Part shown: positions 1 to 21,732 of the stretch, piece after piece
How positions within the stretch are numbered: the stretch's first letter is position 1
How the letters are laid out: each line of letters starts with the position of its first letter
Source: a virus
Taxonomy: Duplodnaviria; Heunggongvirae; Uroviricota; Caudoviricetes
Reading direction: 5' to 3' (one strand)
IMG/VR virus record: IMGVR_UViG_2663763286_000005
Location: 1-21,732 of that record
Length of the DNA: 21,732 nt
Program-made: the position numbers and the translations under genes
The notes under the pieces: generated by a model
What the model was told of the DNA's origin: nothing
Seen by the model: the letters and a program-made list of their open reading frames with translations, nothing else
The model's database searches: none

Positions 1-270
1 GGACATTACCGGACAACTGCTGCGGCACCTCAACTCCGATTTGATGAACGCAATATTCACAAGCAATGCGTGGTGTGCAACCAGCACAAAAGCGGAAATC
101 TCGTTCCGTATCGCGTCGAACTGATTAGCCGCATCGGGCAGGAAGCAGTAGAGGAAATCGAATCAAACCATAACCGCTATCGCTGGACTGTCGAAGAGTG
201 CAGGGCCATCAAGGCGGAGTATCAACAGAAACTTAAAAAACTGCGAAACAGCAGAAGTGAGGTTGCATGA
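1..270 (+). CDS. ninG: NinG/Rap-like protein, C-terminal fragment (5' end outside window)
   Basis: Reading frame is open from position 1 to the stop at 268-270. Cys-rich C-terminus (CVVCNQHK) recalled as resembling lambda NinG. Sits directly upstream of the lambda-type phosphatase as in the nin region. Confidence 0.55.
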
Positions 271-938
271 ATATCTACGAAAGAATTGATGGCAGCAAAT
301 ACCGAAATATTTGGGTAGTTGGCGATCTGCACGGATGCTACACGAACCTGATGAACAAACTGGATACGATTGGATTCGACACCAAAAAAGACCTGCTTAT
401 CTCGGTGGGCGATTTGGTTGATCGTGGTGCAGAGAACGTTGAATGCCTGGAATTAATCACATTCCCCTGGTTCAGAGCTGTACGTGGAAACCATGAGCAA
501 ATGATGATTGATGGCTTATCAGAGCGTGGAAACGTTAATCACTGGCTGCTTAATGGCGGTGGCTGGTTCTTTAATCTCGATTACGACAAAGAAATTCTGG
601 CTAAAGCTCTTGCCCATAAAGCAGAAGAACTTCCGTTAATCATCGAACTGGTGAGCAAAGGTAAAAAATATGTCATCTGCCACGCCGATTATCCTTGTGA
701 CGAATACGAATTTGGAAAGCCAGTTGATCATCAGCAGGTAATCTGGAACCGCGAACGAATCAGCAACTCACAAGACGGGATCGTTAAAGAAATTAAAGGT
801 GCGGACACGTTTATCTTTGGTCATACGCCAGCAGTGAAACCACTCAAATTTGCCAACCAGATGTATATCGATACTGGGGCAGTATTCTGCGGAAATCTCA
901 CATTGATTCAGGTACAGGGAGAAGGCGCGTGGGCATAA
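267..938 (+). CDS. Ser/Thr protein phosphatase, lambda PPase-like metallophosphoesterase
   Basis: 223 aa with the calcineurin-like motifs GDLHG, GDLVDRG and GNHE. Near-identical from memory to lambda ORF221 phosphatase. Start overlaps the upstream stop (ATGA). Confidence 0.9.
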
Positions 939-1447
939 GAGAACTAAACCTCACCAAAGAACAGCATGAGTGGCTGAATGGCTGGCTTGAACTGTGGGGC
1001 GCATGGGTTTATTCAGGTCGTCTGGAAAAGCGCATGAGCAGCGTAATAGCTAAGTTCATGGAGAGCGTAGAGCCGGGAAGAGTTATGACAAGGCCAATGT
1101 GTAATGATGATGATGGAATGTTGATTTCTCAGGTCGTCGATTCCGTCATGTACATTGACAAGAAAGCCTTTGGAATCCTCCTCAGCTACTACGCTCATGG
1201 TTCATCTAAGCGAGCAATTGCATCCTACTATCACGCGACTGCAAAGCCACGCAAGATGTGTGGACGTGGTGGCGAGGGATGGAGAAAACCTTCACTGGCA
1301 ACCTGTAGAAACGAAATTGACGACATCCTGAAAGCGTCGTTATTTGTTTTGTACCAACCAATGCAAAATGCTTTCAAAATGCGTAAACGTGTTGAGAAAG
1401 TTAAGCATGTTGCTGTTAAAAGCCTTGACATGCAATTAGCCATTTAG
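929..1447 (+). CDS. Q: late-gene antiterminator Q, phage 21/82-type
   Basis: 172 aa between the nin region and the lysis cassette. Motifs [14 protein letters not shown] and LLSYY recalled from phage-21-type Q proteins. Overlaps the phosphatase gene end by 10 nt. Confidence 0.75.
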
Positions 1448-1454
1448 CCATAAT
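1425..1454 (+). promoter_or_regulatory. candidate late promoter (pR'-like)
   Basis: TTGACA at 1425-1430 and CATAAT at 1449-1454 with an 18-nt spacer, just upstream of the tR'-like hairpin. Sequence-only prediction. Confidence 0.3.
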
Positions 1455-1465
1455 TAGCAGGTAAG

Positions 1466-1509
1466 CTGCCGTTAGTGACTCTTAAGTTGCAACGGTGGCT
1501 TTTTTATTT
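1466..1509 (+). terminator. tR'-like intrinsic terminator
   Basis: Stem ctgccgtt/aacggtgg (8 bp, 2 G-U) with a large loop, followed by cttttttattt. The flanking gcacaacaggtaagagcattga is recalled from lambda tR'. Confidence 0.5.
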
Positions 1510-1935
1510 GCACAACAGGTAAGAGCATTGAACCCGCAGACCTCGCGGAATTGGTGAAAGGTGCCGCGCAGTGCTCTTATCGTTGTGGTGAAGCTCAATG
1601 GCGAGCTAGCAGATAGGCGATAGTGAAAATACTAGTCATGTAGCTGACCGCCGCGCGTACTGCAATCGGCAGCGCACCGATGGAAGCCGGTTCGATTCCG
1701 GCCGCCACAACCCAAACTGAGCCGTAGCCACTGGCTGTCCTGAATTCATCAGTGATGGTTATGCTGCGGCCTTCTACACATGACCTTCGTGAAAGCGGGT
1801 GGCATGAGGTTGCGCTAACAACCTCCTGCCGTTTTGCCCGTGCATATCGGTCACGAACAAATCTGATTACTAAACACAGTAGCCTGGATTTGTTCTATCA
1901 GTAATCGACCTTATTCCTAATTAAATAGAGCAAAT

Positions 1936-1964
1936 CCCCTTATTGGGGGTAAGACATGAAGATG
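1936..1964 (+). promoter_or_regulatory. holin translation-initiation region: sdi-type hairpin plus dual start (Met1-Lys2-Met3)
   Basis: Hairpin cccct-tatt-ggggg at 1936-1949 immediately 5' of atgaagatg. Matches the lambda S107/S105 dual-start arrangement. Confidence 0.6.
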
Positions 1965-2279
1965 CCAGAAAAACATGACCTGTTAGCCGCCATTCTCGCG
2001 GCAAAGGAACAAGGTATCGGGGCAATCCTTGCGTTTGCAATGGCGTACCTTCGCGGCAGATATAATGGCGGTGCGTTTACAAAAACAGTAATCGACGCAA
2101 CGATGTGCGCCATTATCGCCTGGTTCATTCGTGACCTTCTCGACTTCGCCGGACTAAGTAGCAATCTCGCTTATATAACGAGCGTGTTCATCGGCTACAT
2201 CGGTACTGACTCGATTGGTTCGCTTATCAAACGCTTCGCTGCTAAAAAAGCCGGAGTAGAAGATGGTGGAAATCAATAA
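1956..2279 (+). CDS. S: class I holin S (S107 antiholin and S105 holin from dual starts)
   Basis: 107 aa, essentially identical from memory to lambda S ([20 protein letters not shown]...). Three hydrophobic segments. Confidence 0.95.
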
Positions 2280-2739
2280 TCAACGTAAGGCGTTCCTCGA
2301 TATGCTGGCGTGGTCAGAGGGAACTGATAATGGACGTCAGAAAACCAGAAATCATGGTTATGACGTCATTGTAGGCGGAGAGCTATTCAATGATTACTCC
2401 GATCACCCTCGCAAACTTGTCACGCTAAACCCAAAACTCAAATCAACAGCAGCCGGACGTTACCAGCTTCTTTCCCGTTGGTGGGATGCCTATCGTAAGC
2501 AGCTTGGCCTGAAAGACTTCTCTCCGAAAAGCCAGGACGCTGTGGCATTGCAACAGATTAAAGAGCGTGGCGCTTTACCGATGATTGACCGCGGTGATAT
2601 TCGTCAGGCAATCGACCGTTGCAGCAATATCTGGGCTTCACTGCCGGGGGCTGGTTATGGTCAGTTCGAGCATAAGGCTGACAACCTGATTGCAAAATTC
2701 AAAGAAGCAGGCGGAACGGTCAGAGAGATTGAGGTATGA
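2263..2739 (+). CDS. R: endolysin R (lytic transglycosylase)
   Basis: 158 aa, near-identical from memory to lambda R ([26 protein letters not shown]...). Start lies inside the 3' end of S as in lambda. Confidence 0.95.
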
Positions 2740-3173
2740 GCAGAGTAACCGCGATTATCTCCGCTCTGGTTATCTGCATCATCGTCTGCCTGTCGTGGAC
2801 GGTCAATCATTACCGTGATAACGCCATCGCCTATAAAGAGCAGCGCGATAAGGCCACATCCACAATCGCTGACATGCAGAAGCGTCAACGTGATGTAGCT
2901 GAACTCGATGCCAGATATACAAAGGAGCTTGCTGATGCTAACGCGACTATCGAAAGTCTCCGTGGTGATGTTTCTGCTGGTCGTAAGCGCCTGCAAGTCG
3001 CCGCCACCTGTGCAAAGTCAACGCCCGGAGCCAGCGGCATGGGCGATGGAGAAAGCCCAGGACTTACAGCAGATGCTGAACTCAATTATTACCGTCTCCG
3101 AAGTGGAATCGGCAAGATAACCGCGCAGGTTAACTACCTGCAGGAGTACATCAGGACGCAATGCCTTCGATGA
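2736..3173 (+). CDS. Rz: i-spanin Rz
   Basis: 145 aa with an N-terminal transmembrane segment and coiled-coil region, similar to lambda Rz. ATGA overlap with R. Confidence 0.9.
2935..3120 (+). CDS. Rz1: o-spanin Rz1 lipoprotein, embedded in Rz in the +1 frame
   Basis: AAGGAG at 2922-2927 sits 7 nt before ATG 2935. Signal peptide with lipobox VVSAC, then a Pro-rich mature part ([13 protein letters not shown]). The ORF opens at 2908 but 2935 has the proper ribosome-binding site. Confidence 0.8.
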
Positions 3174-3347
3174 TAGCGATAATTTTACTCATCATCCTTC
3201 ACATCTGGCTCTGTAGACAGGGTGGTGATCACTTCTGGAGTAAATCCAGATTAAACATCTCATTGCTGATGCTTGATATTGAGCATCTTGCGCGCGGTAA
3301 GGGGCTGCGTTGAGATAAGAGCCAGTCATTACAAATACCAGGATTTA

Positions 3348-3373
3348 GCCTCGCATTCGCGGGGCTTTTTATT
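3348..3373 (+). terminator. intrinsic terminator downstream of the lysis cassette
   Basis: Stem gcctcgc/gcggggc with loop attc, followed by ctttttatt. Confidence 0.5.
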
Positions 3374-3391
3374 GCAACAAAGGTAAAGACG

Positions 3392-3679
3392 ATGGATGAA
3401 GAATATCGTAAAGACCTGCAACTGTGGTTTGGTCTTACGCATGCGCCGTTCTGCGTGATGCCGCGAGTATTCATGGAGGCTATGCCGCCAGAATGGCAAG
3501 AGAAGATGGCTCAGTTGCTTTTTGAGTATAGCGACACAATCAAAACGGATGTCTGCGGAGTTCACAGCTGTTTTGTTACTGCCAAAGACGGCAACAACCG
3601 CTTTATGAGGATGCCAGAAGATATTCTGAACTATCGTCATCCCCGACGTGAATTCATCGAATCAGTTCTGAAGAAGTAG
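3392..3679 (+). CDS. hypothetical Cys/His-containing protein
   Basis: 95-aa ORF with a ribosome-binding site (aaggtaaag) upstream. Contains 3 Cys and several His (FCVMPR, DVCGVHSCF). No family recognised. Confidence 0.55.
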   Translation: MDEEYRKDLQLWFGLTHAPFCVMPRVFMEAMPPEWQEKMAQLLFEYSDTIKTDVCGVHSCFVTAKDGNNRFMRMPEDILNYRHPRREFIESVLKK

Positions 3680-3965
3680 CCATTACAAAGCCTATCTACG
3701 GGTGGGCTTGATAATGAAACCAGAGTTTATTCTTGGCAACCAGTTACGGCAGTACAGCGAAACAACCCAAGCCAGTAAGTGGGGAAATAACACTGGCAGC
3801 CACTGAAAGATGAACCCCCTGCCTTATGGCAAAAAAGATTCTTTGTGGTGGCGGACTGATGGAAAGACATCGGATAGAATAAAACAGTGGCTAGGGTAGC
3901 TCCCGAAAAGCGGAATCGTCACCGCCAGCCACTGAATCTATGACGAACAACTAGACGAGGTTGAT

Positions 3966-4124
3966 ATGAGTGAAATTGATAAAATAATAAATGGTACATG
4001 TAACTTTCAATCAATACCGCCAGGTAGTTATGTAAAACAATGTAGTGAAATAGTTAATGGTCAGCTTGTAATGTCAAATGCAGGACGCGGAGTTTTTCTA
4101 CGGATGAAAAAAATCAATAAATGA
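3966..4124 (+). CDS. hypothetical small protein (52 aa) in AT-rich island
   Basis: ATG at 3966 preceded by gagg 7 nt upstream. AT-rich codon usage unlike its neighbours. Below the ORF-track size cut-off, translated by hand. Confidence 0.3.
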   Translation: MSEIDKIINGTCNFQSIPPGSYVKQCSEIVNGQLVMSNAGRGVFLRMKKINK

Positions 4125-4355
4125 AGCCCTGTTAAGCATCAATGTTTTTGACTTGTTTCGCCCATCTTGGGTTATCTTGCAAAATAGTAGCCAATTCCCA
4201 CATTATTGATAATTAATTATTAAATTGGTCGCTAAGTCGGCCTTTTTTATTGCCATCACAAAAGCCATTCCCTACAGAGTGGCTTTGATAATGGCTTATA
4301 CCCTACACGGGATAACTTAACTGATATCCCTTTTAACGGATAAACGGAGCCAACA

Positions 4356-4598
4356 ATGGCAGAGATTATTCCCATGACTGAAGAACAGAAATTCAAGTTA
4401 GAAATTTACCGACTGCTATCTAAGAACAATTCAGCGGCAGAGGAGGCTTTTGCATTCATTGGTGCTGACCAGTTGAAACTGGAATTGTTCAAGTTGCACT
4501 ACAACGATGGCGGTGCAAATCCAGACTTCACATCTCGCACTATCGAAGCGGTGCGTAAATCGAAGGAAGCGTTAGACCTGTTCACTACCGGAGCATAA
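4356..4598 (+). CDS. hypothetical protein upstream of terminase
   Basis: 80-aa ORF with acggag 8 nt before the ATG. Same strand and spacing as the packaging genes. Confidence 0.5.
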   Translation: MAEIIPMTEEQKFKLEIYRLLSKNNSAAEEAFAFIGADQLKLELFKLHYNDGGANPDFTSRTIEAVRKSKEALDLFTTGA

Positions 4599-4677
4599 AC
4601 ATGGCAACTCAAGGTTTCGACAACCCATCCAAATTCCGCGATGAATGGGATAAGCAAGCAGAAGGGAAATAATCAAT

Positions 4678-5103
4678 ATGGCGACTGAGAAAAAGAAAGG
4701 TGGTCGCCCCTCTGATTATATGCCGGAGGTGGCTAATGACATTTGCGCATTGCTTTCCTCCGGTGAGAGTCTGCGCAAAGTTTGCGAACGCCCAGGAATG
4801 CCGAGCAAAACATCAGTTTTTCGCTGGCTGGCTGAACATCAGGAGTTTCGTGACCAGTACGCGAAGGCAACAGAGACTCGGGCCGACTCTATTTTCGAAG
4901 AGATATTCGAAATTGCTGACGACGTAATCCCTGATGCCGCCGAGGTGGCAAAGGCAAGACTTCGCGTTGATACCCGCAAATGGGCGCTGGCCAGAATGAA
5001 TCCCCGTAAGTATGGCGACAAGGTAACTAATGAGCTTGTCGGCAAAGACGGCGGCGCAATCCAGATTGAAACATCACCTATGAGCACTCTATTCGGAAAA
5101 TGA
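4678..5103 (+). CDS. terS: terminase small subunit (Sf6 gp1-like)
   Basis: 141 aa, recalled as highly similar to Shigella phage Sf6 gp1 (MAT...GRPSDYMPEV...). Directly precedes and overlaps TerL. Confidence 0.9.
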   Translation: MATEKKKGGRPSDYMPEVANDICALLSSGESLRKVCERPGMPSKTSVFRWLAEHQEFRDQYAKATETRADSIFEEIFEIADDVIPDAAEVAKARLRVDTRKWALARMNPRKYGDKVTNELVGKDGGAIQIETSPMSTLFGK

Positions 5104-6515
5104 CCTCGATTAATCCTATCTTTGAACCGTTCATTGAGGCGCATCGCTACAAAGTCGCCAAAGGCGGTCGAGGTAGCGGTAAGTCATGGGCAATTGCGAG
5201 ACTGCTTGTTGAAGCGGCGCGTCGGCAGCCAGTGCGTATTCTCTGCGCTCGTGAACTGCAAAACAGTATCAGCGATTCGGTAATCCGGTTGCTTGAAGAT
5301 ACCATCGAGCGTGAAGGGTATTCGGCTGAGTTTGAAATTCAGCGTTCAATGATTCGTCATCTCGGAACGAATGCTGAATTCATGTTCTACGGCATCAAAA
5401 ACAACCCGACGAAGATTAAATCGCTCGAAGGTATTGATATCTGCTGGGTGGAAGAAGCGGAAGCGGTAACGAAGGAATCATGGGATATCCTGATACCAAC
5501 CATCCGTAAGCCGTTCTCTGAAATATGGGTGAGCTTTAACCCGAAAAACATCCTCGACGATACCTATCAGCGATTCGTCGTAAACCCTCCTGATGATATT
5601 TGTCTGCTGACGGTGAACTACACCGACAATCCGCACTTTCCTGAAGTTCTCCGTCTGGAGATGGAAGAGTGTAAACGCAGAAACCCGACACTGTATCGTC
5701 ACATCTGGCTTGGTGAGCCGGTAAGCGCAAGTGATATGGCAATCATCAAACGTGAATGGCTTGAAGCCGCAACCGATGCGCACAAGAAACTCGGATGGAA
5801 AGCGAAAGGCGCTGTTGTCTCTGCGCATGACCCGTCAGATACAGGACCGGATGCTAAAGGTTATGCATCGCGCCACGGTTCGGTAGTTAAGCGCATTGCC
5901 GAAGGCTTGCTGATGGACATCAATGAAGGTGCTGACTGGGCAACTTCGCTGGCGATTGAAGACGGCGCTGACCATTACCTGTGGGATGGTGATGGCGTCG
6001 GTGCGGGGCTACGCAGACAGACAACGGAAGCGTTCTCCGGCAAGAAAATCACCGCCACGATGTTCAAGGGCAGCGAATCGCCATTCGATGAAGATGCACC
6101 GTATCAGGCCGGAGCATGGGCTGATGAAGTCGTACAGGGCGACAACGTTCGCACTATTGGCGATGTGTTCCGCAATAAGCGAGCGCAATTCTATTACGCG
6201 CTGGCTGACAGGCTGTATCTGACATATCGGGCGGTTGTCCACTGTGAGTATGCAGACCCCGACGACATGCTGAGTTTCGACAAAGAAGCGATAGGCGAGA
6301 AGATGCTGGAGAAGCTGTTTGCAGAACTGACGCAGATTCAGCGCAAATTCAATAACAACGGGAAGTTGGAGCTAATGACTAAGGTCGAAATGAAGCAGAA
6401 GCTCGGTATTCCATCTCCTAACCTGGCTGATGCGCTGATGATGTGTATGCATTGCCCGGAGTCGGCTGCGCAACCCGACTATTCCAGTTACTCAATTCCT
6501 TGTGGTGTAGGTTGA
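5100..6515 (+). CDS. terL: terminase large subunit (Sf6 gp2-like)
   Basis: 471 aa with Walker A GGRGSGKS and a C-terminal nuclease region. Sf6 gp2-like from memory. Confidence 0.95.
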   Translation: MTSINPIFEPFIEAHRYKVAKGGRGSGKSWAIARLLVEAARRQPVRILCARELQNSISDSVIRLLEDTIEREGYSAEFEIQRSMIRHLGTNAEFMFYGIKNNPTKIKSLEGIDICWVEEAEAVTKESWDILIPTIRKPFSEIWVSFNPKNILDDTYQRFVVNPPDDICLLTVNYTDNPHFPEVLRLEMEECKRRNPTLYRHIWLGEPVSASDMAIIKREWLEAATDAHKKLGWKAKGAVVSAHDPSDTGPDAKGYASRHGSVVKRIAEGLLMDINEGADWATSLAIEDGADHYLWDGDGVGAGLRRQTTEAFSGKKITATMFKGSESPFDEDAPYQAGAWADEVVQGDNVRTIGDVFRNKRAQFYYALADRLYLTYRAVVHCEYADPDDMLSFDKEAIGEKMLEKLFAELTQIQRKFNNNGKLELMTKVEMKQKLGIPSPNLADALMMCMHCPESAAQPDYSSYSIPCGVG

Positions 6516-6516
6516 T

Positions 6517-8715
6517 ATGGCAGAAAAAAAGATGACTGACTGGCATCGCAAGGTGCTGTGCAACTTTGATAATGCCTGGTCAGCAACACAGGATATGCGT
6601 GAGCAGATTATAGAAGCTCAACGTTTCGTCCGGGTGTCCGGCGCACAGTGGGAAGGCAGCACAAACGCTGGTTACTCATTTGATGAAGGCAGGTTTGAGC
6701 ATTACCCGCGCTTTGAGCTGAATAAGATTGCCCGTGAATGTGATCGCATCATTGGCGAGTATCGACAGAATCGCATCAGCGTTAAATTCAGGCCGAAGGA
6801 CGATAAGGCATCGGAAGCGTTAGCCGAAAAGATGAACGGCAAATTCCGCGCTGACTATCAGGAAACATCCGGTGGCGAAGCGTGTGATAACGCATTTGAT
6901 GATGCTGTAACTGGCGGATTCGGTTGTTTCCGCATGTGTGCCGATTACGAAGATGAAATGGATCCGAGTAACGAGCAGCGACGCATCAGTCTTCTTCCTG
7001 TTTACGACCCGGCGACATGCGTCTTCTTCGATCAGGACAGCAAGCAATATGACCGCTCTGATGCTATGTGGGCTATGGAAATGTTCTCCATGACGCCTAA
7101 AGCGTTCGAGGCTGAATACCCTGATTCCACCGCGGCAAGCCTTTCTCGTGATGACACTGGCACTCAATATGACTGGTCAACGCCCGATGCCATCTATGTT
7201 GGACGCTACTACGAAGTTCGCATAGAGAAGGTGAAGCTCACGGCGTGGCGCAACCCTGTTAGCGGAGAAACGGCAATCTATGATGAAGAGCAAATCAAAG
7301 ATATTGTCGACGAACTGACCGATGGTGCATTCGAACTGATTGGCGAGCGAACGGTGAGGAAGCGCCGCGTTTATTGCGGTCTTCTGTCTGGCGCTGAATG
7401 GCTGGAAGAACCGAAGCGTATTCCGGGCGAACATATTCCTCTCATCCCGGTATATGGGCGTCGATCATTTGTTGATAATCAGGAGCGAATCGAAGGCCAC
7501 GCAGCAAAAGCGATGGATGCACAGCGTCTTGAGAACCTGATGGTTTCCATGATTGCAGATAACGCTACTCAGGCTGGCGGTGATGGCATTCCTGTAGTTG
7601 ATGTTGACATGATTCCTGGTCCTCTCGCCACTCATTGGGCGGAGCGCAACAAAAAGCGCCCGGCGTTCCTGCCGATGGTCAGTCTGAAAAACAAAAACGG
7701 AGATATTACTGCGCAGGCTCAGGTCAGCAGTTATACACCTCCGACACAAATGCCTCCTGCTCTTGCCGGGCTATTGCAGTACACCGGAACGGCTATTCAG
7801 CAAATTACAGGTGCGTCGCAGCTTGAGAACATGCCGAGCAACGTCGCCACCGATACCGTTGATAGCATCTTTAACCGGATGGACACGCAGTCCTATATCT
7901 ACATGGACAACATGGCTAAATCCATGCGCCGTGCTGGCGTAGTGTGGCTTTCTATGGCTCGTGAAGTCTATGGCAGCGATACGCCAATGCGCATCGTTAA
8001 TGAGGATGGCAGCGATGACGTGGCGCTGATGACTGGTGAAGTGGTTGACCGTCAGACAGGGCAGGTTATCGCGCTTAACGACCTTTCGCAGGGTAACTAC
8101 GAAGTGACTGTCGATGTCGGTCAGTCGTTCGCTACTCGCCGTGATGCAACGGTTAAGTCGTTACTTTCCATGCTGGCACTTATCCCGCCAGGAACGCCGA
8201 AGCATGAACTTGTATCGTCGATGATTCTCGACAATATGGACGGCGAAGGGATGGACGACCTGAAAGAATACAACCGCAATCAGTTGCTTCTGTCTGGCGT
8301 TATCAAGCCGAGAACGCCTGAAGAACAGCAGATGGTTGAACAGGCGAAACAACAACAGGCCAGTCAGCCAGATCCGGCTATGGTTGCAGCGCAAGGTCAG
8401 CTTCTTGCTGGTCAGGCTGAATTGCAGAAAGCGCAGAACGAACAGGCAGCCATTCAGGTTAAAGCATTCCAGGCACAGACTGATGCTCAGGTTGCAGCGG
8501 CAAATGTTGTGAAAATACTCGCATCTGCCGATAGTCAGCAGAAATCTGATATCCGCGAGGCTCTGAAACTGCTCGGACAGTTCCAGCAACAGCAAGGAGA
8601 CAATGCCCGTGCTGATGCAGAGCTTGTCCTGAAAAGTCAGGCACAGGGCCATGCGCAGCGCATGGACATCAGCAGCATCCTGCAAAAATCAACTCAGCAA
8701 CAACCACAGCAGTAA
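6517..8715 (+). CDS. portal protein (P22 gp1-like)
   Basis: 732 aa immediately after TerL. Gln-rich C-terminal helical extension typical of P22-like portals. Confidence 0.9.
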   Translation: MAEKKMTDWHRKVLCNFDNAWSATQDMREQIIEAQRFVRVSGAQWEGSTNAGYSFDEGRFEHYPRFELNKIARECDRIIGEYRQNRISVKFRPKDDKASEALAEKMNGKFRADYQETSGGEACDNAFDDAVTGGFGCFRMCADYEDEMDPSNEQRRISLLPVYDPATCVFFDQDSKQYDRSDAMWAMEMFSMTPKAFEAEYPDSTAASLSRDDTGTQYDWSTPDAIYVGRYYEVRIEKVKLTAWRNPVSGETAIYDEEQIKDIVDELTDGAFELIGERTVRKRRVYCGLLSGAEWLEEPKRIPGEHIPLIPVYGRRSFVDNQERIEGHAAKAMDAQRLENLMVSMIADNATQAGGDGIPVVDVDMIPGPLATHWAERNKKRPAFLPMVSLKNKNGDITAQAQVSSYTPPTQMPPALAGLLQYTGTAIQQITGASQLENMPSNVATDTVDSIFNRMDTQSYIYMDNMAKSMRRAGVVWLSMAREVYGSDTPMRIVNEDGSDDVALMTGEVVDRQTGQVIALNDLSQGNYEVTVDVGQSFATRRDATVKSLLSMLALIPPGTPKHELVSSMILDNMDGEGMDDLKEYNRNQLLLSGVIKPRTPEEQQMVEQAKQQQASQPDPAMVAAQGQLLAGQAELQKAQNEQAAIQVKAFQAQTDAQVAAANVVKILASADSQQKSDIREALKLLGQFQQQQGDNARADAELVLKSQAQGHAQRMDISSILQKSTQQQPQQ

Positions 8716-8805
8716 TTAACCCATAACGTGCAATGGCTGTCTTTATGAGGCCAGGCACCCTATTGCCTTCCGATGGGCTGAACATCGAGTAAACAGGGGT
8801 AACAA

Positions 8806-9699
8806 ATGGACCAGATGGCAGAAAACACACCAGAAGTTGAAATCGAAACCGACGCGTCAGAGCAGATTCCTGATGATGTCGAACTGGCTGAAGAAGTCGA
8901 AACAGAAGATGGCAGTGAGTCCTCCGGCAATGATGTAGAGGAAGATACTGAAACTGATGCCGACGAATCAGAACAGGAATTCTACTTTGGTGACGAAAAG
9001 CTGGATTCGCCAACCAGCGAAGATGGCGCAGAGCATGGACTGGTAAAACACTTGCGCAAGACGATTAAAGAGAAAGACCGCGAGCTGAAAGAGCTGATGC
9101 GTCAGTCTCAGAAATCCGTCGAGCAGCAGCCGGTAATCACTCAACCACCGCGAATGCCAAAACTTGATGATGAGGACATCGGTTTCGATGAAGAAATCTA
9201 TCAGCAACGCATGGCTAAGTGGGCAGAGGATAACGGAAAGTACCAGCAACAGGAGATGGCTCGCAAGCAGAAGGAGCAGGAGCTTCAGGCTGCCTATCAA
9301 GAGCGATTATCCAAATATCAGCAACGTGTTAAGGCTCTCAAAGTTCCTGGCTATCAGGAAGCTGAGCAGGCCGTACTCGAGGAAATTCCCATCGAGACAC
9401 AAAACGCGATCCTGTTTGAGTCAGAGAAGCCGGAAATCGTTGTTCTGGCGCTCGGTCGCAACGCTGAACTGCGCAAGCAACTGGCAGAAGCTACCAACCC
9501 CGTAGCAATTGGTCGTCTGCTGGAACGTATCGAATCGAAGGCCAGAATCATGCCAAAAGCAAAAACCACGGCAGCCACAACCCCGACAGTTAAGGGGAGC
9601 AACGGCGCAGTAATCAATAACCTCGACAAACTGAAAGCCAAGGCGCTGGAAACTGGTGACTGGACGCCGTATTTCGCCGCTAAAAAGGCAAAAAAATAA
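8806..9699 (+). CDS. scaffolding protein
   Basis: 297 aa between portal and coat. Strongly acidic N-terminus, coiled-coil middle, basic C-terminal segment. Assigned by position and composition. Confidence 0.7.
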   Translation: MDQMAENTPEVEIETDASEQIPDDVELAEEVETEDGSESSGNDVEEDTETDADESEQEFYFGDEKLDSPTSEDGAEHGLVKHLRKTIKEKDRELKELMRQSQKSVEQQPVITQPPRMPKLDDEDIGFDEEIYQQRMAKWAEDNGKYQQQEMARKQKEQELQAAYQERLSKYQQRVKALKVPGYQEAEQAVLEEIPIETQNAILFESEKPEIVVLALGRNAELRKQLAEATNPVAIGRLLERIESKARIMPKAKTTAATTPTVKGSNGAVINNLDKLKAKALETGDWTPYFAAKKAKK

Positions 9700-9717
9700 C
9701 CTATCGGAGCATTAAGC

Positions 9718-10971
9718 ATGGCTAACCAATTAGCAAAAGACCTTGAAATCATGTTCGAAAACTACGTTGAGGGCTTTGAGGCCGCCTGCGTAGTTTCCCG
9801 TAACGCTAAAAAATTCCGTCCCGGTGATACAGCAATGCAGCGAGCAGGTGATGTTCTGTATCGTCCGCAGCATTACCACATGAACATTGAGGAAGGCCTA
9901 GATCTCAGCGGCAAAACGCCAACAGCACTGGTTCAGCGCCTTGTTCCTTCTGTGTTCAAGGAGCCGAAAAACATTCTGTACACTCTGGATGCGCGTGAAA
10001 TGCGTGACCCGGAACATAAAACTGAAGCTGGTCGCGCCGCAGGTATGCGCCTTGCTGCACAGATTGACTCTGACCTGATTTCCATGGTCACGCAGCGTGC
10101 TACTAACGTGGTCGCAATTCCTGCCTCAGAAAATGGCTCACAGGGCCTTGCCTTGTGGAATGGTGCGGCAGATATTGATGCCACCATGACGGCGATTGGT
10201 GTACCGCAGGGTATCAACCGTCGCTCTTTCTGGAACCCCTTCAACTACAAAGACCTTGCTGGCGAGCTTGGTCACCGTGCCTACGCTCAGGGCGCAACCC
10301 TGACAGCATACGAAAAAGCGCAGATCCCTCCGGTTGCTTCCTTTGATAGCTACAAGACCGATATTTCTGGTCGATTACCGAAAGGAAGCGCTGAATCCTT
10401 GACAGTATCAGGCCAACCTGAACACAAGGTTGAAGCGAAAGATTCAAATGGTATGCCAGTTGATAACCGACAGGGGACTATTACGGTATCTGCATCTGGC
10501 TTGCAGGTTGGTGATGCGTTCACCATTGCCGGTGTGAATTCCGTACACCAGAACACAAAAGATACCACCGGGCAACCGCAGGTATTCCGTGTTCTGGCTG
10601 TTAGCGGAACTACCGTAACAATCTCTCCAAAGATTCTCCCTGTTGAAAATGCCGATGTTGCGAGTCGCCCATATGCAAACGTCGATGCCAAACCGGCAGC
10701 ATCAGCAGCAATCACCATTCTCAACAAGAACGCAGCTCCTGCTAACCTGTTCTGGGCTGATGGTTCTGTTGAGCTGATGTACGGCAAACTGGCGTTCCCG
10801 ACTGGTCAGGGTCCACAGGTAATGACAGCAACCACCGAGCAGGGCGCTACGCTGATCATGTCTTACGCCTTCGACCACATCAAAGGTGTAACCACTGCGC
10901 GTTTCACCACCCTGTACGGTTGCTCTGTACTTGTTCCTGAATATACGGGCATCGTTATTGCCGGGCAGTAA
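9718..10971 (+). CDS. major capsid (coat) protein, P22-like
   Basis: 417 aa. Motifs recalled from P22 gp5 (YANV, NLFWADG..). Followed by a strong terminator. Confidence 0.85.
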   Translation: MANQLAKDLEIMFENYVEGFEAACVVSRNAKKFRPGDTAMQRAGDVLYRPQHYHMNIEEGLDLSGKTPTALVQRLVPSVFKEPKNILYTLDAREMRDPEHKTEAGRAAGMRLAAQIDSDLISMVTQRATNVVAIPASENGSQGLALWNGAADIDATMTAIGVPQGINRRSFWNPFNYKDLAGELGHRAYAQGATLTAYEKAQIPPVASFDSYKTDISGRLPKGSAESLTVSGQPEHKVEAKDSNGMPVDNRQGTITVSASGLQVGDAFTIAGVNSVHQNTKDTTGQPQVFRVLAVSGTTVTISPKILPVENADVASRPYANVDAKPAASAAITILNKNAAPANLFWADGSVELMYGKLAFPTGQGPQVMTATTEQGATLIMSYAFDHIKGVTTARFTTLYGCSVLVPEYTGIVIAGQ

Positions 10972-10976
10972 TTTTG

Positions 10977-11001
10977 GTGGGGCTTCGGCCCCATTTTTAT
11001 T
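10977..11001 (+). terminator. intrinsic terminator after coat gene
   Basis: Stem ggggc-ttcg-gcccc followed by atttttatt. Confidence 0.6.
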
Positions 11002-11012
11002 GGGAGAAGACA

Positions 11013-11201
11013 ATGGCACGAACAATGCTCTATAAGCCTGGCAACATGATCACCTGTGGTCAGTTTGCTGTCGATTACATCATTGTTGATGACGAAGAAG
11101 TTAAATCTCACCTGAAAAAAGGCTGGGTAAAAACTCCTGAAGAAACCGCAACGAAGCAAAAAGTGGCTAAGGCGGAAGAAGATGGCGAAAACGAAGGGTG
11201 A
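11013..11201 (+). CDS. hypothetical small protein (62 aa)
   Basis: ATG at 11013 with gggagaag upstream. The ORF-track start at 10974 lies inside the terminator hairpin, so the internal Met is preferred. Overlaps the gp4 start. Confidence 0.45.
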   Translation: MARTMLYKPGNMITCGQFAVDYIIVDDEEVKSHLKKGWVKTPEETATKQKVAKAEEDGENEG

Positions 11202-11643
11202 TCTCGTTCTTAAGGCTTTGCGAAAAGCCGGGCTGTATTCCAATGCCACGTTGACAGATGCCGACCCTCAGGAAATTGAAGATGCCATTAATGACCTCGA
11301 AGACATGATGGCAGCATGGCAGGCTAAAGGTATCGAGCTTGGGTATCAGTTTGCTGATACAGAAAACGGCATGATGCCGTTACCGGACGATGATTCAGGT
11401 ATCCCTGCATGGGCAAATGATGGCGTCGCTTTGAAACTCGCTGTGCAAGTGTGCATGGATAACGTCATTCAGCCGTCAGACGCTCTCCTTACCGCTGCTG
11501 ACAGTGCATATCAGACAATCTGTATCGCTTTAACCAAAATACCACCACTTGAGCGGCGAAATGACATGCCTCGCGGTAGTGGTAACAAAAGCGCGTTTAC
11601 GTGGAATCGGTTTTACATCGAGAAAGATGATCCGAGTACGTGA
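11182..11643 (+). CDS. tail accessory factor (P22 gp4-like)
   Basis: 153 aa. N-terminus KTKGDLV..ALRK..ATLTD and C-terminal MPRGSGN recalled from P22 gp4. Correct position. Confidence 0.75.
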   Translation: MAKTKGDLVLKALRKAGLYSNATLTDADPQEIEDAINDLEDMMAAWQAKGIELGYQFADTENGMMPLPDDDSGIPAWANDGVALKLAVQVCMDNVIQPSDALLTAADSAYQTICIALTKIPPLERRNDMPRGSGNKSAFTWNRFYIEKDDPST

Positions 11644-11652
11644 GGTGAATAA

Positions 11653-13071
11653 ATGACGATTCAGCAACTTCCGCTTATGAAAGGTGTCGGCAAAGACTTC
11701 CGAAACGCCGACTATATCGACTATCTGCCAGTGAATATGTTGGCTACACCCAAAGAAATCCTGAACAGCAGCGGATATCTTCGCTCATTCCCGGGCATTG
11801 CCAAACGTTCTGACGTGAACGGTGTATCTCGCGGCGTCGAGTACAACATGGCGCAGAATGCTGTTTATCGCGTGTGTGGTGGGAAGCTTTACAAAGGCGA
11901 AAGTGAAGTCGGTGATGTTGCCGGAAGTGGTCGCGTATCAATGGCGCATGGTCGGACATCACAGGCGGTAGGCGTTAATGGTCAACTGGTCGAGTATCGC
12001 TATGATGGCACGCTTAAAACAGTATCAAACTGGCCTACAGACAGCGGATTCACGCAGTATGAGTTAGGTTCGGTTCGTGACATTACGCGTTTACGTGGGC
12101 GTTATGCGTGGTCAAAAGACGGCACTGATTCATGGTTTATCACTGACCTTGAAGACGAATCGCATCCTGACCGTTACAGCGCACAATATCGTGCCGAGTC
12201 TCAGCCGGACGGCATCATCGGTATCGGAACATGGCGAGACTTCATCGTCTGCTTTGGTTCATCGACGATTGAATATTTCTCCCTGACTGGTGCAACCACC
12301 GTTGGTGCCGCTTTGTATGTCGCACAGCCATCACTGATGGTGCAGAAAGGGATTGCCGGAACCTACTGCAAAACGCCGTTTGCTGATTCGTATGCGTTCA
12401 TCAGCAATCCGGCAACAGGTGCGCCGTCTGTATACATCATTGGCTCCGGTCAGGTGTCACCAATCGCCAGCGCGAGCATTGAGAAAATCCTCCGCTCCTA
12501 CACTGCTGATGAACTGGCTGATGGCGTGATGGAGTCTCTGCGATTTGATGCTCATGAGTTGCTGATTATCCACCTTCCGCGCCACGTCCTCGTGTACGAC
12601 GCATCTTCAAGCGACAATGGTCCGCAATGGTGTGTGCTGAAAACAGGCCTGTATGACGATGTGTACCGCGCTATAGACTTCATTTACGAAGGCAATCAGA
12701 TAACGTGCGGCGATAAGCTGGAATCTGTTACCGGGAAATTGCAATTCGACATCAGCAGTCAGTACGACAAGCAGCAGGAACATATTTTATATTCTCCTTT
12801 AATAAAGGCAGATAACGCTTTAATAAATGACCTTGAATTAGAAACATCGGGCGGCGTGTGTGATAGAATAGATAAAATATTTATATCAGCCACTACAGAT
12901 GGAATTAGTTACGGTCGTGAGCAAATGGTCGTATTACAAAAACCATTTGTATATGACAATCGCGTTTTATGGCGAAAAGTTGGTCGAGTTAGACGCCTCA
13001 TTGGATTTAAATTCAGAGTTATTGCAAAAGGTCCTGTTACATTATCAGGCCTTTCTATTCGTGTAACATAA
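11653..13071 (+). CDS. tail accessory factor (P22 gp10-like)
   Basis: 472 aa, the same length as P22 gp10, in the right position. The last ~290 nt are markedly AT-rich. Confidence 0.8.
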   Translation: MTIQQLPLMKGVGKDFRNADYIDYLPVNMLATPKEILNSSGYLRSFPGIAKRSDVNGVSRGVEYNMAQNAVYRVCGGKLYKGESEVGDVAGSGRVSMAHGRTSQAVGVNGQLVEYRYDGTLKTVSNWPTDSGFTQYELGSVRDITRLRGRYAWSKDGTDSWFITDLEDESHPDRYSAQYRAESQPDGIIGIGTWRDFIVCFGSSTIEYFSLTGATTVGAALYVAQPSLMVQKGIAGTYCKTPFADSYAFISNPATGAPSVYIIGSGQVSPIASASIEKILRSYTADELADGVMESLRFDAHELLIIHLPRHVLVYDASSSDNGPQWCVLKTGLYDDVYRAIDFIYEGNQITCGDKLESVTGKLQFDISSQYDKQQEHILYSPLIKADNALINDLELETSGGVCDRIDKIFISATTDGISYGREQMVVLQKPFVYDNRVLWRKVGRVRRLIGFKFRVIAKGPVTLSGLSIRVT

Positions 13072-13092
13072 ATCGAAACTAAAGGAGTAGAT

Positions 13093-13638
13093 ATGTTGAG
13101 TGAAAACGCAAAAGATATTCCTGGGTATGAAGGTTTATATGCCGTAACAGAGGATGGGCGAGTATATTCTCACTCACGTGTTGTTAAAGCTGCGCATGGC
13201 AGCACGCAACTCAGAAAGGGGCGGTGGCTAAAACAACACGAGAATAATAAAGGTTATCTATATTTGCCACTTAGTGTTGATGGAGTTAAAGTAAAATGGC
13301 TTGTGCATAGGCTTGTCGCTCTTGCTTTCGTCCCCAATCCAGAAGGCAAGCCGTTCATAAATCACATAGATAACAACCGAAAAAATAATAATGCTTCTAA
13401 TTTAGAGTGGTGTACTCAAAAGGAGAATATGAAGCATTGCTCATCTCAAGGTAGGGTGAAGTTTCCGGCTTTAAAAGGAGAAAATAATCCAATTTCAAAG
13501 CTATCATATGAGCAAGTAATAGAAATAAAGAAATCAAAGGGAGTTAATCAAAGAGAGCTTGCTAAAAAATACTGTGTCAGTCAGACGGTGATTCACAATA
13601 TCCAGTCTGGTAAATCGTGGAGGCATGTTAATGGCTGA
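13093..13638 (+). CDS. HNH homing endonuclease (NUMOD4-like N-terminus, HNH core, C-terminal helix-turn-helix)
   Basis: 181 aa. [16 protein letters not shown] motif, then HRLVALAF...[29 protein letters not shown] 6 nt before the ATG. AT-rich relative to flanks. Confidence 0.85.
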
Positions 13639-14332
13639 TTCGAATCTCAATGTGCCGGTAATCATCCAGGCTACGCGGCTCGATACATCAATCCTTCCAC
13701 GCAATATATTCAGTCAGTCTTACCTGCTGTATGTCATTAATCAGGGGGCTGATGTCGGCGCAATTGCCGGGAAGGCAAATCAGGCTGGTCAGGGCGCTTA
13801 CGATGCTCAGGTGAAAAACGATGAGCAGGATGTCGAACTGGCTGATCACGACGCAAGAATCACCGCAAACACAAAAGCGATAAATCTACTTGAGGTCAGG
13901 TTAACAACTGCCGAAGGGAAGATAGTCGTACTGCGTAGCGATGTTGATTACTTGCTGGATGAGGTTATCGATATTCAGGCGCATCTGGTCACTGTTGACC
14001 AAAGACTGGATGACGTAGAAAACAATGTCTCTGGCATTAAGAGTGATTACGTATCGAAAACCGTAACCGAATTGCAGTCTCTTGAATCACCGCTGGATGT
14101 AAAAACATCATATTCAGTTGATGGAATTCAGGTTGTTGGAGCAAGAAATACCGGATGGACTGCAGCCACAGGTACGCCACTTCTTGGCTCATTCAACGCA
14201 AACCAGTCATACACTGTCGGCACTACGTACACGCAATCCGAAGTCGCAGCTCTCGCTACAGGTTTGCAGCAGGCGCGGCAGCGTATTCTGGCGCTTGAAA
14301 CGGCACTTAGATTACATGGGCTGATTGACTGA
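13631..14332 (+). CDS. tail needle (P22 gp26-like)
   Basis: Recalled match to P22 gp26 at both ends ([18 protein letters not shown]...YLLYVI...RLHGLID). Start chosen at ATG 13631 (ggagg 8 nt upstream) rather than 13625. Confidence 0.9.
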
Positions 14333-14787
14333 TGATTACATTCAAACCAACGCGAAACATCGACCTGATCGAAGCAGTCGGAAATCACCCTGACATTATT
14401 GCCGGGAGCAACAACGGTGATGGATACGATTACAAGCCTGAATGCCGTTACTTTGAGGTGAACGTGCACGGTCAGTTCGGCGGCATTGTTTACTATCAGG
14501 AGATTCAGCCGCTGACATTCGATTGCCACGCCATGTACCTGCCAGAGATTCGCGGCTTCAGCAAGGAAATTGGGCTGGCGTTCTGGCGATACATTCTGAC
14601 TAACACCACCGTTCAGTGCGTCACATCGTTCGCTGCGCGCAAATTCCGCCACGGGCAGATGTACTGCGCAATGATTGGCCTTAAGCGTGTCGGAACCATC
14701 AAGAAATACTTCAAAGGCGTGGATGACGTGACATTTTACAGTGCTACACGCGAAGAACTAATCGACTTCCTGAATCACGGGAGATAG
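14332..14787 (+). CDS. P22 gp14-like virion protein
   Basis: 151 aa, assigned by synteny (after needle, before ejection proteins). TGATG coupling with the needle gene. Confidence 0.55.
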   Translation: MITFKPTRNIDLIEAVGNHPDIIAGSNNGDGYDYKPECRYFEVNVHGQFGGIVYYQEIQPLTFDCHAMYLPEIRGFSKEIGLAFWRYILTNTTVQCVTSFAARKFRHGQMYCAMIGLKRVGTIKKYFKGVDDVTFYSATREELIDFLNHGR

Positions 14788-14789
14788 CC

Positions 14790-15479
14790 ATGTTATATGC
14801 ATTTAAGCTGGGCAGAAAACTGCGCGGCGAGGAACCTTATTGCCCTGAAAAAGGCGGGAAAGGTGGGTCCGATAAAAGCGCAAAGTATGCAGCAGAAGCT
14901 CAGAAGTATGCCGCAGACCTGCAAAATCAGCAGTGGCAGACGATCATGAAAAACCTTGCTCCGTTCACGCCGCTTGCGGAGCAGTATGTTAACCAGCTTC
15001 AGAATCTTTCCAGTTTAGAAGGACAGGGGCAGGCACTTAATCAGTATTACAACTCTCAGCAGTATAAAGACCTTGCAGGTCAGGCGCGTTACCAGAGTCT
15101 TGCTGCTGCGGAGGCAACGGGTGGACTTGGTTCGACAGCCACAAGCAATCAACTGGCTACGATCGCGCCGACTCTCGGTCAGTCTTGGTTATCAAACCAG
15201 ATGAGCAATTACAACAATCTGGCAAACGTTGGGCTTGGTGCGCTGCAAGGTCAGGCAAACGCCGGGCAGACGTACGCCAACAACATGAGCAGCATTGCAC
15301 AGCAAAGCGCAGCTCTTGCCGCTGCTAATGCCAATAAACCATCAAGTCTTCAGACTGCAATTAGTAACGGAACGTCTGGTGCGATTGCCGGTGCAGGTCT
15401 TGCCAGCCTTTTGGGAACATCAACACCTTGGGGCGCTGGCATTGGTGCTGGTATCGGATTGCTTGGCTCGTTGTTTTAA
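14790..15479 (+). CDS. ejection protein (P22 gp7-like)
   Basis: 229 aa, the same length as P22 gp7. Gln/Asn/Ala-rich with a Gly-rich hydrophobic C-terminus. Confidence 0.75.
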   Translation: MLYAFKLGRKLRGEEPYCPEKGGKGGSDKSAKYAAEAQKYAADLQNQQWQTIMKNLAPFTPLAEQYVNQLQNLSSLEGQGQALNQYYNSQQYKDLAGQARYQSLAAAEATGGLGSTATSNQLATIAPTLGQSWLSNQMSNYNNLANVGLGALQGQANAGQTYANNMSSIAQQSAALAAANANKPSSLQTAISNGTSGAIAGAGLASLLGTSTPWGAGIGAGIGLLGSLF

Positions 15480-15488
15480 GGGGTAATC

Positions 15489-16865
15489 ATGGCTACTTGG
15501 CAAGGAACAAACGGCGGATTGTTGGCTGGTATCGGTGGTGTCAACTCAAACGCTCCGAGCGTAAATGACATCGGCAATACGCTTCAGCTTATCAGGCAGA
15601 ACAATGATATTGAGCGTTCAGGCGCTAACAATGTTGGGCTGACTGCTTTGCAAGGCCTTTCAGGTATTGCAGGGGTGTTTCAGCAGGAAAAGCAGGCTCA
15701 GCGGCAGAAAGAATTTCAGCAGGCGTATGCTAATGCTTATGCGTCTGGTGATCGCGGTGCTTTGCGTCAGTTGGCTACTCAATATCCAGACCAGATTGAA
15801 TCCGTTCGTAAAGGCATGGGATTCATTGATGAAGACCAGCGCAATTCTATCGGCATCTTAGCGGCTGGCGCACGCCTTGCGGCCTCGTCTCCAGAAGCAA
15901 TGCAATCATGGCTGCAAAACAACGCCAAGGAACTGACTCGCGTCGGTGTTGACCCTAATAACGTTGCTCAGATGTATCAGCAGAATCCTTCAGGATTTGG
16001 TGAGTTTGTTGATCACCTTGGGATGGCTGCACTTGGTCCGATTGACTACTTCAATGTTCAGGACAAGATGGCTGGTCGTGAGATTGACCGAGGTAGGCTG
16101 GCAGAGACAATCCGCAGCAATCAGGCCAGCGAAGCACTTCAGGCGAGAGGGCAAAACCTTTCCTATCAGTCAGCAATGACTGGACACGGACTTGCAGCAG
16201 AAAGACTGGCACTTGATAAGCAGAAATTCGGTTTTGAAGTACAACAGGCACAAAAGAAGGCCGAGGAACTTATTAATGCTGCGCCAAAATTATCAGTGAA
16301 CATGGAAAAGGCTATAGAAAAATCAGCAGGTGATGCGGCAGCTAGTCGTAATGCTGCCGATTCAATGACAACGCTCGCTGACACGCTGGAGAAGGAGAAG
16401 CCAACTCCTGGTTTGTTCGGTAACGCTGAAAATATGTTCTCTAAGCTTACGGGGCAAGATAACTACCTCCGAGATATGCGGATTAGATTCAACCAACTAG
16501 CCAATGCGCAGGCAACCAAGCTTCTCCCTCCCGGCCCTGCATCAGATAAGGATATTGAGTTTGCAAGGAAAGGCATTCCAAGCGAAACGGATAATCCAAT
16601 GGTCATGGCTCGATGGTTAAGGGGTATGGCAAAAATGGAAAGTAATAACGCGAAGTTCAACGAGTTTAGGTCAGAGTGGATGAGTGCAAACGGCAGCCCA
16701 GGACAATCTGATCGCAACCGAAACATCATGGGGATGGATGTTAAGAAGGGTGAATCATTGAACTCTGCGGCAAAACGTTTTCTTTCCTCAAGTTATGGCG
16801 ATAGCCAACCTCAACAGCAATTGTCCGATGACGAATTAATTAGCAAATATCTCGGAGGGCAGTAA
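15489..16865 (+). CDS. ejection protein (P22 gp20-like)
   Basis: 458 aa, by synteny and size. Confidence 0.7.
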
Positions 16866-18787
16866 TGGCTTATAGTCGTGAACAATTGATGACGGCGTTA
16901 AGGAATGCGGATGCTGCTGGTGATACTGAGGGAGCACGTCGCATCGCTCAGATTCTGTCCTCCAGTAATCAACCAACTCAAAACCAAAAGCAGCCTGTAG
17001 AACAGCAAGATGGATTTATGTCTGACCTCGGCGAAGCAGTAAAAGAAACTGGTCGCGGACTGGTGCAGGCTGGTGTAAATGTGGCAAATATACCAGCATC
17101 AGTTGCCGATGCTGTAACAAGCGCGGCGGCATGGGCTGGCGGTAAACTCGGTATTGGCGATGGAACATATCAACCAGCGCCACGAGTAACAACTCAGGGA
17201 TTAGAGCAGGCGTTTGGACTTCAGCAAGGTGCTCTGACTCCACAAACGACAGAAGGTAGGGTGTTTGCGGAGGCATTGCCTTACCTGGCTACTGTTGGCG
17301 TTGGCGGCGCTTCAACTCAGGCGCCAACACTTGCTGGTCGAATTACTCAAGGTGCAGCCCGTCTTCTGGCAGAAAACGCAGTCGGATCGCTCGCCGCAAA
17401 CAGTGAGAAAAATGATGCGGGAAAACTGGCAACAGATATAGGTGTTGGCATGCTAACAGGTGGTGCTGTTAATACTGTTGCAAAAGGGCTTGAGCGTGGA
17501 ATAACTGCCTTTAAAGGTGATATTGCGCCAGAAGTGGCGAAGAAAATTGCCACATCAGAATCGATGGGCGTGACACCAATGACATCTGATGTTATCCCGC
17601 CGAAAAATGCTTTCACTCGCGGCCTTACTCAGGATGCCGAGGGGGCTTTGCTCGGGACAGGCTCAAAGCGAGCGGAGCAATATGCAACGCGTAGTAAGCT
17701 GGTAAGTAATTATTTTGACCGTTTTGGTGAGTACAACCCTGATGATGTTGTGAAATCTCTGACCACCACGTTAAGGGGACGGAAGGATGACGCTGGCGCT
17801 GTTATCAATGACGTCACCAATAAAATGGGTAATGCCGCAGTTGATACCACAAACACTATGAATGCTCTGAATACAGCGATCGCAAGACAGGAACGGCTTG
17901 GGACGTCTGCCAATCAAAGCCTGCTTACATCCTTGCGTAACCTACGTGAAGAATTAGCAAACCCTGCAACTGATTTGGATGTTACGTTTGATCTATTGCG
18001 TCAGCACAGAACAGCATTTAGATCTAATGTTCAGGGAGATGCTATGGTCTTCCCCAACCAGGCAAAAGCAGAAACCAATATGGTAGAGAATGCAATGTCA
18101 AAAGACCTTCGTAACGCAGTTGCAAAAAAACTCGGTGCATCAGACGCAGCAAAATACCTTAAAGCAAATTCCGATTATGCAAACGTTTATAATAAGGTGC
18201 TTAATAAAAACATTGCTAACAAGCTCAACAAGGCAAGCAGTGAAGCCAGTCCTGAGCTTATAAATACCGTTGTATTAAGCAGAAAACCATCTGACGTGAA
18301 ACGAATCTGGAGCGCATTGGATGATAAAGGGAAAGATGCTATGCGCGCAGCTTACGTCAGCAAAATAGCGGAAAAGGCCGGTGACTCTCCAGCCAAGTTC
18401 ATCACTGAAGTTAATAAGCTTAAATCTCAGTCAGGCGGTGAAATTTACAACACTATTTTTTCTGGAAAGCACATGAAAGAGCTTGATGCTCTTCATGAAG
18501 TTCTACAGCAAACAGCAAGGTCAGACACCGCAAATGTAGTAACTCAGACGGGGCAATCGCAAGCCAACAGGATAAGGACGATTGGCGCAACTGCAACCCT
18601 TGGTGTATCACTGGGACTTGAAGCAGGTTTCGGTGCAATCATGCGCTTGTACGAGTCCAAAGCAGCAAGGAATGCCCTCTTACGTCTGGCAAACACTAAA
18701 TCTGGAACACCAGCCTATGAAAGAGCGTTAAGTAACGCTGCAAATGCCGTCAGGCCGCTGTTTGCTACTGAGGCAACACAGCAGTAA
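16865..18787 (+). CDS. ejection protein (P22 gp16-like)
   Basis: 640 aa, by synteny and size. ATG overlaps the gp20 stop. Confidence 0.7.
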
Positions 18788-18811
18788 CGTATGGGAAATT
18801 GGATTCAATCT

Positions 18812-19201
18812 CTAACATTTTCTTTTTACTTTTCCAACAAAAGCTTTGGTTGAATCCATATTTCCATAACCGGAAATGGTTTTTGACATTAAAACTGTTC
18901 CAGTAGGATGTATTACCCATGAGTCGATAACGCGTTGAGTTTCGCCATTCGCGCCGATTCCTATGATGGAGTTTTTAGACAATGCTTTGTAAGCCATGCC
19001 GCCCGCATCTGTCCCAGAATATGTGATGCTGGCATCTTCACCGCTTGTCTTAATGATGAATGTTCCACTAAAACCATCTTCTTCCGGATGGAAATTATTT
19101 CGTTCTGAATAGCTTATTCCGCGCATATCTCCAACGACCCAGCACTCTGCTGTAGCCCCAAAAGATATGAATAAGAACATAGCAGCAAGAAATTGCTTCA
19201 C
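18812..19201 (-). CDS. hypothetical secreted protein (accessory)
   Basis: GTG start at 19199-19201 with AAGGAGG 5 nt upstream on the minus strand. Signal peptide MKQFLAAMFLFISFGATA. Cys near both ends of the mature part. Opposite strand to the virion genes. Confidence 0.6.
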   Translation of the reverse strand: MKQFLAAMFLFISFGATAECWVVGDMRGISYSERNNFHPEEDGFSGTFIIKTSGEDASITYSGTDAGGMAYKALSKNSIIGIGANGETQRVIDSWVIHPTGTVLMSKTISGYGNMDSTKAFVGKVKRKC

Positions 19202-19318
19202 ACCAACCTCCTTAGTTTTGAGCAGGATACCATGAAAAAAGTAAACATCTTTTGCCTACTTCACATTTGAATGGTTTGTCATTAGGATGTTTCCGGTTTT
19301 TTAAATATGGAAATTGAT

Positions 19319-19738
19319 ATGAAGAGGATTATTGGCGTCGTTGCTGGCGCTATGATGTTATCTGGGTGCGCAACTATTGTTGGTGATGAAACGCAACTTG
19401 TGCAAGTGAACAGCAACCCTTCCGGTGCGAGCTTTAAGGTAAAAGATGAATCAGGCGTGATTGTTGCGCAAGGCAAGACTCCACAAGGAGTAACTCTTGC
19501 CAAGTCAGATGGTAGTTATTTTGGCAAAAAGAGCTACCAGATCACTATGGAAAAGGATGGGTACGAACCAGTTACCCTGCCAATCAAAGCCAATGCCAAT
19601 GGTTGGTATATTGGTGGAAACCTTGTGTTTGGTGGGTTAATTGGTTGGCTTGCTGTTGATCCATTTAATGGTGGGATGTATACACTGAAGCCAAAAGAGG
19701 CAAATGCATCTCTTATACCTTCCACGAAGCAAGATTAA
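19319..19738 (+). CDS. hypothetical lipoprotein (accessory)
   Basis: Signal peptide with lipobox LSGC (MKRIIGVVAGAMMLSGC). Gly/Trp-rich hydrophobic C-terminal segment. An alternative start at 19307 exists. Followed by a strong terminator. Confidence 0.7.
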   Translation: MKRIIGVVAGAMMLSGCATIVGDETQLVQVNSNPSGASFKVKDESGVIVAQGKTPQGVTLAKSDGSYFGKKSYQITMEKDGYEPVTLPIKANANGWYIGGNLVFGGLIGWLAVDPFNGGMYTLKPKEANASLIPSTKQD

Positions 19739-19744
19739 GAAATG

Positions 19745-19769
19745 AAACCCACCGTCAGGTGGGTTTTTT
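19745..19769 (+). terminator. intrinsic terminator
   Basis: aaacccacc-gtca-ggtgggttt followed by a T-run. Confidence 0.7.
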
Positions 19770-19782
19770 ATAAGGAGTAATC

Positions 19783-20040
19783 ATGATTTACCCATCAAAC
19801 AACCCACCAGTTTGCCTGATTGGATACCAGCCTTGCAGTTTTTATGGAATTAATTATGCCATGCTCAAGAGCCTTGTTAGCATCCAAAATGGTCGAGTCT
19901 GCTATCAGGGATGCCCACCTAATATGGGTTCCGATGTCGATATTGAACGTCTCAACGAAGCGATCAAGATCGTTATCGAGGCATTTCCCGTACTCTCTCA
20001 ATCTGGCATGGTCGGCGGCTGGGGTGGCAAAGCCCCATAA
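19783..20040 (+). CDS. hypothetical small Cys-rich protein
   Basis: 85-aa ORF with AAGGAG 6 nt upstream. Four Cys. No family recognised. Confidence 0.5.
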   Translation: MIYPSNNPPVCLIGYQPCSFYGINYAMLKSLVSIQNGRVCYQGCPPNMGSDVDIERLNEAIKIVIEAFPVLSQSGMVGGWGGKAP

Positions 20041-20329
20041 TAGAGGATGTAACAGGAATCTTGATAATGGGTTTGCGAAACGTTCTGAGCCAGCCAGGAA
20101 AACGATATTAGCTATGGATTCAACATTGCTTATGTTGTGAGTTCTAACGGTAACAGGGAGTGACTTAAGAAAGTTATACGCAGTAAAACCAGCGGAGTTT
20201 CCCCTCCCTGACTTGATATATGGATATTTAATTCAGTTGCGCCTTGAGATAATGCGGTGAGACAGTGGTTCTGAAGTTGCCCAACAGTGGCGGTGTTAAC
20301 GGGGCATAAGAAATGAATTGTGTGCAGCA

Positions 20330-20584
20330 TTATTTATCATCCTTGCCATAAATCTTTTTAAGTGTCTCAAACACAACAGTCTTGAACTGCTCTGCCTGCT
20401 GATCAGCCAAGCGTTCAGCTTCGTCGCGATAGCCAGTCACAGGCGATGGTTTTGATAGAGCATCTTGGACGATTTGTAACAACTCGGAGTTCATTGATCT
20501 CCCATTCGCCTCCGCCCTGAATTTTAATTTCTCCCTTACTTCCATAGGCATACGGAAGTTAAAGTGCGGATCATCTCTAGCCAT
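20330..20584 (-). CDS. mnt: Mnt repressor (P22 immI)
   Basis: 84 aa, N-terminal ~55 residues recalled as near-identical to P22 Mnt (ARDDPHFNFRMPMEVREKLKFRAEANGRSMNSELLQIVQDAL...). Divergent from arc. Confidence 0.95.
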   Translation of the reverse strand: MARDDPHFNFRMPMEVREKLKFRAEANGRSMNSELLQIVQDALSKPSPVTGYRDEAERLADQQAEQFKTVVFETLKKIYGKDDK

Positions 20585-20606
20585 GCCATCACTCCAAGTT
20601 AGTGTA

Positions 20607-20635
20607 TTGACATGATAGAAGCACCCTACTATATT
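20607..20635 (+). promoter_or_regulatory. Pant promoter
   Basis: TTGACA at 20607-20612, 17-nt spacer, TATATT at 20630-20635. Matches the P22 Pant layout. Confidence 0.75.
20612..20632 (+). promoter_or_regulatory. Arc operator
   Basis: 21-mer atgatagaagcaccctactat between the -35 and -10 of Pant. One difference from the P22 operator as recalled. Confidence 0.7.
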
Positions 20636-20641
20636 CTCAAT

Positions 20642-20658
20642 AGGTCCACGGTGGACCT
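20642..20658 (+). promoter_or_regulatory. Mnt operator
   Basis: 17-bp palindrome aggtccacggtggacct, matching the P22 Mnt operator. Confidence 0.85.
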
Positions 20659-20674
20659 ATGCTGTGAGGTGAAT

Positions 20675-20836
20675 ATGAAAGGAATGAGCAAAATGCCGCA
20701 GTTCAATTTGCGGTGGCCTAAAGAAGTATTGGATTTGGTCCGCAAGGTGGCGGAAGAGAATGGTCGGTCTGTTAACTCTGAGATTTATCAGAGAGTAATG
20801 GAAAGCTTTAAGAAGGAAGGGCGCATTGGCGCGTAA
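20675..20836 (+). CDS. arc: Arc repressor (P22 immI)
   Basis: 53 aa, matches P22 Arc as recalled ([52 protein letters not shown]). ORF-track start 20612 is upstream of the real start. Confidence 0.95.
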
Positions 20837-20904
20837 AGTTGAAGCCCCAACTGCGGGAACAGTCAGGGCTTCGGTATCAACAAATCGGATTAGGAAATAT
20901 TGAC

Positions 20905-21571
20905 ATGAAAAGTATAGCAAAGGCACAAAACGATTTCACCATCTTCAAATTTGGCGACAGTGAAATTCGCGTCATTAACAAGTGCGGCGAGCCGTGGTTT
21001 GTAGCTAAAGATGTTTGTGATGCTTTAGCTTTGACTAACTCACGCAAGGCGCTTACTGCACTTGATGACGATGAAAAGGGAGTAACTTTAAGTTACACCC
21101 TTGGTGGTGAGCAGAATCTAAGCATTGTGAGCGAATCAGGTATGTATACATTGGTTCTGCGCTGCCGCGATGCAGTCAATAAAGGTTCAGTCCCGCACAA
21201 ATTCCGCAAGTGGGTAACAGCAGAAGTTCTGCCTTCAATTCGCAAACATGGCGAGTATGTAAAAGGAAAGAAAACCACTGTGGAGGAAAGAACACCGCTA
21301 CGCGATGCAGTAAACATGCTGGTAGGAAAGAAAGGACTTCGCTATGATGATGGATACAATATGGTTCATCAGCGTTTTGGTATTGACAGCATTGATGAAC
21401 TTTCAATTGAACAAATCCCGCTGGCCGTAGAGTACATCCACAGGGTAGTGCTTGAAGGCGAGTTTATCGGCAAACAAGAGAAGAAAGCAAACGAGCTTTC
21501 TGCAAAAGAAGCAAACAGCCTTGTATGGCTATGGGATTATGCCAATCGCTCACAGGCATTATTCCGCGAAC
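20905..21571 (+). pseudogene. ant: antirepressor Ant, interrupted by IS insertion after about codon 222
   Basis: Hand-translated: [43 protein letters not shown]... (P22 antirepressor N-terminal motifs). The frame runs into the IS-derived sequence at 21572. Missing from the ORF track because no stop occurs before the window end. Confidence 0.8.
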
Positions 21572-21732
21572 TGAACCGCCCCGGGTTTCCTGGAGAGTAT
21601 TTTATCTGTGAACTCAGGCTGCCAGATCATTATTTCCGATGGAAGCATAATAAGCTTTTTCTGCTTCTGCCGGAGGAATATGGCCCAGCCTTTCCAGCAA
21701 TCGTCGATTGTTATACCAGTCCACCCACGTTA
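21572..21732 (-). mobile_element. IS3-family insertion sequence, IS629/IS1203-like, partial (terminal inverted repeat plus transposase 3' end)
   Basis: Terminus TGAACCGCCCCGGG... starts at 21572. The minus strand encodes ...[38 protein letters not shown]-stop. Recalled as near-identical to the IS629 right end. Confidence 0.8.
21614..21732 (-). CDS. IS3-family transposase OrfB (DDE/rve integrase), C-terminal fragment
   Basis: Minus-strand frame ending at stop 21614-21616 (tca on the + strand). Its 5' end lies beyond the window. Confidence 0.8.

Follow-up and report, generated by a model that had tools for sequence, protein, structure and literature searches.

Positions 1582-1711 of the window (the whole 21,732-nucleotide stretch of DNA that was analysed, from a virus of the Caudoviricetes; IMG/VR record IMGVR_UViG_2663763286_000005) probably encode an intact, processed, trans-acting tRNA-shaped RNA, which is preceded by an upstream frame at 1511-1581 (the motif CACAAC and a hairpin, H1). 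In RNAfold, the + strand of this segment adopts a complete five-arm cloverleaf of ~130 nt. The predicted structure is tRNA-shaped and is shown to present a self-complementary hexamer in the apical loop of its fifth arm, and its D and T arms are able to form a tRNA elbow. The element has apparently not been described before: a literature search by keyword and by sequence string returned no description of it. The Fremin 2023 catalogue mentions a candidate RNA that is at times named tRNA-Arg. The locus comprises, from 5' to 3':

1425-1454, + strand: late promoter pR' (TTGACA-18-CATAAT), 11/12 in a consensus scan, with homology to pR' as annotated in HK75 and Sf6
1464-1505, + strand: tR' terminator hairpin with U run, equivalent to the annotated Tr' of HK75 (325-366 of locus L001)
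1511-1516, + strand: CACAAC, the 5' frame element, with the same letters as the end of the 3' acceptor strand
1518-1581, + strand: hairpin H1 (RNAfold), with a 13-bp base GGUAAGAGCAUUG/CAGUGCUCUUAUC
1582-1590, + strand: 5' strand of the acceptor stem, GUUGUGGUG, predicted to form 9 bp with 1703-1711
1592-1607, + strand: D arm AGCUC-AAUGGC-GAGCU, the loop of which (AAUGGC, 1597-1602) contains GG
1609-1663, + strand: extra (fifth) arm of 55 nt, placed after the D arm and before the anticodon-like arm
1631-1636, + strand: palindromic hexamer ACUAGU, central in the apical loop and putatively the site of kissing-loop dimerisation
1665-1681, + strand: anticodon-like arm AUCGG-CAGCGCA-CCGAU, loop pattern N-A-(G/U)-C-G-C-A
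1682-1685, + strand: variable region GGAA, 4 nt (GGGA in some variants of the alignment)
1686-1702, + strand: T arm GCCGG-UUCGAUU-CCGGC, with the loop UUCGAUU at 1691-1697
1703-1711, + strand: 3' acceptor strand, CGCCACAAC; CCA comes directly after it, at 1712-1714
1706-1955, + strand: lambda-type S leader (lambda homology), the downstream boundary of the slot

The features that build the elbow of a tRNA are present in the element and near-invariant among 25 representatives: a T loop of the form UUCRANY and a D loop containing GG. The sequence GGTTCGANTCC occurs once in the window, versus 0.00 occurrences expected from 100 shuffles. Canonical tRNAs have 73-93 nt, four arms and a 7-bp acceptor stem, whereas the element has five arms, ~130 nt and 9 bp. 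Its anticodon-like loop carries A33 and C37 in place of U33 and a purine at 37; A33, C35, G36, C37 and A38 are invariant across variants, and position 34 is G or U. The anticodon-like arm is of the Arg type and, with A33 and C37, presumably non-decoding.

An earlier, sequence-only reading had recognised several of these parts. The T stem-loop (gccgg-ttcgatt-ccggc, 1686-1702), the 3' acceptor strand cgccaca at 1703-1709, its complement tgtggtg at 1584-1590 and the 5-bp stem atcgg/ccgat at 1665-1681, which closes the 7-nt loop cagcgca, are all present, and U33 is indeed missing, with A at position 33. The supposed lack of a D arm was an error: agctc-aatggc-gagct, with the G18-G19 doublet, lies at 1592-1607, two bases past the 5' acceptor strand. 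The spacing of ~126 nt between the acceptor strands was given correctly, but it is no sign of decay, since the 55-nt extra arm (1609-1663) accounts for the gap. The same reading took the segment for a tRNA remnant marking a recombination junction. Its kinship with tRNAs and the coincidence of its 3' edge with the start of lambda homology hold; its decay is contradicted by five intact helices, compensatory changes, conservation in unrelated phages and the agreement of RNAalifold. That alignments might instead reveal a conserved element had been allowed for, and they do.

Conservation of the fold is most evident from the 25 representatives, for which RNAalifold arrives independently at the same consensus structure. 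Pair positions are paired in 97.5% of cases, versus 85.2% after shuffling and 29-47% after sliding. In this alignment of modest diversity, in which many sequences are >90% identical (effective sequence number of the model, 1.23), double-sided (compensatory) changes occur in 19 of the 35 pairs, and none of 500 shuffles matches on all five measures. Such changes are found at 5/9 pairs of the acceptor stem, at 3/4 and 4/4 pairs of the two extra-arm helices and at 3/5 pairs of the T stem, which is 100% paired; the anticodon-like stem covaries as well (AUUGG/CCAAU, AUAGG/CCUAU, ACCGG/CCGGU). Part of the acceptor-stem conservation may stem from the frame rather than from the RNA, because lambda possesses the frame stems without tRNA-like cargo. 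The D arm is near-invariant (99.2% paired, no covariation); owing to their invariance, the D stem and the greater part of the anticodon-like loop are structurally uninformative either way. Several positions of the + strand fold are occupied by G-U pairs, which would be A-C mismatches on the opposite strand, and the fold therefore belongs to the + strand. A covariance model, R1, assigns 118-163 bits to family members (among them BIS08P22, from outside the seed) and 12-30 bits to ordinary tRNAs, and has no match to the lambda leader cargo.

These data bear on the notion of a decayed tRNA pseudogene at a recombination junction, for which the real tRNAs in the slot of Sf6-type phages, the 3' edge at the start of lambda homology and the missing U33 might be taken to speak. 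Helix loss, lack of compensatory selection and sporadic occurrence, by which pseudogenes are recognised, are not seen in the element: every helix is intact, 19/35 pairs show compensatory changes and 79-100% identity is kept among relatives across unrelated phages and three genomic contexts. In addition, the alignment reveals no sequence similarity to the Sf6 tRNAs. Such a pseudogene is thus highly improbable.

In the extra arm, the helix at the base (GCAG/CUGC) is separated from the upper helix by a conserved internal loop (AUA / GCGCGUA), and the arm is capped by an apical loop of ~18 nt. The centre of this loop is a 6-nt palindrome in each of the 31 different long arms (128 instances; 100% self-complementary). 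It occurs in five versions (ACUAGU, UCUAGA, GCUAGC, UCGCGA and ACCGGU) and is self-complementary in all 24 aligned representatives; the locus L150 has a short extra arm, from which the palindrome is absent. The palindromes, from which alone the dimer is deduced, suggest that two copies of the RNA pair via a kissing-loop homodimer. As in the HIV-1 dimerisation initiation site, a 6-nt self-complementary sequence resides in an apical loop beside a few unpaired purines, and the palindrome of the element is maintained through paired changes, as expected of kissing-loop sequences; the resemblance is a functional analogy and not one of sequence family. Unlike the HIV-1 site, the palindrome of the element is mounted on a tRNA-like body, and its dimer is putative. 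Kissing-loop dimers or homo-oligomers are also formed by phi29 pRNA and by ROOL, GOLLD and OLE RNAs (PMC12286853).

Two further pairings of the arm were considered and rejected: a pseudoknot joining GCGC of the anticodon-like loop to GCGCG of the internal loop, in which G34U and G79A are uncompensated (judged by eye on the alignment), and an interaction of the apical loop with the CUAG that is invariant where the D arm meets the extra arm, as the UCGCGA and ACCGGU variants retain the junction CUAG. A version of the element devoid of the arm was found neither in IMG/VR nor in 50,697 phage records. A pattern with a short D-to-anticodon gap yielded only chance matches in coding DNA of IMG/VR, and BLAST with the in-silico spliced core always returned split matches spanning ~130 nt.

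Standard tools largely overlook the element. The sequence-only reading had reckoned with a complete tRNA being called here; default ARAGORN reports no gene in the window, and one RefSeq record has a 127-nt tRNA-Arg. ARAGORN likewise makes no call on the element in HK75, Akira, Skate, gmqsjt-1, ST1UNAM and PdC23. Its relaxed and intron modes gave inconsistent calls on 1570-1730 (a tRNA-Ala with a 38-nt 'intron'; a reverse-strand tRNA-Arg(tcg)), which were discarded as noise. After deletion of the extra arm (1609-1664) in silico, default ARAGORN returns a tRNA-Arg(gcg), a 76-nt four-arm cloverleaf drawn with an 8-bp acceptor followed by C and CCA. Annotation in public genomes is inconsistent (nothing, tRNA-Arg, partial tRNA-Ser or spurious CDSs), and only one of the 164 element-carrying E. 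coli genomes in RefSeq labels the 127-nt stretch, as tRNA-Arg.

A decoding, aminoacylated tRNA-Arg(GCG/UCG), the 55-nt arm of which would be an intron or a tolerated expansion, could explain that annotation of exactly 127 nt, the ARAGORN call after arm deletion, the G or U at position 34 with fixed C35 and G36, as in Arg isoacceptors, and the CCA that directly follows the acceptor in the window. We nevertheless regard it as quite improbable. Decoding tRNAs carry U33 and a purine at 37, whereas A33 and C37 are invariant here; default ARAGORN is silent at every locus examined, and the Rfam tRNA model (RF00005) stays below its gathering score. Outside the lambda-type flank, in the other contexts, the CCA is not kept, and the D loop lacks a conserved A20, in E. 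coli the main identity element for ArgRS. The extra arm, moreover, is under structural selection, is never missing from the element in the collections searched and is below the size of a group I intron; bacteria are not known to have a splicing endonuclease. A tRNA containing a group I intron was also rejected, for which an insertion in the anticodon loop and a fold of >200 nt were required: the 55-nt insertion follows the D arm and precedes the anticodon-like stem, and no Rfam intron model matches the element.

A cmscan of the whole window and of six loci with the element or a variant of it matches no Rfam 15 family to the element at gathering score. At E <= 10, the region 1400-2000 contains just chance matches and T-arm fragments of tmRNA models, the latter at sub-threshold scores (16 bits vs 84; 11.8 vs 47). 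The element resembles the tRNA-like domain of tmRNA in its T arm and 3' acceptor strand, the source of these sole sub-threshold matches; unlike tmRNA, it combines a D arm with an anticodon-like arm and lacks both an mRNA-like reading frame and pseudoknots. A tmRNA was ruled out, as ARAGORN reports none and the Rfam match covers the T arm alone, below gathering score.

The slot occupied by the element is bounded by conserved sequence on both sides. The terminator tR' is the final shared segment 5' of the slot, and identity to Sf6 stops at 1510. On the 3' side, 1706-1960 of the window is 96.9% identical to lambda 44936-45190, in keeping with the lambda S leader that the earlier reading placed from ~1706. 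That reading was also right about tRNA genes in this position of related phages: tRNA-Asn and tRNA-Thr lie exactly there in Sf6. The contents of the slot are swapped between phages, with tRNA-Asn/tRNA-Thr(UGU) in Sf6 and other cargo in lambda. Canonical tRNAs that follow tR' and precede the lysis or stx genes are known from Sf6 and phage 21 (tRNA-Asn/tRNA-Thr(UGU)) and from 933W (ileZ-argN-argO). The element shares with them the slot, the strand, the order of acceptor, D, anticodon and T arms, the canonical T loop and the D-loop GG; it differs from them in its 55-nt fifth arm, its 9-bp acceptor and A33/C37, and in being missed by ARAGORN and the Rfam tRNA model.

The frame is more widespread than this cargo. 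CACAAC is kept in lambda, HK629, CUS-3, ep3 and Skate/Akira-type phages, of which CUS-3, HK629 and ep3 carry a second class of cargo; when the isolated unit is folded with RNAfold, CACAAC (1511-1516) pairs with GUUGUG (1582-1587), a predicted pairing that could lengthen H1 to ~20 bp. A CACAAC direct repeat brackets the unit of H1 plus cargo, the CUS-3 record annotates 'boundary sequences' on both sides of the corresponding region, and homing endonuclease genes are frequent neighbours of the element.

An element acting at the level of DNA (a recombination boundary, a target of homing or attachment or a palindrome bound by protein), with an incidental RNA fold, would accommodate the annotated boundaries of CUS-3, the repeat on both sides of H1 plus cargo, the nearby homing endonuclease genes and the palindromic hexamers, which could equally be protein or restriction sites. 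This is hardly to be believed, however, given that G-U pairs are tolerated in the + strand reading only, that compensatory changes across six separate helices are unexpected for DNA sites and that D and T loops of the tRNA type are conserved.

The element is carried by 164 of 5,426 complete E. coli genomes, 92 phage records, 72 to 93 IMG/VR contigs and 39 metagenomic contigs; >100 of the contigs are independent. Among species-representative genomes, there were two matches, one of them real, and the element is therefore not a core bacterial gene. Three genomic contexts are found: (i) the lambdoid late leader, as in HK75 and the window; (ii) the N leader, immediately 5' of an N-type antiterminator gene (Pfam PF25694, E = 4.7e-24), where the copies are placed on a 19-22-bp supporting stem, a homologue of the hairpin in the lambda N leader, and stop ~20 nt before the N ribosome-binding site; (iii) a + strand island with tRNA-Met/Ile/Arg amid - strand tail genes (Akira, Skate, gmqsjt-1). 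In virulent Salmonella and Pantoea phages, the element adjoins real tRNAs, and the copies of the virulent Salmonella phages are 92-95% identical. Mobility of the element between unrelated phage contexts is documented. No neighbouring protein gene is conserved across the contexts, which argues for a self-contained trans-acting RNA.

Two of the three contexts are leaders of long operons, and it may be asked whether the element acts in cis, as a processing or regulatory signal for the downstream operon (N or late genes) rather than as a free RNA. It might set the 5' end, stability or translation of the message, as an entry site for RNase P or RNase III or by protein binding akin to the thrS operator. 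The N-leader subfamily, on its lambda-like hairpin stem ~20 nt from the N ribosome-binding site, is compatible with such a role, as is the presence of the same frame with different cargo in lambda. The lambda N-leader hairpin is reportedly processed by RNase III and controls N translation, and sites of RNase III processing are also reported for the lambda late leader (Daniels et al. 1988, cited in PMC7547250). Against a cis-acting leader element, the copies in virulent Salmonella phages are antisense to the flanking tail genes and have no downstream mRNA to regulate, >240 nt separate the copy in the window from S, and a mere processing site needs neither an invariant anticodon-like loop nor a conserved internal loop nor a covarying palindrome. 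On balance, we consider action in cis unlikely.

The favoured trans-acting, tRNA-shaped RNA could arise and function in the following manner: The element would be transcribed within the Q-dependent late leader or, in other phages, from the pL/N leader or a small stable-RNA island beside tRNAs. Host enzymes may then excise it, possibly by RNase III cleavage at the long flanking stems and/or by RNase P and 3' trimming of the tRNA-like end. The stable RNA would accumulate and presumably form the kissing-loop homodimer. It may act in trans as a tRNA mimic, binding a host or defence protein that normally recognises tRNA, most plausibly as a decoy against a tRNA-targeting factor; this form is favoured because the same slot of sister phages carries tRNAs of the counter-defence type. 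We would suggest only tentatively that the element represents an undescribed class of phage non-coding RNA, a leader- or island-released, five-armed, dimerising mimic serving as decoy or inhibitor, most attractively of an antiphage tRNA nuclease.

It has lately become clear that phage tRNAs counter tRNA-cleaving defences (PARIS, retron-Eco7, P2-OLD), and a phage tRNA-Thr(UGU) rescues P2-OLD toxicity (PMC12445682). If the RNA is a mimic, the counter-defence idea would widen from replacement tRNAs to RNA decoys, and the candidate would be easy to delete in phages that are tractable, such as HK75, Skate, Akira and P22-like prophages. If it is a decoy, the cargo slots of leader hairpins would be hot-spots of RNA-based counter-defence, alongside the counter-defence tRNAs of the same slot. 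A match to the P2-OLD cleavage motif was considered and dropped: CGG is located at 29-31 instead of 28-30, and position 37 is C instead of A.

Two other phage-encoded or tRNA-mimicking RNAs invite comparison. YrlA, a bacterial Y RNA of which some copies are phage-encoded, ends in a Ro-binding stem that replaces the anticodon stem. The element similarly mimics a tRNA elbow (D and T arms) in a non-coding RNA; unlike in YrlA, its ends make an acceptor stem and the anticodon-like arm is kept. No rsr (Ro60) gene is found near the element, and there is no Rfam match. The T4 'species 1 and 2' RNAs (rnaC/rnaD) are stable RNAs of ~120-140 nt from a tRNA cluster, the tRNA-like termini of which allow tRNA enzymes to process them. 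Compared by description, they share with the element phage origin, similar size and proximity to tRNA genes; their descriptions mention no five-arm cloverleaf with a palindromic loop, and a sequence relationship is not expected.

The closest parallels to the surroundings of the element are the lambda leaders themselves. N-leader copies are built on the same frame stem as the lambda N leader (GGCUUUGGGGUGUG.../...CACACCACCAAAGC), and late-leader copies on the CACAAC-H1-GUUGUG...CACAAC frame of the lambda late leader; the lambda stem tips, in contrast, carry unrelated sequence that is not tRNA-like. The N-leader and late-leader hairpins of lambda hence appear as frames with exchangeable structured RNAs at their tips, which reopens the question of leader roles beyond RNase III control. 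As for H1, its base stem is retained via compensatory changes in three loci (L087, L047 and L152), its tip (1531-1568) is exchangeable, with at least 15 different tips, and the tip occurs alone, at ~93% identity, in other phages.

The T-arm sequence downstream of Q belongs to a conserved RNA, encoded on the + strand, whose fold is intact and includes a tRNA elbow. The sequence-only reading had placed its pieces correctly: the T arm (1686-1702), the strand cgccaca (1703-1709), the stem atcgg/ccgat (1665-1681) and tgtggtg (1584-1590). It had also noted the lack of a U33, and position 33 is an A in every variant compared. Its denial of a D arm is contradicted by AGCUC-AAUGGC-GAGCU, which carries a GG doublet and lies at 1592-1607, 2 bases past the 5' acceptor strand; the wide spacing of the acceptor strands is due to a 55-nt extra arm (1609-1663) that fills the gap. 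The surrounding window is a lambdoid prophage segment (P22/Sf6/HK620-like) with the following features:

start of window: end of a NinG-like gene
267-938: Ser/Thr phosphatase
929-1447: Q antiterminator
1425-1454: pR', by homology with the annotated HK75 and Sf6 records
1464-1505: tR' hairpin and U run, by homology with the same records
between Q and S: non-coding stretch of 509 nt
1582-1711, + strand: the tRNA-like element
1956-2279: lambda-type S, with R and then Rz downstream

Elsewhere in the window, Rfam finds at gathering score sar RNA, the P22-type immI antisense RNA (20837-20903, - strand, 71.6 bits), and int-alpA RNA (3884-3946, + strand, 42 bits).

A single copy of the T-loop motif GGTTCGANTCC is present in the window, against 0.00 expected from shuffles. 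RNAfold of 1584-1712 yields a five-arm cloverleaf and, when upstream sequence is added, also a 13-bp hairpin, H1 (1518-1581), and a 9-bp acceptor. Pairs were counted on the five-arm structure in 25 representatives more than 3 edits apart: standard pairs fill 97.5% of cells, against 85.2% in the shuffled control and 29-47% in a slid control, in which the 3' partners were moved by 1-3 columns. Double-sided changes occur at 19 of the 35 pairs, and none of 500 shuffles matched the observed value on all five measures. Kinship among sequences can by itself beat the shuffle control; as the sole cause of the covariation it is unlikely, given how the slid controls behave and how many different pair types occur. 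Unguided RNAalifold gives the identical structure for the 25 representatives, and the fold is assigned to the + strand because G-U pairs at several positions fit that strand only. The RNA structure of the element is thus under selection. Its arms, with their covarying pairs, are:

acceptor: 5 of 9
D stem: none, nearly invariant
extra arm, base helix (GCAG/CUGC in the window): 3 of 4
extra arm, asymmetric, conserved internal loop: AUA / GCGCGUA
extra arm, upper helix (~9 bp): 4 of 4
extra arm, apical loop: ~18 nt
anticodon-like stem: 2 of 5
T stem: 3 of 5

R1, a covariance model built on these representatives, scores family members at 118-163 bits, including the sole copy in the window (1579-1713, 163 bits); P22-like phage BIS08P22, outside the seed, reaches 133 bits and ordinary tRNAs 12-30 bits.

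A search for a complete tRNA with ARAGORN called neither tRNA nor tmRNA in the window, and the element has no Rfam 15 match at gathering score; at E <= 10 the T arm alone touches tmRNA models. When 1609-1664 is deleted in silico, the remaining 76 nt are called tRNA-Arg(gcg) by ARAGORN at default settings and drawn with an 8-bp acceptor, discriminator C and an encoded CCA. This CCA belongs to the lambda-type flank and is missing in other contexts. The anticodon-like loop reads N-A-(G/U)-C-G-C-A, variable at positions 32 and 34, with A33, C35, G36, C37 and A38 invariant among the variants compared. Decoding tRNAs characteristically have U33 and a purine at 37; with A33 and C37, this loop resembles an Arg-type recognition surface unable to decode. 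Among the 164 RefSeq E. coli genomes with the element, one has a tRNA-Arg with precisely the bounds 1584-1710 (127 nt); of the remaining 163, most carry no annotation there and a few have a hypothetical-protein CDS over it. Annotation is likewise inconsistent across NZ_CM160040.1, PQ186186.1, ON470589.1, MH321493.1 and NZ_CM129853.1: vB_CECAV_048 carries a 58-nt partial 'tRNA-Ser', a 'polyubiquitin-A' CDS covers the element in vB_EcoP-611R6, 'hypothetical protein' CDSs do so in Skate and in several E. coli genomes, and most records leave the element unannotated. A literature search by keywords and sequence strings found no paper describing the element; a large-scale listing of putative structured RNAs from viruses mentions a candidate at times called tRNA-Arg. 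We regard the element as a variant of phage tRNA-like non-coding RNA, a kind already known; its points of interest are the fifth arm, the dimerisation signature and its position at the apex of well-known hairpins in the lambda leaders. A tRNA-shaped sequence of ~149 nt on another viral contig (L086:798-946; normal D and T arms, ACCA end, ~75-nt insertion past the D arm, 21.6 bits with R1) may be an independent instance of an expanded tRNA-like RNA.

No arm-less version was found in IMG/VR or the phage collection, which makes the fifth arm an inherent part of the family; in the single short form (locus L150), the base helix and internal loop are retained. All 31 distinct long arms (128 instances) carry a central 6-nt palindrome in the apical loop, in the versions ACUAGU, UCUAGA, GCUAGC, UCGCGA and ACCGGU. 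The hexamer cannot pair with itself intramolecularly, and nowhere else in the RNA is there a second copy that covaries with it; most simply read, apical loops would form an intermolecular kissing-loop homodimer. The layout, a palindrome between a few unpaired purines, is that of the HIV-1 dimerisation site. Loop flanks UGAA...AGUA, present in many variants, resemble by eye a loop E/bulged-G motif; for the invariant internal loop, no partner was identified.

When the Q-S regions were aligned (window, HK75, Sf6 and CUS-3), all four proved identical up to the end of tR' and again from ~1706; the near-identity to the lambda S leader named in the sequence-only reading is borne out (96.9% between 1706-1960 and lambda 44936-45190). 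The slot holds the module of the window in HK75 and tRNA-Asn plus tRNA-Thr(UGU) in Sf6; CUS-3 has CACAAC, H1 and GUUGUGGUGAA...CCGCCACAAC in common, with a different, longer interior. Lambda too has the frame: past tR', it reads CACAAC-A-GGTAAGAGCATTG...CCAGTGCTCTTTCC-GTTGTGCTG-AA-[66 nt]-CAGCACAAC-CCAAACTGAGCC, and a G-to-C change in its closing stem is compensated on the opposite strand. The junction proposed earlier is therefore real, and stands as the edge of a cassette slot, not as a scar. Within the frame, GUUGUG (1582-1587) is contested by a 5' CACAAC (1511-1516) and a 3' CACAAC (1706-1711); the H1 unit folded by itself reaches ~20 bp, and in context the acceptor stem wins. This competition may reflect switching between folds, a substrate for RNase III or the trace of recombination.

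Other cargoes were seen as well. The lambda frame CACAAC-H1-GUUGUG...CACAAC (L154:386-545, lambda 44785-44944) encloses a 66-nt non-tRNA cargo, found again within the H1 tip of Salmonella phage ST1UNAM; cargo modules can therefore nest in either stem. A second class, set in the same frame (GUUGUGGUG-AA...CCACAAC), occurs in CUS-3 (L003:443-660), ep3 (L110:772-917), HK629 (L111:775-900) and EC.P3 (L112:751-875). It has a D-like hairpin, UGCGCA-GGCUGA-UGCGCG, with a covarying stem, a T-like hairpin, CCGG-AGUUCAGCA-CCGG, and a variable interior; the complementary loops GCUGA and UCAGC suggest a Watson-Crick 'elbow'. R1 matches neither the CUS-3/HK629/ep3 cargo nor that of lambda. The H1 tip itself (1531-1568) is a module ~93% identical in unrelated phages (ep3, LPSTLL, D10, 64795_sal3 and an Acinetobacter-labelled record), and could form a predicted small pseudoknot (CCGC/GCGG and ACCU/AGGU).

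BLAST of 1508-1715 against 50,697 phage records resolved two independent modules, the tRNA-like part (1569-1711) and H1, which also recurs by itself. The former is 92-95% identical in the virulent-type Salmonella siphophages Akira, Skate, INT55, PSH-1 and the seszw series, ~81% in gmqsjt-1 and ST1UNAM, and 79% in Pantoea phage PdC23. Pattern scans found the element in 72 to 93 IMG/VR contigs and 39 metagenome contigs, and essentially not in a species-representative genome collection; 164 of 5,426 complete E. coli genomes carry it, chromosomally in all. It is mobile between three transcribed, non-coding contexts, and no protein neighbour is conserved. Besides the Q-S slot, these are (i) a non-coding gap amid - strand tail genes in Akira, Skate and gmqsjt-1, where the element lies on the + strand ~100 nt 5' of genuine tRNA genes (Met, Ile, Arg), an arrangement that amounts to a small stable-RNA island; and (ii) the pL leader of BIS08P22 and loci L013, L016, L029, L069, L079 and L096, where an N-type antiterminator gene (Pfam PF25694, E = 4.7e-24 and 1.1e-11) follows with its ribosome-binding site immediately 3' of the element. 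There, it tops a 19-22-bp stem which, from comparison of lambda (ATTCAAAGCAGAAGGCTTTGGGGTGTGTG...CACACACCACCAAAGCTAACTGACAGGAGAAT) with L096 (ATTCAAAGCAGAAAGCTTTGGTGAGTGGTG...CACCACTCAACCAAAGCTAACTGACAGGAGAAT), is plainly homologous to the lambda N-leader hairpin. That hairpin is reported to be the RNase III site controlling N translation (Kameyama et al. 1991; Wilson et al. 2002), and Daniels et al. in 1988 (cited in PMC7547250) reportedly located sites for RNase III in the late leader of lambda. Immediately 5' of the Skate island (L005:2298-2370, + strand), the sigma-70-like promoter matches TTGACA-17-TAGATT and TTGGCT-17-TATAGT are consistent with a dedicated stable-RNA transcription unit, but their number (2) does not stand out from the shuffle expectation of 1.4.

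The RNA may be excised from leader transcripts by RNase III cutting the long stems that flank it, by RNase P cutting the tRNA-like end, or by both; it would then build up as a dimer and act in trans as a tRNA mimic aimed at a tRNA-recognising protein. The main rival, a cis-acting processing or regulatory signal within leaders, agrees with the N-leader context and is at odds with the tRNA islands of virulent phages. For the trans-acting mimic, a counter-defence role is an idea prompted by location, as the slot holds tRNA-Thr(UGU) in Sf6-type phages: P2-OLD cuts the anticodon arm off host tRNA-Thr(UGU), and phage tRNA-Thr(UGU) rescues the cells (PMC12445682). The element does not match the published P2-OLD motif, and no specific target can therefore be named. 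A 4-bp anticodon stem with a G27-A43 mismatch is reported for P2-OLD-resistant phage tRNA-Thr (PMC12445682); by eye, the Sf6 tRNA-Thr (UGU; L002:451-526) has a G27-A43 mismatch that leaves a 4-bp anticodon stem.

Follow-up and report, generated by a model that had tools for sequence, protein, structure and literature searches.

Cassettes bordered by a conserved hairpin at the lysis-to-packaging junction of a P22-like Escherichia coli prophage: a probable site of module exchange

The window analysed here, a stretch of 21,732 nucleotides, is a P22-like Escherichia coli prophage, and the part under study is 99.9% identical to E. coli SMN013SH2. Matches to the region came from roughly 2,600 E. coli genomes and 200 phages. 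An earlier note had described an ORF-poor, AT-rich island at 3680-4355, bounded by two copies of a hairpin motif and lying between the lysis genes and terminase, and had interpreted it as an inserted module carrying regulatory RNA or protein-binding sites. The position of the island holds, with Rz and a 50-aa ORF (to 3313) at its left and the DUF2560 gene followed by an Sf6-type small-terminase gene (4678-5103) at its right. On its right the variable region is anchored by the conserved DUF2560 gene, and one more cassette (3336-3680) lies immediately upstream of the island. The features recognised are given below, with the boundary hairpin called J.

3327-3335, + strand: orphan 5' arm of J (CATTACAAA), an exact 9-mer
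3347-3375, + strand: intrinsic terminator T1, an 8-bp stem (3347-3366) followed by a T-run
3392-3679, + strand: 95-aa ORF (ORF95, from the ORF list), cargo of the cassette upstream of J1
3681-3716, + strand: J1, boundary hairpin of type 1 (covariance model, folding)
3717-3871, + strand: conserved non-coding segment C (comparison with relatives)
3884-3946, + strand: int-alpA RNA motif, Rfam RF02996 (covariance model)
3947-3965, + strand: linker with the Shine-Dalgarno-like GACGAGG at 3954-3960 (conservation)
3966-4209, + strand: AT-rich orphan gene, 80 aa in relatives (comparison with relatives)
4227-4248, + strand: terminator-like hairpin closing the orphan-gene cassette (terminator scan)
4254-4293, + strand: J2, boundary hairpin of type 2 (covariance model, folding)
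4291-4355, + strand: DUF2560 leader of invariant length (comparison with relatives, folding)
4356-4598, + strand: DUF2560 gene, homologue of P22 orf80 and HK620 hkbM (homology)

As claimed, 3680-4355 holds no ORF of 60 aa or more on either strand, only ORFs of 47 aa (minus), 52 aa (plus) and 46 aa (minus). The scarcity of ORFs is thus correct as a list, but it is partly an artefact of a frameshift in the 80-aa gene. AT-richness applies to 3925-4300 (GC 0.34-0.37) but not to 3680-3925, where GC is flank-like at 0.45-0.49. The features described earlier are real, although some positions were 1-3 nt off. The hexamer TTGACT is present at 4148-4153, but the AT-rich stretch around it belongs to the 3' part of the orphan gene, here out of frame, and is not a promoter. 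A sigma-70 scan gave no excess of promoter-like sites (4 observed versus 3.4 expected), and no -35 partner could be read from the sequence for GATAAT in J or for TAGAAT at 3872-3877. A tRNA/tmRNA scan of the window returned nothing, and a search of 3000-5000 against Rfam, with E up to 10, gave nothing credible besides int-alpA; a match to 'mir-458' at 17.9 bits is merely the J2 palindrome.

The two copies of a hairpin with GATAATG are confirmed by a covariance model, built partly from these same copies, which scores 58.5 bits for J1 and 53.9 bits for J2; the next match in the 21.7-kb window reaches 14 bits, so that there are two J copies and no third. Each copy is an extended hairpin of 36-40 nt, in which a 2x2 internal loop separates an outer stem of 5 bp (CAUUA/UAAUG) from an inner stem of 9-10 bp which includes G·U pairs and is closed by a loop of 4-6 nt, in place of the 5-7 bp stem and 12-nt loop first described. 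The 'TGATAATG' tail belongs to the hairpin, since CAUUA and UAAUG form the outer stem. J1 starts 1 nt past the stop codon of ORF95 and combines this outer stem with the internal loop CA/GA, the inner stem AAGCCUAUC/GGGUGGGCUU with two G·U pairs, and the loop UACG; J2 has the inner stem AAAGCCAUUC/GAGUGGCUUU with one G·U pair, the loop CCUACA, and CAUCA instead of CAUUA. Both fold better than shuffled sequences (z = -6.4 for J1 and -4.9 for J2). J1 reaches -16.8 kcal/mol on the plus strand and -8.9 on the minus strand, and J2 -13.5 on the plus strand versus -15.8 on the minus strand; as J2 folds equally well on the minus strand, the sense-strand bias is a property of the J family and not of every copy.

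The sequence directly after J, GAUAAUG..., has no U-tract, which rules out J as a Rho-independent terminator; the terminator scan reported T1 and the hairpin at 4227 but neither J1 nor J2, and the sigma-70 scan placed no plus-strand promoter in J. Lacking both U-tract and promoter, J is neither a terminator nor a unit of the PeSL type discussed below. Its AUG was also rejected as a gene start, because the ORF that it opens has 3, 9, 21, 30 or 49 codons depending on the phage; in J2 it opens a 9-codon ORF (4291-4320) within the DUF2560 leader. In the minimum-free-energy (MFE) fold of that leader, GGCUU (4294-4298) pairs with the Shine-Dalgarno region of the DUF2560 gene (GGAG, 4346-4349; z -4.6).

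Across 82 related loci (1.03 Mb), J was matched 115 times, once or twice per locus and with no score below 44 bits, always at the lysis-to-packaging junction. Matches were also registered in a plasmid collection, mostly in records of 16-42 kb, which are probably phage genomes filed as plasmids. The family falls into three stem types linked by compensatory changes, among which are AAAG/CUUU versus GAGA/UCUC, the series GAGACC/GGUCUC, GAGGCC/GGUCUC and GAGGCC/GGCCUC, and, in the outer stem, CAUUA/UAAUG versus UAUUG/CAAUG. Among 48 distinct sequences, 96.8% of cells are paired versus 33-46% with the partners slid, in a comparison whose shuffle controls ignore the relatedness of the sequences, and six of the 15 pairs change on both sides. 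These changes amount to few independent events, because three J types underlie the covariation. On the sense strand, G·U cells outnumber A·C cells by 69 to 7. As part of the reading that we favour, J probably folds in the sense (late-mRNA) strand, with its stem kept by compensatory substitutions; since G·T is the least destabilising mismatch in DNA too, it may also fold as single-stranded DNA. One natural variant (L086) is a perfect 17-bp palindrome, and the 3' arm GA(U/C)AAUG varies less than pairing by itself would demand. The searchable literature yielded nothing specific on such a hairpin or on an element of the lysis-packaging junction.

Upstream of J1, the exact 9-mer CATTACAAA, which on the plus strand of the window is found only at 3327 and 3681, lies 14 nt past the stop codon of the 50-aa ORF that follows Rz. 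It is succeeded by T1, at whose position a Rho-independent terminator is annotated in phage epsilon34, and by ORF95, which matches PHROG 3527 in its C-terminal part only. In E. coli NCCP15648, a full J stands in place of CATTACAAA, T1 and ORF95.

Downstream of J1, segment C is, from about 3743, 90-99% identical to its counterparts in P22 (directly after rha), HK97, Sf6 and epsilon34; in P22 and epsilon34 it is preceded by the end of rha and of gene 68, respectively, and not by J. The small ORFs in C were rejected as genes: an A-run varies between A5, A6 and A7, substitutions lack codon periodicity and frames are not kept. The segment thus tolerates 1-nt indels that disrupt its ORFs, and it is conserved at all positions. 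Its fold is somewhat better than that of shuffles (z = -2.3), and variation in C and in the DUF2560 leader is too scant for covariation. Rfam assigns C to no family (the best match, Proteo-phage-1, has 16.8 bits against a cut-off of 42), nor did the J-C-J regions of P22 and HK97 give any match. A repeated 11-mer noticed earlier does occur in two direct copies, each off by one from the first placement (3797-3807 and 3926-3936); it extends to a 17-mer with 15/17 identical positions and a local alignment score of 24, a value that 3 of 2000 shuffles attained. The first 17-mer copy (3791-3807) lies in C and resembles the 3' end of int-alpA, which suggests from the sequence that C may hold a decayed copy of this motif; no second copy in C is picked up by the int-alpA covariance model.

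The int-alpA match is full-length (1-71) and scores 42.0 bits against a gathering score of 35.8, with an E-value of 3.3e-7. The inverted 8-mer cagtggct, present one position from where it had been placed (3885-3892), was predicted to pair with the second 11-mer, and cagtggct/CAGCCACTG is indeed the closing stem P1 of the motif; in the cmscan alignment P1 joins 3885-3891 to 3928-3934 with seven standard pairs and one non-standard pair. P1 encloses the hairpins P2 (GGG/CCC) and P3 (GCGG/CCGC) in a three-way junction, the junction bases CUAG / CGAAAAGCGG / CCGCC are present, and all three helices reappear in the MFE fold of 3876-3970. Most copies of the consensus have CCGCCUG and a U-rich tail, whereas the copy in the window has CCGCCAG and no such tail. 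The expectation of regulatory RNA or protein-binding sites is therefore borne out by a structured RNA motif, but nothing points to protein-binding sites.

The name of the motif derives from an integrase/alpA neighbourhood, whereas the copy in the window adjoins neither gene and lies in the late operon, between lysis and packaging genes and 19 nt upstream of the orphan ORF. Across 54-57 phage contexts, int-alpA sits at a median of 32 nt upstream of a co-oriented ORF; such an ORF starts within 60 nt downstream in 85% of 54 non-redundant phage contexts, versus 37% in an opposite-strand control, and the instances sampled from this survey reach the Rfam gathering score. Given this position just upstream of co-oriented ORFs, int-alpA behaves as a 5' leader. 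Its cargo in other phages includes integrase, Rha, Dam and DUF551, and in enterobacterial phages the linker travels with the motif, the same linker standing before DUF551 and other ORFs. Rfam RF02996 describes a candidate structured RNA from comparative genomics, typed as an sRNA and not as a cis leader; in contrast to this trans-acting class, the context survey favours a 5' leader that travels with its ORF and would act in cis on it. The main text of PMC5737381 makes no mention of int-alpA.

The 52-aa ORF noted earlier at 3966-4124 is present, and it is a frameshifted copy of the 80-aa gene: the shift lies around 4092-4116, and the C-terminal 29 codons are intact in another frame (4120-4209). 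The J repeats are kept in relatives, as the earlier reading needs, but its view of the island as non-coding is partly refuted, because part of it is a continuous 80-aa ORF there. The orphan protein belongs to no Pfam or PHROG family, and only six clusters were found among 5.8 billion proteins. Homologues that are 70% identical lie between Q and the holin gene, with an int-alpA-like fold with compensated P3 upstream and a similar terminator downstream. In the window, the terminator-like hairpin has a 5-bp stem (4227-4242, one G·U) followed by T6, and it is conserved after the 79-aa homologue at the other locus.

In the same favoured reading, the int-alpA leader, orphan gene and terminator probably constitute a mobile, moron-like cassette. 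Phage HF4s lacks exactly this block: its sequence runs from ...GACATC straight into J, and the equivalent of 3872-4253 is absent. In the window, the GC content of the cassette is 0.34, beside about 0.47 in the flanks. Morons of lambdoid phages follow the definition of Hendrix and Juhala, as used in PMC2629481. Like them, the cassette is absent from a close relative (HF4s), has a lower GC content (0.34-0.37 over 3925-4300) than its flanks (0.45-0.53), ends in its own terminator-like hairpin and recurs at a second classic moron site, from Q to the holin gene. The sigma-70 scan brought up no convincing promoter for it, none of the four sites being placed upstream of int-alpA. Since no such promoter was found and the upstream terminator lies only 7 nt away from the RNA motif at the Q-holin site, the cassette is probably expressed through read-through of the late transcript together with the RNA leader.

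J starts 1-14 nt, or 31-57 nt, after the upstream stop codon, and this applies to about 20 different types of upstream ORF, told apart by their C-terminal sequence only. An intrinsic terminator fills the gap in the J2 case; as it separates J2 from the stop codon, coupling of J to upstream translation cannot apply there. At many loci a type-1 J is joined directly to the DUF2560 leader. With respect to relatives with such a single J, the stretch from J1 to J2 is extra DNA, as the idea of an inserted module supposed, but it is not one module: it comprises at least two units, segment C and the int-alpA/orphan-gene/terminator cassette. A filled and an empty site form a pair in which the same upstream ORF and DUF2560 leader are separated by one J (L011) or by J-C-J (HK97). 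Moreover, one J copy (L252) is a chimera of type 2 and type b, with its crossover in the common CCATTC core. These filled and empty sites, together with the chimeric copy, indicate that crossovers occur inside J.

Taken as a whole, the locus is explained best, in our view and with moderate confidence, by swappable cassettes bounded by a conserved RNA-type hairpin that marks exchange points, 3327-4355 probably being the hypervariable lysis-to-packaging junction of the late operon of a P22-like prophage. The junction would be built of serial cassettes, each ending in a J-family hairpin of 36-40 nt, and J would be the crossover point through which lambdoid phages gain, lose and exchange cassettes by homologous recombination with one another, as it is the sole sequence common to otherwise differing cassettes. 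The content between J1 and J2 would then be segment C and one mobile cassette with its int-alpA leader, frameshifted orphan gene and terminator. J itself would be retained through an action on the late transcript, for which a REP-like 3' stabiliser, a processing hairpin and a gate for translation restart at its AUG are candidates.

The near-invariance of J, C and the DUF2560 leader, even at positions without an obvious role, could reflect frequent gene conversion rather than function. This has a counterpart in an alternative that we regard as unlikely, according to which J has no function and its copies are recombination scars of the DUF2560 upstream region, captured with cassettes and kept nearly identical by frequent gene conversion when lambdoid phages co-infect a cell. 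Free-standing HNH and GIY-YIG nucleases, whose genes are common cargo in this region, may drive such conversion, and the confinement of J to one locus, with one or two copies per genome, agrees with such an origin. Unselected scars should not, however, preserve a hairpin of 15 bp by double compensatory changes, as seen in three types at 96.8% pairing, nor favour G·U over A·C by 69 to 7 on one strand, nor should homology break off within a few nt of the stop codon upstream of J for some 20 ORF types. It is improbable that the unit from J1 to J2 is instead a discrete stable RNA, processed from the late transcript and capped by both hairpins, with C as a trans-acting sRNA; this unit would measure about 230 nt (J-C-J) in HK97, HF4s and epsilon34, whereas in P22 it follows rha and not J, and it would be a capped mini-mRNA for the orphan gene in the window. 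J-C-J with 195-nt spacing is the commonest arrangement, and the conservation of C throughout, its ORF-breaking indels and its fold suit an RNA. However, no Rfam family covers C, its variation is too small for a structural comparison, C is missing from many phages, which have J once only, and it is a gene end that precedes C in P22 and epsilon34.

A role of J as DNA, either as a near-palindromic site for a dimeric protein or as a single-stranded hairpin for a recombinase with attC-like, site-specific exchange, appears very improbable. In its favour, cassettes with no detected promoter have at their 3' end the imperfect palindrome J (a perfect one of 17 bp in L086), two exact copies of the 9-mer CATTACAAA flank the T1/ORF95 block as a short duplicated core would, and the 3' arm is more invariant than pairing needs. 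Nevertheless, neither the window nor the eight relatives inspected show an integrase or recombinase gene linked to this region, IntI integrase included, and inspection of the J sequences by eye revealed no integron attC core (R''/L''-L'/R', signature GTTRRRY/RYYYAAC). Furthermore, a stem sequence free to covary is unusual for a sequence-specific operator, and the chimeric J and the filled/empty pair are what homologous exchange predicts.

The nearest known systems share only part of these traits with J. PeSL (promoter-early stem-loop) elements of T4-type phages are composites of a terminator and an early promoter, scattered across many regions of a 170-kb genome (PMC2839356, PMC4122927). Like them, J is short and conserved and recurs at the edges of variable ORFs within a hyperplastic region, with end points of indels and replacements inside the motif, a pattern interpreted as module shuffling by homologous recombination. 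Unlike them, it has no U-tract and no promoter-like hexamers, and it occurs in one or two copies at a single locus inside the late operon of temperate lambdoid phages. REP/BIME elements are imperfect palindromes of about 35-40 nt located just past stop codons in enterobacterial operons, where the stem-loop shields upstream mRNA from 3' exonucleases. J resembles them in size, in its imperfect palindrome and in following closely on stop codons, inside operons or at their ends, but it is unrelated in sequence, has no RAYT transposase association and forms no dispersed high-copy family, there being two copies in 21.7 kb and one or two per related locus, all at one phage locus.

Phage mosaicism has been attributed either to homologous exchange at 'linkers' or to random illegitimate joints filtered by selection. 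In the modular theory of Susskind and Botstein, as in the HK620 genome paper, short conserved 'linker' sequences at gene boundaries are said to provide homology for swapping non-homologous modules. J corresponds to such a sequence and goes beyond the idea in being a defined hairpin family with compensatory changes and with explicit filled, empty and chimeric joints. A bolder extension, possible though doubtful, would see the late operon of lambdoid phages as a 'plug-and-play' system, in which a portable int-alpA leader secures expression anywhere and the J end hairpin insulates or stabilises the message and supplies homology, in an integron-like arrangement that is homologous and integrase-free.

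Morons, mosaic hot spots and boundary motifs are already known in general. In annotation, small ORFs at this junction, such as the 52-aa fragment, 'orf25'-type ORFs and 'MAKKIL...', are best left uncalled. The int-alpA motif, present in phages of Escherichia, Enterobacter, Edwardsiella, Pseudomonas and other hosts, gains a concrete and testable role as a 5' leader moving with accessory genes, and the J locus makes the linker view testable on a compact example in the classic model phages P22, HK97 and Sf6.

The window is prophage DNA of the P22-like, Lederbergvirus type. Its stretch 3300-4700 is present at 99.9% identity in the chromosome of E. coli SMN013SH2, and parts of it are matched in 211 phage records and in 2,592 of 5,426 complete E. 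coli genomes. The island upstream of the terminase genes is real, and three elements largely explain it: an RNA motif that is already known, a moron in decay, and a boundary hairpin that seems not to have been described before.

Gene order around the island
Holin, endolysin, then Rz (Rz at 2736-3173)
3161-3313, 50-aa ORF following Rz
3392-3679, 95-aa ORF (ORF95)
Between ORF95 and DUF2560, the flagged gap
4356-4598, DUF2560 gene
4678-5103, small terminase, Sf6-type
Downstream of the small terminase, large terminase and portal

As the earlier note stated, no ORF of at least 60 aa lies within 3680-4355 on either strand, and two copies of a repeat are present. The description as AT-rich holds for the right half only (GC 0.34-0.37 at 3925-4300), the GC content of 3680-3925 being 0.45-0.49. 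Each repeat copy, here termed J, forms one extended hairpin, with an outer stem of 5 bp (CAUUA/UAAUG), a 2x2 internal loop (CA/GA), an inner stem of 9-10 bp that includes G·U pairs, and a terminal loop of 3-6 nt. The stem of 5-7 bp with a 12-nt loop reported previously is the appearance obtained when Watson-Crick pairs alone are counted, and TGATAATG, the supposed tail after the hairpin, in fact supplies the 3' side of the outer stem.

J copies in the window
3681-3716, + strand, J1, fold -16.8 kcal/mol, z -6.4
4254-4293, + strand, J2, fold -13.5 kcal/mol, z -4.9

A covariance model was built from 48 distinct copies, J1 and J2 among them. In the 21.7-kb window it recovered J1 and J2 only (58.5 and 53.9 bits), the next match scoring 14 bits, and a search of 82 related viral contigs (1.03 Mb) gave 115 copies, every one at 44 bits or more. 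Loci carry one or two copies, and where two occur both lie on the same strand. Matches in a plasmid collection were mostly in records of 16-42 kb, which are probably phage genomes filed as plasmids. Three stem types were distinguished.

Inner stem types of J
Type 1 (J1), AAGCCYAUC/GGGUGGGCUU
Type 2 (J2), AAAGCCAYUC/GAGUGGCUUU
Type b (P22, HK97, epsilon34 and HF4s), GAGRCCAUUC/GAGUGGYCUC

Stem intermediates also exist, e.g. GAGACC/GGUCUC, GAGGCC/GGUCUC (HK97) and GAGGCC/GGCCUC (P22). Standard pairs occupy 96.8% of the cells in the 48-sequence alignment, versus 33-46% after the partners are shifted by 1-3 columns. Both sides are altered in 6 of 15 pairs, and 0 of 500 shuffles reached the covariation score, although few independent events underlie it and the shuffle control ignores relatedness. 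On the sense strand the alignment has 69 G·U cells to 7 A·C cells. J1 is far stabler on the + strand (-16.8 vs -8.9 kcal/mol), an asymmetry not shared by J2 (-13.5 on the + strand vs -15.8 on the -). J, for which comparative evidence is good, corresponds to no Rfam family, and a literature search found no description of it.

J marks cassette borders and serves as a crossover site. In relatives it starts 1-14 nt past the stop codon of the upstream ORF or, alternatively, 31-57 nt past it, the longer gap being occupied in the window by an intrinsic terminator. The upstream ORFs are of about 20 different types, a Gp49-family gene among them, as judged only by their C-terminal sequences. In many phages a type-1 J, which in the window is the left copy, is fused straight to the leader of DUF2560. 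Moreover, a filled and an empty site are provided by HK97 and locus L011, which share the upstream ORF (...KRAEAKAK*) and the DUF2560 leader; one J lies between them in L011, versus J, a 195-bp unit and a further J in HK97. Recombinant joints also fall inside J: locus L252 carries a chimera of a type-2 5' half and a type-b 3' half, joined at the shared CCATTC core, with the outer part of the stem broken.

The block upstream of J1 (3327-3680), comprising the intrinsic terminator T1 (3347-3375) and ORF95, is a cassette too. It is absent from E. coli NCCP15648, where a complete J follows the 50-aa post-Rz ORF (locus L010, 2768-2880); at this site the window has the first 9 nt of J (CATTACAAA, 3327-3335), T1, ORF95 and the full J1. 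Besides J1, this exact 9-mer occurs on the + strand of the window at 3327-3335 only. ORF95 matches PHROG 3527 at positions 139-230 of 233 only, and may be the remaining C-terminal part, or a C-terminal domain, of a longer phage protein; a longer version of 114 aa is annotated in HF4s. Several types of cargo gene are found at the J junction and near the orphan gene described below (L005 1596-2711; L006 1719-2204; L370 3033-3560). Phage Huey (L005) has two genes annotated as anti-CRISPR, one of the Gp49 family and the other probably corresponding to a gene with a DUF2829 domain in the annotation of a relative. The cargo (phage Huey, epsilon34 and L370 regions) also includes free-standing nucleases of the GIY-YIG and NUMOD4-HNH types, which could drive gene conversion in the region.

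Past J1 lies a conserved segment (3717-3871), which is non-coding. From about 3743 it retains 90-99% identity across 159 phage records, including P22, HK97, Sf6, ST104 and epsilon34; in P22 it directly follows the rha stop codon. Small ORFs annotated here elsewhere include the 'N-terminus of ST64T orf118' in epsilon34 and a 37-aa ORF in phage Huey. Such ORFs are not maintained as genes, since an A-run inside one of them (window 3831-3836) varies among A5, A6 and A7 in relatives and the sparse variation among 108 distinct versions has no codon periodicity. The fold of the segment is modestly more stable than those of shuffled sequences (z -2.3).

The following stretch, 3872-4253, is a discrete cassette, missing from HF4s, which opens with an int-alpA RNA (Rfam RF02996; 3884-3946; 42.0 bits, gathering score 35.8), an already known family of unknown function. 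The repeated 11-mer and the inverted cagtggct noted earlier are present one base below the positions first assigned (3797-3807 and 3926-3936; 3885-3892), and the proposed pairing of the 8-mer with the second 11-mer is borne out as the P1 stem of this RNA. The repeat lengthens to 17 nt with 15/17 identity (local alignment score 24, equalled in 3 of 2000 dinucleotide shuffles). Its first copy, by which the conserved segment resembles the 3' end of int-alpA, may be the relic of an older leader, although this is only suggested.

Copies of int-alpA gathered from viral contigs by sequence pattern and a P1 test have abundant covariation in P1 and P3. The Rfam threshold was reached in 14 of 16 checked loci; P22, HK97 and the divergent copy of L370 gave no match. 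Of 54 non-redundant contexts, 85% have a co-oriented ORF beginning no more than 60 nt 3' of the RNA (median 32 nt; opposite-strand control 37%), and 54% have one ending within 20 nt 5' of it. The RNA thus occupies short gaps between cistrons and behaves like a 5' leader. A conserved linker with a Shine-Dalgarno-like GACGAGG accompanies it in enterobacterial phages, and the cargo 3' of it elsewhere comprises DUF551, Dam, Rha, a SAM-dependent methyltransferase, integrase and an HNH nuclease. Locus L275 has two copies (2061-2133 and 2647-2716) 586 nt apart, and in L283 the RNA is accompanied by a tRNA and a Proteo-phage-1 RNA (69 bits).

The 52-aa ORF and the TTGACT stretch do exist; the former is a damaged copy of an orphan gene of 80 aa, intact in 13 of 15 E. 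coli genomes with the whole block. Changes near 4092-4116 shift the frame in the window, and the last 29 codons, which include TTGACT, survive in another frame (4120-4209). The protein belongs to no Pfam or PHROG family and forms only six clusters in a large protein collection; since full length is kept in two clusters of 70-71% identity, a real gene seems likely. The cassette is mobile, the 70-71% homologues being located at another classic moron site, the interval between the Q antiterminator and holin. In L370, the one contig inspected, an int-alpA-like fold whose P3 is compensated (GAGUU/AACUC) precedes the homologue, which is followed by a terminator resembling that of the window; this arrangement indicates that leader, gene and terminator move as one unit. 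The divergent fold (ENA contig, 2300-2500), compensated in P1 and P3 and below the Rfam threshold, begins 7 nt past a strong terminator following Q, probably tR', and suggests that some members of the family escape the Rfam model. In the region around the island, the two terminator-like hairpins end in a common exact 10-mer, TTTTTATTGC (3366-3375, 4244-4253). No convincing promoter was found for the cassette, which fits the moron concept except in this respect. Mosaic hot spots are already known in P22-like late operons, and the epsilon34 paper treats an 'ant moron', the J junction and hairpin being absent from its discussion.

After J2, the distance from the GAYAAUG that ends J to the start of DUF2560 is 80 nt, invariant in 123 copies. 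In the minimum free energy fold, GGCUU just past the J AUG pairs with the DUF2560 Shine-Dalgarno region (z -4.6), which hints at translational control. A 9-codon ORF (MAYTLHGIT) opens at the J AUG (leader 4291-4355), and mutually exclusive hairpins, UUAUACCC/GGGAUAA and GGGAUA/UAUCCC, are possible, giving the predicted leader an attenuator-like look. As a real gene start, the AUG inside J was rejected, the ORFs opened being of 3, 9, 21, 30 or 49 codons.

Three readings of J are less likely than the favoured one. The copies might be pure scars homogenised by gene conversion, J might act on the DNA level or as an attC-like site, or the J hairpins might cap a stable RNA.

The favoured role is that of a REP-like hairpin, 3' protective or processing, through which J would persist by acting on late mRNA. 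Its closest described analogue is the PeSL of T4-type phages (PMC2839356, PMC4122927), which has promoter and terminator parts that J lacks. A possible additional role would be to gate restart at the J AUG when the upstream ribosome terminates 1 nt before J. Conservation of such an RNA element would then offer preferred homology for the gain, loss and swap of cassettes.

Follow-up and report, generated by a model that had tools for sequence, protein, structure and literature searches.

A low-GC cassette joining an HNH endonuclease gene to a replaced gp10 end in a P22-like Escherichia coli phage, probably moved by intron-less homing

The Bacillus phages SPO1 and SP82 encode I-HmuI and I-HmuII, nickases responsible for homing and for the exclusion of flanking markers of competing phages. 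Both enzymes combine an N-terminal NUMOD4 strand motif with a following HNH ββα-metal motif, an arrangement shared by the protein described here (HNH-A). I-HmuI lies inside a group I intron of a DNA polymerase gene, whereas the HNH-A gene stands on its own, flanked by two virion genes. The C-terminal DNA-binding region of I-HmuI does not align with HNH-A, so that the target of HNH-A cannot be inferred from that of I-HmuI.

T4, with mobE, and other phages offer established cases of free-standing HNH genes that lie beside essential phage genes and whose flanks are co-converted (PMC2790892, PMC2988022, PMC10448857). The Mob (HNH) and Seg (GIY-YIG) genes of T4-like phages, such as mobE between nrdA and nrdB, are likewise intron-less, carry their own translation signals, lie between conserved essential genes, occur in some close relatives but not in others, and mobilise both themselves and flanking DNA (PMC2790892, PMC2988022). 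However, their hosts are virulent myoviruses, whereas the cassette described here occurs in temperate P22-like podoviruses, and Mob proteins pair with a zinc finger, unlike the domain partner of HNH-A. The flank that travels with our cassette also differs from the T4-like case, being a saturated, low-GC gene-end replacement of ~290 nt that is fixed in every carrier. The homing endonuclease genes (HEGs) at exchange boundaries known as HEG-islands (Barth et al. 2023, PMC10448857) resemble our locus in lying beside or within essential structural genes and in domain swapping between HEGs. Their bracketing by at least two HEGs is absent from the window but present in relatives carrying HNH-D, gp10, and HNH-A or HNH-B, and their cargo exceeds 10 kb, whereas the cassette carries no more than one gene or the end of one. 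The terminase-associated HNH proteins resembling HK97 gp74 are encoded beside the terminase and portal genes and are needed for packaging; HNH-A is not placed in this way and is absent from most close relatives. In RefSeq, the same gene or its alleles are found at the same position in E. coli prophages of dozens of genomes as "NUMOD4 domain-containing protein" or "HNH endonuclease", automatic annotations that give the domain name only. Nothing in the literature searched, which did not include the likeliest places for such an account (Casjens and Thuman-Commike 2011; Casjens and Grose 2016), describes how the cassette is built or that it is linked to a replaced gp10 end.

The window, by which we mean the whole 21,732-nt stretch analysed (IMG/VR record IMGVR_UViG_2663763286_000005), appears from its sequence to belong to a P22-like (Lederbergvirus) E. 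coli phage or prophage, whose late operon contains a mobile low-GC cassette of ~850 bp (~12783–13630) that was probably moved by intron-less homing. As read from sequence comparisons, the cassette is composed of the foreign last 95 codons of the essential gp10 gene, a spacer of 21 nt bearing a strong ribosome-binding site, and an HNH gene encoding a possible C-terminal helix-turn-helix (Table 1). Another locus, L078, comes from an IMG/VR contig exactly as long as the window (21732), but it was only 88–93% identical over aligned stretches, and the equal length is a coincidence.

Table 1. Positions of the cassette components and neighbouring genes in the window
Feature	Position	Strand	Evidence
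gp4 (tail accessory / head-tail adaptor), context	11182..11643	+	PF11650, E 1.5e-40
gp10 (head closure / DNA stabilisation protein), resident E. coli-type part, codons 1–377	11653..12782	+	94–95% nt identity to HK620, CUS-3, Sf6; GC 0.51
gp10 heterologous AT-rich 3' end, codons 378–472 and stop (left part of cassette)	12783..13071	+	56–60% nt identity to endonuclease-free relatives
21-nt spacer, ribosome-binding site AAGGAG at 13082–13087	13072..13092	+	read directly
HNH endonuclease gene, free-standing, allele A, 181 aa	13093..13638	+	Pfam, PHROG, PDB matches
NUMOD4 in HNH-A (aa 7–60)	13111..13272	+	PF07463
HNH_3 in HNH-A (aa 70–113)	13300..13431	+	PF13392
Possible C-terminal helix-turn-helix in HNH-A (aa 144–174)	13522..13614	+	
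Right junction; GGAGG at 13619–13623 in last HNH codons is the needle ribosome-binding site	13619..13638	+	read directly
Tail needle gene gp26, resident sequence again	13631..14332	+	phrog_1219, E 1e-112

Pfam analysis assigned the entire 472-aa gp10 to PF11134 (E 3.5e-283). Relative to the HK620 protein, amino acid identity was 98.9% over residues 1–360 and 61.5% over residues 377–472, in agreement with the chimeric gp10 C-terminus proposed in an initial annotation of this DNA. Ungapped nucleotide identity to HK620 in 90-nt windows was 0.93–0.99 up to 12688, fell to 0.78 at 12733, and remained at 0.54–0.61 from 12778 through the gp10 stop. The initial annotation had put the left edge near 12780, some 290 nt ahead of the gp10 stop, and this proved accurate, with the first base divergent from HK620 at ~12783. 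The low identity of the 3' end held against HK620, CUS-3, Sf6, and P22 alike. This 3' end had a GC content of 0.35 and a GC3 of 0.20, compared to a GC3 of 0.54 in the 5' part, and its synonymous sites were saturated relative to endonuclease-free alleles. In endonuclease-free phages, both gp10 parts diverged together (0.85 and 0.80 for P22 versus HK620). The 3' end gave no signal of recoding away from the ordinary allele beyond saturation, with 18 identical codons observed at conserved residues in the comparison with HK620 versus 16.7 expected from shuffles.

Sliding-window analysis (150 nt) gave GC values of 0.51–0.55 over 12300–12650, 0.34–0.40 over 12750–13100 and 13250–13600, and 0.47–0.52 again by 13600–13700. 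The 847-nt cassette as a whole (GC 0.377) was the minimum for that length in the window, where the next lowest value elsewhere was 0.405 and the mean was 0.48. The switch coincided with the sharp homology break at ~12783, where gp10 identity to HK620 drops from 94–99% to 51–61%, and both the return of GC and the resumed identity to HK620 agreed with the earlier statement that the AT-rich tract ends at the needle start.

The needle gene showed 93.9% nucleotide identity to HK620 from 13629 on, and the right edge of the cassette was located at ~13627–13631, where TAATGGCTGAT is common to the window and the uninterrupted gp10/gp26 junction of HK620. Comparison with HK620, CUS-3, Sf6, and P22, in which gp10 abuts or overlaps gp26 and the intervening gene is absent, confirmed the insertion; relative to these phages, the interval separating gp10 from the needle gene is longer by ~560 bases in the window. 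The needle ATG precedes the HNH stop (TGA, 13636–13638), giving an 8-nt overlap. Based on the homology to HK620 gp26 (702 nt) and the RefSeq annotation of relatives, the needle gene most likely starts at this ATG rather than at the first in-frame ATG (13625). Since the last HNH codons supply the needle ribosome-binding site and overlap the needle start, coupling of the needle gene was plausibly kept after insertion. The last ~25 nt of the HNH gene were near-identical in alleles A and B and slightly less so in allele C.

The free-standing HNH gene with a strong ribosome-binding site that had been claimed in the initial annotation was recovered as an open reading frame with AAGGAG 5 nt upstream of its ATG. 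Profile searches with the 181-aa protein identified NUMOD4 (E 2.4e-11, 44.1 bits versus a cut-off of 23.4) and HNH_3 (E 1.7e-10, 40.8 bits versus a cut-off of 24.8), both above the Pfam cut-offs, and PHROG 59 "HNH endonuclease" (phrog_59) matched with an E of 3e-58; no NCBIfam model matched any HNH allele. The closest solved structure was I-HmuI (PDB 1U3E; E 2.3e-12, residues 7–152), whose catalytic His (H75, the general base) and Asn residues (N87 and N96) aligned with a conserved H, N, and N of HNH-A, the H lying in an NHID motif, while its metal ligand D74 corresponded to Asn in all four NUMOD4 alleles (A–D). For the C-terminus, the HTH_3 match (17.3 bits) was under the cut-off of 23, helix-turn-helix matches in the PDB were weak (E 0.05–0.7), and a single-sequence AlphaFold model, poor overall (pLDDT 45.5), placed helices at residues 139–172. 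We regard HNH-A as a predicted I-HmuI-like HNH (ββα-metal) endonuclease of the HNH_3 subgroup. With its own translation signals and a separate open reading frame that follows gp10 and precedes the needle gene, it appears to lie outside any intron or intein. A promoter and terminator scan of 12500–13900 produced matches no more numerous than in shuffles and gave no evidence of a separate transcription unit.

The cassette was carried by 56 of ~914 E. coli genomes matching the gp10/needle region (16 with HNH-A, 36 with HNH-B, and 4 with HNH-C) and was absent from ~94% of them; phage HZ41, deposited as a waste-water isolate, also carries it. Wherever the AT-type gp10 end was found, an HNH gene came directly after it: in HZ41, in 56/56 E. 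coli genomes, in 8/8 complete metagenome loci, and in 27/27 IMG/VR loci. None of these loci had an AT-type gp10 end without an adjoining endonuclease gene, the observation that the initial annotation had named beforehand as refuting it. Some HNH copies were interrupted by insertions, so that not all copies seem to have been maintained. Among relatives, gp4 occurred as two types beside the same gp10, with 97–99% or ~40% amino acid identity to the gp4 of the window, and several needle types were also found beside the same gp10.

The window allele HNH-A and the alleles HNH-B and HNH-C were 44–56% identical to one another and occupied the same slot between the same flanks (RefSeq records: HNH-A, e.g., strain SMN013SH2, NZ_CP023673.1; HNH-B, WP_000947776.1; HNH-C, WP_042048397.1). 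Two HNH alleles only 51% identical shared one gp10 end (nucleotide identity of 96% or more), and an 86% variant of this end was linked to the third. The proposed arrival of the gene with flanking donor sequence therefore holds as regards the co-travelling gp10 end, but a single step is too simple, because one gp10 end links to different HNH alleles. The 21-nt spacer was conserved 5' of alleles A, B, C, and D. HNH-D was located at the gp10 5' end together with ~120 nt of recoded gp10 and a leftover 32-codon stump, and the unrelated HNH-E was located at the same gp10 3' junction with ~18 nt of recoded gp10. HNH-E is annotated as "endolysin". The window has a single HNH gene, downstream of gp10; gp10 was bracketed by D upstream and A or B downstream in K56-43-un, L017, L022, L025, L056, L072, and L153.

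A tblastn search against phages found none with a wholly AT-type gp10, the best non-carriers being Proteus phages (67% amino acid identity), and no donor was found among one genome per species (best 67%, Symbiopectobacterium). A set of 1.84 billion representative proteins yielded no donor either (best non-carriers 59–65%), although clustering of these proteins at 50% identity would conceal any donor that resembles P22 gp10 more closely than this. Only carriers were recovered from metagenomes searched for a donor. An apparent 77% intermediate (P0002) was rejected as an artefact, being the same phage as the window (99.7% nucleotide identity) on an indel-ridden metagenome contig. Since these searches yielded no donor whose gp10 is AT-type throughout, the origin of the cassette by co-conversion from a donor stays a model.

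Comparison of diverged loci with the window showed higher identity for the cassette than for the adjoining gp10: 95.8% versus 83.5% in L026, 93.1% versus 82.5% in L032, 86.5% versus 77.0% in L031, and 80.9% versus 65.7% in L035. Polymorphisms just left of the block were of HK620, Sf6, P22, or other types, depending on the locus, and the cassette was found in combination with many gp4, gp10, and needle variants. The history of the cassette is thus discordant with that of its flanks, indicating horizontal spread. The left boundary fell into only two discrete classes, at ~12753 and ~12783. The dN/dS values of HNH alleles A, B, and C were 0.04–0.07 (0.05–0.07 for HNH-A versus diverged copies), and these low values indicate that the HNH genes are under purifying selection with their function retained.

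Intron-less homing would proceed in a cell that contains both a carrier and an endonuclease-free relative, brought together either by mixed infection or by superinfection of an induced lysogen. The HNH enzyme would nick or cut the gp10 3' region or the gp10/gp26 junction of the relative, and repair on the cassette-bearing template would copy the HNH gene and the gp10 end together. The gp10 end of the carrier, which is 57% identical, would lack the recognition site and protect the carrier. Co-conversion of the stretch between the cut site and the HNH gene would be obligate. The divergent tract is one-sided, lying on the left only, which suggests that the target is within the final ~290 nt of the ordinary gp10 gene. 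Counting against homing are the two left-boundary classes, where many independent events might scatter endpoints, although the block is too diverged for internal crossovers, which would fix the left edge. The Asn in place of D74, the interrupted copies, and the missing donor also count against it.

A different origin, which we consider unlikely, is that of an ordinary mosaic module, in which an AT-rich relative contributed, on one occasion, the gp10 C-terminal segment and an adjacent HNH "moron" to the gene pool of P22-like E. coli phages, after which only general homologous recombination moved them. The nuclease would then have no role in the spread, and linkage would follow simply from the neighbouring position of the two parts and from the absence of homologous sequence within the block. 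The virion genes of P22-like phages are visibly mosaic, as in the two gp4 types and the several needle types, and the limited number of left-boundary classes and the modest frequency of carriers are also consistent with such an origin. However, three different HNH alleles occupy the exact same slot with the same flanks, and the unrelated alleles E (same junction) and D (other gp10 end) each have their own recoded piece of gp10. Such recurrent HNH insertion at gp10 is predicted by nuclease targeting and is not expected from one chance insertion. A functionless passenger should also decay, yet dN/dS is low, and the cassette is conserved better than its flanks across backgrounds. A factor for packaging or morphogenesis, like the terminase-assisting HNH proteins of HK97-like cos phages, would fit an HNH protein encoded in the virion-assembly operon, but the gene lies ~7–8 kb downstream of the terminase genes (4678–6515), and the architecture of NUMOD4, HNH_3, and a possible helix-turn-helix and the best structure match are of the homing-enzyme type. 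P22-like phages, moreover, package by a headful mechanism. Because the gene is dispensable in close relatives (P22, Sf6, HK620, CUS-3, and ~94% of related E. coli prophages lack it), this role is effectively refuted and most improbable.

The strong purifying selection and the turnover of alleles within constant flanks fit a selected function, which could also be that of a weapon instead of a purely selfish homing gene: a late-expressed HNH enzyme would damage co-resident phages with an ordinary gp10 end and lower their yield, the resistant gp10 end would act as immunity, and alleles A, B, and C would reflect a specificity arms race. The closest characterised relatives, I-HmuI and I-HmuII, reportedly exclude markers of a competing phage, a result attributed to Goodrich-Blair and Shub 1996 (cited in PMC10448857). 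Further precedent comes from interference between co-infecting phages mediated by an intron endonuclease (PMC11620839). However, the same cleavage event yields both homing and exclusion, which are inseparable by sequence, and we consider exclusion as the main explanation improbable.

Intron-less homing remains our preferred explanation. A broader and tentative view, which we regard as doubtful, is that competing nucleases may have made gp10 a recurrent battleground in P22-like phages. Each HNH gene would carry a portable recoded end of the attacked gene as both immunity and functional replacement, and alleles with new specificities would displace others within constant flanks, making the cassette a system of inter-phage competition among temperate phages and not just a passive parasite.

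The analysis flags two annotation problems, the "endolysin" label of HNH-E and the ambiguous needle start. The three allelic nucleases, with their presumed resistant and susceptible targets, are offered for specificity studies. As an example of a phage homing endonuclease the cassette is clear but ordinary, and it leaves the understanding of these enzymes unchanged. It nevertheless provides a clean natural case of a homing-type nuclease gene probably moving a segment of an essential virion gene among temperate enterobacterial phages, with HZ41 exemplifying a viable chimeric gp10, and accounts for one of the mosaic boundaries in this well-studied group of phages.

The window comes from a P22-like phage (Lederbergvirus) and carries its late (virion) operon, in which a free-standing HNH endonuclease gene lies between gp10 and the tail needle gene, gp26. 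The closest sequence among isolates was that of Escherichia phage HZ41 (96.4% over 11653-14332), and the closest prophage was that of E. coli SMN013SH2 (99.9% over 12500-13900). The upstream gp4 represents one of two types that share only ~40% amino acid identity, and it matched HK620 at 72% nucleotide identity over a short stretch only. Near-identical gp10 genes adjoin either gp4 type, so the junction of the two genes is a sharp mosaic boundary. Downstream of the gp16 homologue, two small ORFs within 18812-19738 showed signal-peptide-like N-termini by eye, one on the minus strand (18812-19201) and the other with a lipobox-like LSGC motif (19307-19738), and two small, divergently oriented ORFs of ribbon-helix-helix-like type at 20330-20836 resembled by eye the Arc/Mnt pair of P22 immI.

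Coordinates of the genes around gp10 in the window and of HNH genes at gp10 in relatives (L, comparison locus)
Feature	Position	Size or profile match
gp4	11182-11643	PF11650
gp10	11653-13071	472 aa; PF11134, E 3.5e-283
HNH-A (allele of the window)	13093-13638	181 aa
Tail needle gene	3' of HNH-A	phrog_1219, E 1e-112
gp14, gp7, gp20, gp16 homologues	3' of tail needle gene	
HNH-D region	L004 1383-2165; L009 697-1489; L052-L078 (about 2860-3650)	195 aa
HNH-E	L003 2922-3416 (phage vB_EcoP-683R2); L070 4954-5445	164 aa; HNH_3, E 4e-16

Composition and homology analysis confirmed the AT-rich HNH cassette. GC content dropped from 0.51-0.55 to 0.34-0.40 between ~12700 and 13640, and the cassette value (0.377) was the minimum of the window for that length, the next lowest elsewhere being 0.405. 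A second low-GC island (3800-4500; 0.36-0.41 in 300-nt windows) contained only short ORFs of 52 and 80 aa and lies upstream of a putative small terminase gene (4678-5103). The abrupt switch that the initial annotation placed at about 12780 was borne out. The breaks in composition and homology coincide: identity to HK620 per 90 nt was 0.93-0.99 until ~12690 and 0.54-0.61 between 12778 and the end of gp10, with the first divergent base at ~12783. The encoded gp10 is indeed chimeric: at the amino acid level, residues 1-360 are 98.9% identical to HK620, and residues 377-472 are 61.5% identical. Alignment to HK620, CUS-3, Sf6 and P22, in all of which the gp10-gp26 interval holds no gene, defined the insertion edges and showed ~560 additional bases in the window. 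On the right, the proposed return to normal sequence at the needle start was also found, with the resident HK620 junction sequence TAATGGCTGAT resuming there; the needle gene most likely starts at 13631, overlapping the HNH stop by 8 nt, in agreement with the RefSeq annotation of relatives.

The inserted ORF has its own ribosome-binding site (AAGGAG, 5 bases upstream of the ATG), and profile searches of its product recovered the anticipated domains, NUMOD4 (E 2.4e-11) and HNH_3 (E 1.7e-10), both above Pfam cut-offs, together with a weak, sub-cut-off HTH_3 match (residues 144-174) and phrog_59 'HNH endonuclease' (E 3e-58). The sole significant solved relative was the homing endonuclease I-HmuI (1U3E, E 2.3e-12), whose H75, N87 and N96 aligned to conserved residues, whereas its D74 is replaced by Asn; single-sequence structure prediction was too poor for use.

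Using the low-GC gp10 3' end (12784-13071) as query, we identified 56 complete E. coli genomes with this AT-type end, 52 at ≥96% identity and four at 86%. Every one carried an HNH gene: HNH-A in 16, HNH-B (WP_000947776, 177 aa), which starts immediately after the gp10 stop and spacer, in 36, and HNH-C (WP_042048397, 181 aa) in four. One of these alleles also lay immediately 3' of the AT-type end in 27/27 IMG/VR loci, and an HNH gene followed it in all eight complete metagenome loci. No AT-type end in these three sets lacked an endonuclease gene, the case that the initial annotation had named as refuting its reading, and none was fused directly to the needle gene. As the gp10/needle region was matched in ~914 E. 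coli genomes, the cassette is present in ~6% of them. The three proteins share 44-56% identity with one another, and at the DNA level the resemblance between A and B is confined to the spacer plus ~40 nt at the start and ~25 nt at the end of the gene. Their dN/dS values (0.04-0.07) indicate purifying selection. A few copies were disrupted or displaced by insertions: an IS1 lies at or near HNH-A in E. coli M160133 (NZ_CP022164.1), an insertion splits HNH-B in ETEC6333/6334 (NZ_CP122600.1, NZ_CP122604.1), and ~780 extra bases separate the gp10 stop from HNH-A in comparison locus L020 (3286-4094).

Comparison across backgrounds gave evidence of mobility. The cassette kept a GC content of 0.34-0.42 in all backgrounds, against 0.48-0.52 for the gp10 5' part. 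Diverged backgrounds were closer to the window in the gp10 3' block than in the 5' part (95.8% and 83.5%, respectively, in L026; 93.1% and 82.5% in L032; 86.5% and 77.0% in L031; 80.9% and 65.7% in L035), and HNH-A of L031 was 89.6% identical to that of the window. In endonuclease-free phages both parts diverged in step (0.85 and 0.80 for P22 vs HK620). The same cassette was accompanied by two gp4 types (~98% or ~40% amino acid identity) and several needle types, and the polymorphisms bordering the block on the left were of HK620, Sf6, P22 or other types, depending on the locus. Two left-boundary classes were observed: in one, which includes every B allele and some of the A alleles, donor-like sequence starts at ~12753; in the other, which includes the window, further A alleles and every C allele, it starts at ~12783.

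Between AT-type and ordinary gp10 ends, synonymous sites were saturated and identical codons occurred at chance level. GC3 of the AT-type end (0.20) was lower than that of Proteus phage gp10 (0.37), and the top non-carrier matches reached 59-67% amino acid identity. A plausible model is that this end was transferred from an AT-rich donor. A full-length AT-type gp10 was not found in phages, species-representative genomes, protein representatives or metagenomes; this type of gp10 end is thus known only within the cassette. One apparent divergent relative (metagenome contig ENA ERZ1759873 contig_137, 4026-6006) was rejected, being 99.7% identical to the window with many frameshifts that break up its gp10 and HNH genes; the '77% identical' protein P0002 is a fragment derived from this assembly artefact.

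Relatives carry other HNH genes at gp10. HNH-D separates gp4 from gp10 in Salmonella phage UPF_BP1, E. coli K56-43-un and 27 IMG/VR loci, in the invariant order gp4, 32-codon gp10 5' stump, HNH-D and full gp10, which begins inside HNH-D, ~52 nt before the end of that gene. The first ~120 nt of this gp10, measured in UPF_BP1 and K56-43-un, were 64-67% identical to the ordinary allele; the annotated UPF_BP1 gp10 is 36 codons too short. HNH-A and HNH-D are 82-93% identical over the spacer/RBS and first ~190 nt (window 13070-13232 vs L004 1501-1664) and then diverge. The HNH genes are modular, A/D and A/B being alike in segments only. HNH-E sits where HNH-A does, between gp10 and gp26, but the two are unrelated (23% identity), and HNH-E has a weak, sub-threshold AP2 match; it is annotated as 'endolysin', although it is an HNH_3 endonuclease. 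At its loci gp10 is changed only in the last ~20-40 nt, and the native gp10 end (AGGATTGAGTAATGG) is reused as the C-terminus of the HNH-E ORF. In some relatives gp10 is bracketed by two nucleases, D plus A, B or E.

These data support the interpretation of the initial annotation that this is a homing-endonuclease cassette, and we infer that the HNH enzyme acts by intron-less homing. The late-expressed enzyme would nick or cut the ordinary gp10 3' DNA or gp10/gp26 junction of a co-resident relative, and repair templated by the carrier genome would copy the HNH gene and all sequence up to the cut, while the diverged gp10 end would render the carrier immune. The one-sided divergent tract points to a target inside the 3'-terminal ~290 nt of an ordinary gp10. 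Free-standing homing endonucleases such as T4 mobE provide precedents (PMC2790892, PMC2988022), as do such genes at exchange boundaries beside essential genes (PMC10448857). The nuclease might also serve in competition, since the same cleavage would also exclude a competitor's markers, and endonuclease-mediated interference between phages has a precedent (PMC11620839); with one cleavage common to both, competition and homing are inseparable by sequence analysis. RefSeq automatic annotation already labels the HNH gene 'NUMOD4 domain-containing protein', and no published account of the cassette was found in the literature searched, whose coverage did not extend to key P22-like comparative papers. 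The HNH gene of this cassette, for which homing is the inferred activity, is a well-delineated additional case of the free-standing phage HNH homing endonucleases.

What the first reader, a model, noticed from the sequence alone, without database searches (positions are those of the whole stretch)
18788..20329. Accessory (moron) locus between the ejection genes and immI: divergent secreted protein, lipoprotein and small Cys-rich protein
This is the position where P22 carries sieA. Here it holds three uncharacterised genes with envelope-targeting signals: a signal-peptide protein on the minus strand, a lipobox lipoprotein, and an 85-aa four-Cys protein, each with its own ribosome-binding site and a terminator. 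Prophage-encoded envelope proteins at this hotspot are strong candidates for superinfection exclusion, receptor masking or another undescribed host-protection function.
Basis: partly seen in the sequence, partly recalled or inferred. Interest (0 to 1): 0.6.

Follow-up and report, generated by a model that had tools for sequence, protein, structure and literature searches.

The report
Prophage accessory genes with antisense gene pair
The gap between the DNA-ejection genes and the immunity-I switch of this P22-like E. coli prophage holds four genes, not three: a secreted relative of the old phage-434 "Hex" exclusion protein, an outer-membrane lipoprotein, and a small gene that lies antisense inside a (here frameshifted) ClpP-like protease gene and appears to be under selection of its own.

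Summary
The three ORFs are real and at the stated coordinates. The locus is the already described "ant moron" of P22-like phages. ORF-A (18812-19201, minus) has a family-wide signal peptide and an invariant N/C-terminal cysteine pair, and models as a beta-barrel. It is a clear homologue of phage 434 Hex (hhalign 99.8%), the gene genetically shown to exclude P22, so the exclusion idea is well supported for this gene. ORF-B (19319-19738) is a lipobox lipoprotein of a large family that recurs as a moron in tail or ejection modules. Its 98.6%-identical orthologue in phage Gally is strongly transcribed from the prophage while the neighbouring structural genes are silent. It is translationally coupled to mnt and carries a 1-bp frameshift in this window. 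ORF-C (19783-20040) lies codon-aligned antisense inside its 3' half. ORF-C is not a shadow ORF: close relatives vary only at its synonymous positions, ClpP codons that would be antisense stops are depleted, and ORF-C occurs alone where the ClpP gene is truncated. ORF-C has no envelope signal and its function is unknown.

The parts
16865..18787 (+). gp16-type DNA-ejection (DNA transfer) protein gene; left border of the accessory region
   Evidence: phrog_770 'DNA transfer protein', 1e-228. Annotated in the 99.9%-identical E. coli SMN013SH2 prophage.
18812..19201 (-). ORF-A: Hex-family secreted protein, 129 aa. GTG start at 19201-19199, SD AAGGAGG at 19207-19213, signal peptide residues 1-18, Cys20 and Cys129.
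19202..19318 (.). Divergent intergenic region. Promoter-like site for ORF-B at 19260-19288 (TTCACA-17-TAGGAT). No sigma-70-like site found for ORF-A.
   Evidence: Consensus scan. This is a consensus match only, not evidence of function.
19319..19738 (+). ORF-B: lipoprotein, 139 aa (alternative ATG at 19307). Lipobox LSGC, with the Cys17 codon at 19367-19369 and Ala at +2. Ig-like/PEGA-like beta-sandwich, followed by the invariant Gly-rich hydrophobic motif NGWYIGGN.VFGGLIGWL.VDPFNGGMYTL.P.
   Evidence: phrog_6823, 9e-86. Pfam PEGA 0.004, below its cut-off. 726 homologue clusters. Alignment A1. AF2 pLDDT 76, with the sandwich above 90. Only generic Ig-like folds found. Gally orthologue is transcribed in the lysogen.
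19745..19772 (.). Bidirectional intrinsic terminator hairpin (AAACCCACC-GTCA-GGTGGGTTT plus T-run) shared by the convergent ORF-B and ClpP-like genes. It lies immediately upstream of the ORF-C SD.
   Evidence: One search reports the minus-strand reading. The plus-strand T-run is visible. Annotated as a terminator at the same place in epsilon34.
19783..20040 (+). ORF-C: 85-aa small protein gene, SD AAGGAG at 19772-19777. Codon-aligned antisense to ClpP-like codons 99-178.
   Evidence: phrog_7758, 1e-61. Substitution pattern in 19 alleles. Stand-alone copies L090/L091 and L093, the last annotated by PGAP as WP_157924994.1. Intact in 54 of 54 loci. No TM segment or signal peptide.
19795..20330 (-). 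ClpP-like serine-protease gene, 178 aa when intact. A pseudogene in this window through loss of one G at 20195/20196 (codon about 45). Its start overlaps the mnt stop (TAATG, 20328-20332).
   Evidence: Pfam CLP_protease 4.3e-12. PDB 9uxt PpClpP1, 4.6e-35. Lies directly downstream of mnt in more than 40 loci.
20330..20584 (-). mnt (Arc/Mnt ribbon-helix-helix repressor); first gene of the mnt-clpP-like operon
   Evidence: Pfam Arc 4.9e-30 and Repressor_Mnt 3.5e-12.
20607..20640 (.). Divergent Pant / Pmnt promoter pair
   Evidence: TTGACA-17-TATATT (+) and TTGAGA-17-TATCAT (-). Same feature annotated in epsilon34.
20675..20836 (+). arc
   Evidence: Pfam Arc 2.7e-30. RefSeq annotation in L001.
20837..20903 (-). 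sar antisense RNA
   Evidence: Rfam RF00262, 71.6 bits, E 2.7e-14.

Best explanation
The interval is the left part of the 'ant moron' (accessory plus immunity-I region) of a P22-like E. coli prophage. It holds four genes in three transcription units.

(1) ORF-A is a member of the phage 434 Hex family. It is exported by a cleavable signal peptide and folds into a small periplasmic beta-barrel closed by an N-to-C disulfide. By analogy with hex genetics, it makes the lysogen refractory to superinfecting P22-type phages. Given its predicted compartment, the block most likely falls at the envelope or DNA-delivery step.

(2) ORF-B is an independently transcribed lipoprotein moron. It is probably anchored in the inner leaflet of the outer membrane (Ala at +2). 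It carries an Ig-like domain and a conserved glycine-rich hydrophobic tail, and is expressed from the prophage under host-like conditions. Its target is unknown; an envelope-modifying or receptor-masking role is the working guess.

(3) On the minus strand, Pmnt drives mnt and a translationally coupled ClpP-like protease. This protease is of the divergent, N-terminally truncated PpClpP1 type. It has a conserved Ser-His pair but no conserved third triad residue. In this window it is inactivated by a frameshift.

(4) ORF-C is overprinted, codon-aligned, on the antisense strand of the 3' half of the ClpP-like gene. It starts directly after the bidirectional terminator with a strong SD. It is therefore translated from rightward transcripts, meaning late-operon or read-through RNA that runs opposite to the mnt-clpP RNA. 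In the E. coli/Salmonella clade it is a protein under purifying selection that survives loss of the ClpP gene.

Shown here: gene structures, family memberships, selection patterns, contexts, and orthologue expression for ORF-B. Inferred: compartments, exclusion activity, which transcripts carry ORF-C, and any function of ORF-C.
For: ORF-A and Hex homology:
- tblastn gives 27% identity over the full length to 434 Hex, Sf6 gp38, HK446, HK633 and Sf101, all next to the repressor gene.
- hhalign 99.8%, E 4.7e-30. Both hit phrog_2651.
- hex- prophages no longer exclude P22 (PMC3564112).
- Relatives of 48% and 37% identity sit in the same position, convergent on gene 16, in other P22-like phages. 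Another sits downstream of a CI repressor.

ORF-A secretion and fold.

ORF-B:
- Lipobox invariant across the family.
- The family is inserted between T and H, between I and J, or before the tape-measure gene in lambdoid and Proteus prophages.
- Gally GALLYPH_14 (98.6% aa identity) reads log2 fpkm 9.8-11.0 in the B1, B6 and MB1 samples, against about 3-4 for the adjacent injection genes.

ClpP-like gene.

ORF-C:
- In 19 distinct alleles, variable sites by ClpP codon position are [1,0,10] in codons 1-98 but [7,3,0] in codons 99-178. All 7 first-position changes are synonymous in ORF-C. Fisher p = 2.5e-4.
- The changes are spread over many alleles.
- TTA/CTA/TCA codons number 15/203 in the last 80 codons against 119/335 upstream, across 16 lineages (p = 1e-14). 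Control A-ending codons are 31% against 35%.
- ATG plus GGAG abuts the ClpP stop in many lineages.
- L090/L091 share homology with the window only over 19786-20042, and there the ClpP frame is truncated and interrupted by a stop.
- L093 keeps ORF-C while the ClpP N-terminus is replaced.
- ORF-C is intact in 54 of 54 loci, while ClpP-like is broken in 6.
Against: - No experiment or expression data exist for ORF-A, ORF-C or the ClpP-like gene.
- The only published biochemistry on Hex proposes a cytoplasmic action on RecA-stimulated repressor cleavage (PMC3564112). That conflicts with a periplasmic exclusion mechanism.
- No promoter was found for ORF-A.
- The ORF-B orthologue fell below the Gally authors' moron threshold in LB. 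The family also occurs outside prophages.
- For ORF-C, other ClpP-like subclades show an ordinary sense-strand substitution pattern in the overlap.
- Antisense amino-acid conservation at depth is no higher than in the non-overlapped control half: mean z 0.80 against 0.83.
- The L001-L047 comparison favours the ClpP frame: omega 0.28 against 0.87.
- The close-clade signal rests on only 10 variable sites.
- The codon-aligned antisense frame is the one most prone to long chance ORFs.
Confidence: 0.62

Rival explanations
1. ORF-C is only a shadow ORF of the ClpP-like gene. The real content of 19783-20330 is a single minus-strand gene, and the plus-strand ORF, its SD and its PHROG family are annotation artefacts.
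For: ORF-C is in the codon-aligned antisense frame, where stops arise only from TTA/CTA/TCA codons. RefSeq annotates only the ClpP-like gene in most genomes. There is no excess antisense amino-acid conservation at depth. Other subclades show sense-type substitution patterns. Only 7 protein clusters were found for ORF-C.
Against: There are zero changes at ClpP third positions across the 80 overlap codons, against 10 in the 98 upstream codons. Seven ClpP first-position changes are all synonymous in ORF-C. The homology block in L090/L091 matches ORF-C's borders exactly while the ClpP frame is dead. ORF-C is retained in every copy where ClpP-like is broken. The depletion of antisense-stop codons is specific.
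Confidence: 0.12
2. The antisense ORF is kept open and translated for the sake of the rightward (late) transcript, for example to protect RNA that must cross a reverse-oriented moron from polarity or decay. The peptide itself has no function.
For: In every context examined the ClpP-like gene is reverse-oriented inside a late operon, and the antisense ORF is co-directional with the late genes. This holds between the tape-measure and tail genes in L061; between the lysis and terminase genes in L054; between tail genes L and K in PhiR12_1; and between gene 16 and gene 9 in the window. Openness and the ATG+SD are conserved, but the deep amino-acid sequence is not.
Against: The ORF covers only about 255 of roughly 800 antisense nucleotides that the late RNA must cross. 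In the E. coli clade the amino-acid sequence itself is under purifying selection (7 synonymous against 3 non-synonymous sites, roughly omega 0.1). ORF-C is kept as a separate module after the ClpP gene is lost.
Confidence: 0.15
3. ORF-A and ORF-B are lysogenic-conversion factors that act on the bacterial host's interaction with animals or stress (envelope homeostasis, survival in macrophages), not on phages.
For: The ORF-B orthologue in Gally is low in LB and high in the B1, B6, MB1 and MB6 samples, with log2FC 3.84 for macrophage 6 h against LB. The ORF-B family also occurs as a chromosomal gene in Enterobacter. No similarity to Cor, Llp or SieA exists beyond the signal peptide.
Against: ORF-A's family includes the one genetically defined member (hex), and its phenotype is phage exclusion. 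Both families sit repeatedly next to genes for the DNA-delivery apparatus or the prophage repressor.
Confidence: 0.25
4. ORF-A works as published for Hex: inside the cytoplasm it protects the prophage repressor from RecA-stimulated autocleavage and so stabilises lysogeny.
For: PMC3564112 reports that hex deletion raises spontaneous induction in recA+ but not recA- hosts. It also reports that a 6-kDa Hex fragment blocks cleavage of the 434 and P22 repressors in vitro.
Against: Hex and all 50 aligned relatives carry a typical cleavable signal peptide. A Cys lies two residues after the predicted cleavage site (invariant), and a Cys at or near the C-terminus is nearly invariant. The confident model is a closed beta-barrel. 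The in vitro work used an MBP fusion and an internal fragment, not the mature protein. Here the gene is not in the repressor operon.
Confidence: 0.12

Closest known systems
Phage 434 Hex ('heterologous exclusion' / 'repressor protection protein'); also Sf6 gene 38 and its HK446, HK633 and Sf101 homologues
   Same: Same family as ORF-A: hhalign 99.8%, shared phrog_2651, same length, same signal peptide followed by the ECW motif, the ETW motif, and a C-terminal G.C. Prophage-borne accessory gene. The genetically defined phenotype of hex is exclusion of P22, the phage type that carries ORF-A here.
   Different: Only 27% identical. hex is co-transcribed with cI from PRM, whereas ORF-A sits in the late region, convergent on gene 16, as its own unit. 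The published Hex mechanism is cytoplasmic (RecA/repressor), which the family's predicted export does not fit. No phenotype has been tested for ORF-A.
P22 SieA
   Same: Occupies the same variable slot between gene 16 and the immI/tailspike genes. It is prophage-expressed and blocks DNA delivery by P22-like phages (PMC10883804).
   Different: SieA is an inner-membrane protein. None of ORF-A, ORF-B or ORF-C matched any family named for superinfection exclusion beyond a signal-peptide match. ORF-A is soluble and secreted, ORF-B is a lipoprotein, and ORF-C is cytoplasmic. No direct alignment with a SieA sequence was made.
epsilon34 gene 15 / Gally GALLYPH_14 / the 'ant moron' of P22-like phages (Villafane et al. 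2008, PMC2629481)
   Same: These genes are 97.8-98.6% identical orthologues of ORF-B at the same position, with the same terminator. The region as a whole is the published, rapidly fluxing ant moron.
   Different: epsilon34 and Gally lack both the ClpP-like/ORF-C module and the Hex-type gene; their gene 14 (hkcB) and GALLYPH_13 are unrelated to ORF-A. No function has been published for gene 15.
Pseudomonas plecoglossicida ClpP1 (PDB 9uxt; PMC12900304)
   Same: Best solved relative of the ClpP-like protein, E 4.6e-35 over the full length. Both are short, lack the canonical N-terminal region, and lack a conserved Asp at the third triad position.
   Different: PpClpP1 is a chromosomal paralogue that forms mixed tetradecamers with the canonical ClpP2. 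The prophage protein is encoded in the mnt operon of a mobile immI module. Its assembly, partners and substrates are untested, and it is frameshifted in this window.
Sie lipoproteins Cor (phi80/N15), Llp (T5) and Ltp (TP-J34)
   Same: Phage-encoded lipoproteins that block entry of related phages at the envelope. ORF-B is also a phage-borne lipoprotein placed beside the genes for the DNA-delivery machinery. This is a functional analogy only.
   Different: The only sequence match is to the Cor signal peptide (phrog_1119, E 0.0036, residues 5-24). ORF-B has a different size and domain make-up, and no exclusion phenotype is known for it.
Experimentally supported antisense overlapping genes of E. 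coli (e.g. nog1/citC, asa, laoB, pop; recalled from the literature, not retrieved here)
   Same: A short protein-coding gene fully embedded antisense in a longer, older gene.
   Different: Here the evidence is evolutionary rather than from expression: selection signatures, and survival of the embedded gene after loss of the mother gene. The pair sits in a mobile phage module where the two strands belong to opposite life-cycle programmes. A full-text search for such a pair involving a prophage ClpP gene found nothing.

Membership tests
Hex family (phage 434 hex; phrog_2651) | Full-length sequence/profile homology to 434 Hex | tested here: met
   hhalign of the 50-member ORF-A profile against Hex: probability 99.8%, E 4.7e-30, 124 aligned columns. 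tblastn E 1e-4 to 2e-5. Both proteins hit phrog_2651 at about 1e-60.
Hex family (phage 434 hex; phrog_2651) | Prophage accessory gene expressed in the lysogen | tested here: inconclusive
   Prophage-borne, oriented against the late operon, with a strong SD. Relatives lie downstream of CI repressors. No promoter was found for ORF-A and no expression data exist.
Hex family (phage 434 hex; phrog_2651) | Excludes superinfecting P22-type phage | not testable with these tools
   Known only for 434 hex (Susskind & Botstein 1980, as cited in PMC3564112).
Sec-exported periplasmic protein (ORF-A) | n-h-c signal peptide with an AxA-type cleavage site | tested here: met
   MK-QFLAAMFLFISFG-ATA|EC. KD(12) 2.3. 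The same architecture appears in all shown family members. No dedicated predictor (SignalP) was available.
Bacterial lipoprotein (ORF-B) | Lipobox [LVI][ASTVI][GAS]C at the end of a signal peptide | tested here: met
   MLSG|C. Cys17 and Ala18 are invariant in 30 homologues of 55-81% identity. Ala at +2 suggests outer-membrane sorting; this is an inference from the E. coli Lol rule.
PEGA domain (PF08308) | Score above Pfam's gathering threshold | tested here: not met
   17.5 bits against a cut-off of 20.8, E 0.004. The AF2 model does give an Ig-like beta-sandwich, and some sources name relatives 'PEGA domain-containing'. The fold resembles PEGA, but membership is not established.
P22 SieA / Cor / Llp exclusion proteins | Sequence homology to a known exclusion protein | tested here: not met
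   No Pfam, PHROG, NCBIfam or PADLOC hit for ORF-B or ORF-C apart from a signal-peptide-only match to Cor. ORF-A matches only Hex. No direct comparison with a SieA, Cor or Llp sequence was made.
ClpP peptidase family (PF00574) | Profile match above threshold | tested here: met
   Intact orthologue 46.7 bits against a cut-off of 20.2. PDB ClpP chains score from 1.6e-8 to 8.2e-4 among those listed, and PpClpP1 scores 4.6e-35.
ClpP peptidase family (PF00574) | Ser-His-Asp catalytic triad | tested here: inconclusive
   Ser (VESIAN) and His (LLHPL) are invariant in 14 divergent homologues. The position aligned to the third residue varies (D/N/A/S), as in PpClpP1 with its Ser-His-Pro triad.
ClpP peptidase family (PF00574) | Intact reading frame in this window | tested here: not met
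   One-base deletion at 20195/20196 splits the gene into 66- and 68-aa ORFs.
Antisense overlapping (dual-coding) gene pair | Purifying selection detectable in the embedded frame | tested here: met
   In the close clade, the overlap has 6 synonymous and 3 non-synonymous variable codons in the ORF-C frame, against 1 and 8 in the ClpP frame. No ClpP third-position changes occur in the overlap; Fisher p = 2.5e-4. The signal was not seen in other subclades.
Antisense overlapping (dual-coding) gene pair | Mother gene also under selection | tested here: met
   ClpP codons 1-98 show 10 synonymous against 1 non-synonymous change. The frame is intact in 48 of 54 loci. For L001 against L047, omega is 0.28 in the overlap.
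Antisense overlapping (dual-coding) gene pair | Embedded gene is translated | not testable with these tools
   Only indirect evidence exists: a strong SD and a conserved ATG+GGAG in relatives.

The most novel reading that the evidence does not exclude
A mobile immunity-I module of temperate enterobacterial phages carries a true dual-coding segment. A ClpP-like protease gene is read leftward with mnt in the lysogen. A younger gene (ORF-C), overprinted on its antisense strand, is read rightward with the late operon. The two programmes of the phage therefore use the two strands of the same DNA, and each transcript is antisense to the other. ORF-C has since become independent of its mother gene in some phages. 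In addition, the Hex family (including 434 Hex) would be a periplasmic beta-barrel protein that blocks P22-type DNA delivery, which would revise the published cytoplasmic mechanism.
Probability: 0.4. Interest if true: 0.78.

Novelty: new variant of a known kind. Interest (0 to 1): 0.66.

Why it matters
Three separate points.

(1) Hex and P22-like prophages. A 45-year-old genetic observation (434 hex excludes P22) is tied here to a family of secreted beta-barrel proteins. P22-like prophages themselves carry these genes at the sieA slot. This gives a directly testable candidate for a second, periplasmic exclusion system against P22-type phages. It also questions the only published mechanism for Hex.

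(2) Antisense overlapping genes. Their existence in bacteria and phages is still disputed because the evidence usually comes from expression data. Here the evidence is evolutionary: a switch of the constrained codon phase exactly at the ORF border, specific avoidance of antisense stops, and survival of the embedded gene after decay of the mother gene. The pair lies in a module whose two strands belong to lysogenic and lytic transcription.

(3) Annotation practice. Standard pipelines call only one of the two genes, and the ClpP-like gene is easily missed when frameshifted. The ORF-B lipoprotein family is a recurrent, well-expressed moron that has no assigned function.

Tried and rejected
- PADLOC: nothing for any of the proteins, including the intact ClpP-like protein and Mnt.
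- NCBIfam: only far-sub-threshold hits.
- Pfam on all 50 ORF-A relatives: nothing.
- PDB sequence searches with the ORF-A and ORF-B profiles and with ORF-C: nothing meaningful.
- hkcB (epsilon34 gp14) and GALLYPH_13, which occupy ORF-A's slot in other phages, are not Hex relatives.
- I first read Emek orf61/69/77 as a broken ClpP/ORF-C module; tblastn shows they are unrelated.
- The genome-contig scan for the ClpP-like protein returned only 4 loci. The metagenome scan for ORF-C added no new alleles of the close clade.
- Deep-divergence test for antisense amino-acid conservation: negative.
- Head-maturation-protease reading of the ClpP-like gene (PHROG names; phiv205-1 annotation): rejected. 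The gene lies in the mnt operon on the anti-late strand, is only 178 aa, and moves with immI between phage types.
- The second plus-strand ORF, 19820-20140 (106 aa, TTG start): no family and no support.
- Literature searches for a PEGA lipoprotein exclusion factor, or for an antisense gene in a prophage clpP, found nothing relevant.
Full report
OBSERVATION

The window is the late region of a P22-like prophage. Over 18700-20400 it is 99.9% identical to E. coli SMN013SH2, differing by a single gap.
- a gp16-type ejection gene at 16865-18787 (phrog_770);
- to the right, mnt (20330-20584, minus), the divergent Pant/Pmnt promoters, arc and the sar RNA.

The three ORFs exist. The stretch between gene 16 and the tailspike gene is the published, highly variable 'ant moron' of P22-like phages, which holds sieA in P22 (PMC2629481; PMC10883804). 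The locus is a mosaic:
- only 3 of 5,426 complete E. coli genomes carry this exact combination;
- the individual cassettes recur with other partners;
- the slot next to the ClpP-like gene holds either ORF-B, a Panacea-domain protein or a YafO-family toxin.

ORF-A (18812-19201, minus)

Gene structure and family.
- The GTG start with an AAGGAGG SD five bases upstream gives MKQFLAAMFLFISFGATA|ECW, a standard signal peptide.
- An exhaustive HMMER search found 86 representative relatives of 125-135 aa.
- In a 50-member alignment every sequence has the signal peptide. The Cys two residues after the predicted cleavage site is invariant, and a Cys at or next to the C-terminus is nearly invariant, along with W95, G111 and G123.
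- No member has a Pfam domain.
- AlphaFold gives a confident all-beta barrel (pLDDT 92.6). It resembles only generic eight-stranded barrels.

The link to Hex. tblastn against phage genomes hits, over the full length at 27% identity, the gene immediately downstream of the repressor in phage 434 and lambda imm434 (annotated 'repressor protection protein'). It also hits HK446, HK633, Sf101 and Sf6 gene 38. That gene is hex.
- The ORF-A family profile aligns with 434 Hex at 99.8% probability, E 4.7e-30.
- Both proteins hit phrog_2651 at about 1e-60.
- Hex has the same signal peptide-ECW start and the same C-terminal Cys.
- According to PMC3564112, Susskind and Botstein showed that Salmonella lysogenic for lambda imm434 excludes superinfecting P22, and that hex- prophages do not; hence 'heterologous exclusion'.

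Genomic position of relatives.
- Relatives of 48% identity (a tandem pair) and of 37% identity sit at the same place, convergent on gene 16, in other P22-like phages.
- Another lies downstream of a CI-type repressor.

It is a P22-like prophage carrying, at the sieA slot, a member of the one family genetically known to exclude P22. The SieA paper does not mention Hex.

The family's predicted export and disulfide do not fit the published cytoplasmic mechanism of Hex, which is inhibition of RecA-stimulated repressor cleavage. That mechanism was shown with an MBP fusion and a 6-kDa internal fragment. I infer a periplasmic block of entry. This is inference, not shown.

ORF-B (19319-19738, plus)

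Gene structure and family.
- Homologues start at the second ATG.
- The lipobox (LSG|C) and the following ATIVG are invariant. So is a C-terminal motif, NGWYIGGN.VFGGLIGWL.VDPFNGGMYTL.P.
- The family has 726 clusters across Enterobacterales.
- The Pfam PEGA match is below threshold.
- The model has a confident Ig-like sandwich (residues 25-93). The glycine-rich hydrophobic stretch is modelled with low confidence. Fold hits are generic.

Context.
- The 68%-identical E. coli relative lies between tail genes T and H of lambdoid prophages.
- The 77% relative lies between I and J.
- The Proteus relative lies just before the tape-measure gene.
- An Enterobacter relative is chromosomal.

The family is therefore a recurrent moron of tail and ejection modules.

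Expression. The 98.6%-identical orthologue GALLYPH_14 of phage Gally reads as follows in the supplementary tables of PMC9928086:
- log2 fpkm 9.8-11.0 in the B1, B6 and MB1 samples, and 9.4-9.5 in MB6;
- 4.8-6.2 in LB;
- about 3-4 for the adjacent injection genes throughout;
- log2FC 3.84 for macrophage 6 h against LB.

The authors did not count it as a moron because it was below their five-fold cut-off in LB. So it is transcribed from the prophage independently of lytic genes, in a condition-dependent way. Its function remains unknown. Ala at +2 suggests an outer-membrane anchor.

The missed gene: ClpP-like (19795-20330, minus)

- RefSeq annotates a 178-aa 'ATP-dependent Clp protease proteolytic subunit' on the minus strand of the near-identical genome.
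- It matches Pfam CLP_protease (4.3e-12).
- At 4.6e-35 it matches the solved Pseudomonas plecoglossicida ClpP1. That protein is a divergent, N-terminally truncated paralogue with a Ser-His-Pro triad that forms mixed complexes with the canonical ClpP (PMC12900304).
- In the prophage family Ser and His are invariant, while the third position varies.
- Its ATG overlaps the mnt stop (TAATG).
- In more than 40 viral contigs it lies directly downstream of an mnt gene, whatever the Mnt type.
- In the lambdoid phage PhiR12_1 the whole module sits between tail genes L and K. The module there is the ClpP-like gene (with its antisense 3' half matching ORF-C), an mnt-position gene, an arc-position gene and an antirepressor.
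- It is present in 155 of 5,426 E. coli genomes.
- In the window, one G is missing at 20195/20196. This is not a homopolymer run. The frame is split into the two minus-strand ORFs seen.

ORF-C (19783-20040, plus)

ORF-C lies entirely inside the 3' half of the ClpP-like gene, in the codon-aligned antisense frame. That is the frame most prone to chance ORFs, so I tested it.

(a) Substitution pattern in close relatives. There are 19 distinct alleles of 98-100% identity.
- In ClpP codons 1-98, variable sites fall at ClpP codon positions [1,0,10]; 10 of the 11 variable codons are synonymous.
- In codons 99-178 they fall at [7,3,0].
- All seven first-position changes are synonymous in ORF-C, and six of them change the ClpP protein.
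- There are no third-position changes at all in the overlap. Fisher p = 2.5e-4 for the phase switch.
- The variants are scattered over many alleles.

(b) Antisense-stop codons. ClpP codons that would be antisense stops (TTA, CTA, TCA) make up 119/335 Leu/Ser codons upstream of the overlap, against 15/203 in the last 80 codons. This is across 16 lineages down to 52% identity (p = 1e-14). Other A-ending codons differ little, at 35% against 31%.

(c) Translation start. Many divergent homologues have an ATG abutting the ClpP stop, preceded by GGAG, right after a terminator.

(d) Stand-alone ORF-C in metagenome contigs. Two contigs carry an 86%-identical ORF-C with its own terminator and SD. Homology to the window covers exactly 19786-20042. 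The ClpP frame there is cut to residues 97-178 and contains a stop, and there is no mnt.

(e) ORF-C kept where ClpP-like is broken. In E. coli 09-00049 the ClpP N-terminus is replaced, and PGAP annotates ORF-C itself. Across 54 loci ORF-C is always intact, while ClpP-like is broken in six.

Against:
- Other subclades show ordinary sense-type patterns.
- At depth the antisense protein is no better conserved than in the control half.
- L001 against L047 favours the ClpP frame, although synonymous divergence is much lower in the overlap than upstream.

My reading is as follows. The ClpP frame is ancestral. An antisense ORF has long been kept open. In the E. coli/Salmonella P22-like clade it encodes a protein under purifying selection that can outlive its mother gene.

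ORF-C has no signal peptide or TM segment and no detectable relatives of known function. Three of its four Cys are not conserved in the L047 homologue.

In every context examined, the ClpP-like gene is reverse-oriented inside a late operon, so the antisense ORF is co-directional with the late genes. This suggests that ORF-C is read from late or read-through transcripts, and the ClpP-like gene from Pmnt. This is inferred, not shown.

COMPARISON AND NOVELTY

Already known:
- the region (the ant moron);
- Hex, as a genetic entity and as a protein;
- epsilon34 gene 15;
- PHROG families for all three ORFs.

Not found in the literature searched:
- the assignment of the gene-16-proximal gene of P22-like prophages to the Hex family;
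- the secreted beta-barrel nature of that family;
- the ClpP-like/ORF-C antisense pair and its selection signature;
- the recurrent placement of the ORF-B family in tail modules.

VERDICT

Noticed in passing
window 20905-21732: The antirepressor gene ant (P22AR C-terminal domain protein in the near-identical genome) starts at about 20905. Its homology to the reference prophage stops at about 21573. From there the window continues into a sequence present in thousands of places in E. coli genomes, i.e. an insertion sequence; a transposase C-terminal fragment is readable at 21614-21724 on the minus strand. Together with the ClpP-like frameshift, this suggests that the immI region of this prophage copy is decaying.
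   Followed up: partly
L141 1501-1905 (phage 434 hex) and alignment A2: 434 Hex itself has a typical cleavable signal peptide (MIRIAALLSILLTTSANS|ECW) and the family's terminal Cys pair. The published cytoplasmic mechanism is protection of repressor from RecA-stimulated cleavage, shown with an MBP fusion and a 6-kDa fragment. That is hard to reconcile with the predicted periplasmic location.
   Followed up: partly
L139 (Escherichia phage PhiR12_1) 3001-5060: The whole module also sits inside the tail operon of a lambdoid siphophage, between tail genes L and K. The module comprises a terminator, the ClpP-like gene with the ORF-C sequence on its antisense strand, genes at the mnt and arc positions, and an antirepressor. 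The immI module therefore moves as a unit between phage types.
   Followed up: partly
L110 3359-4164: In a divergent P22-like phage the Hex-type gene next to gene 16 is present as a tandem pair of two 128-aa copies.
   Followed up: no
L113 1-7411: A 34%-identical Hex-family member lies in a long one-directional array of small unrelated genes (HEPN-like, DUF4272, DUF1761, DUF6678). The array is reminiscent of poly-immunity or defence-gene arrays.
   Followed up: no
L002 3869-4318; L094 1478-2502: Alternative cassettes occupy ORF-B's place in other E. coli prophages. One is a Panacea (DUF4065) domain protein. The other is a YafO-family toxin with an upstream 188-aa gene. The slot is thus often filled by toxin-antitoxin-type genes.
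   Followed up: no
window 16865-18787: Residues 136-358 of the gp16-type ejection protein match a PHROG labelled 'transglycosylase' (phrog_29864, 2e-57), and residues 321-640 match one labelled 'head morphogenesis'. These are labels only and were not examined.
   Followed up: no
L090 820-1428: Downstream of the stand-alone ORF-C and before the tailspike gene lies a 202-aa ORF with no Pfam or PHROG hit. Its sequence looked hydrophobic on reading, so it may be a membrane protein and a possible further exclusion-type gene at this hotspot. Hydrophobicity was not computed.
   Followed up: no

Follow-up and report, generated by a model that had tools for sequence, protein, structure and literature searches.

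Near the right end of the window, as we call the whole 21,732-nucleotide stretch of DNA analysed here, lie two divergently transcribed genes, mnt and arc, both of which encode ribbon-helix-helix repressors. They are separated by a control region of 90 bp (taken from the open reading frame listing, with positions 19800-21732 read) and are followed, downstream of arc, by a predicted sar antisense RNA locus and by a copy of the antirepressor gene ant that runs into an insertion sequence (Table 1). These are the four elements that make up immI (PMC2629481). In megablast searches of phage records, the region matched P22, epsilon34, and about 50 relatives with 92-93% identity over 563 bp, and a three-way alignment with P22 and epsilon34 ran base for base across window positions 20330-20940. 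The P22 record (BK000583) and the epsilon34 record both annotate mnt, Pmnt, Pant, the arc operator, the mnt operator, arc, sar, the sar terminator, Psar, and ant, and the annotated positions of sar, Psar, both operators, Pant, and Pmnt are homologous to the corresponding sites in the window. Gene order and spacing are also the same as in the immI of P22 (BK000583, X01916).

An earlier note on this DNA, made without database searches, had recognized a complete P22-type immI control region and had proposed aligning it with P22 immI; this alignment (92% identity over 563 bp, with the operators aligning), together with matches to Pfam and Rfam, bears out the reading. Judged by sequence, the regulatory part qualifies as immI: mnt and arc are divergent, Pant and Pmnt overlap, the Arc operator lies between the promoter hexamers, and the Mnt operator sits at the Pant start; the intact ant expected downstream of arc is absent, the effector gene being disrupted. 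We consider it very likely that positions 20330-20940 are a genuine immI, belonging to a P22-like prophage (Lederbergvirus) of the E. coli/Shigella type, and that it works as in P22.

Table 1. Features of the mnt-arc-sar-ant region, in window coordinates
Feature	Position	Strand	Description
mnt	20330..20584	-	Mnt repressor, 84 aa; Pfam Arc domain 4.9e-30, Repressor_Mnt 3.5e-12
Pant	20607..20635	+	-35 TTGACA (20607-20612), 17-bp spacer, -10 TATATT (20630-20635); 11/12 consensus
Pmnt	20612..20640	-	-35 TTGAGA, 17-bp spacer, -10 TATCAT; 10/12 consensus
Arc operator	20612..20632	.	21 bp, ATGATAGAAGCACcCTACTAT, between the Pant hexamers; 20/21 match to annotated P22 O-arc
Mnt operator	20636..20658	.	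Core palindrome AGGTCCACGGTGGACCT at 20642-20658, over the Pant start site; homologous to annotated P22 operator
arc	20675..20836	+	Arc repressor, 53 aa; Pfam Arc domain 9.8e-31
sar RNA gene (predicted)	20837..20904	-	~68 nt; RF00262; two-hairpin fold; homologous to sar misc_RNA of P22 and epsilon34
ant Shine-Dalgarno	20892..20895	+	AGGA, 9 nt before ATG; wholly covered by sar
ant, truncated	20905..21573	+	First 223 of 292 antirepressor codons; frame continues into the IS
Psar	20911..20939	-	In ant codons 3-12; -35 GTGAAA, 17-bp spacer, TGc TATACT; 9/12 consensus plus extended TG
IS3-family element end	21572..21732	-	Terminal TGAACCGCCCCGGG...; transposase C-terminus

Repressors, promoters, and operators

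Mnt is 85% identical to P22 Mnt; residues 1-53, which form the DNA-binding ribbon-helix-helix, are identical, whereas the C-terminal coiled-coil region has diverged. Arc differs from P22 Arc solely by R16K (52 of 53 residues the same), a substitution that it has in common with epsilon34. Pmnt and Pant overlap face to face, each being homologous to the annotated P22 promoter of mnt and of arc/ant, respectively, and the hexamers of both are identical in P22 and the window. The operators lie where the earlier note had placed them, that of Arc between the -35 and -10 elements of Pant and the palindromic one of Mnt at the start site, and the core palindrome of the latter is identical to that of P22. 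Two further open reading frames in this interval were rejected as genes: a 74-aa frame at 20612-20836 is only arc extended upstream through the promoter, and an 89-aa minus-strand frame at 20657-20926 is antisense to arc.

The single mismatch of the Arc operator to P22 is a C in place of T at 20625, operator position 14 (T14C), which on the bottom strand turns the right-hand TAGA box into TAGG. Among the P22-type control regions examined, this base is carried only by the window, by a prophage of E. coli SMN013SH2 (L003), and by Logan contig SRR2103274_179 (L125); a Pant/O-arc/O-mnt block of the P22 type is present in 116 E. coli genomes, just one of which has T14C. As both L125 and SMN013SH2 combine T14C with an intact ant, the substitution must be older than the IS insertion. 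In structure 1PAR, as described in a secondary source (PMC12645479), Arg13 of Arc makes contact with the TAGA box at its final A. Literature searches yielded no usable quantitative data, either on the T14C mutation, looked for among Arc operator mutants, or on Psar and Pant. Affecting a contacted base of the TAGA box, T14C may make Arc control weaker or otherwise altered, and it is the sole unusual detail of the immI in the window.

The genes that flank mnt differ between the two phages: the window has a clpP-like gene (~19795-20330, minus strand) directly downstream of mnt, and P22 has orf59a and sieA as flanking genes. The counterpart of the clpP-like gene in SMN013SH2 is a 537-nt gene for the ATP-dependent Clp protease proteolytic subunit; in the window, a 1-bp deletion at 20195/20196 leaves frames of 66 and 68 aa, and this deletion is real rather than a read error, since L125 has the same one. 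Between gene 16, coding for an ejection protein, and mnt there are two small accessory frames (18812-19201, minus strand; 19307-19738, plus strand), one with a signal-peptide-like N-terminus (129 aa) and the other with a lipoprotein-like LSGC motif (143 aa), both typical of 'ant moron' cargo.

The sar locus and its conservation across ant alleles

The Rfam sar model RF00262 matches the minus strand at 20837-20903 with 71.6 bits (E = 2.2e-13; gathering score 43), the match spanning positions 1-68 of the 68 in the model. The RNA predicted from this strand consists of a 5′ stem-loop (20876-20904) with a 7-bp stem and an anti-Shine-Dalgarno UCCU in its loop, followed by a 14-bp terminator hairpin at 20841-20872; the earlier note had seen this second hairpin but ended it one base short, at 20871. 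As a 70-nt transcript (20904 down to 20835) it has a predicted folding energy of -29.7 kcal/mol (z = -7.3), matched by none of 200 shuffles, and its minimum free energy structure coincides with the centroid structure. The architecture is that of P22 sar, which folds into the same two hairpins at -29.5 kcal/mol. The model score, above its threshold, and the P22-like fold support the sar locus that had been predicted; together with the identity to P22 and epsilon34, agreement of this degree is far from anything expected by chance. The arc-ant spacer is 68 nt long, as had been counted, with the arc stop codon ending at 20836 and the ant ATG at 20905; hence the minus-strand stretch 20837-20904 is antisense to the ant ribosome-binding site and stops one base before the ATG. 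By analogy with P22, this strand would be transcribed in the prophage of the window; in the literature, sar is an antisense RNA of 69 nt that represses Ant (PMC3134472, PMC13397905).

Compared in detail with P22, the two halves of the RNA behave differently. The terminator stem is identical, with one loop base differing, and the terminator tail, with three U only, is also that of P22, and so is the G immediately preceding the ant ATG at which sar starts. The 5′-terminal 29 nt of the RNA, in contrast, which correspond to the ant leader, differ in sequence: homology to P22 breaks off at ~20876 and returns only for a 16-bp block around the ATG and the Psar -10, the block CATGAAnAGTATAGCAA, with the start codon of ant and the -10 of Psar, being conserved with P22 and epsilon34. 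The 5′ half is unlike that of P22 because the ant of the window is a different allele, with a Bro-N N-terminal domain in place of the P22_AR_N domain of P22. Relative to the RF00262 consensus, loop and stem of hairpin I likewise differ in sequence, but pairing is kept through compensatory changes and both hairpins form.

The minus-strand TATACT (reverse complement of 20911-20916) that had been noticed at the start of ant proved to have a TGn extension and a -35 element, GTGAAA, at 17-bp spacing; this predicted Psar is homologous to the annotated sar promoter of P22. Its -10 with the TG extension is the same in both phages, and the -35 is weak in both (GTGAAA in the window, GTGTTA in P22). Transcription from Pant may stimulate Psar.

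The variety of ant alleles in related phages offers a view of how the RNA and its promoter have been maintained. About 120 IMG/VR loci, gathered by means of the terminator arm, provided 35 distinct sar sequences, and 22 distinct variants were aligned; because all loci were retrieved through this arm, helix 2 could not vary among them and is uninformative. In stem I, by contrast, pairing on the sar strand extends to 90.9% of cells across the 22 variants, and three of its seven pairs have changed on both sides (A-U, G-C, U-A); the covariation score was reached by 0 of 500 shuffles, with all slid controls far lower. The sar strand can be told from the mRNA strand because G-U pairs turn into A-C mismatches on the opposite strand: pairing of stem I is 67.5% on the ant-mRNA strand versus the above figure for sar, and in 21 of the 22 variants the minus-strand form of the 5′ hairpin is the more stable one. 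The Psar -10 reads TAnnnT in all 14 ant N-terminal peptide classes, which encode different proteins; 12 of these classes have the TGn extension, and all 14 have TG at positions 2-3 of the -35 at 17-bp spacing. Taken together, the covariation of stem I, its strand bias, and the conservation of Psar are evidence that selection acts on both the minus-strand RNA and its promoter, the allele of the window included, and thus give independent, sequence-only support for such selection across unrelated ant alleles.

Relatives of the region and the interruption of ant

The exact 108-nt sar region of the window occurs in 23 sequences of an IMG/VR-derived set, the window included, and a 104-nt stretch covering sar and Psar was recovered from 553 of 5426 complete E. 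coli genomes (about 10%), in 79 of them with at least 99% identity. The nearest relative is the SMN013SH2 prophage, whose whole region is 99.8% identical to that of the window, down to the rare base in the Arc operator. A characterised phage, Kapi1 (Escherichia phage vB_EcoP_Kapi1, MT813197), has a sar and ant module 98% identical over 737 bp; its mnt and arc alleles and its control region, however, are unlike those of the window. That Kapi1 pairs the same sar-ant with other mnt/arc alleles implies that the modules have been reassorted, with the sar terminator hairpin as the constant joint. Unlike the window, Kapi1 and relatives of the SMN013SH2 type have an intact ant of 292 aa. Transcripts of mnt were not detected in a Kapi1 lysogen (PMC12922286), a result which suggests that the rules of P22 may not transfer exactly to its E. 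coli relatives.

The joint is also visible in other phages. In IMG/VR loci L004-L122, the sar terminator hairpin is invariant and the upstream regions are completely different: other Arc/Mnt specificities occur with other operators, and some loci have a further small ORF separating arc from the hairpin. The ant N-terminal domains encoded downstream differ as well. The record of phage CUS-3 labels a 'boundary sequence' at the sar terminator hairpin. As for annotation, sar is missing from the Kapi1 record and from the E. coli RefSeq records examined, although about a tenth of the complete genomes carry this allele. In the Kapi1 record, ant (2503-3447) is given an in-frame start farther upstream, so that the 945-nt gene overlaps arc and covers sar; it is probably too long.

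The insertion that the earlier note had held responsible for breaking ant is the end of an IS3-family element located after codon 223 of 292, and L125 shows the corresponding empty site (GCGAACTG/TATCCGG) within an intact ant that is followed by the tailspike gene. This contig has 0 mismatches to the window in the 2772 bases of 18800-21571, and ant is intact, with 292 codons, in both L125 and L003; as the otherwise identical L125 has an intact ant, the insertion must be recent. The two thus form a natural before-and-after pair (ant::IS in the window, intact ant in L125) for regulators that lose their cis target. In relatives generally, the tailspike gene follows ant; here it lies beyond the end of the window. 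The part of the IS inside the window consists of its last 161 bases only, all 161 of which are identical to a 1310-bp copy in E. coli 2010C_5028 annotated as an IS3 family transposase with programmed frameshift. The element, which from its terminal repeat we take to be IS629/IS1203-like, is present in 4090 of the 5426 complete E. coli genomes. Matches to intact E. coli prophages end at 21573, and the ant-IS junction itself was found in no complete E. coli genome, the best matches ending at that same position; a scan of genome contigs for the exact junction was likewise negative.

According to Pfam, the truncated Ant keeps the whole Bro-N domain (residues 20-110) and about 110 more residues, and of the P22_AR_C domain it has the first 32 of 73 positions. 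In the intact protein, residues 122-292 (171 residues) show 81% identity to P22 Ant in its C-terminal half. The ant frame has no stop codon before the end of the window, and, if the IS matches the 1310-bp copy, a chimera of 300 aa with ~77 IS-derived residues is predicted. We infer that Ant has become inactive, since it has lost 69 residues of its most conserved part and is left with less than half of P22_AR_C. The truncated ant is therefore probably a dead cis target, its regulators being intact.

The P22 circuit and its possible roles in the window

The mechanism of this switch was worked out in P22, in the studies of Susskind, Sauer, and McClure. If it holds here, Pant would drive both arc and ant; Arc, on its 21-bp operator, would shut off Pant and the opposed, overlapping Pmnt after infection, and Mnt, at the palindrome on the Pant start site, would hold Pant off in the lysogen. 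Psar, on the minus strand within ant codons 3-12, would give rise to a sar RNA of ~68 nt that traverses the ant ribosome-binding site and terminates at the hairpin close behind the stop codon of arc; sar, with its anti-Shine-Dalgarno in the loop of the 5′ hairpin, would base-pair with the ant leader and so block translation of ant. We have taken this scheme over from P22 (PMC2629481, PMC3134472, PMC13397905, PMC12111858), and it is likewise by analogy with P22 that Arc and Mnt would be expected to bind their operators in the prophage and Ant to have lost its function.

The earlier note concluded that, with ant broken, Mnt, Arc, and sar control an inactive gene, unless the N-terminal domain left in the truncated Ant keeps its function. 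This holds only for the cis target, on the presumption that the truncated Ant is inactive. All three regulators can diffuse, and those of P22 also act on superinfecting genomes. They need not, therefore, be functionless here. Tentatively, and in full awareness that it is a doubtful proposition, we suggest that Mnt, Arc, and sar have been kept as a trans-acting shield that silences the antirepressor of incoming P22-like phages with the same operators or ant leader, and that T14C resets the expression level of Arc and Mnt. If so, the lysogen would be shielded against heterologous induction; about 10% of complete E. coli genomes carry that leader allele.

That the locus is instead a decaying relic, with ant dead, immI turning into a pseudogene cluster, Mnt, Arc, and sar unexpressed or irrelevant, and the conservation a mere consequence of how recent the IS is, strikes us as unlikely. 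Such decay would fit the cut in ant and the 1-bp deletion by which the clpP-like gene beside mnt departs from its SMN013SH2 copy; moreover, with a contig identical over 2772 bases save for the IS, there has been no time for decay, so that intactness is uninformative on selection. The frames of mnt and arc, both operators, and both promoters are nonetheless intact, the reading frames of the late operon upstream appear to be of full length, and diffusible Mnt, Arc, and sar, going by P22, can function in the absence of a cis target.

It is still less probable that the truncated Ant remains active, its Bro-N domain and linker (223 residues, fused to ~77 from the IS) binding repressor, so that the circuit would go on controlling a working gene. 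The completeness of Bro-N and the ~110 residues that follow it, the frame open into the IS with its predicted chimera, and the swapping of N-terminal domains against a conserved C-terminal half, a pattern that would fit an N-terminal seat of target specificity, could all accommodate an active protein. The 69 missing residues, however, belong to the very part that is most conserved with P22 Ant, P22_AR_C is reduced as described above, and a foreign tail of 77 residues may destabilise the product. A role of the hairpin at 20841-20872 mainly as a recombination 'boundary sequence' or as a plus-strand arc-ant attenuator, and not as a minus-strand terminator, is very improbable: it would explain why the hairpin is invariant while the regulators upstream and the ant alleles downstream differ completely, and the CUS-3 'boundary sequence' is annotated under the match, but P22 and epsilon34 annotate the hairpin as the sar terminator, the adjoining 5′ stem covaries in favour of the minus strand, Psar is conserved, the plus strand has no T-run after the hairpin (for which reason a plus-strand terminator was rejected), and the roles of boundary and terminator are not mutually exclusive.

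In sum, the immI of the window is an already known system: a textbook regulatory region that includes a curated Rfam family and whose allele is shared by hundreds of genomes and one characterised phage. Both the Arc/Mnt switch and the sar RNA have been standard textbook material from the 1980s onward. Beyond annotation this copy matters little; its only differences from known systems are its allele and its interrupted target gene.

Far from immI, the window has one further match to a structured RNA family, int-alpA (RF02996), at 3884-3946 on the plus strand (42.0 bits; gathering score 35.8). The ORFs on either side would, judging from where they lie, be lysis and terminase genes of the late operon.

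Follow-up and report, generated by a model that had tools for sequence, protein, structure and literature searches.

An IS629-like element interrupts the antirepressor gene ant of a P22-like Escherichia coli prophage

Introduction

Does the open end of the ant frame in this prophage represent a natural variant of the antirepressor gene, or has the gene been cut by an insertion sequence, and what would such a cut mean for the prophage? In phage P22, Ant inactivates repressors non-covalently and is itself held off by Mnt, Arc and the sar RNA (PMC2629481). P22 ant mutants stay SOS-inducible (PMC7380047), and expression of the tailspike gene relies on late transcripts running through the ant moron (PMC2629481). 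In the window, by which we mean the whole stretch of 21,732 nucleotides that was analysed, the plus-strand frame that starts with the ATG at 20905-20907 runs without a stop to the last base and comprises 276 codons.

The junction between ant and the IS element

Residues 1-223 of the frame are identical to WP_032204812, the intact 292-aa Ant of a P22-like prophage in E. coli SMN013SH2 (100% in the protein comparison), which is annotated as 'P22AR C-terminal domain-containing protein'. When the whole window was searched by megablast, the DNA match to the ant-bearing prophage was found to break off at 21573. The junction between ant and the IS lies between 21571 and 21572, at the exact terminal nucleotide of the IS and inside the P22_AR_C domain of Ant. 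The TG at 21572-21573 is common to the IS end and to intact ant, so that codon 223 (CTG, Leu) is kept; the definition of the IS terminus decides where the junction is drawn. It is confirmed that the cut of ant by the IS at 21572 is real and not a chance match. An earlier note on this DNA had described an IS3-family terminal inverted repeat at 21572, with Ant truncated after about 222 residues and continued by IS codons; TGAACCGCCCCGGG starts exactly at that position, and the identity to intact Ant, which extends through residue 223, bears out the truncation.

With the plasmid-borne IS copy described below (L002) taken as a proxy for the remaining part of the element, the predicted chimeric protein consists of 223 Ant residues and 77 residues antisense to orfB, followed by a stop. 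Neither this 300-aa protein nor its 276-aa visible part has an exact match in a collection of 15 billion proteins. In the homology search with the chimera, the top hit extends over 74% of the query, all of it within the Ant part; among the hits listed, none covers more than 80% of the query or reaches the IS-derived tail. The features of the region are collected in Table 1.

Table 1. Positions of the features around the interrupted ant gene in the window.
Feature	Position	Strand	Evidence or remark
mnt-like repressor gene, 84 aa, intact	20330..20584	-	Pfam Arc 4.9e-30, Repressor_Mnt 3.5e-12
Pant (+, TTGACA-17-TATATT) and Pmnt (-), divergent promoter-like sites	20607..20640	.	Consensus matches 11/12 and 10/12
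arc repressor gene, 53 aa, intact	20675..20836	+	Pfam Arc 9.8e-31
sar antisense RNA gene	20837..20903	-	Rfam RF00262, 71.6 bits vs gathering score 43, model positions 1-68/68
ant, 5' part	20905..21571	+	Codons 1-222 and first base of codon 223; Bro-N intact, P22_AR_C cut
Chimeric Ant-IS frame	20905..21732	+	Open at window end; predicted 300 aa with L002 as proxy
Psar-like site, just inside ant	20939-20911	-	Promoter consensus scan
Terminal inverted repeat (IRR)	21572..21599	.	TGAACCGCCCCGGG..., also terminal in L002 and in the O111 IS1203 copy
IS629/IS1203-group IS3-family element, first 161 bp	21572..21732	-	Reverse orientation; ends at window edge
Transposase orfB, C-terminal 38 codons and stop (21614-21616)	21614..21732	-	Translation equals the end of the full IS orfB frame

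The IS629-like element

The IS begins at 21572 with TGAACCGCCCCGGG, and the part of it within the window is its orfB-proximal end (IRR). All of its 161 bases agree with the terminal part of a 1310-bp IS3-family element carried by plasmid pOkiPb01711_1 (L002, 2506-3815), and the same holds for a copy in Stx phage BP-4795 that is annotated as 'OrfB protein of IS629' (161/161, E = 4e-79). The IS1203 copy of an E. coli O111:H8 prophage matches at 156/161 positions, leaving five differences within the visible 161 bp. Among the first 28 bases of the inverted repeat, 24 match the other end of the L002 copy. Inverted repeats of IS3-family elements begin with 5'-TG and end with CA-3'; in keeping with this, TGAACCGCCCCGGG at the one end in the window is the same as at both termini of full copies. 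On the minus strand, the translation of 21617-21732 is the exact C-terminus of orfB (the last 38 residues), in agreement with the earlier placement of the transposase C-terminus on that strand, and Pfam gave no match for this 38-codon fragment. Neither visual inspection nor the consensus scan revealed a convincing outward promoter at the IS end.

The IS tail matches features annotated as 'IS3 family transposase' or 'IS1203 family transposase' in 4090 of the 5426 complete E. coli genomes, and the annotation of the full-length proxy copies includes a programmed frameshift and an AL1L pseudoknot. IS629, a 1310-bp element of the IS3 family, moves by copy-out/paste-in transposition through an OrfAB DDE (rve) transposase; in this family, orfA and orfB are joined by a programmed -1 frameshift. 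The subtypes of IS629 differ by 4-5%, and IS1203 and IS3411 are isoforms of it (Rump et al. 2011, PMC3271280). The full-length variant represented by L002 is 96.2% identical to the O111:H8 IS1203 copy (50 differences in 1310 positions), and all differences lie within the orfB two-thirds of the element. Since this identity falls within the 4-5% spread described for IS629 subtypes (PMC3271280), the label 'IS629-like' is accurate, and the complete identity to the BP-4795 and L002 copies agrees with that assignment. IS629 generates target duplications of 3-4 bp and has no strict target sequence, and 62% of its copies sit in prophages (PMC3271280). Besides sharing the terminus and the orfB C-terminus with IS629, the element in the window therefore also fits this bias by its prophage site.

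The immI region

The immediate surroundings of ant follow the immI region ('ant moron') of P22. The promoter-like sites Pant and Pmnt lie between mnt and arc as in the P22 layout (PMC2629481), arc lies upstream of ant, sar, which in the P22 type overlaps the 5' end of ant, is present, and mnt is divergent; in the empty-site relatives, ant is followed by the tailspike gene. In the reference prophage of SMN013SH2, the mnt-like gene bears the annotation 'Arc family protein'. The likeness to P22 thus covers the gene order, the divergent Pant/Pmnt pair, sar and the P22_AR_C domain of Ant, and it extends to the location of the ant moron between the ejection-protein genes and the tailspike gene (PMC2629481). 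A full-length sar separates arc from ant, and this E. coli prophage has conserved the post-transcriptional control of ant known from P22.

However, there are also differences. The N-terminus of the window Ant is a Bro-N domain, whereas other alleles carry a module annotated as 'phage antirepressor N-terminal domain'. The N-terminal module of P22's own Ant is presumably of this latter type (P22_AR_N). In addition, ant of the window is broken by the IS, and a clpP-like moron gene adjoins mnt. Degraded ant genes are found in HK620 and Scho1, which resemble the present case in showing decay or interruption in or near a P22-like ant moron (PMC2629481); the window ant differs from them in having received a single, very recent IS hit and no further decay.

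Relatives of the prophage and age of the insertion

Positions 1-21573 of the window are 99.9% identical to the SMN013SH2 prophage (megablast); relative to it, the window shows 18 substitutions plus a single 1-bp deletion over 21.5 kb. The late genes in the window are all full-length and colinear with those of this annotated reference, in the order phosphatase, Q, lysis, terminase, portal, scaffold, coat, gp4/gp10/gp26-type and ejection proteins. Outside the region corresponding to the window, the reference prophage carries a gene for a LexA-family repressor and, in the nin region, a second antirepressor gene of the KilAC type. The earlier note took the element as a hint at E. coli or Shigella, and E. 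coli holds as the host, given the 99.9% identity to an E. coli prophage and the 100% identity to a public E. coli-type contig.

Several other features were observed along the window. A 181-aa NUMOD4/HNH_3 (homing-endonuclease-like) gene is present inside the late operon (13093-13638, plus strand), between the genes that the reference annotates as a 472-aa 'packaged DNA stabilization protein' and a 'tail protein', and it also occurs in the reference and O111 prophages. Between the lysis and terminase genes, there is an int-alpA RNA match on the plus strand (3884-3946; RF02996, 42 bits, gathering score 35.8). On its left side, the window begins inside ninG, where the match to the reference starts, and NinG-type genes are also found in the O111 prophage; this left edge may be another repeat boundary.

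The clpP-like moron gene next to mnt (19794-20330, minus strand), annotated as 'ATP-dependent Clp protease proteolytic subunit', has lost one C between 20194 and 20195 (agcggCagttt in the reference vs agcggagttt in the window), and the frameshift splits it into ORFs of 66 and 68 aa. A look-up of the 66-aa fragment led to Logan contig SRR2103274_179 (L004), which is 100.000% identical to positions 10130-21573 of the window (11.4 kb, 0 mismatches). In this contig ant is intact (292 aa), the tailspike gene and dacD come after it, and the contig represents the empty-site allele. Since the clpP-like lesion is also present in L004, it is older than the IS insertion. The zero mismatches to an empty-site relative over 11.4 kb show that the insertion of IS629 in ant is very recent and that the prophage is otherwise unchanged. 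A transposase fragment near dacD in L004 was considered as a possible IS629 sequence, and was rejected as it gave no BLAST match.

The ant-IS junction was absent from the 5426 complete E. coli genomes, the phage collection, the viral and metagenome contigs and the GTDB species representatives. The predicted second junction (left end of the IS, 0-6 nt, ant 3' part) was likewise absent from the metagenome and GTDB-representative contigs. Some hits to O111:H8 seemed to span the whole window; they were rejected, since the IS1203 there is in another gene. In the related P22-like prophage of E. coli O111:H8 02-3334, IS1203 occupies 18846-20155 of L003, within a late gene annotated as 'DNA transfer protein', and is flanked by a clean 3-bp duplication, CTT. 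The O111:H8 insertion is a separate IS event in a member of the same prophage family, but in the DNA-transfer gene and by the IS1203 subtype, as opposed to ant in the window.

Origin of the junction

We consider it likely, with a probability of roughly 0.8, that IS629 entered ant by simple transposition, leaving what is likely a null allele in a prophage that keeps immI and its morphogenesis genes, is probably SOS-inducible and has lost anti-immunity. According to this reading, a 1310-bp IS629 copy would have transposed in reverse orientation into ant of a P22-like E. coli prophage, between 21571 and 21572, and the target duplication would be AAC or GAAC (3-4 bp). Beyond the left end of the IS (...CCAGGATTTCCGGGGCGGTTCA), the sequence would then read (G)AAC-TGTATCCGGCATT, that is, the 3' part of ant; after the 1310-bp IS, (G)AAC-TGTATCCGGCATTAAAACTG... 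would lead on to the ant terminator and the tailspike gene. Because the second IS end and the target duplication lie beyond the window, which holds 161 bp of the element, we infer that the insertion was a simple one, which duplicated AAC or GAAC and left the ant 3' part on the far side, by analogy with the O111 prophage, where IS1203 is bordered by the CTT duplication.

A second explanation is that the junction arose by an IS-mediated rearrangement, namely an inversion or deletion involving another IS629 copy, through recombination or intramolecular transposition. In its favour, the window ends within the IS. Moreover, strain SMN013SH2 contains an IS629-type copy (L005, 44286-45595) that lies downstream of the ant break, at a distance of about 8.7 kb, in a gene for a TonB-dependent receptor; this copy points the other way, shares 98.6% identity with L002 and ends in the same 161 nt as the window tail (100% identity), and an inversion between the ant break and a copy of this kind would yield exactly the junction seen here. 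Deletions associated with IS629 have been reported in O157 (PMC3271280, citing Ooka 2009). Against this, the closest relative, L004, is free of IS629-like sequence over its approximately 8.7 kb downstream of the break, and IS3-family elements usually give simple insertions, as in the O111 prophage. We therefore regard a rearrangement as unlikely. If it did take place, the ant 3' part and the tailspike gene would no longer follow the IS, and the prophage could be defective.

A truncated ant was also observed in Salmonella Schwarzengrund, in which the partial Ant EPV6608100.1 ends with its contig at the equivalent of position 21566 of the window (GCA_053439025.1, contig ACBJGB010000046.1, L006 6247-6908). 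This cut lies 5 nt upstream of the junction in the window, at a place where ant has no mosaic boundary. The proximity may be coincidental, or else reflect a hot spot of insertion or the edge of a repeat. It seems improbable to us that nt 662-667 of ant are a recurrent breakpoint, whether as an IS hot spot or as a repeat boundary, or that Bro-N joined to the IS tail has a new regulatory activity. If a recurrent breakpoint were real, ant would be inactivated repeatedly and under selection, as a step by which the anti-immunity of prophages is silenced.

Even less probable is an assembly artefact, in which the ant contig would have been chimerically joined to a collapsed IS repeat. The window does end in a multi-copy repeat, as is typical of short-read contigs, and the junction occurs in no other public sequence among the collections searched. 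However, the break coincides with the very base at which the IS inverted repeat starts, as expected of transposition, and the overlap of ant with the IS at the junction is limited to the dinucleotide TG, which is far too short for a k-mer misjoin. Its position at the exact IS terminus marks the break as a signature of transposition and not of misassembly. The stop of the window 161 bp into the IS is most likely due to the multi-copy IS having ended a short-read contig, and the insertion thus offers an explanation for the contig end at the window edge.

Finally, ant genes have a mosaic structure, in which modules meet at about nt 382, 508-523 and 546-565 among the alleles in complete E. coli genomes, and the frame in the window is open; yet a natural alternative C-terminus after residue 223 is effectively refuted, because the tail is 100% IS DNA antisense to orfB, no collection protein matches past the Ant part, and the same allele comparison shows no mosaic boundary at nt 667. 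Regarding this modularity, the C-terminal part of Ant of about 110 codons (from about nt 546-565) is common to alleles with another N-terminal domain. The protein collection also contains a second class of 292-aa proteins, which share residues 1 to about 190 at 98-99% and lack P22_AR_C.

Consequences for Ant and for the prophage

In intact Ant, Pfam recognizes Bro-N at residues 20-110 and P22_AR_C (PF10548) at residues 192-264 (4e-24). The window Ant retains the whole Bro-N domain, and its P22_AR_C match is reduced to profile positions 1-34 of 73 (3.7e-08). The insertion splits the conserved P22_AR_C module and would exchange the last 69 residues of Ant for about 77 residues from the antisense strand of orfB. 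The AlphaFold model of intact Ant, which is of low confidence (mean pLDDT 56.7), contains two long C-terminal helices (200-229 and 234-259); the cut falls inside the first of them, which would be consistent with a destroyed domain. A sequence search of solved structures with Ant gave no match, and a search for domain-mapping data was likewise without result. As the P22_AR_C domain is cut, we infer a loss of Ant function, and the disrupted allele is, by its sequence, most likely null. Nevertheless, the surviving Bro-N domain may confer some residual or altered activity.

The earlier note had proposed that the loss of the antirepressor changes induction and that the prophage is domesticated. Neither proposal is supported by the present data. 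Because P22 ant mutants are SOS-inducible (PMC7380047) and the near-identical reference prophage has a LexA-family repressor, induction is expected to persist, and virion production with it; the prophage is probably SOS-inducible through a LexA-type repressor. Domestication finds no support in the full-length and colinear late genes, the intact mnt, arc, sar and Pant, and the very recent date of the insertion. In the case of a simple insertion, antiterminated late transcription would cross the IS, and tailspike expression would be kept. What has plausibly been lost is the anti-immunity and trans-induction that Ant exerts by inactivating repressors.

Conclusions

With a known element, a known gene and a known mechanism, the interruption of ant is an ordinary strain-level mutation. 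As a clean and datable marker, the insertion sets this isolate apart from relatives that are identical in other respects; it has little import beyond strain typing. It predicts a prophage that would be unable to antagonise repressors in trans, and it illustrates how IS629 erodes the accessory ('moron') genes of prophages first.
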